Source: Gemmatimonadaceae bacterium (lineage in GTDB: Bacteria; Gemmatimonadota; Gemmatimonadetes; Gemmatimonadales; Gemmatimonadaceae). From it: 30,960 nucleotides of DNA. The position numbers and the translations under genes are program-made. The stretch lies in the NCBI GenBank assembly GCA_043762555.1, contig JAYUMO010000088.1, positions 1-30,960 of the forward strand, read 5' to 3'. Shown in pieces: positions 1 through 30,960 of the stretch. The notes below the pieces were generated by a model. The model did no database searches. It saw nothing but the letters and a program-made list of their open reading frames with translations, and was not told where the DNA came from. Each line of letters starts with the position of its first letter. The stretch's first letter is position 1.

Positions 1-354
1 GGCGACATGGTGGGGCACACCGGGGTGATCTCCGCGGCGATCAAGGCGGTGGAGACGGTGGACGGCTGTCTCGCGCGCGTTCTCGAGACCGCCGGAGCGG
101 CCGAGGCGCGCGTGCTCGTGACGGCCGACCACGGGAATTGCGAGATGATGATCGACCCGGAGACGGGTGGGCCGCACACCGCGCACACCACGAATCCGGT
201 GCCGATGGTGGTGGTGGATCCGGACGGGTCGCGTCCGCTGCGCGCGGGCGGGGCGCTGCGGGATGTGGGACCGACGGTGCTCGCGATGCTCGGGCTGGAT
301 CGGCCGGCGGAGATGACCGGCGTGGACCTCAGAGAACTGGGAGCGAGAGCGTGA
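1..354 (+). CDS. gpmI: 2,3-bisphosphoglycerate-independent phosphoglycerate mutase, C-terminal fragment (5'-truncated by window edge)
   Basis: Frame 1 is open from base 1: GDMVGHTG...AVETVDGCL...LVTADHGNCEMM...HTAHTTNPVP...GALRDVGPTVL, the metal-binding motifs of the iPGM/alkaline phosphatase superfamily. Confidence 0.93.
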   Translation, partial: GDMVGHTGVISAAIKAVETVDGCLARVLETAGAAEARVLVTADHGNCEMMIDPETGGPHTAHTTNPVPMVVVDPDGSRPLRAGGALRDVGPTVLAMLGLDRPAEMTGVDLRELGARA

Positions 355-1070
355 AGATTTTTCGGTTGAGTGCTTTTCTTGGGTCGGGGCTGGGGTTGAT
401 AGTGGGGTTGGCTCTGATCGCGGGCGTCGCGCCCACGGCGCGGGCGCAGGACACGACGAAGACGGTGATCAAGAGTCCTTATACGGACTTCCACGAGCAG
501 CGAGCGCTCGCGCTCATCCTGGGCTATTTCGCGGGCAACCGGGGCCGGCCGGGGGTGGGACCGCAGGGCTCGCCGCTCGTGGGGCTGAGCTACCTGTATC
601 ACGTGGGCGGTCCCGCCGGCATCGTCGGGCGCCTCTCCTACGCGCCCTCGCAACGCACGGTGCTCGACCCCGCCTTGCCGCCCGACCAGCGGGATCTCGG
701 GAGCACGTCCGCGCCGCTGGTCATGGCCGACGTCGGCCTCGCCTTCTACTTCACGGGGGAGAAGACGTGGCACCATATGGTGCCGACCGCGGGGATCGCG
801 CTCGGGCTCGCCTTCGGCAGCAACACGCCGGACGTCGGTGGTTATAGCTTCGGCACGAAGTTCTACTTCGGCTTCGGGGGCGGCGTGACGTACGCGCTCA
901 AGGGCCCGTGGGTATTCAAGGCCGATGCGTGGGACTACCTCTGGCAGCTCAAGTACCCGACCACGTACTTCACCTTCACGCCACCGGTGCTGCCGTCGGA
1001 CGCGCCCGACAAGGAGTGGAGGAACAACGGCGTGATCACGATCGGATTGTCGTACACCCTCAAGCAGTAG
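351..1070 (+). CDS. Outer-membrane beta-barrel protein (small, about 8-stranded type) with signal peptide
   Basis: GTG at 351 overlaps the gpmI stop (GTGA). A hydrophobic N-terminus ends in TARA|QD. Alternating amphipathic strands (GIVGRLSY, ADVGLAFYF, FYFGFGGGVTY, VITIGLSY) follow. The ATG at 138 in the ORF track lies inside gpmI and is not the likely start. Confidence 0.7.
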   Translation: MKIFRLSAFLGSGLGLIVGLALIAGVAPTARAQDTTKTVIKSPYTDFHEQRALALILGYFAGNRGRPGVGPQGSPLVGLSYLYHVGGPAGIVGRLSYAPSQRTVLDPALPPDQRDLGSTSAPLVMADVGLAFYFTGEKTWHHMVPTAGIALGLAFGSNTPDVGGYSFGTKFYFGFGGGVTYALKGPWVFKADAWDYLWQLKYPTTYFTFTPPVLPSDAPDKEWRNNGVITIGLSYTLKQ

Positions 1071-1077
1071 CCGCCGC

Positions 1078-1497
1078 ATGCCGCGCGCCGCGCTCACTCG
1101 CCGCGTGACCTTCGCCGCCGCGCACCGCTACCGGAGGCCGGAGTGGAGCGACGCGAAGAACGCCGAGGTCTTCGGCGCCTGCGCGAATCCGCACTATCAC
1201 GGGCACAGCTACGCGTGCGAGGTGACGGTGCGCGGCGAGATCGATCCGGTGACGGGCATGGTGATCGACCTCGCGCTGCTCGATCGTGTGCTCGCGGATG
1301 AAGTGCGCGCGCGCTTCGATCATCGCAACCTGAACGTCGAGGTCCCCGAGTTCGCCGACGGCGGGCTGATCCCCACCGGGGAGAACCTCGCGCGTCTGAT
1401 CGCCGAGCGCGTGCGCGGCGCGCTCGGCACGCGGGTGGACGTGACGCGGGTCGTGGTGCGCGAGGACGACGCCCTCTGGGCGGAGTGGACGCCGTGA
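1078..1497 (+). CDS. 6-pyruvoyl-tetrahydropterin synthase / 6-carboxytetrahydropterin synthase family protein (COG0720)
   Basis: RRVTFAAAHRY...FGAC-ANPHY-HGHSY...RGEIDPVTGMVIDL...FDHRNLN...PTGENLA. The motif is CX5HGH, so the queD symbol is withheld. Confidence 0.9.
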   Translation: MPRAALTRRVTFAAAHRYRRPEWSDAKNAEVFGACANPHYHGHSYACEVTVRGEIDPVTGMVIDLALLDRVLADEVRARFDHRNLNVEVPEFADGGLIPTGENLARLIAERVRGALGTRVDVTRVVVREDDALWAEWTP

Positions 1498-2219
1498 GCG
1501 CCGAGAGCACCACGCGGCTCGACGCGGTGGAAGAGGCCGTGGTCTGGCTCGAGGTGAACGGCGCGCCGGCGGTCACCTGGATGTGCTCGCCGGAGCGGCT
1601 GGACGAGCTCGTCGTGGGGTGGCTGCACGGCGAAGGCTACATCAACACGATCGACGATCTCGTGCGGCTGCGCCCGTGCACTACGGAGCTCGGCTTCTGG
1701 GCGGAGGTCCCGCCGGCGCGCTACGACGCGGTGGAGCAGACGGAGCGGCGGCGCGTGCTCGCGTCGGGATGCGGCGCGGTGACGTCGATCCTCGGCTCCA
1801 TGAGCGCCGTGCCGCGGCGCACCGGGGGGATCCCGACGGTGGAGCTGGCGCAGATGCGGTCGCTCTTCAAGGAGCTCTTCGCACGCGGCGATCGCTACAA
1901 GGAGACGGGCGGCATCCACGCCGCGGCGCTCACCGACGCCGCCGCGCTCCTGCATCACGCCGAGGACATCGGGCGTCACAACGCGGTGGACAAAGTGATC
2001 GGCGCCGCGATCATGGAGCGGCGCGATCCGCGTGATCTCATTCTGCTGGTGACCGGGCGGATCTCCGGCGAGCTGGCGTTCAAGGCCGCGCGCGCGCAGC
2101 TGTCGCTCGTGGCGACGCCGAGCGTGCCGTCGAGCATCGCGGTGGAGATCGCTCGCGCGGCGGGAATGGGACTCATCGGACGGGCGGTGAGCGGGAGTCC
2201 GCAATTCCATCGCCCTTGA
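1494..2219 (+). CDS. fdhD: Formate dehydrogenase accessory sulfurtransferase FdhD
   Basis: GTGA overlap with the upstream gene. Motifs SGCG, TGGIHAAAL, EDIGRHNAVDKVIG, TGRISGEL and PSSIAVEIA. Confidence 0.92.
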   Translation: MSAESTTRLDAVEEAVVWLEVNGAPAVTWMCSPERLDELVVGWLHGEGYINTIDDLVRLRPCTTELGFWAEVPPARYDAVEQTERRRVLASGCGAVTSILGSMSAVPRRTGGIPTVELAQMRSLFKELFARGDRYKETGGIHAAALTDAAALLHHAEDIGRHNAVDKVIGAAIMERRDPRDLILLVTGRISGELAFKAARAQLSLVATPSVPSSIAVEIARAAGMGLIGRAVSGSPQFHRP

Positions 2220-2869
2220 GTTTGAGCGTGAGCGCGCGTTGTACTGGCGTCATCCTCGCCGGCGGGCAGGCGACGCGCTACGGCGGGCAGCCGAAGGGAT
2301 TGGAGCGGGTGGGCGGGGTGCGGGTGATCGACCGGGTGGCGCTGGCGCTCGCGAGCGCCGCGGACGAACTCTTACTGATCGCGAACGATCCGTCGGCGGG
2401 ATCGTGGCTGCCCGGGGTGCGGGTGGCGAGCGATGTGCGTGAGGGGTGCGGGAGCCTCGGCGGAATCCACGCGGCGCTCGTGCGCGCCGGTGGCGCGGTG
2501 CTCGTGGTCGCGTGGGACATGCCGTTCGCACCCGCGTCGTTGCTGGGGGCGCTGCGCGCGCTCGGTGAGGCGGGGGTGGACGTGGCGGTAGCGGAGAGCG
2601 GCTCGAAGCGCGGCGTGGAGCCGCTCTGCGCGTGGTACGGTCCGGCGTGCGTGCCGGCGATCGAGCGAGCGCTCGACGCGGGTGACCGGCGGGTGATCGC
2701 ATTCTTCGATGACGTGCGCGTGTCGCGCATGTCGCCCGAGGATGTGGCGCGATTCGGTGATCCGGCGCGATTGTTCATGAACGTCAACACACCGAACGAA
2801 CTCGAGCTCGCGGAGCGATATGCCTCGTCCCCCGATGCTGGCGATCGTCGGCGGCAAGAAGCACGGTAA
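2216..2869 (+). CDS. mobA: Molybdenum cofactor guanylyltransferase
   Basis: GVILAGGQATRYGGQPKG, GSLGGIHAAL, VVAWDMPF, VEPLCAWY and FMNVNTP. The TTG start overlaps the fdhD stop; the exact start is uncertain. Confidence 0.9.
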   Translation: MSLSVSARCTGVILAGGQATRYGGQPKGLERVGGVRVIDRVALALASAADELLLIANDPSAGSWLPGVRVASDVREGCGSLGGIHAALVRAGGAVLVVAWDMPFAPASLLGALRALGEAGVDVAVAESGSKRGVEPLCAWYGPACVPAIERALDAGDRRVIAFFDDVRVSRMSPEDVARFGDPARLFMNVNTPNELELAERYASSPDAGDRRRQEAR

Positions 2870-3362
2870 AACGACGCTCACCGTGCAACTCGCCGCCGAG
2901 CTGAAGCGGCGCGGGCACCGCGTGATGACGATCAAGCACGGCACGCACACGTTCAATATCGATCCCTCGACGACCGATACGTATCGGCACTATCACGAGG
3001 GGGAGGCGGAGAAGGTGGCGATGGTCTCGCCCGACAAGTTCGCGCTCGTGGAGCGGTGGAGCGCCGAACTCAGCCCCGAGCAGATCGTGGATCGGCATAT
3101 GCAAGACGCGGATATCGTGATCTGCGAGGGGTTCAAGGCGACCGCCCTTCCACGCGTCGAGATCTTCCGGCGGGCGGCGGGCGAACGGCCGTTGTACGAT
3201 CCGGCCGCCCCCTCGGCGACCTACTATCACGCCATGCTCACCGACGACGATTCGTTCTCGATCCCGAATGTGGCGATGATCCGCTTCTCGCAGTCAACCT
3301 GGCTCTCGGAACTCGCGACGTTGGTGGAGCGCGAGATGAACCTGCCGAGGCACCATGAATAG
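2820..3362 (+). CDS. mobB: Molybdopterin-guanine dinucleotide biosynthesis protein B
   Basis: P-loop GGKKHGKTT, IKHGTHTFNID, DIVICEGFK. The start could be 2820 or 2835; either overlaps the 3' end of mobA. Confidence 0.88.
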   Translation: MPRPPMLAIVGGKKHGKTTLTVQLAAELKRRGHRVMTIKHGTHTFNIDPSTTDTYRHYHEGEAEKVAMVSPDKFALVERWSAELSPEQIVDRHMQDADIVICEGFKATALPRVEIFRRAAGERPLYDPAAPSATYYHAMLTDDDSFSIPNVAMIRFSQSTWLSELATLVEREMNLPRHHE

Positions 3363-3475
3363 TTGTCATGCCTCATCGAGTCCCGAGTACCGAGTCCCGA
3401 GGCTCTCCCTGCGGCAAGCGCGTGGCGTGAGAGAGCTTCGGGACTCGCTGCTCGGGACTCGGTATGGCATGACAA
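3363..3475. repeat. Imperfect 45-bp inverted repeat built from TCCCGAG/CTCGGGA heptamers (REP/MITE-like hairpin)
   Basis: The left arm (3363-3407) is ttgtcatgcc-t-catcgag-tcccgag-taccgag-tcccgag-gctctc. The right arm (3431-3475) is its reverse complement at 39 of 45 positions, with a 23-nt spacer. Confidence 0.85.
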
Positions 3476-3512
3476 TTTCTATGTGGTACTCGACCCTGAG
3501 CTCTTGCCGCCC

Positions 3513-4769
3513 ATGCTCTCCGTAACCGACGCCAGCGCCAAGATCCTCGCCGGGATCCGCCCGCTCGCCACCGAGCGGGTCGCGCTCCGCGACGCGTTGG
3601 GCCTCGTGCTGGCGGAGAGCGTCGTGTCGCCGATCACCATCCCCGCCTGGGACAACTCGGCGATGGACGGATACGCCGTCCGCGCCGCGGATGTCGCCGG
3701 CGCCACGGAGACAAGGCCCGTTCAGCTCACGGTGCTCGAGCGCGTCGCCGCCGGCGCCTTCCCCACTCGCGCTCTCGCGCCCCGCACCGCCACCCGCATC
3801 ATGACCGGCGCCCCGATCCCCGCCGGCACCGACACCGTGATCCGCCTCGAGGACACCGACGGCGCGATGGACCGCGTTTCCATTCGCAACGACCGCGACG
3901 CGAAGAAGAACCTCCGCCGCCGCGGCGAGGACATCGTCGAGGGCGTCACCGTGCTCGAAGCGGGTGCCCCGCTCGGCGCCGCGCAGCTCGGCGTGCTCGC
4001 CTCCGTGGGCGCGTCGCACGTGGTCATCCATCGTCGCCCGCGCATCGCCTTCATGGCGAGCGGCGACGAGATCGTGGACCTCGACCGCTTCGAGGAAGTG
4101 CGCGCCGGAAAGAAGATCATCACGTCCAACAGCTACACGCTCGCCGCGATGATCACCGCGAACGGCGGCGTTCCGATCAACCTCGGCATCGCGCGCGACG
4201 ACCCCGCCGACATCCGCGCGCGCATGCTCCGTGCGCGCGACGAGCACGCCGACCTGCTCATCACCTCCGCCGGGATCTCCGCCGGCGAGTACGACTACGT
4301 GCGCACCGTGCTCCAGGAGCTCGGCGTCACGCTCGACGTCTGGAAGGTGCGCATGCGCCCGGGCGCGCCGCTCGGCTTCGGATCGCTGCTCGGGATGCCG
4401 TGGATCGGCCTGCCCGGCAATCCGGTGTCCACGATGGTGACCTTCGAGCTCTTCGTGCGCCCGGTGATGCGGCGGATGCTCGGTCACACCCGGCTGCACC
4501 GACGCCCGGTGAGCGTGACCATCGAGGAGCCGGTGACGATCGGCGCCAAGCTCACGCACTTCCTGCGCGCGATCGTGACCGTGCGCGCCGACGGCACGCT
4601 TACGGCGCGTCTCACTGGCCCGCAGGGCTCCGGAATCCTCACCAGCATGACGCGCGCGAACGCGCTGCTCGTCGTCCCCGAGGACCGTCCGCGCGTGGAG
4701 GCGGGCGAGACGCTGCACGCGATCCCCCTCACCGAGGATGCCGCACTGGCCGAGCAGTTCGCGCTGTGA
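3513..4769 (+). CDS. moeA: Molybdopterin molybdotransferase MoeA (gephyrin-like)
   Basis: MLSVTDA...PAWDNSAMDGYAV...RIMTGAPIP...SGDEIV...NSYTLAAMI...GISAGEYD...MRPGAP...GLPGNPVS...QGSGILTSM. ATG at 3513. Confidence 0.95.
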   Translation: MLSVTDASAKILAGIRPLATERVALRDALGLVLAESVVSPITIPAWDNSAMDGYAVRAADVAGATETRPVQLTVLERVAAGAFPTRALAPRTATRIMTGAPIPAGTDTVIRLEDTDGAMDRVSIRNDRDAKKNLRRRGEDIVEGVTVLEAGAPLGAAQLGVLASVGASHVVIHRRPRIAFMASGDEIVDLDRFEEVRAGKKIITSNSYTLAAMITANGGVPINLGIARDDPADIRARMLRARDEHADLLITSAGISAGEYDYVRTVLQELGVTLDVWKVRMRPGAPLGFGSLLGMPWIGLPGNPVSTMVTFELFVRPVMRRMLGHTRLHRRPVSVTIEEPVTIGAKLTHFLRAIVTVRADGTLTARLTGPQGSGILTSMTRANALLVVPEDRPRVEAGETLHAIPLTEDAALAEQFAL

Positions 4770-5428
4770 GCGGATCGCTCGAAGAGGAATTGACGCGACG
4801 CTTCACCACCGTCACGGAGACCGTGCGCGTCGGCGAGAGCGACGTCACGCTGCTCAAGCCGCGCAACGCCGACGATCTGATCCGCGAAGACGATTATGTG
4901 AAGGACGAACGGCTCCCGTACTGGGCCGATGTCTGGCCGTCCTCCCGCGTGCTCGCAGACTCGTTCACTTCGGAGGTGGGGAACGGCCGCACGATGCTCG
5001 AGCTCGGCTGCGGCCTCGGCCTCGTCACCATCGCCGCGATGCAGGCCGGATTCACGGTGACCGCCACCGACTACTATGATGATGCGCTCCTCTTCACGCG
5101 GCTAAACGCGCACCGCGCGACCGGCCGCGAACCGATCACGCGGATGGTGAACTGGCGCGAACTCCCGCGTGATCTCGGGCGCTTCGATCTTGTGGTCGCG
5201 TGCGACGTGCTCTACGAGAATCCCAACGCCGAGCTCGTGGCCGACGCGATGGTGCAATGCCTGGCGACCGGCGGCACCGCGATCATGGCCGACCCCGGGC
5301 GTATCGCGATCGACGAGTTCCTGGACGCGTGCGCGGCGCGGGAGTTCCAGCGGGTAGAGACCGTGGAGCGAAAGTTCGCGGTGGGAGAGAAGGAGCAGAC
5401 GATCAGGATCTACCGGATGGCGTGGTAG
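4766..5428 (+). CDS. Class I SAM-dependent methyltransferase, family 16 (METTL20/21-like protein lysine methyltransferase)
   Basis: GTGA overlap with moeA. LPYWADVWPSS, motif I MLELGCGLGL, post-I ATDY, motif II DLVVACDVLYE, and MADPGR. Confidence 0.8.
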   Translation: MSGSLEEELTRRFTTVTETVRVGESDVTLLKPRNADDLIREDDYVKDERLPYWADVWPSSRVLADSFTSEVGNGRTMLELGCGLGLVTIAAMQAGFTVTATDYYDDALLFTRLNAHRATGREPITRMVNWRELPRDLGRFDLVVACDVLYENPNAELVADAMVQCLATGGTAIMADPGRIAIDEFLDACAAREFQRVETVERKFAVGEKEQTIRIYRMAW

Positions 5429-5462
5429 CGGCAAGCGATTCGCAGGCCGGTGCGTGACGAAC

Positions 5463-6077
5463 TCAGCGCCGCGCGCGGTCTCCTACGATGAACGCGATCA
5501 CCCCGAGTAGCACCCCTTGGATCAATCCCGCCGCCAGAATCGGAAACGGCCAGCCGCTCCGGGGCGGCACCAGCGCCAGAAAGGCTGTCATCGGGACGGC
5601 GGCACAAATGCCCAATCGCACCGAGCGATCCCCATCCGTCGGAATATCCCGGTCCAGCACGAATGCGAGCGCCCCGAACGTGGCTCCGGTGGTCACACCG
5701 AGGTAGGCTCCGAGCACGGACGAGGTGCCGGAGAACGTCCCGAAGCGTCCGCGGGCGAAATCCACGAGCCCGCCGATGACGCCGAGCGCCACGCCCCAAC
5801 CAGCGCCAATTCCACAAACGAGGAGCGATAGCTTTCTCGCCGCCGCGATGCGGCCCAGTGCGAAGTACGCCGCGACGCCCGTCGCCATCGAGGTGACCGC
5901 GATCATCACCAGGAACCAGAGCTTGGTCACACCTGGCGTGGGATCAGCCACCCACCCATCCTGCGTGCCGCGCAAGAGTTGGATCGGCCCGAAGACCACA
6001 ACGACCCAAATCACCCCGGTCGCGATGAGCAAGCGGCGCGGCAGAGCCTCTCGATCCCGCGCATTCTGGATCGTCAC
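5463..6077 (-). CDS. Hypothetical integral membrane protein (about 204 aa, 5-6 TM segments)
   Basis: GTG at 6077 overlaps the stop of the Fe-S oxidoreductase (GTGA). The protein is Gly/Ala-rich with hydrophobic stretches and no recognisable motif. Confidence 0.6.
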   Translation of the reverse strand: MTIQNARDREALPRRLLIATGVIWVVVVFGPIQLLRGTQDGWVADPTPGVTKLWFLVMIAVTSMATGVAAYFALGRIAAARKLSLLVCGIGAGWGVALGVIGGLVDFARGRFGTFSGTSSVLGAYLGVTTGATFGALAFVLDRDIPTDGDRSVRLGICAAVPMTAFLALVPPRSGWPFPILAAGLIQGVLLGVIAFIVGDRARR

Positions 6078-8116
6078 TGCGGCATCTCCGCGCCAGGCCG
6101 CCCGCTCGCCAGCCGCTCCGCCACCGCCTCCGCGATGTCCACCACCGGCACCTCGCTCCCCTTCGCCTTCACGCCGTCGGTGATCATCGTCATGCAGAAG
6201 GGGCACGCGACGGCGATGGATTCCGCGCCGGTGGCGAGCAGCTCTTCCGTGCGCTCCACATTGATGCGCTTGCCGACCGTCTCCTCCATGAACATCCGGC
6301 CGCCGCCGGCGCCACAGCACAACCCGCGGTCGCGCGAGCGCGCGGGCTCGGCGAGGGTCATCACCGGGAGCGCGCGCTTGAGCGCCGTGCGCGGCGCGTC
6401 GTACACATCGTTGTAGCGGCCCAAGTAGCAGCTGTCGTGATACACCATCGTGAGCGCGCGCCCCTCGTCGGTGCGCAGCGTCAGACGGCCGTCATTCAGC
6501 ATCCGCTCGATCAGCGTCGAGTGGTGGATGACGTCGTAGTTCCCGCCGAGCTGCGGGTACTCGTTGCCCATTTGATGGAAGCAGTGCGGGCAGAAGGTTA
6601 CGACCGTCTTCACGTGGTATCGGTCGAGCGTCTGGATGTTCTGCTTGGCGAGCATCTGCCAGAGGTACTCGTTCCCCATGCGGCGCGCGGGATCACCGTT
6701 GCACGTCTCTTCCTGGCCGAGGATCGCGAAGCGGACGCCGGCGGCCTTGAGGATCCGCGCGAGCGCCACCGAGATCTTCTTTGCGCGGTCGTCGAAGGAA
6801 CCCATGCAGCCCACCCAAAAGAGGATCTCGGGCGTTTCTCCGCGCGCGGCAAGCTCGGCCATCGTCGGAATGTCGAGGCCCTCGGCCCACTTGGCGCGAT
6901 CACTCGGCGCGAACGCCCACGGGCTCCCGCGCTGTTCCAGCGATTCGAAGGCCGGCTGTACCTCGGCGGGGAATCGCGATTCCATCAGGACGAGGTTCCG
7001 GCGGAGGTCGATTATGTGATCCAGATGCTCGATCCCCACCGGGCACTCGGTCACGCAGGCGCGGCAGGTGGTGCACGCCCAGAGATCGTCCTCGGTGATG
7101 AAGTTGTCGAGCAAGCGGTGCTCCAGCAGCTCCGCGGCGCCGTTGCCGCCCACGAGCGCCGGTGCCTTCTCCATGAGGCGTTGTCGCGTGTCCACGATGA
7201 TCTTCCGCGGCGAGAGCGCCTTGCCGGTGATGTTCGCCGGGCACACCGACGTGCAGCGTCCGCATTCCGTGCAGGAGTAGCCGTCGAGGAGGTCCTTCCA
7301 CGTGAGCTGCTCCACATCCGCCGCACCGAACTGCTCCGCGCCCTCCGCCTCAAGGTCGAGGAAACGAATTACCCCCTTCGGCATCGGCCCGTTCGCATTC
7401 GAGAAGTACACGTTCGGGATCGACGTGATCACGTGCAGGTGTTTGGAGTACGGCAGGTAGTTCAGGAACACGAGCACCAGCAGCGCGTGCGTCCACCAGA
7501 ACGAGCGCTCAAGCGCGAGCGCGACGCCGCGGGGCGTATTCGCGAGCAGGCCCGCCAGTGCGTGCGACGCGAATTTGTCGCGCACCGCCGAACCCGGAGT
7601 GAGCACGAGTTCGAATGCGTTGACGAGGAACATCGTCACCATCACTCCGCCGATCATGCTCAGGATGATCAGCGCGTCACCCTGATGCGTGCCGTCCCCC
7701 TGCAACCGCTTGGGGTGGACGACGAGCCGCCGGTAGAGCGCGAACGCGACCGCGCCGAGCACGAGGAGGCCGAACAAGTCCTGCGAGAAGGAGTAGACGC
7801 CGTAGAGCGGCGCCGGCAGGAAGCCGTACGAGAACGACGGGATCATGCCGTGGACGATCAGCTCCGTCGTGCCGGCAGTGATCACGATGAATCCCCAGAA
7901 GATGAGCGCGTGCATGGGGCCGGCCACCGGATCGCGGAAGATCTTCTTCTGGAAGATCGCGATCGTGAGCACGTTCTTGAGCCGCGCGAGCGGGTGATCG
8001 AGGCGCGGGTCGGGGCGACCGATGCGGAGATACGAGATCAGCCGCCGGGCGTTGTATGCGAAGAAGCCCGTGGCCGCGAGGACCACGATGGCGAAGATCG
8101 CATTCTCAGTGCTCAT
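6074..8116 (-). CDS. Membrane-bound Fe-S oxidoreductase, FadF/EtfD-like (N-terminal TM domain, two 4Fe-4S motifs, CCG domains)
   Basis: ATG at 8116 (MSTENAIF). TM region with His residues (HALIFWGF, HALLVL, SKHLH), CTECGRCTSVCP and CTTCRACVTECP, then CNGDPARR, FCPHC, YHDSCYLGR, CCGAGGG and ACPFC. Confidence 0.9.
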   Translation of the reverse strand: MSTENAIFAIVVLAATGFFAYNARRLISYLRIGRPDPRLDHPLARLKNVLTIAIFQKKIFRDPVAGPMHALIFWGFIVITAGTTELIVHGMIPSFSYGFLPAPLYGVYSFSQDLFGLLVLGAVAFALYRRLVVHPKRLQGDGTHQGDALIILSMIGGVMVTMFLVNAFELVLTPGSAVRDKFASHALAGLLANTPRGVALALERSFWWTHALLVLVFLNYLPYSKHLHVITSIPNVYFSNANGPMPKGVIRFLDLEAEGAEQFGAADVEQLTWKDLLDGYSCTECGRCTSVCPANITGKALSPRKIIVDTRQRLMEKAPALVGGNGAAELLEHRLLDNFITEDDLWACTTCRACVTECPVGIEHLDHIIDLRRNLVLMESRFPAEVQPAFESLEQRGSPWAFAPSDRAKWAEGLDIPTMAELAARGETPEILFWVGCMGSFDDRAKKISVALARILKAAGVRFAILGQEETCNGDPARRMGNEYLWQMLAKQNIQTLDRYHVKTVVTFCPHCFHQMGNEYPQLGGNYDVIHHSTLIERMLNDGRLTLRTDEGRALTMVYHDSCYLGRYNDVYDAPRTALKRALPVMTLAEPARSRDRGLCCGAGGGRMFMEETVGKRINVERTEELLATGAESIAVACPFCMTMITDGVKAKGSEVPVVDIAEAVAERLASGRPGAEMPQ

Positions 8117-8187
8117 GGGCGGGAAGGTACGGAGCGCGGAAAGCGGGGACAAGCGCTCCACGCCTTCTCGCAGCCAGAACCGCGTGG

Positions 8188-8457
8188 TTACTCCTTCGTA
8201 GCGGCGGACTTGATGCGGCGACGAACCACGAGAAATTGGAAGAGCGCCATGAAAATTCCCGAAAAGCTGGAGACAAAGACTAGATCGCCCGAAGACCGCG
8301 CGGGCCGATCGAATATCGCGTATCCCGTGACCAGGAGGAACATTAAACTCGATGCCCACAGCCAAGCCGTGAACACAAGAGATCGAATCGGGTGAAGCTG
8401 AGTGAATCGGACGTAGAACGGGGAACGGCCGTCCGATTGAGGATTCTGAGTATCCAT
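8188..8457 (-). CDS. Small hypothetical membrane protein (89 aa, two TM helices) in a low-GC segment
   Basis: ATG preceded by GGAGAG, two hydrophobic segments, and a basic C-terminus (RRRIK). Hand-counted GC is about 53% over 8221-8460. Confidence 0.5.
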   Translation of the reverse strand: MDTQNPQSDGRSPFYVRFTQLHPIRSLVFTAWLWASSLMFLLVTGYAIFDRPARSSGDLVFVSSFSGIFMALFQFLVVRRRIKSAATKE

Positions 8458-8498
8458 CGAACACTCTCCGCGATAGAGCTTGGAATTCGGAGGGAGCG

Positions 8499-9488
8499 TT
8501 ACCCTCCCGCCTTCGCTCTCTTCACCGCTTCCGTGAGCACCGGCAGGATCTCCAGCACGTCGCCCACTATCCCGTAGTCGGCAATGGCGAAGATGGGTGC
8601 TTCCTTGTCCTTGTTGATCGCGACGATCGTCTTCGCGGTGCGCATTCCCGCCATGTGCTGGATCGCGCCAGAGATCCCGCAGGCCACATAGAGCTCGGGA
8701 CTCACTTGCCGCCCGGTCTGGCCGATCTGGTCGGTGTGCGGACGCCAGCCGTCGTCGGTCACGGCGCGTGTGGCGCCGACGGCGGCGTTCCCGAATGCGG
8801 CGGCGAGATCCTCCACCAGTTTGAAATTCTCCGCGGCGCGGAGCCCGCGGCCGCCGCTCACCACCACCGGCGCGTCACCCACGTCGAGCTTGGCGGTCGA
8901 TGCCTGCACCATCTCCTTCACCAGCACGCGCCCCTGTGATGGATCGAGCGCCGGCGCCGCGGTCTCGACGCGCGCCCCCTTCGCATTCGGCGCCGGCGTG
9001 ATCGCGCCGGGATGGAGCGTCACCACGGCGGGCGTGCTCGTGAGCCGCAGCGTGGCGATGATCTTCCCCGCGTACCCGGGATGACGCACGACGAACGCGT
9101 CGCTCTCGAGCGCGAAACTCGTGACGTCGCTCGCCATCGAGACGCCCAGCTGAGCCGCGACGCGCGGCGCGAGGTCCTTCCCCTGCGCGCTCGCCGAGAG
9201 GACCGCGGCGCGATAGGAGCCGCCCTTCACGCGAGCCGTCACCGTAGCCGCAAATGCCTCGGCGTTGTACCGGTCGAGCGCCGCGTGCTCGACGACGATC
9301 ACCACGTCCGCGCCGTACTTTCCGAGCTCGGCCGCGACCGACGACACCCCCGGCGCCCCCACGAGCATCGCGTGCACCTCACCGCCGCCGGTGGCGTCGG
9401 CGATCGCGCGCGCCGCGGTCACCGCCTCGAATGCCACGCGCCGCAACGCGCCGCCACGCGTCTCCGCGAAGGCGAAGACGTTCGCCAC
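8499..9488 (-). CDS. etfA: Electron transfer flavoprotein subunit alpha
   Basis: VVSGGRGL, VGATRAVTDDGW, QIGQTGRQVSPELYVACGISGAIQHMAGM, IVAINKDKEAPIF, ADYGIVGD. Confidence 0.96.
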   Translation of the reverse strand: MANVFAFAETRGGALRRVAFEAVTAARAIADATGGGEVHAMLVGAPGVSSVAAELGKYGADVVIVVEHAALDRYNAEAFAATVTARVKGGSYRAAVLSASAQGKDLAPRVAAQLGVSMASDVTSFALESDAFVVRHPGYAGKIIATLRLTSTPAVVTLHPGAITPAPNAKGARVETAAPALDPSQGRVLVKEMVQASTAKLDVGDAPVVVSGGRGLRAAENFKLVEDLAAAFGNAAVGATRAVTDDGWRPHTDQIGQTGRQVSPELYVACGISGAIQHMAGMRTAKTIVAINKDKEAPIFAIADYGIVGDVLEILPVLTEAVKRAKAGG

Positions 9489-10240
9489 TAGAGCACCTTC
9501 GCTTCGTCGCGGAGCAACCGCACCAGCTCCGGCACCGCCGACGGCCCCTCGCCGATGATGCGCCCGGCTTTCCGCTCGGGAGGCAACTCCATCTTGGCCA
9601 CGGTGAGGTGCACGGCGCCGAGTTGCGCCGGCTTCACGAGGAGCGGCTTCTTCTTCGCCACCATGATCCCCTTGAGCGCCGGATAGCGCGGCCGCGCGAC
9701 CCCTTCGTCGATGGTGACCACCGCCGGCAGCGCGACCTCCACGATCTCCGCCGCGCCCTCGAGCTCGCGCCGCACCGTCACCTTGCCGCCGCCGACCTCC
9801 AGCTTCGACACCGACGTCACGCAGGGCAGGCCGAGCAGCTCCGCGGTCATCGCGCCCACGGTGCTGTGCTGTGTGTCCATCGCCATTCGACCGAAGAGGA
9901 TGAGGTCGTAGGTTCCGCCCTTGAGCTCCGCCGCCAGCGCAGTCGCGATCGCGAAGCCATCGGCGGGCACGACGTCGGCCTTGAGCTGGACCGCGTGCCC
10001 AGCGCCCATGCTCATCGCTTTGCGCAGCGTCTCCTGCACGGCGTCGGGGCCGAGCGCGATGACGACCGTCTCGCCGGGACCCTGCTTCTCATTCAGCTGC
10101 AGCGCCGCCTCGACGGCGTACCCGTCGAAATCGCTCATGTCGAATTTGAGGCCGGCCTCGTCCACCGACTTGCCGTCCGCCGCGACCTTGAAGCGGGACT
10201 CCATGTCGGGGGCGCGCTTGATACAGACGGCGATCTTCAT
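9488..10240 (-). CDS. etfB: Electron transfer flavoprotein subunit beta
   Basis: MKIAVCIKRAPD, DGYAVEAALQL, ALGP, MGAGHA, DLILFGRMAMD, VRRELEG, PRYPALKGIMVAKKKP. Overlaps the etfA start by 1 nt. Confidence 0.96.
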   Translation of the reverse strand: MKIAVCIKRAPDMESRFKVAADGKSVDEAGLKFDMSDFDGYAVEAALQLNEKQGPGETVVIALGPDAVQETLRKAMSMGAGHAVQLKADVVPADGFAIATALAAELKGGTYDLILFGRMAMDTQHSTVGAMTAELLGLPCVTSVSKLEVGGGKVTVRRELEGAAEIVEVALPAVVTIDEGVARPRYPALKGIMVAKKKPLLVKPAQLGAVHLTVAKMELPPERKAGRIIGEGPSAVPELVRLLRDEAKVL

Positions 10241-10257
10241 GAAACGGCTCGGAAAGG

Positions 10258-10359
10258 CTCGGGACTGGGGACTTGGGACTCGGGAGTTGCTGGGTGATAG
10301 GAAAAGCGGTGCAACGGCCCTTCCCCCTCTCTACTCTCTGCCGAGTCCCGAGTCCCGAC
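10258..10359. repeat. Second heptamer-based inverted repeat (CTNGGGA x4 ... TCCCGAG-like x3)
   Basis: ctcggga-ctgggga-cttggga-ctcggga at 10258-10285 and tgccgag-tcccgag-tcccgac at 10339-10359, between the acyl-CoA dehydrogenase stop and the etfB start. Confidence 0.75.
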
Positions 10360-10362
10360 GAC

Positions 10363-11535
10363 TTACTCGAACGCATTCAGCCCCGTGATCGCCTGCCCCA
10401 GCACGAGGGAGTGAATGTCATGCGTCCCCTCGTACGTATAGACCGATTCGAGGTTGGCCATGTGCCGCATGGAGGCGTACTCGGCGAGAATGCCATTCGC
10501 CCCGAGCAGCCGGCGCGCTTCACGCGCGATGTCCGTCGCGATCGACACATTGTTCCGCTTCGCGAGCGACACCTGCTGTGGCGTGAAGGTGCCGGCGTCC
10601 TTCATCCGGCCGAGGTGCAACACCACGAGCTGCCCCTTCACGATCTCGGTGAGCATGTCCGCGAGCCGCACCTGCTGGATCTGGAAGCCGCCGATCGGCC
10701 TCCCGAACATCACGCGGTTCTTCGCGTAGCTCGTCGCCTCCTCGAAGCAGGCCATCGCCGCGCCGAGGGCGCCCCACGCGATGCCGTAGCGCGCTTGCGT
10801 CAAACACATGAGCGGACTCTTGAGCCCGTCGCTCTTCGGCAGGATCGCGTCGGCCGGCAGGTGCACATCCTGCATCACCAGCTCGCTCGTGTCCGAGGCG
10901 CGCAGCGAGAGTTTTCCCTTCTGATCCTTCGCGCTGAAGCCCTTCGTGTCCGTCGGCACGAGGAAGCCGCGAATCGACTTCTCATGTTTGTCGCCGTTCG
11001 TCTTCGCCCACACAATGGCCGCCTTCGCCTGGCTACCGTTGGTGATCCACATCTTCGCGCCGTTCAGGATCCAGGAGCCGTCCTTCTGCTCCTTCGCCAT
11101 CGTGATCATCCCTGACGGGTTCGATCCGTAGTCGGGCTCGGTGAGTCCGAAGCAGCCGACCACCTCGCCGCTCGCCATCTTTGGCAGCCACGTCTTCTTC
11201 TGCGCGTCGCTGCCGAAGGCGTAGATGGGGTACATCACGAGCGCACCCTGCACGCTCGCGAAGCTCCGGATCCCGGAGTCGCCGCGCTCGAGCTCCTGCA
11301 TGATCAGCCCATACGCCACGCTGTTGAGCCCCGCGCACCCGTATTCCTCTGGGAGATTCGCGCCGAGCACGCCTAGCTCGGCCATCTCGGGGATCAGCTC
11401 CTTGGGAAAGCGTCCTTCCACGTAGCACTTGCCGATGATCGGGAGTACGCGCTCGTCCACGAAGCGGCGCACGGAGTCGCGCACGGCGCGCTCCTCTTCC
11501 GACAGCACGGAGTCGATGTTGTAGAAATCTTGCAT
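10363..11535 (-). CDS. gcdH: Acyl-CoA dehydrogenase, glutaryl-CoA dehydrogenase type
   Basis: YGLIMQELERGDSGIRSFASVQGALVMYPIYAFGS, GCFGLTEPDYGSNP, LNGAKMWITNG, ARYGIAWG, KRNN, NLESVYTYEGTHDIH. These are GCDH-like signatures; the substrate is inferred. Confidence 0.8.
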   Translation of the reverse strand: MQDFYNIDSVLSEEERAVRDSVRRFVDERVLPIIGKCYVEGRFPKELIPEMAELGVLGANLPEEYGCAGLNSVAYGLIMQELERGDSGIRSFASVQGALVMYPIYAFGSDAQKKTWLPKMASGEVVGCFGLTEPDYGSNPSGMITMAKEQKDGSWILNGAKMWITNGSQAKAAIVWAKTNGDKHEKSIRGFLVPTDTKGFSAKDQKGKLSLRASDTSELVMQDVHLPADAILPKSDGLKSPLMCLTQARYGIAWGALGAAMACFEEATSYAKNRVMFGRPIGGFQIQQVRLADMLTEIVKGQLVVLHLGRMKDAGTFTPQQVSLAKRNNVSIATDIAREARRLLGANGILAEYASMRHMANLESVYTYEGTHDIHSLVLGQAITGLNAFE

Positions 11536-11547
11536 AGGCGAGGGAAG

Positions 11548-12273
11548 TTAGCGGTAACTCAGGATCGATTGAAGGGGCGAACTGCCGGTCTCGGCCTCGG
11601 CCTCGGCAGCGAGTGGGCGCTGGACCTGCCGAGCCTTGGCGCGGAAGCGGTGTCGATGGTCCAAGGGCATTCCATTTTCCGATTGCCACTGGTGGATCAT
11701 CTCATGCAAGAGCGTGTCGACGACGGCTTGCCAGCCGTCGCGGCGCAGATGGCGGCGGCTGAGGGCGATGTGGGCGGGATCGGAGGCGGTGGCGGGGGCG
11801 TAGTGGCCGAGCCGGGAGCGCATCCGGTCGCTCAGGCGGATCGTGACCGACGAGAGGGTGGAGGCGAAGTGACGAGCATTGAGGTCGAGGTGGCTCTGCG
11901 CGAGCTTCGCGATGATCCGCGCGTCGCGTTCGCTCAAAGGCAGCGCACGCGGGGCGCGGCGAGGGCGTCGGAGGTCGGCGGGCACGGGGTGGGCGAGAAT
12001 GACGCGGCGGGCGAGCGCGCGAGCGGCGCGGGTGCGCCCCTGCACCAGACGGACGATCGCCTCGTGCAGCTCGCGGGGCGCATCGAGGTAGGCGCGGTGC
12101 ACGCGCAGCTCACCGTCGCGAAAGCTCACCATCACCGTTCGATTCGAAGTGAGCCGCACGCGGTGCGCGTCGCGCAGACCGATGGCGCGGAGCCGCGCCA
12201 GGAATTCATCGGCGTCGCGCGGTGCTGGCTCGAGCGCGAATTCGAGCTGGCGCAGCGACGCCGATGCACTCAT
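11548..12273 (-). CDS. SprT-like zinc metalloprotease domain protein
   Basis: ATGA overlap at 12270-12273. IRLSDRMRSRLGHY...DTLLHEMIHQWQ...LDHRHRF gives HExxH plus a downstream His in SprT-like context. Confidence 0.8.
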   Translation of the reverse strand: MSASASLRQLEFALEPAPRDADEFLARLRAIGLRDAHRVRLTSNRTVMVSFRDGELRVHRAYLDAPRELHEAIVRLVQGRTRAARALARRVILAHPVPADLRRPRRAPRALPLSERDARIIAKLAQSHLDLNARHFASTLSSVTIRLSDRMRSRLGHYAPATASDPAHIALSRRHLRRDGWQAVVDTLLHEMIHQWQSENGMPLDHRHRFRAKARQVQRPLAAEAEAETGSSPLQSILSYR

Positions 12274-13091
12274 CGCGCGAACCGCTGCACCGGCCCCTCC
12301 GCGAACGCCTGCGCGGAGGGGGACCAGATGCGCGTGTGCACCACGACCTCGGCCGGCGTCAAGGTGATCACGTTCACCGAGCTCGGCCGCTTGCCGCGCG
12401 AGCGGTTGCTCACCGTGCCCGCGGTGGAGATCACCGTGCCGCGCTCCGTGTGCTCCACGTAGTGAATCGCTTCTTGGTGATCGTGTCCGCAGAGCACCAA
12501 GTCCACGTGCAGATCCGCGAAGGCGTCGAGTGCGCGTCGGCTGTTCGCGAGCCCGTGACGGCGCGAGAGCTCCCCCTTGAGCGGATTGTGGTGGATCACG
12601 ATGATGCGCGCATCCCCCGGCGGCGATGCGGCGAAGACCGTGCGCGCCCACTCGATCTGCGACGGCCGCAGGTCGCCGACGATGCCGATGTCGCGCGGGT
12701 TCCAGGTGAGTGTGTGCGCGCGCACGCCGTGCGCGGTATTCAGCCCCACGAGCGTCGCGCCGCTCACGTGCAGCACCGGCTCGAGATCCGGACCGATGAA
12801 CGCGCGGTACGACGCGTACACCGCGCGCACCGAGCCGACGCCCAGCGGCGCACGCCACCACTTCACATCGTGGTTCCCGGGGACGATGATCACGCGCGAC
12901 ACCCGTGCCGCGTCGTCCAGGAAGGCGCGCCCCCGCCGCAGCTCGCGCGGCCGCGCGCGCTGGCTGATGTCGCCGCTCACCGCCACGACGTCGAAGCGCT
13001 CCCGCTGGATCATCGCCTCGATGGCGGCGATCTGCTGCGGGACCGACGGTCTCCCGAAATGCAGATCGGAGACGTGCAGGATCGAGGTCAC
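12270..13091 (-). CDS. Calcineurin-like metallophosphoesterase
   Basis: GTGA overlap at 13088-13091. Motifs HVSDLHFG, VSGDISQ, VPGNHD, VIHHNP, LCGHDH. Confidence 0.9.
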   Translation of the reverse strand: MTSILHVSDLHFGRPSVPQQIAAIEAMIQRERFDVVAVSGDISQRARPRELRRGRAFLDDAARVSRVIIVPGNHDVKWWRAPLGVGSVRAVYASYRAFIGPDLEPVLHVSGATLVGLNTAHGVRAHTLTWNPRDIGIVGDLRPSQIEWARTVFAASPPGDARIIVIHHNPLKGELSRRHGLANSRRALDAFADLHVDLVLCGHDHQEAIHYVEHTERGTVISTAGTVSNRSRGKRPSSVNVITLTPAEVVVHTRIWSPSAQAFAEGPVQRFAR

Positions 13092-14104
13092 GCCAATCGT
13101 GCGATGATCGCGTCCGCGAACTGCGAGGTGGTGGCCGTACCGTCCAGGTCGCGCGTGACGGACTTGCGCTCGCGCACCGTGCGCTCGAAGGCGGTACGGA
13201 TACGCTGCGCCCGCGCGCCGTCCCCCGCGTGCTCGAGCATCAGGCACGCCGCGAGGATCAGCGCGCCGGGGTTCGCCGCGCCCCGTCCCGCGATGTCCGG
13301 CGCGGTGCCGTGCACGGCCTCGAAGATCGCCACCCGCTCGCCGATGTTCGCCCCCGGCGCGAGGCCGAGTCCGCCGACGAGCCCTGAGATCTCGTCCGAC
13401 AGGATGTCGCCGAAGAGGTTCGTGGTGACGATCACATCGAACCGCTCGGGGTGCATTACGAGCAACATCGCCGCCGCGTCGATGATCCGCTCATCGAAGG
13501 CGACGCGCCCCTCGTACTCCTTCGCGATCTTCCGCCCGCTGTCCAGGAAGAGTCCCTGCGAGAGCTTGAGGATGTTCGCCTTGTGCACGAGCGTCACCTT
13601 CTTCCGCGCGTGGCGCACGGCGTACTCGAAGGCGTAGCGCACGATGCGCTCGGAGCCGATCCGCGTGACGATCGCCGACGATTCCGCCACCGCGCGATCA
13701 TCATCGCCCACCTTTACGTAGTGCTCGACGCCGCTGTACAGCCCCTCGGTGTTCTCGCGCACGAGCACGATGTCCACGTTCTCGAAGCGGCCCCCGGGCT
13801 GGATCGTGTGTGACGGCCGAAGATTCGCGTAGAGATCGAAGCGGCGGCGGAGCTCGACGGTCACGCTGCGGTACCCGCCCCCCACCGGCGTCTCGAGCGG
13901 CCCCTTGAGCGCGAGCTTGGTGCGCGCGATCGACTCGAGCGTCGCATCGGGGATCGGGGAGCCATGGACGGCGAGGGCCGCCAGCCCCGCGAGCTGCCGG
14001 TCCCATTCGATCTCGGCGCCCGCCGCGCTCAGAATGCTGACGGTGGCCTCGGTGATCTCCGGGCCGATCCCGTCGCCCGGGATCAGCGTGACGGCAATGC
14101 TCAT
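13088..14104 (-). CDS. Isocitrate/isopropylmalate dehydrogenase family protein (NAD-type isocitrate dehydrogenase-like)
   Basis: [68 protein letters not shown]...NP. Confidence 0.88.
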
Positions 14105-14120
14105 TGGGGGCGCGCCCGCG

Positions 14121-14771
14121 CTAGCGCGGCGCGGCGAAGAGGTTCGCGAGATGCTCGGCGAGACTCGTCAGCAGTGCCGGCGTGAACTTCTCCTCGACGT
14201 CGCTGTAGACATCGGCCATCCAGTAGGTCTTGAGACGCCGCGGGTCGATGACCGCGGCGCGGAGCGTGGCCTGACCGCCGATCCCGCCCGGCCCGCGCAC
14301 GAAGCGGATCTCGATCGGGAAGAGCACGTACTCCGCCTTGTCGTTCAGCGCGAGGATCGAGCGCAACTGCCCCGCCAGCGGATCGGGAAGGTACGGCAGC
14401 ACCTTGGGCGGACCCGGATAGCGGAGGAAGTCCGCCGCGAGGTGATGCGGGTCCGCCATGTAATCCTCGTTCCGCCGGTACTCCTTCGGCAGGCGGTCCG
14501 ACATCACCCACGGACCCTTCAGGCCGCGGTCGGTGAGCGCGAAGGTGAGCTCGGCGTCGAAGCTCGCGAGAAACTCCGTGACGTCCGGGATCTGCGCCGC
14601 CCAGCCGAGCGAGTCGCCCTGGAGCACGTACTCCGCGGGCAGGACGATGAGCTTCCGCCCGGTCATCACCGCGAGCGGCGCGTGCCCCTCCGGAAGGGGC
14701 GCCTCTTGTTGGGCGCGCGCGGGGAGCACGAGCGCGGCGAGCGTCACGGCGATCAGCGGAAAGGACTTCAC
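14121..14771 (-). CDS. Hypothetical secreted protein (216 aa)
   Basis: GTG at 14771, signal peptide [20 protein letters not shown]|QQ, and GC3-biased codons like the neighbouring genes. No recognisable family. Confidence 0.7.
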
Positions 14772-14873
14772 GGAACCATCCGAAAGGGCTCCGCGAAAGC
14801 TAGCGGCGCACCCTGGACGCGACAATCGGCGACCGCTCTTGTCGCCGCTCTGCCGGGCGGGCATCTTCGCGCC

Positions 14874-16913
<2,040 letters not shown>

Positions 16914-16927
16914 CCAAAGATCAAAGG

Positions 16928-17101
16928 CAACTGATTGCCGCGGATGACGCGGATCGGGAGCGGATCTCTCCGAGCGCATCCACGATCCGTCGTTGCCGTT
17001 CACATCTATCAAGTTTTTTGTGACAGCTCTCGCGCGACGGTACTCCGATCGCCATTCGGAACGATCCGCTCCCGATCCGCATCATCCGCGGAGATCAGTT
17101 G
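16928..17101. mobile_element. 174-bp non-coding element with 39-bp terminal inverted repeats (MITE-like)
   Basis: 16928-16966 caactgattgccgcggatgacgcggatcgggagcggatc matches the reverse complement of 17063-17101 at 36 of 39 positions. The 96-bp interior has an AT-rich centre. No transposase or clear target-site duplication is visible, so mobility is inferred. Confidence 0.6.
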
Positions 17102-17124
17102 ACCTTGGCCCAACTCGACCCACC

Positions 17125-19491
17125 ATGACACCCCGTCAGTTCGCCACAATCTTGGCGCTGCTCGCCTCCACGTCCGCCGCCGCTCCACAGAGTGCGGACT
17201 CGTTTCCGCTCACGGTGCCGAGCATCATGAGAGGGCCCGAGGTAGTGGGGCGGGCGCCCGAGCGCGTACGATGGACCGCCGACGGGAAGTGGATCTATTT
17301 CTGGTGGGTGGAGCCGGGCACCGATTGGCGCGAGCCGCTGCACCCATATCGCGTGCGGCCCGAGGCCGGCGCCAAGCCTGACCGGGTGACGCTCGTCCAC
17401 ATGGACAGCGCCGGGCCGCTCCTCGCGAGCGGAGAACGCTCTCCGGACCGGAAGTGGCGCGCGGTCGAGTCGAATGGCGACATCTACCTCGTGCAGCAGC
17501 AGAGCTTTCGCGTGCGGCGGCTCACCGCGACGCTCGAGCGCGAGAGCGATCCGCATTTCGACGTGAGCGGAAAACTGGTGTTCTTCGTGCGCGACGGGAA
17601 CGCGTATTCGATCGACCTCGTGGACGGTACCGAGCGCCAGCTCACCGACATCCGCACCGGCCCCGAGCCGAAGGACAAGGATGCTGATTCGGCGAAGACG
17701 CCTCAGCGCGCCGCCCTCGAGGATCAACAGAAAACGCTCCTCCAAGTGGTGCGCGACAAACTGCTCGCCGACTCCCTGACGAAGGCCGACAAGAAAACGC
17801 GCGAGTCGCTCTGGCCCAAGACGCTCTGGCTCGGCAAGGATGAGACCGTCGCGTCGATCTCGGTGTCGCCGAGCGGCCGCGTCGCGATCGTCACCACGAC
17901 GATCCCGGCGGGCGACAAGGCGAAGAACACGAACGTCCCGATGTACGTCACCAAGAGCGGCTATACGGAGGAGATCCACTCCCGCGAGAAAGTGGGCGAC
18001 GTGCAGGACGGCGGTCGCGTGGCGTTCATGGCGCTCCCCTCGGGGAACGCGAAGTGGCTGCACGTGATCCCGGACGACACGGTGAAGACGCCCGCCCTCG
18101 TGAACGTGGTGGAGTGGAACGACGCCGGCACGCAGGCGCTCGTGGTCGCCGTCCCCTTCGATTGGCACGCGCGCTGGATCGAGACGATCGGCGCCGACTC
18201 CGGCACGCTCACCACGGTGGACGTGCTGCGCGACACGACGTGGGTGGATGGCCCCGCGTTCGGCGAGGCGGGCTGGGTGGACGGCGGGAAGGCGATCTGG
18301 TTCGTCTCCGAGGCCGATGGCTGGGCGCACCTCTATTCCGTGGCCTCAACAGCCGACGGGAGCGATCGTCGCCAAACTCAGCTCACGAGCGGCAAGTGGG
18401 AGGTGCTCGACGTTGAGCTCTCCGATGACCGGCGGTCGTTCTATTTAACGACGAGCGAGAAGTCGCTCTTCGAGCATCATCTCTATCGCATGGCCGCCGC
18501 CGACGGGAAGGGCGGGCCGCGCGAACGGATCACGACGCTCGTCGGCTCCCACGATGCCACGATCTCACCCGACGGCCGCTCGGTGGCCGACGTCTACTCC
18601 TTCGCGAACCGCCCGCCGGAGCTCTTCGTAATGCGATCCGCCGCCGGGGCACCGGAGACTCAGCTCACCCTATCGCCCACCGCGCAGTGGCGCTCGCATC
18701 CGTGGCTGGTGCCGGAGATCGTCTGGATCACCGCGAGCGACGGCGTCAAGGTGCCGGCGCGTATCTACCGTCCGCAACAGATGAAGGCGACCCCGAACGG
18801 CGCGGCGGTGATCTTCGCGCACGGCGCCGGCTATCTGCACAACGTGCACAATTGGTGGTCCAACTACTATCGCGAGTACATGTTCAACCAGCTGCTCGCG
18901 AGCAAGGGCTACGTGGTGCTCGACGTCGACTATCGCGGCAGCGCCGGCTACGGCCGCGATTGGCGCGTGGCGATCTGGCACCACATGGGCGGACGCGATC
19001 TGCAGGACGAAGTGGACGCGTCGCGCTACCTGCAGAAGGAATTCGGGATCGATCCCGAGCGCATCGGGATGTACGGCGGCAGCTACGGCGGGTTCATGAC
19101 GTTGATGGCGCTCTTTACCGCGCCGAAACAGTTCGGCGCCGGCGCCGCGCTCCGCTCGGTCACCGACTGGGCGCACTACAACCACTGGTACACCTCGCGC
19201 ATCCTCGGCCTCCCGGAAGTCGACTCGGTGGCCTACCGCATCTCGTCGCCGATCTACTTTACCGAAGGGCTCGAGGATCCGCTGCTCATCGAGCACGGCA
19301 TGGGGGACACCAACGTTCATTTCCAGGACGTGGTGCGGATGACGCAGCGGCTGATCGAGGAGGGGAAGACGGGGTGGGAGCTCGCGGTCTATCCGGTGGA
19401 GGACCATGGGTTCGTGCGGCCAACGTCGTGGACGGATGAGTATGCCCGGATCTTGGCGCTCTTCGAGCGGACGATCGGGAGGCCGCGATGA
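17125..19491 (+). CDS. Secreted S9 family (dipeptidyl peptidase IV/prolyl oligopeptidase-like) serine peptidase
   Basis: ATG at 17125 with a signal peptide, a beta-propeller region, then a catalytic domain with GMYGGSYGG (Ser), HGMGDTNV (Asp) and EDHGF (His). Confidence 0.93.
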   Translation: MTPRQFATILALLASTSAAAPQSADSFPLTVPSIMRGPEVVGRAPERVRWTADGKWIYFWWVEPGTDWREPLHPYRVRPEAGAKPDRVTLVHMDSAGPLLASGERSPDRKWRAVESNGDIYLVQQQSFRVRRLTATLERESDPHFDVSGKLVFFVRDGNAYSIDLVDGTERQLTDIRTGPEPKDKDADSAKTPQRAALEDQQKTLLQVVRDKLLADSLTKADKKTRESLWPKTLWLGKDETVASISVSPSGRVAIVTTTIPAGDKAKNTNVPMYVTKSGYTEEIHSREKVGDVQDGGRVAFMALPSGNAKWLHVIPDDTVKTPALVNVVEWNDAGTQALVVAVPFDWHARWIETIGADSGTLTTVDVLRDTTWVDGPAFGEAGWVDGGKAIWFVSEADGWAHLYSVASTADGSDRRQTQLTSGKWEVLDVELSDDRRSFYLTTSEKSLFEHHLYRMAAADGKGGPRERITTLVGSHDATISPDGRSVADVYSFANRPPELFVMRSAAGAPETQLTLSPTAQWRSHPWLVPEIVWITASDGVKVPARIYRPQQMKATPNGAAVIFAHGAGYLHNVHNWWSNYYREYMFNQLLASKGYVVLDVDYRGSAGYGRDWRVAIWHHMGGRDLQDEVDASRYLQKEFGIDPERIGMYGGSYGGFMTLMALFTAPKQFGAGAALRSVTDWAHYNHWYTSRILGLPEVDSVAYRISSPIYFTEGLEDPLLIEHGMGDTNVHFQDVVRMTQRLIEEGKTGWELAVYPVEDHGFVRPTSWTDEYARILALFERTIGRPR

Positions 19492-19718
19492 ACGCGGGTA
19501 CTCGGCGCTCGGCACTCGGCACTCGGCGCGCCGCCGTGCGGCGCGCCCTCGCCCGCGCGGCGCGCGTGGCTCGGGCGGTGATCGGAGTGCCCGACTACGA
19601 GCGCTACCTCGAGCATCGGCGGTCGCGACATCCCGATGAGCCGCTCCTGTCGCAGGAGCAATTCGCGCGCGAGGGCGAACGCGCGCGCTACGAGCGGCCG
19701 GGGGCGCGCTGCTGCTGA
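19488..19718 (+). CDS. YbdD/YjiX family (DUF466) CstA-associated small protein
   Basis: GVPDYERYLEHRRSRHPDEPLLSQEQF...RY...RCC-stop. ATGA overlap with the peptidase stop. Confidence 0.88.
   Translation: MNAGTRRSALGTRRAAVRRALARAARVARAVIGVPDYERYLEHRRSRHPDEPLLSQEQFAREGERARYERPGARCC
19501..19528. repeat. Tandem heptamer repeat CTCGGC[A/G] x4 inside the 5' end of the ybdD-like gene
   Basis: ctcggcg-ctcggca-ctcggca-ctcggcg. Confidence 0.8.
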
Positions 19719-20923
19719 GCTGAGCCGGGAGCGACGAAGAAGATCCCCACCGCGGCGAGGGCGGCCAGCGCGGCGCCGAAGGCGAAGGCGGACGGGGCGC
19801 CCGCCCGGTCCCAGATGGCGCCGAAGAGCAGCGACGCGGGGAGGGCGCCGAGTCCGAGCGCGAGGTTGTACCAGCCGAAGGCGGCACCGCGACGGGCGGC
19901 CGGCACGAGATCGGCCACCAGCGCCTTCTCCACGCCCTCGGTGAGACCGAAGTACACGCCGTACACCGCGAACAAGGCCCACGCCTGCCACGCGGCTGTC
20001 GCGCGACCGAACATCAGATAGACGGCGGCATAGAGCACCCAGCCGGCGACGATGAGCGGCTTGCGTCCCACGCGATCGGAGAGCGCGCCGCCGGGGGTGC
20101 TCGACGCCGATTTCACCACGTGCAGCATCGCCCAGAGAATCGGTATCCATTCCTTCTCTACGCCAAGATCCAGGGCGCGCAGGAGCAGGAACGCGTCGGT
20201 GGAATTCCCCAGCGTGAAGAGCAGCACCACGCCCAGGAACGCCCAGAAGCGCGCGCCGAGTCCGCGCTCGAGAGGCAGCGGCGCCGCCGGCGCACTTTGG
20301 CGCGGCGTCTCGCGCACCGCGGCGACGAGCACCACCAGCGCGATCAACGCCGGGATCGCGGCGAAGAGGAAGACGCGGCGCAGCGGTACCCCCTCCCAGC
20401 GCAGTACCGCGAACGCGATCAAGGGCCCCACCACGGCGCCCGCATGATCGGCGGCACGGTGGAAGCCGAAGGCGCGTCCGCGCACCGCCGGATCCACCGA
20501 GTCCGCGATGAGCGCATCGCGCGGCGACGTGCGGATCCCCTTGCCCACGCGGTCGGCGACGCGGATCGTCGCCACCTGCGCCACGCTCTGCGCGAGCCCG
20601 ATCAACGGCCGCACCAGCCCAGCGAGCGCGTAGCCGGCGATGACGAGCGGCTTTCGGCGCCTCACCCGGTCCGAGAGCCAGCCGCTCGCCAGCTTCAGCA
20701 GCGCCGCCGTCGATTCCGCCGCGCCTTCCACGACGCCCACCGCGCTCGCGGTCGCGCCGAGCACGGTGGTGAGGAAGACGGGGATCAGCGGGTAGATCAT
20801 CTCGCTCGAGACGTCGGTGAAGAAGCTCACCGCCGAGAGCGCGATCACGTTGCGGCCGAGCCCGCGCGGCGCTTGAGCCGGCGCGTCTCGAGGCGGAGCT
20901 ACTTCGAGATCGCCACGCCCCAC
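19688..20923 (-). CDS. MFS transporter
   Basis: LGRNVIALSAVSFFTDVSSEMIYPL, GWLSDRVRRRK, GKGIRTSPRDALIAD, RGRAFGFHRAADHAGAVVGP, GALSDRVGRK. The start is uncertain: GTG at 20923 (GGGGAG upstream) or GTG at 20848. Confidence 0.88.
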   Translation of the reverse strand: MGRGDLEVAPPRDAPAQAPRGLGRNVIALSAVSFFTDVSSEMIYPLIPVFLTTVLGATASAVGVVEGAAESTAALLKLASGWLSDRVRRRKPLVIAGYALAGLVRPLIGLAQSVAQVATIRVADRVGKGIRTSPRDALIADSVDPAVRGRAFGFHRAADHAGAVVGPLIAFAVLRWEGVPLRRVFLFAAIPALIALVVLVAAVRETPRQSAPAAPLPLERGLGARFWAFLGVVLLFTLGNSTDAFLLLRALDLGVEKEWIPILWAMLHVVKSASSTPGGALSDRVGRKPLIVAGWVLYAAVYLMFGRATAAWQAWALFAVYGVYFGLTEGVEKALVADLVPAARRGAAFGWYNLALGLGALPASLLFGAIWDRAGAPSAFAFGAALAALAAVGIFFVAPGSAQQQRAPGRS

Positions 20924-21999
20924 GGCATGCTCCCCGCCGGAATGTGCCGGATCACGGTGAAACTCTCGGCATTCACCACCGTCACATCGTGCGACGGGCC
21001 ATTGGCCGTGTAGATCCGCTTCCCATCCGCGGTCACGCCGACCCCCCAAGGCCGCTTTCCGACCGCCACCGACGCGATCACCGTGTCCCCTTTGGTGTCG
21101 ATCGCGATGAGCGTACCGCCGCGCCCCGTGGTGATGTATACGCGCGCGCCATCGGGCGACATCGCCGATCCCATCGGCCTCACGTTCAAATTCTCGCCCG
21201 CGAGCGCGATCGTCTTCCTCACCTTGTGGCGCTTCGCGTCCACCACCGAGACGCTCCCGCCCACCTCGTTCGTGACGTACGCCTTCGCGCCGTCGGGGGT
21301 GAAGGCCACCGAGCGCGGCCGTTTGCCCACCGGGATCGTCGCGATCACGCGACGCGTGTCGGTGGCGATCACGGCGACGGTGCCCGTGCCCTCGCTCGTC
21401 ACGTACACCACCGCGCCGTCGGGGCGCAGCGTCACGCCCTCCGGCTCGCTCCCCACCGGGATCGTGGCCACCGCGGTGCCGCTCACGACGTCGAGCACGG
21501 TGACCGCGCTCGCATCCTCATTCGACACGTAGACCGTCTTGCCATCGGCGCTCACGTCGAAACTCTCGGGATCGACGCCGCCGGGGAGCGTGCGCTTGAG
21601 CGCGCGCCGCGCGAGATCCACCAACGCGATCCCGTCGCGCGAGCGATCGGCCGGCGGCAGCGACCGCTCGTCCACGCCGGGCCCCGCCTTGGGCGAGCCG
21701 CTCACCGCGACGATGAGCGTGCTCCCGTCGGGACTCACCCGCACGCCGCGCGGCCGTCGGCCGGGCAGCACGGAGGCCACCACCGACTCCGCGCGCGTGT
21801 CGATCACCGCTACCGAGTTGCCGTCCTCGCTCGAGACGTACGCGTACGGTCCGCCGCCGAGCAGCGAGGGGCCGGAATGCGCGGCGCCGGTGGCGCTGTC
21901 CTCGGCGGAGTTTTCGCCGCCGCTGCCATTGCGGCCGCACGCCGCGCCCAATGTGGAGGCGAACGCAAGGGCGAGCGGGAACGCACGCGAGCGCGTCAT
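20899..21999 (-). CDS. YVTN-type beta-propeller repeat lipoprotein
   Basis: Lipobox-like LGAA|C. Repeats of the form AYV(S/T)NE...SVxVID...IPVGxxPxG(V)xx(S/T)PDG. ATGA overlap with the DUF885 gene. Confidence 0.85.
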   Translation of the reverse strand: MTRSRAFPLALAFASTLGAACGRNGSGGENSAEDSATGAAHSGPSLLGGGPYAYVSSEDGNSVAVIDTRAESVVASVLPGRRPRGVRVSPDGSTLIVAVSGSPKAGPGVDERSLPPADRSRDGIALVDLARRALKRTLPGGVDPESFDVSADGKTVYVSNEDASAVTVLDVVSGTAVATIPVGSEPEGVTLRPDGAVVYVTSEGTGTVAVIATDTRRVIATIPVGKRPRSVAFTPDGAKAYVTNEVGGSVSVVDAKRHKVRKTIALAGENLNVRPMGSAMSPDGARVYITTGRGGTLIAIDTKGDTVIASVAVGKRPWGVGVTADGKRIYTANGPSHDVTVVNAESFTVIRHIPAGSMPWGVAISK

Positions 22000-23590
22000 G
22001 CGGCCGAGAGTCCCATCCCCCAGCGCGCGAGCGCCGTGGGATACGAGCCATAGCGGAGCAGCTCCTCGTGGAAGCCGCGCAGCGAGAACGCGGCGCCGCG
22101 CACGCGTCGTGCATCGTCACGGAGGCGGAGGATCTCGCGCCGCCCCACCGCGTAGCAGAGTTGGTACGTCGGGTACGCGCAGTAGCGCTTCGCCTCGGCA
22201 TCCGCGAGCCCCGGCTCGAAGCCGGCCTCCTCCTGCAGCATCCGCGACGCTTCTTGCCAGGTCATGCCGCGCGTATGCAGCGAGATGTCGAGGAGGATGC
22301 GCAGCGCGCGCCAGAGCAGGTGGTGCGCCTGGAAGAAGCGCTGCGCCGGCTCGAGGAACCCTTCGTCGGCCATCAGCGTTTCGCAATACAGCGCCCAGCC
22401 TTCGCGCGTCGCGGGCGTGGCGAGCACGCGGCGCGCGCGGCGCTTCAATCCGTTGGCGGTGACGATGTGCAGGTGGTGGCCGGGAAAGCCCTCGTGCACC
22501 GCGGTGTTCGGCAGCTCGGCGCGGCAGTCGGAGCGCCACGGCTCGCCCTTGGGCGGCAGCGTGACGAAGAAGCTGCCGCGCTGATCGTCGTCGAAGGCGC
22601 CGGGGCCTTGATACGCGGCGTACGGCACGAGCGGCCGGAGGAACTCCGGCGTTTCGATCACCGCGAGCTCGCCGGCGGGGACCGGCACCAGCCCGCGCGC
22701 GACGGTGAACTCGCGCGCGCGGCGCATCGTGGTCTCGTATTCCGCGAGCGCTTGATCTCGCGAAGGCCGATCCTTCCGTAGCTCGGTCACCAGATCGCGC
22801 CACGAGCCGCCGGGCCGCAGCTCGCACGCGCGAAGCTCCAGCTCCGCGAGCGCTTCCGCGCGGAGGCGCTCGCCGTAGCGGTAGAGCTGGTCGGCGTCCT
22901 CCGCGAGCAGGTGCCACGTTCGCAGTTTCCGGTCGAACAACTCGCGGCCGAGCGCGAAGGTGGAGCCCGCCTTCTCCTGCATGATCACGAGCGCATCGCC
23001 GAAGGCGGTGAGGGCTTCCACCGCCTTCTCCCGCGCCTCGGAGACCGCGGCGGGATCGAGGCCGCCGCCGGCGAGCGTGGCGGCGTCCAGCGCCTGGCGC
23101 ACGAGCGTCAGCCCCCCAGGCACCATCGCGCGCGCCATCTCGACGAAGCCGGCGTCCGGGCGAGTGACCACCTTCACCGCGCGCTCCAGGAACCCCGGCA
23201 GCGCCTGCACGCGAGAGAGCAGGGCTCGCGCCCGGTGCGCCTTGCCGCGCGGCTCGCGCGCGAGCAACAGGTAGAGCCCGGTGAGCGCGTGCGACAGGTG
23301 CGATCCCGGATTCCGCTCGTAGGGGCGCTCGCTCTCGAGCACGAGCAGGTCGTGCCGCACCGCCTGCAACGCGGCCGTGCGGTCGATCTCATCTTCGAGT
23401 CCGTCGGGCTCCGCTTCCTCCAGCGCGTGTTCGTAGCTGCGCAGCGCGGCCACGTGCAGGCCCACCGATTCGGCGTCCCAGCGCGCGAACTCGCCGTCGC
23501 GCTCGTGCCGTCCGTGAAAGGTGGCCTCCACCGGGTTCATCGCCCAACGGAGGTCCAGATAGCCGTCCAGCATCTGCTCGAAGGTGCTCG

Positions 23591-23594
<4 letters not shown>
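21996..23594 (-). CDS. DUF885 family protein
   Basis: GTGA overlap at 23591-23594. AVHEGFPGHHLH, EGWALYCE, LRILLDISLH, YQLCYAVGRREILRLR, FHEELLRYGS. Confidence 0.88.
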
Positions 23595-24841
<1,247 letters not shown>

Positions 24842-24919
24842 GTCGTGGAGTGAGGGGATCAGGGCGGCGCGCGCACATGCGCCGCACTCACGCAAATGTA
24901 TCGCGGTTCACGACGACCG

Positions 24920-25906
24920 CTACTCCTCGCGCACCTCGGCGTGATCGCCGACGCTCACCGCGCCGCGCACTCGCGACAGCACCGCGCCGTCGCCGACCAT
25001 CGAATGGTGCAGCGTACAGTCGGTGAGCACCGCGCCGGCACCGATGATCGCGTCACGCACCGTCGAGCGTTCGAGCACGCTGCCGGCGCTCACCGAGACG
25101 TTCGGCCCCACCACCGCGTTGCGGAGCACGACGCCGTCTTCGAGATACACGGGGTCGATGAGCCGCGATCCCGCGGGGACCTCCGCCGGCCGGCGCGCGC
25201 GCCCCTTCTCCAGCATCACGCGATTGGTGTCGAGCAGCGTGTCGAGCTTGCCGGCGTCGTACCAGCCGGCCACGTCCACCACCTGCAGCTCCGCGCCGTG
25301 GTCGATCATGTACTGGAAGGCGTCGGTGAGGTAGTACTCGCCGTTGGTGGCGGGCCGGCGCATCACTTCGGCGATCCCCTCGTAGAGCAGCTTCCAGTTC
25401 TTGACGTAGTACAGCCCGATGTTCGCCCGCTTCGATATCGGCGTGCTCGGTTTCTCGATGATCCGGGTCATGTGGCCGGCGTCGTCGGTGACGACGACGC
25501 CGAACCGCTGATAGTCCTCCACTTCCTTCGTCCAGATGATCCCCTCGGCATCGCAGCGCCGGATGATAGAGAGGTCGGCGTCGAAGATCGTGTCCACGAA
25601 GATGATGAGCACCGGCTGGTCCACGTACGGCCGCGCCAGCGCCACGGCGCTCGCCGTCCCGTTCTGCACCACCTGCTCCACGAATTCGCTCGGGAAGCGC
25701 GCGCCGGCGCGCACGTACTGCTCCACCGTCTCCTTGAGGTGGCCGGTGATGTAGACCACCTGTTCCACGCCGCCGAGCGCCGCGAGATCGTCCAGGATGT
25801 ATTCCATCACCGGCTTCCCGGCCACGCGCAGCATCGGCTTCGGGGTCACGTGCGTGTGCGGGCGGAGACGGGTCCCCTTCCCCGCGAGCGGAATGATCAC
25901 CTTCAC
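24920..25906 (-). CDS. Sugar-phosphate nucleotidyltransferase with C-terminal left-handed beta-helix
   Basis: GTGA overlap at 25903-25906. VKVIIPLAGKGTRLRPHTHVTPKPML, QNGTASAV, FGVV, IIEKP, NIGLYY, EYYLTDAF, WYDAG, then hexapeptide-like repeats. Confidence 0.9.
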   Translation of the reverse strand: MKVIIPLAGKGTRLRPHTHVTPKPMLRVAGKPVMEYILDDLAALGGVEQVVYITGHLKETVEQYVRAGARFPSEFVEQVVQNGTASAVALARPYVDQPVLIIFVDTIFDADLSIIRRCDAEGIIWTKEVEDYQRFGVVVTDDAGHMTRIIEKPSTPISKRANIGLYYVKNWKLLYEGIAEVMRRPATNGEYYLTDAFQYMIDHGAELQVVDVAGWYDAGKLDTLLDTNRVMLEKGRARRPAEVPAGSRLIDPVYLEDGVVLRNAVVGPNVSVSAGSVLERSTVRDAIIGAGAVLTDCTLHHSMVGDGAVLSRVRGAVSVGDHAEVREE

Positions 25907-26274
25907 GGCGCGCTCGTGCCCTCGCGTCCGTAGCGATCCTTGAGGCGTATCACGTCGTCGAGCTCGGCGGTGCTCGCTTCGAGTACGTCGCAGTCGGTGA
26001 CCGCTTCCATGTAGTGGATGGTGCCCGGCGTGATGCGGAAGGCGTCCCCTTCGCGCAGCTGCATGTCGCGCATCTCCTCGCCCGTTTTCACCCAATACTT
26101 GAGGGTGCCGCTGAGGAGATAGACCGTCTCGTCCTTGCGCTCGTGATACTGCACCGAGAGCGCCTGCCCCGCGGTGATGTGCAGGATCTTGCCGACGTAG
26201 CGGTCGGTGCGGGCCCAGATGATCTCGTAGCCCCACGGCTTGGGAACGCGCGTGACTTCGGCCGGTCCGCTCAA
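25903..26274 (-). CDS. Cupin domain protein (mannose-6-phosphate isomerase type II-like cupin)
   Basis: VPKPWGYE, LSVQYHERKDETVY, GDAFRITPGTIH, VLEAST. TTG start. Confidence 0.85.
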   Translation of the reverse strand: MSGPAEVTRVPKPWGYEIIWARTDRYVGKILHITAGQALSVQYHERKDETVYLLSGTLKYWVKTGEEMRDMQLREGDAFRITPGTIHYMEAVTDCDVLEASTAELDDVIRLKDRYGREGTSAP

Positions 26275-26371
26275 GTGCGCTGCTCCGGAGAGGCGTGGCG
26301 CCGCGCGCCCCGTACGCGCGGCCTCTCACGATACCGCAAACCGCGGCCGTGGGGCAGGGCTTTCGGCTCGA

Positions 26372-29300
26372 TCACCAGAGATCGCCCACGGTGAAGGTCC
26401 AGCGCAGCTTCACGGGCTCCGCGCTCGCCGCCGAGCCGGGCGCGAGCGACGGCTCGTTCATCCAGACGGGCAGGTCGATGCGCAGCACATAGGCGCGGTC
26501 GTAGAGCGCGCCGTGCAGGATGGCGCTCGCCCCCGCGTCGCCGAACCACTGCGCGGGATTCGGCAGCGCGCCGGCGAGCGACGCATAGGCGCCGTCGGCG
26601 AAGAGCGCCGCCTGCACGCGCGGCAGCAGCGACGCTGCGCGCGGCGCGTTCACCGTCCAGGTCAGCTGCGTGTTCACCGCGCCGACGCTCTGCACGCGAG
26701 TGTAGAGGGAATAGCCGCGCAGCCCCGCGCCGCCGAGCGGCACGTAGTGCACGTCGGGGAGGACGAGGATCGCATCGCTGCCGCGGAGGAAGTTGTTCTC
26801 GAAGGTCTGCGTGGCATCGAGCGACGAGAGGCCGATCGACCGCTGCGCCGGTGCGGTGCTGGACACCCCGCCAAAACCACGGAGCATGAGCGCCAGCCGG
26901 CCCTGCGCCGCGAGCGGGAGCGTGGTCCCTCCTTCGAGCTCCGCGCGTCCGAAATTCCCCTCGAGCGCGACGCCGGTGCGCGGGAAGATCAGCCCACCGT
27001 CCAAGAAGAAGCGCGCGAACGCTTGAGCGGGGCCACGCGAGCGCCATTTCCATTCGATGCTCACATCCCCCACGGTCGCGTTGTTCCAGCGCGCCGTGTC
27101 CTGCCAGCTGCGGTCGTAGGGCGCCGTCACGTTCAGCGCGAAGGTGATCGTGTCGCGCGGTCCGTTCGCGAAGCGGAATGGACTCTCATCCCACGTCCGG
27201 CGAAGCTCGAAACGGAAGGTGCCGTCCACCATCCACGCGCCGGTGCGGAGCCCGATCACGGGGCGCGCCGCGCCGGCGAGGCGCGGGTTCTCCACGGCGA
27301 GCCAGCCCTGCAGCTGCGGCAGCGTGCTCGACGTCGGCCCACGCACCGCCACTACGAGACCGCCGTCCCAGAGGTCTACGAGGTTTTGGTAGTTGGAGCG
27401 CACGCGCGCGCCGACGGTGAGGCCGCCGGGGCCGGTGTACCAGAGCCGCGGCTCGATCGCCGCCACATTGCGGTAGCGATCCCACTGATCGAGGAAGGGC
27501 CACCCGAACACGATGCGCGTGGTCTCTGGCTCGTTGTCATTTCGTGCATCCCAATCGGGAGTCAGGTGCCGTGGATCGAGCTCATAGGGGCCGGGACGGG
27601 AGGGGAGCACGATCGTATCGCGCATCACTGCCAGCCCGGCGGTCGTGCCCGCCAACTCGACGTCCGCGTAGCCCATCCGGATCGGCTCAGGGTGTCGGTA
27701 CTCGCCCAGCTTTCGCACGGTCGCGATGGTCCTCGAGCCGGCAGCGATCGAGTCGATGGTGACGGTCGCCGCGTAGTCCACCAGCCCGGTGTGATGCACC
27801 CACTCATCGAAGAACCACGCGAGATCGTTCCCCGACACGCGTTCCGCGCTCGCGCGCATCGCGCGCTCGTCCACGTGCCTCATCCGCCACCGCGCATAGT
27901 AGTCCTTTAGAAACGCGCGGAAGAGCGAGTCGCCGAGCACGTCGCGCAGCGCGCCGTACATCATCTCGGCGCGATCGTACACCATCGTGTTGTAGACCGT
28001 GAACTCGTTGAAGTCCTGCCCCGCGGTGCCGATCGGCTCGGCGCGGCCGGTGAGGTCGAGCGCGAAGAGATCGATCTCGTCCTGCTGCCAGGGAGGCGGC
28101 CGGAGCGCGCGCCCGCGATAGCCGGCGGGGGGCGGCGGATCGCTCGGACCGAGCCCGCGCGCGCGCTCGGGCGCGGTCGCGTTCAGCGCCCAGTGCGCCT
28201 GATACGACGTGAGTCCCTCGTCCATCCACGCGCTCCGCCACTCGTTGTTCGCGAGGATGCCGTAGCTGTAAATGTGCCCCACCTCGTGCAGCACGAGATC
28301 GTAGTGCATGAATGTGCTGCCGTAGAGCACCATCATCGGGAATTCCGTGGAGCCCGCGTCGAGGCGCAGCGCCGCCATCACCTGCGGATACGGATAGCGC
28401 CCGTAGATCGACTCCAGCCACGCCAGCGCCCGCTTCTGCTTCTCCACGATCGCGCCCTTGGCCCACGCGCTCTCGCCGCGCTGTTCGTACAGCACGTGCA
28501 CCGCCACCGTGTCGCGGTACAGTCCGCCCTCGTAGCGGTAGTCGGGGCTCGCCGTCCACGCGAAATGATGGATGTCCCGCGCGTAGAAGCGCACCGCGCG
28601 CTCGCCGGCCGCGAGCGGCACCGCCGGCGCCGGTGGGAGCGCGCCGTACGCATCGCGCGGGATCGTCACCACGCCCCAGCGCTTGACGCGCTCCCACCCC
28701 GGGTCCCCTCCCACCGGCACGCCCGTGGCGCCGAGCACTTGATCGGTCGCGACGATGAGCGTGACGTCGAAGGTGCCGAACTCACCGTACAGCTCGCCGG
28801 CGGCCACGAGCGGATTCGGCTCCCAGCCGAGCCGGTCGTACACCGCTACCTTCGGGTACCACTGCGCGAAGTCGTAGTGACGGCCGCGCCTACCCTGCCG
28901 GCGATAGACGGTGGCCGATGGACGCGCGTCCCAGGCGAAGTGCACGCTCACCGAGTCTCCCGGCGCGAGCGGCCTCGGCAGTAGAAAGCGCGCGACGGTC
29001 GAATCGGGCGCGTACGGATAGCTCGGCGCCACCGGCGTGCCGTCGAAGGCCGGCAGGGCGGTGAAGCGCTCGAAGGCGGTGTTCGAATCCGCGAGATGCT
29101 GGAAGCGCACCCGCCCTTCCCGCTCGTCGGCCGCGCTCCAGCGCGAGCCGGGGCGGTACGCGTTCAGGTACTGGTGCACGTACATCTCGCGCAGCGTGTC
29201 CGGCGAGTGATTCACATAGCGGAGATCGCCGGCGGCGTGCGCCGTCTGCGCCTTCTCGTCCAGCCGGGCGACGATCCGGTAGTCCGCCCGCTGCTGCCAA

Positions 29301-29380
29301 TAGCCGATCGTGTCCCCCGACGGCGGCGTCGTGGGAGCGACGGCCTGTTGCAGCGCGATGACGACCGGGAGGAGCAGCAT
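26372..29380 (-). CDS. M1 family zinc aminopeptidase fused to a C-terminal Omp85-like beta-barrel
   Basis: YWQQRADY N-terminus, GSTEFP (GxMEN-like), HEVGH-x18-E (28274-28288 onward), and a downstream Tyr in VYDRA. The C-terminal ~380 aa carry GGAGLRGY, FADG and terminal WTFTVGDLW. Start is ATG 29380 or GTG 29386. Confidence 0.88.
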   Translation of the reverse strand: MLLLPVVIALQQAVAPTTPPSGDTIGYWQQRADYRIVARLDEKAQTAHAAGDLRYVNHSPDTLREMYVHQYLNAYRPGSRWSAADEREGRVRFQHLADSNTAFERFTALPAFDGTPVAPSYPYAPDSTVARFLLPRPLAPGDSVSVHFAWDARPSATVYRRQGRRGRHYDFAQWYPKVAVYDRLGWEPNPLVAAGELYGEFGTFDVTLIVATDQVLGATGVPVGGDPGWERVKRWGVVTIPRDAYGALPPAPAVPLAAGERAVRFYARDIHHFAWTASPDYRYEGGLYRDTVAVHVLYEQRGESAWAKGAIVEKQKRALAWLESIYGRYPYPQVMAALRLDAGSTEFPMMVLYGSTFMHYDLVLHEVGHIYSYGILANNEWRSAWMDEGLTSYQAHWALNATAPERARGLGPSDPPPPAGYRGRALRPPPWQQDEIDLFALDLTGRAEPIGTAGQDFNEFTVYNTMVYDRAEMMYGALRDVLGDSLFRAFLKDYYARWRMRHVDERAMRASAERVSGNDLAWFFDEWVHHTGLVDYAATVTIDSIAAGSRTIATVRKLGEYRHPEPIRMGYADVELAGTTAGLAVMRDTIVLPSRPGPYELDPRHLTPDWDARNDNEPETTRIVFGWPFLDQWDRYRNVAAIEPRLWYTGPGGLTVGARVRSNYQNLVDLWDGGLVVAVRGPTSSTLPQLQGWLAVENPRLAGAARPVIGLRTGAWMVDGTFRFELRRTWDESPFRFANGPRDTITFALNVTAPYDRSWQDTARWNNATVGDVSIEWKWRSRGPAQAFARFFLDGGLIFPRTGVALEGNFGRAELEGGTTLPLAAQGRLALMLRGFGGVSSTAPAQRSIGLSSLDATQTFENNFLRGSDAILVLPDVHYVPLGGAGLRGYSLYTRVQSVGAVNTQLTWTVNAPRAASLLPRVQAALFADGAYASLAGALPNPAQWFGDAGASAILHGALYDRAYVLRIDLPVWMNEPSLAPGSAASAEPVKLRWTFTVGDLW

Positions 29381-29395
29381 GCCCACAATGTGAAG

Positions 29396-29438
29396 AAAGG
29401 AGAATAAAGCGGCGCCCGCTCGGTGGAGCGGGCGCCGC
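29396..29438 (-). terminator. Rho-independent terminator downstream of atpH
   Basis: Perfect 13-bp stem gcggcgcccgctc/gagcgggcgccgc (29409-29438) with a 4-nt loop, followed on the minus strand by TTTATTCTCCTTT. Confidence 0.8.
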
Positions 29439-29469
29439 GGTCACTCAGCCGGAGCGTCCGCGCGACCCG

Positions 29470-30018
29470 CTATCGCGCCGCGCTTCCGAGCATCCGCGAG
29501 CGGAGCGTCGCGAGTCGCCGCGCCAGCGAACCATCCATCACCGTGTCGCCCATCTTCACCACCACCCCGCCCAGGATCTGCGGCCGCACGGTGAAGTGCG
29601 GCACAACCGTCAGCCCGGTGATGCGCGAGAGCTGCTTCGCGATCGACGTGCGCGCCCTCGCGTCGGGCGCGGCCACCAGCTGCACCTGCGCGTGCGCCCG
29701 GCCGGCGAGCACGTCCACGATCGTGTGGTACTCGATGGCGATCTCCGACAGCAGATGCTGGCGGCGGTGCATGATCACCGCCTTCAGGAAGGCGACGAGC
29801 TTCTTCGGGAGTCGCCGCTCGAACGCTTTCACGACGATCCGGCTCTTCTCGGCGACCGTGACCCGCGGCGATTCCAAGAACCCGCGGAGTCGCTTGTCCG
29901 AGGAGACGGCTTCCGCCACCTCATCCATCATCGTGCCCCAGCCGTCCAGCTCCTTCACCTGCTGGGCGAGGGTGACCAGGACCTCGGCGTAGTTGCGGGC
30001 GACCGTCGGCTCGCGCAT
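29470..30018 (-). CDS. atpH: F0F1 ATP synthase subunit delta
   Basis: VARNYAEVL, FLESPRV, FLKAV...RR..LL.EI...Y, ILGGVVVKMGDTVMDGSLARRL. Confidence 0.93.
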   Translation of the reverse strand: MREPTVARNYAEVLVTLAQQVKELDGWGTMMDEVAEAVSSDKRLRGFLESPRVTVAEKSRIVVKAFERRLPKKLVAFLKAVIMHRRQHLLSEIAIEYHTIVDVLAGRAHAQVQLVAAPDARARTSIAKQLSRITGLTVVPHFTVRPQILGGVVVKMGDTVMDGSLARRLATLRSRMLGSAAR

Positions 30019-30608
30019 CAGCCCTTCTTCGCCGGCGCGATCGAGCCGAGGAACTCGTCCACGATCTGCCGGTTCGCCGCGCTGTCCAGATTCTTCTCGA
30101 TCACCTTGCCGGCGCCGCGGATCGCGAGCTCCACCGCCTCGCGCCGCAGCTCGGCGATCGCGCGGTCGCGCTCGGAGGCGATCTCGGACTTCGCGCGGTC
30201 GAGCATCGCCCGCTGCTCCGCGCTCGCTTGCTCGATCACGCCGGTGCGCACCTTCTCGCCCGCGGCGCGCCCCTCGGCGATGATCCGCTGCGCGTCATCG
30301 CGCGTGGCGGCGAGCTGGTTCTGCTGCTCGGCGAGCAGTGCCGCGGCCTCGTCGCGGTCGCGCTTGGCGGCGGCGAGGGCGTCGCTCAGCGCCTTCTCCC
30401 GCGCTTCGACGGCGCCGAGGATCTTCGGGTACGCGAACTTCGCGAGGATCGCGAAGAGCGCGACGAAGATCAGCAGCGTCCAGAACATCAGCCCCGCGTC
30501 GGGTGAGAGCAGGCTGCGCTTGGGCGCGGCCTCCTGGGCCGCGAGCGGCAGGGCGCTCAGCAAAATAAACGTGAATGTGACGGCGAGACCGGTGAGACTC
30601 GTGCGCAT
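30018..30608 (-). CDS. atpF: F0F1 ATP synthase subunit b
   Basis: GLMFWTLLIFVALFAILAKFAYPKILGAVEARE, a coiled-coil body, and AVELAIRGAGKVI. Lies between atpE and atpH. Confidence 0.93.
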   Translation of the reverse strand: MRTSLTGLAVTFTFILLSALPLAAQEAAPKRSLLSPDAGLMFWTLLIFVALFAILAKFAYPKILGAVEAREKALSDALAAAKRDRDEAAALLAEQQNQLAATRDDAQRIIAEGRAAGEKVRTGVIEQASAEQRAMLDRAKSEIASERDRAIAELRREAVELAIRGAGKVIEKNLDSAANRQIVDEFLGSIAPAKKG

Positions 30609-30632
30609 CGATCAGTACCGGACGAGGTGAAT

Positions 30633-30664
30633 GCGAGAGTCCGGACCCGGGTCCGGGCTCTTGC
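30633..30664. other. GC-rich stem-loop between atpE and atpF
   Basis: gcgagagtccggac-ccgg-gtccgggctcttgc, with a perfect 16-bp palindromic core ccggacccgggtccgg at 30641-30656. Confidence 0.55.
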
Positions 30665-30670
30665 GGGTGA

Positions 30671-30949
30671 CTAGAATTTGTTCACGATCAGGAATGCGAT
30701 GACGATCGCGAACAGGGCCGCTCCCTCGACGAGGGCCGCGAAGATCAGCCCCGCCGTCTGGATCTGCCCCGCGCGTTCCGGCTGCCGCGCCATGCCGTCG
30801 GCGACCGAACCGCCGACGCGGCCGATGCCGATGCCCGCACCGATCACGGCCACACCTGCGCCGATGCCGGCCCCCATCATCGCCCACGCCTGCGAGTATT
30901 CCTTGGTGTACGCCGCGCCCGCCTGCAGCAGCGGAAGGATCGTGTGCAT
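30671..30949 (-). CDS. atpE: F0F1 ATP synthase subunit c
   Basis: GAGIGAGVAVIGAGIGIG glycine motif, ARQP loop, ion-binding Glu in ALVEGAALF, and RBS GGGAG upstream. No Na+-type Q/E/S signature, so H+ coupling is inferred. Confidence 0.95.
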   Translation of the reverse strand: MHTILPLLQAGAAYTKEYSQAWAMMGAGIGAGVAVIGAGIGIGRVGGSVADGMARQPERAGQIQTAGLIFAALVEGAALFAIVIAFLIVNKF

Positions 30950-30960
30950 GTCGTGCTCCC

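Follow-up and report, generated by a model that had tools for sequence, protein, structure and literature searches.

A predicted M1 aminopeptidase joined to a POTRA-less, Omp85-type barrel in Gemmatimonadota

We analyzed a 30,960-nucleotide stretch of DNA from an uncultured Gemmatimonadaceae bacterium (contig JAYUMO010000088.1; hereafter, the window) and found in it a gene that joins an M1 aminopeptidase to an Omp85-like beta-barrel. With a probability of about 0.6, the product is a Sec-exported outer membrane protein, consisting of a POTRA-less barrel of the Omp85 type and an M1 aminopeptidase that trims peptides on the periplasmic side. The known role of Omp85 proteins is to serve as machinery for inserting or translocating other proteins, and PlpD has recently shown that the Omp85 scaffold can instead hold an enzyme beneath the outer membrane. 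If our reading is correct, an M1 enzyme in the place of POTRA domains would be a second and chemically different case of the PlpD principle, occurring in a large, vertically inherited family, and abundant soil and sediment bacteria would process peptides at a hitherto unrecognized site on the inner surface of the outer membrane. The design of an enzyme on a barrel is real, widespread, and unstudied.

The gene and its M1 aminopeptidase module

The M1-barrel gene occupies positions 26372-29380 on the minus strand of the window, as do all of the features described below. Translation from the ATG at 29380 to the stop codon at 26372-26374 yields a protein of 1002 amino acids that is the same as a database entry; an in-frame GTG lies at 29386, and the reading frame (26372-29386) is open over 1004 codons from that GTG. 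The protein begins with a hydrophobic segment, MLLLPVVIALQQAV (29339-29380), which is presumed to be a Sec signal. AlphaFold2 (AF2) models a helix at residues 5-15 with low pLDDT, and the LQQ of the segment is conserved across the M1-barrel family. As a signal, the segment is atypical in having no basic residue. Between atpH and the M1-barrel gene lies a terminator-like hairpin of the intrinsic type (29409-29438), with a 13 bp stem containing 12 GC pairs and the tail TTTATTCT. Because this hairpin separates the two genes, the M1-barrel gene is probably transcribed on its own, and we rejected co-transcription with the ATP synthase genes in view of the strong terminator that intervenes. The neighboring genes offer no functional hint and include none linked to BAM. 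A search for RNA evidence matched only DNA runs, all from sediment metagenomes.

Three domains of an M1 enzyme can be traced in the first part of the protein. Domain I, an N-terminal beta domain (residues about 28-300; 28487-29305), is delimited by AF2 secondary structure and by Foldseek matches to ERAP1 and PepN that extend over about 650 columns. Catalytic domain II (residues about 301-535; 27782-28486) is delimited by PF01433, by alignment to ColAP (3cia), and by invariant residues. The PF01433 scan suggested in the earlier note gave a match of 52.7 bits against a Pfam cut-off of 27.7, covering residues 361-529. Domain III (residues about 536-612; 27551-27781) is an all-beta sandwich for which AF2 predicts strands only and to which the Foldseek matches also extend. 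LDPRH, which contains the LDP described earlier from the sequence, is found at residue 603. Foldseek aligns the M1 module as a whole with ERAP1 and PepN (E 7.5e-21) and with 6iff (TMt 0.71), in agreement with a thermolysin-like fold preceded by an N-terminal beta domain. The fusion protein lacks the helical domain IV that classical M1 enzymes possess.

The catalytic motifs lie within domain II and are intact. These are GSTEFP (residues 345-350; 28337-28354), HEVGH (residues 367-371; 28274-28288), and WMDEG (28214-28228), which contains the zinc ligand E390 exactly 18 residues past H371. In the ColAP alignment, they correspond to GGMENP, HELAH, and WLNEG, respectively. The zinc site residues H367, E368, H371, and E390 are invariant in a 45-sequence alignment, as are Y465 and Y470 downstream of the site, two candidates for the catalytic Tyr. 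The Glu of the GxMEN motif binds the N-terminus of the substrate, and this residue is kept as E348 in the variant motif GSTEFP. We observed both HExxH-x18-E and Gx[TM]E[FN]P in 127 of 127 full-length homologues, which upholds the earlier description of an intact M1 core. The N-terminal 610 residues are thus predicted, from their motifs, to form a catalytically competent M1 zinc aminopeptidase composed of domains I-III.

A divergent barrel of the Omp85 type

The M1 module is followed by a short, conserved pre-barrel segment (residues 613-639; 27470-27550) comprising a strand, TRIVF (residues 623-627), and then WPFLDQ.DR.R, in which WPFLDQ starts at residue 629; its mean pLDDT is 80-85 per 10-residue block. 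The remainder of the protein (residues 640-1004; 26375-27469) was delimited as a barrel by AF2, Foldseek, and hhalign. AF2 models of the whole protein (pLDDT 86.5, pTM 0.85) and of the barrel alone (pLDDT 84.6) both have 16 predicted strands in residues 640-1000. Strands 11 and 12 are joined by a loop of 53 residues, the final strand is short, and so are all extracellular loops except L6 and L8. The long loop is loop 6 (residues 844-896; 26699-26857), which hhalign places on the GG..svRGY of canonical Omp85 proteins. It contains LGGAGLRGY (residues 884-892; 26711-26737), with LRGY at residues 889-892 (26711-26722). Strand 13 (residues 923-937) carries LFADGA (residues 928-933; 26588-26605), whose FADG (26591-26602) is the counterpart of the FxDxG lid-lock motif. 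The protein ends in strand 16 with the putative beta-signal RWTFTVGDLW (residues 995-1004; 26375-26404), which follows the pattern [FW]xFx[IV]GxxW seen in E. coli BamA. For comparison, the motifs GGSSTVRGF, FFWDMG, and QFQFNIGKTW of E. coli BamA were taken from the K-12 record. The three hallmark motifs occur where and in the order in which they had first been noticed, and their conservation among homologues shows that they did not arise by chance. Of 127 full-length homologues, 121 have FxDx[GA] and 119 end in an aromatic residue; in the 45-sequence alignment G885 and F929 are invariant, and R890, G891, and D931 are shared by at least 90% of sequences.

We compared the barrel by hhalign with a template built from canonical Gemmatimonadota and E. 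coli BamA/TamA barrels, using HMM-checked frames. The alignment has a probability of 92.1% (P=6.1e-7) over 177 columns, and six motifs are in register (L6, b12, b13, b14, b15, and b16), with F929-A-D931-G-A falling on F.DaG; the reversed control gave P=0.55 and the positive control 98.3%. In a Foldseek search of the PDB, the best 29 matches are all BamA, TamA, or Sam50 (E 3e-5 to 5e-4, probability 1.0), but their TM-scores are only 0.33-0.44 with rmsd values of 9-14 A. The structural comparison called for in the earlier note thus favors Omp85 by the identity of its matches and falls short in their TM-scores. The PF01103 scan proposed there failed outright, giving no match to the M1-barrel protein at E<=10. 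PF01103 also missed the protein in a whole-genome scan and, at E<=1 or E<=0.01, matched none of 105 further sequences, of which 44 are other members of the family and 61 are representatives drawn from databases. Pfam and NCBIfam scans of the barrel alone gave no Omp85 match, and a profile search against PDB sequences gave no match for the barrel. Likewise, no POTRA domain was found, either as a match to PF07244, PF08478, or PF08479 (Pfam, E<=10) or as a beta-alpha-alpha-beta-beta unit in the AF2 model, in which residues 536-639 are all-beta save for one 4-residue helix. This agrees with the lack of an obvious POTRA domain remarked on at the outset.

The silence of PF01103, the low TM-scores, and the appearance of BcsC at Foldseek rank 30 would suit a C-terminal domain that is a porin- or BcsC-like barrel of 16 strands with no relation to Omp85, its Omp85 motifs being coincidental. 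That reading is already disfavored, and we regard it as highly improbable: coincidence sits poorly with a P value of 6e-7 against 0.55 for the reversed control and six motifs in register, with motif residues that are among the few invariant columns of the barrel, and with 29 best structural matches that are all Omp85 proteins. Judged by profile alignment and structural model, then, the C-terminal domain is a very divergent, POTRA-less, 16-strand barrel of the Omp85 type, as had been proposed. A whole branch of Omp85 barrels escapes PF01103, and censuses of the superfamily are therefore incomplete.

Distribution, orientation, and function

The M1-barrel gene is present in 113 of 301 Gemmatimonadota genomes (38% of the sample) and in 43 of 128 genera, and its frame almost always spans ~1000 amino acids. 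Among eight genomes fetched from two families, the order atpF-atpH-gene-NTP transferase is found in six, some of which have additional DNA separating atpH from the gene; the NTP transferase lies within about 10 kb in seven of the eight and the atp pair in six. The gene is real and maintained. A strict single-pattern search for related loci returned only MAGs of Gemmatimonadaceae/Gemmatimonadales, and a word-index search with full-length alignment found close relatives only, with no bridging sequences. Look-alike architectures exist in several other phyla; M1::Omp85 clusters come from Omnitrophota, Planctomycetota, Myxococcota, Bacteroidota, Fidelibacterota, and Krumholzibacteriota. Relatives of the barrel that stand alone behind ordinary signal peptides also exist (P0195, P0207, and perhaps P0175), although most ~400-amino-acid "stand-alone" matches are N-terminally truncated fragments and few start with a signal peptide. 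Given that the host genome also encodes a canonical BamA and a TamA-like protein, the M1-barrel is an accessory barrel.

From these features we infer a route of export, an orientation, and a substrate. The protein would be exported through Sec and delivered to the outer membrane, where BAM would insert the C-terminal 365-residue barrel by way of its aromatic C-terminal signal. The barrel would take the place of the usual helical domain IV. In the AF2 model, the parity of loops and turns makes the segment before strand 1 periplasmic, which places the M1 module in the periplasm. Since the chain would pass into strand 1 from the periplasm by way of a linker that is short and conserved, the enzyme most likely sits as a rigid attachment on the periplasmic face of the outer membrane. 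In that position it could remove N-terminal residues from oligopeptides once these have passed through the outer membrane, or from polypeptides of the envelope. Experiments placed the patatin domain of PlpD exclusively in the periplasm, and FplA was undetected on the surface (PMC11116518). Strand parity, the short, conserved, and confidently modeled linker, and the PlpD precedent all weigh against the self-displayed, type V-like peptidase imagined in the earlier note; most likely, to judge from the model, the M1 domain lies beneath the outer membrane with no surface display.

A self-exporter, in which the Omp85 barrel translocates its own M1 domain to yield a surface-bound or released ecto-aminopeptidase, would resemble PlpD as first described, with an enzyme N-terminal to an Omp85 barrel, and Heinz and Lithgow raised the same possibility for their "Metallo" group (PMC4104836). 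Because the model shows short extracellular loops apart from L6 and L8, the barrel could be less capped than that of BamA, and an aminopeptidase at the cell surface would fit the ecology of a sediment heterotroph. We nevertheless consider self-export rather unlikely, in view of the periplasmic location of the PlpD enzyme and the result for FplA. All proposed translocation systems of the Omp85 type carry POTRA domains and the M1-barrel protein has none; self-export would require the linker to run back through the lumen, although it has only ~27 residues, is conserved, and is modeled as structured; and the cargo would be a 600-residue globular zinc enzyme rather than a beta-helix.

A role in periplasmic quality control has also been proposed for enzyme-Omp85 fusions by Heinz and Lithgow (PMC4104836). 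Here, the M1 domain would act on envelope proteins and not on nutrient peptides: the barrel would dock at or near BAM or TAM and an open-cleft peptidase would process or clear the N-termini of stalled or misassembled outer membrane proteins, in analogy with BepA at BAM. Without domain IV, the cleft should admit longer substrates, and the gene is single-copy and vertically inherited with conserved synteny. Against these points, the retained Glu of the GxMEN-type motif indicates an exopeptidase dependent on a free N-terminus, which would be ill suited to degrading proteins, and BAM-linked neighbors were not found. In addition, about 60% of the Gemmatimonadota genomes searched yielded no copy of the gene, which therefore serves no core envelope function. 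Quality control is, on balance, unlikely. Finally, the barrel may be more than an anchor: its lumen might open onto the M1 cleft, so that oligopeptides are taken through the outer membrane and trimmed on emergence by one and the same polypeptide, or it might thread polypeptides passing the barrel and trim their N-termini. On this view, a barrel with short L4 and L7 stands in for domain IV, by which classical M1 enzymes close their substrate cavity. Such coupling, which we think quite doubtful, would if true give the Omp85 scaffold a new function. The reading we prefer remains that of a trimming enzyme held at the periplasmic face.

Comparison with known systems

The earlier note had presented the architecture as a candidate new type, and its newness is not supported. 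Fusions of peptidases with Omp85 barrels were catalogued bioinformatically in 2014 (PMC4104836), and PF01433 occurs together with PF01103 in protein-atlas clusters; a direct fusion of an M1 enzyme to the barrel was neither described nor studied experimentally in the literature searched. Searches for Omp85 with Peptidase_M1, Omp85 with tricorn, and Gemmatimonadetes aminopeptidase barrels returned nothing relevant. In Table S3 of the 2014 survey, the M1-type structures 1z5h, 4kxd, and 3qnf are the best "aminopeptidase" matches of WD40-like Omp85 proteins (PMC4104836). That subfamily, found in the same genome and phylum, resembles the M1-barrel protein in having a zinc peptidase N-terminal to a POTRA-less Omp85 barrel, and the member in the host genome (P0061/P0214) combines a gluzincin, PD40/tricorn-like propellers, and a PF01103 barrel. 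WD40-like Omp85 proteins carry a PD40/WD40 propeller, whereas the M1-barrel protein has no PD40 or DPPIV_N match and contains a full PF01433 enzyme, with which the WD40-like N-terminus aligns only around HExxH...EG (P=0.006). The two barrels show a faint likeness (P=0.006-0.016); BLASTP and a first hhalign comparison with the WD40-like barrel of the host genome were not significant. Linkage of the two genes is ruled out, as they lie megabases apart.

PlpD and FplA ("type Vd") likewise carry an enzyme N-terminal to a 16-strand Omp85 barrel, and the periplasmic location of the PlpD enzyme (PMC11116518) is the orientation proposed here. PlpD differs in that a POTRA domain lies between enzyme and barrel, and in being a phospholipase that forms dimers, whereas the M1-barrel protein has a peptidase joined directly to its barrel; the passenger-POTRA-barrel order of subtype Vd is broken by the absence of the POTRA domain. 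The "Metallo" (PF00149) and "noNterm" Omp85 groups (PMC4104836; Leptospira noNterm paralogues, PMC11358297) share with the M1-barrel protein the lack of POTRA domains and the retention of lid-lock motifs, but differ in their N-terminal modules and in that PF01103 misses the barrel family described here. The stand-alone relatives of the M1-barrel's barrel parallel the evolution proposed from noNterm proteins to fusions. With BamA and TamA, the barrel shares 16 strands, GG..(V/L)RG(F/Y) in L6, FxDxG in strand 13, and a [FW]xFx[IV]GxxW C-terminus; unlike them, it has no POTRA domain, has shorter L4 and L7, and falls below Pfam detection. The enzyme, in turn, shares the fold of domains I-III and the zinc and exopeptidase motifs with E. 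coli PepN, ERAP1, ColAP, and the two-domain M1 enzyme of Deinococcus radiodurans (6iff), and departs from classical M1 enzymes in having GSTEFP for GxMEN and a membrane barrel where helical domain IV stood.

Gene boundaries and the M1 aminopeptidase module

The M1-barrel gene is a single long frame on the reverse strand (26372..29386; 1004 codons counted from GTG) in a window whose G+C content is 65-71%. An ATG at 29380 yields the 1002-aa protein held in public collections (P0002). A strong terminator-like hairpin with a 13-bp stem (29409-29438, reverse strand) lies between the upstream atpH and the gene start, and no further in-frame start is present upstream. Given the position of the hairpin and the absence of another upstream start, the product begins with MLLLPVVIALQQ..., and the gene is probably a separate transcription unit. 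This intrinsic terminator stands directly 3' of atpH and thus cuts off the atpF-atpH pair from the genes that follow; no atpA lies downstream of the pair within the window. The presumed signal peptide, MLLLPVVIALQQ (29339-29380, reverse strand; product residues 1-14), contains no basic residues, and its LQQ is kept in nearly all homologues. In contrast, the WD40-like paralogue and stand-alone barrels described below carry ordinary signals with Arg or Lys. Either the export signal or the cleavage site may be unusual here.

The earlier note had recognized an M1 catalytic core, and our analysis bears this out, assigning the N-terminal 610 residues to an M1 aminopeptidase. The sole Pfam match in the protein was PF01433, at 52.7 bits against a cut-off of 27.7. 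A whole-protein AlphaFold2 model built from 45 homologues (mean pLDDT 86.5, pTM 0.85) matched ERAP1, IRAP and PepN in the PDB (E ~1e-20 over ~650 columns), as well as the short Deinococcus M1 enzyme 6iff (TMt 0.71). When the protein is aligned to the cold-active aminopeptidase 3cia, the GGMENP, HELAH and WLNEG of the latter correspond to GSTEFP, HEVGH and WMDEG, residues that are invariant in the 45-sequence alignment; M1 motifs were found in all 127 full-length relatives examined. In the model, domain III (residues 536-612) is all-beta, and the helical domain IV that is present in classical M1 enzymes is absent.

Identity of the C-terminal barrel

The C-terminal domain, 365 residues by our analysis, had been read as a POTRA-less Omp85-type barrel. 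A PF01103 scan of the M1-barrel protein, 44 aligned homologues and 61 diverse representatives returned no match, a whole-genome PF01103 scan missed the gene although it recovered five other Omp85 genes in the source genome, and a profile search of PDB sequences matched nothing. HMMER-level methods are blind to the relationship between this barrel and Omp85. In a Foldseek search of the PDB with the barrel model, the best 29 matches were BamA, TamA, Bacteroidota and Fusobacterium BamA, and Sam50 (E 3e-5 to 5e-4), with BcsC at rank 30 as the first match of another kind, but TM-scores reached only 0.33-0.44.

The decisive test of barrel identity is the profile-profile comparison. Using hhalign, we compared a 112-sequence alignment of the barrel family with a template combining the BamA barrel of E. 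coli with 29 canonical Omp85 barrels, verified by HMM, that come from Gemmatimonadota genomes. The two aligned over 177 columns with a probability of 92.1% (P=6.1e-7), against P=0.55 for the reversed-template control and 98.3% for a positive control pairing WD40-like with canonical barrels. In register were the L6 GG..RGY, strand-12 N.E, strand-13 F.D.G, strand-14 G.G, strand-15 R.D and the C-terminal strand. On these results we assign the C-terminal domain to the Omp85 superfamily, of which, as judged from sequence profiles, it is a divergent member.

The models agree with this assignment. Sixteen strands (residues 640-1000) are predicted both for the whole protein and for residues 620-1004 modelled alone (pLDDT 84.6). 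Two loops stand out as long, one of 53 residues between strands 11 and 12 and one of 20 residues before the last strand, which is very short in both models; all other loops and turns are short. The three motifs previously pointed out are all found at places corresponding to those in E. coli BamA (K-12 record): LGGAGLRGY (residues 884-892, in the 53-residue loop) for GGSSTVRGF, LFADGA (residues 928-933, strand 13) for FFWDMG, and the C-terminal RWTFTVGDLW for QFQFNIGKTW. The absence of POTRA domains likewise holds, as no POTRA model matched the protein even at E<=10 and the region ahead of the barrel is modelled as all-beta.

Probable orientation of the aminopeptidase

In the Omp85 proteins whose structures have been solved, L6 is, to our knowledge, always an extracellular loop. 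If the loops and turns of the model are counted on that basis, strand 1 starts at the predicted periplasmic face. The 27 residues joining domain III to strand 1 are conserved (D611, W612, D613, R615, N616, W629, P630, L632, Q634, R637) and confidently modelled (mean pLDDT ~80-85 per 10-residue block), and so resemble a fixed joint rather than a tether spanning the lumen. Both features argue against display of the M1 domain on the cell surface, as does the precedent on which that proposal drew: the patatin domain of PlpD, the type Vd archetype, is exclusively periplasmic by protease accessibility, truncations and disulfide mapping, and the authors of that study argue that a finished Omp85 barrel cannot pass a folded domain (Hanson et al. 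2024, PMC11116518). We therefore consider surface display unlikely; the earlier note was right about the parts, M1 and barrel, and probably wrong on this point. Together, the orientation of strand 1, the joint-like segment and the re-examination of PlpD suggest that the aminopeptidase is most likely fixed under the outer membrane. Its cleft would be open, owing to the missing domain IV, and its substrates would be peptides with free N-termini. That cleft and barrel mouth act together as a coupled "channel plus trimmer" is an attractive idea of low probability.

Distribution and relation to known Omp85 fusions

The barrel profile recovered 534 cluster representatives among 1.84 billion proteins. 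An M1 domain was present in 30 of the 61 scanned representatives, namely those long enough to include it, the remainder being mostly fragments. In a small number of relatives the barrel stands alone behind an ordinary signal peptide; in P0195 and P0207 (~395 aa), "noNterm" relatives of the fusion barrel, strand 1 (WYNDPGG) follows the signal directly. Of 301 Gemmatimonadota genomes sampled, 113 (in 43 of 128 genera) carry the barrel, usually as one match in a frame of ~1000 aa; this set includes one unpublished genome (G157), on which alone nothing rests. Leads to candidate relatives come from a protein-language-model atlas, where near neighbours of equal length with PF01433 occur in Krumholzibacteriota, Fidelibacterota, Planctomycetota, Bacteroidota and Myxococcota; PF01103 is carried by 27-98% of members in some of these clusters. 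Pattern-scan matches in species genomes were confined to uncultured Gemmatimonadaceae/Gemmatimonadales MAGs, and the DNA is present in sediment metagenome runs.

Eight genomes from two families were compared, and six of them share the order atpF-atpH-gene-NTP transferase (protein identity 36-51%), some with additional DNA between atpH and the gene; HMGL and/or DUF885 come next in three of the six. This indicates old vertical inheritance; the neighbours are uninformative on function. A DUF885 protein (21996-23741, reverse strand; E 1e-82) lies three genes downstream in the window and recurs downstream in three of the eight compared genomes.

Heinz & Lithgow (2014, PMC4104836) divided the Omp85/TpsB proteins into ten subfamilies, among them the "Metallo", "WD40-like" and "noNterm" groups, which lack POTRA domains. 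PF01433 is absent from their architecture tables, and the best "aminopeptidase" matches of WD40-like proteins in Table S3 are the M1 structures 1z5h, 4kxd and 3qnf; a 2024 paper describes these in short as "WD40 and peptidase domains". Our literature search found neither a description of a direct M1-Omp85 fusion nor an experiment on one. The fusion itself is confirmed: the architecture is real and conserved, no study of it was found in the literature, and it is a variant within the known class of enzyme-Omp85 fusions. The new elements are the Gemmatimonadota branch, with a barrel that Pfam does not detect, and proof at the profile level that this barrel is of the Omp85 type.

A canonical BamA with several POTRA domains and Omp85 is also encoded in the source genome, as are a TamA-like protein, one WD40-like Omp85 protein and a further two Omp85-like proteins of odd make-up. 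The odd pair lacks POTRA domains (P0063, contig C3, L003:598-2655, reverse strand; P0062, contig C296, L007:2295-4271, forward strand); one has a weak bactofilin-like match (E 0.006) ahead of a PF01103 barrel, and in the other the sole match, to PF01103, is below threshold (19.6 bits). P0061/P0214 (~1049 aa; contig C138, L006:189-3014, reverse strand), which combines a gluzincin N-terminus (HExxH) with PD40/tricorn-like propellers and a barrel matching PF01103, is a member of the "WD40-like Omp85" subfamily, of which relatives carry 2-3 copies per genome. No linkage of this paralogue to the M1-barrel gene was seen in five genomes, of which two are single-contig assemblies. Although the genes are unlinked here, the pair recalls tricorn protease and its M1 interacting factors.
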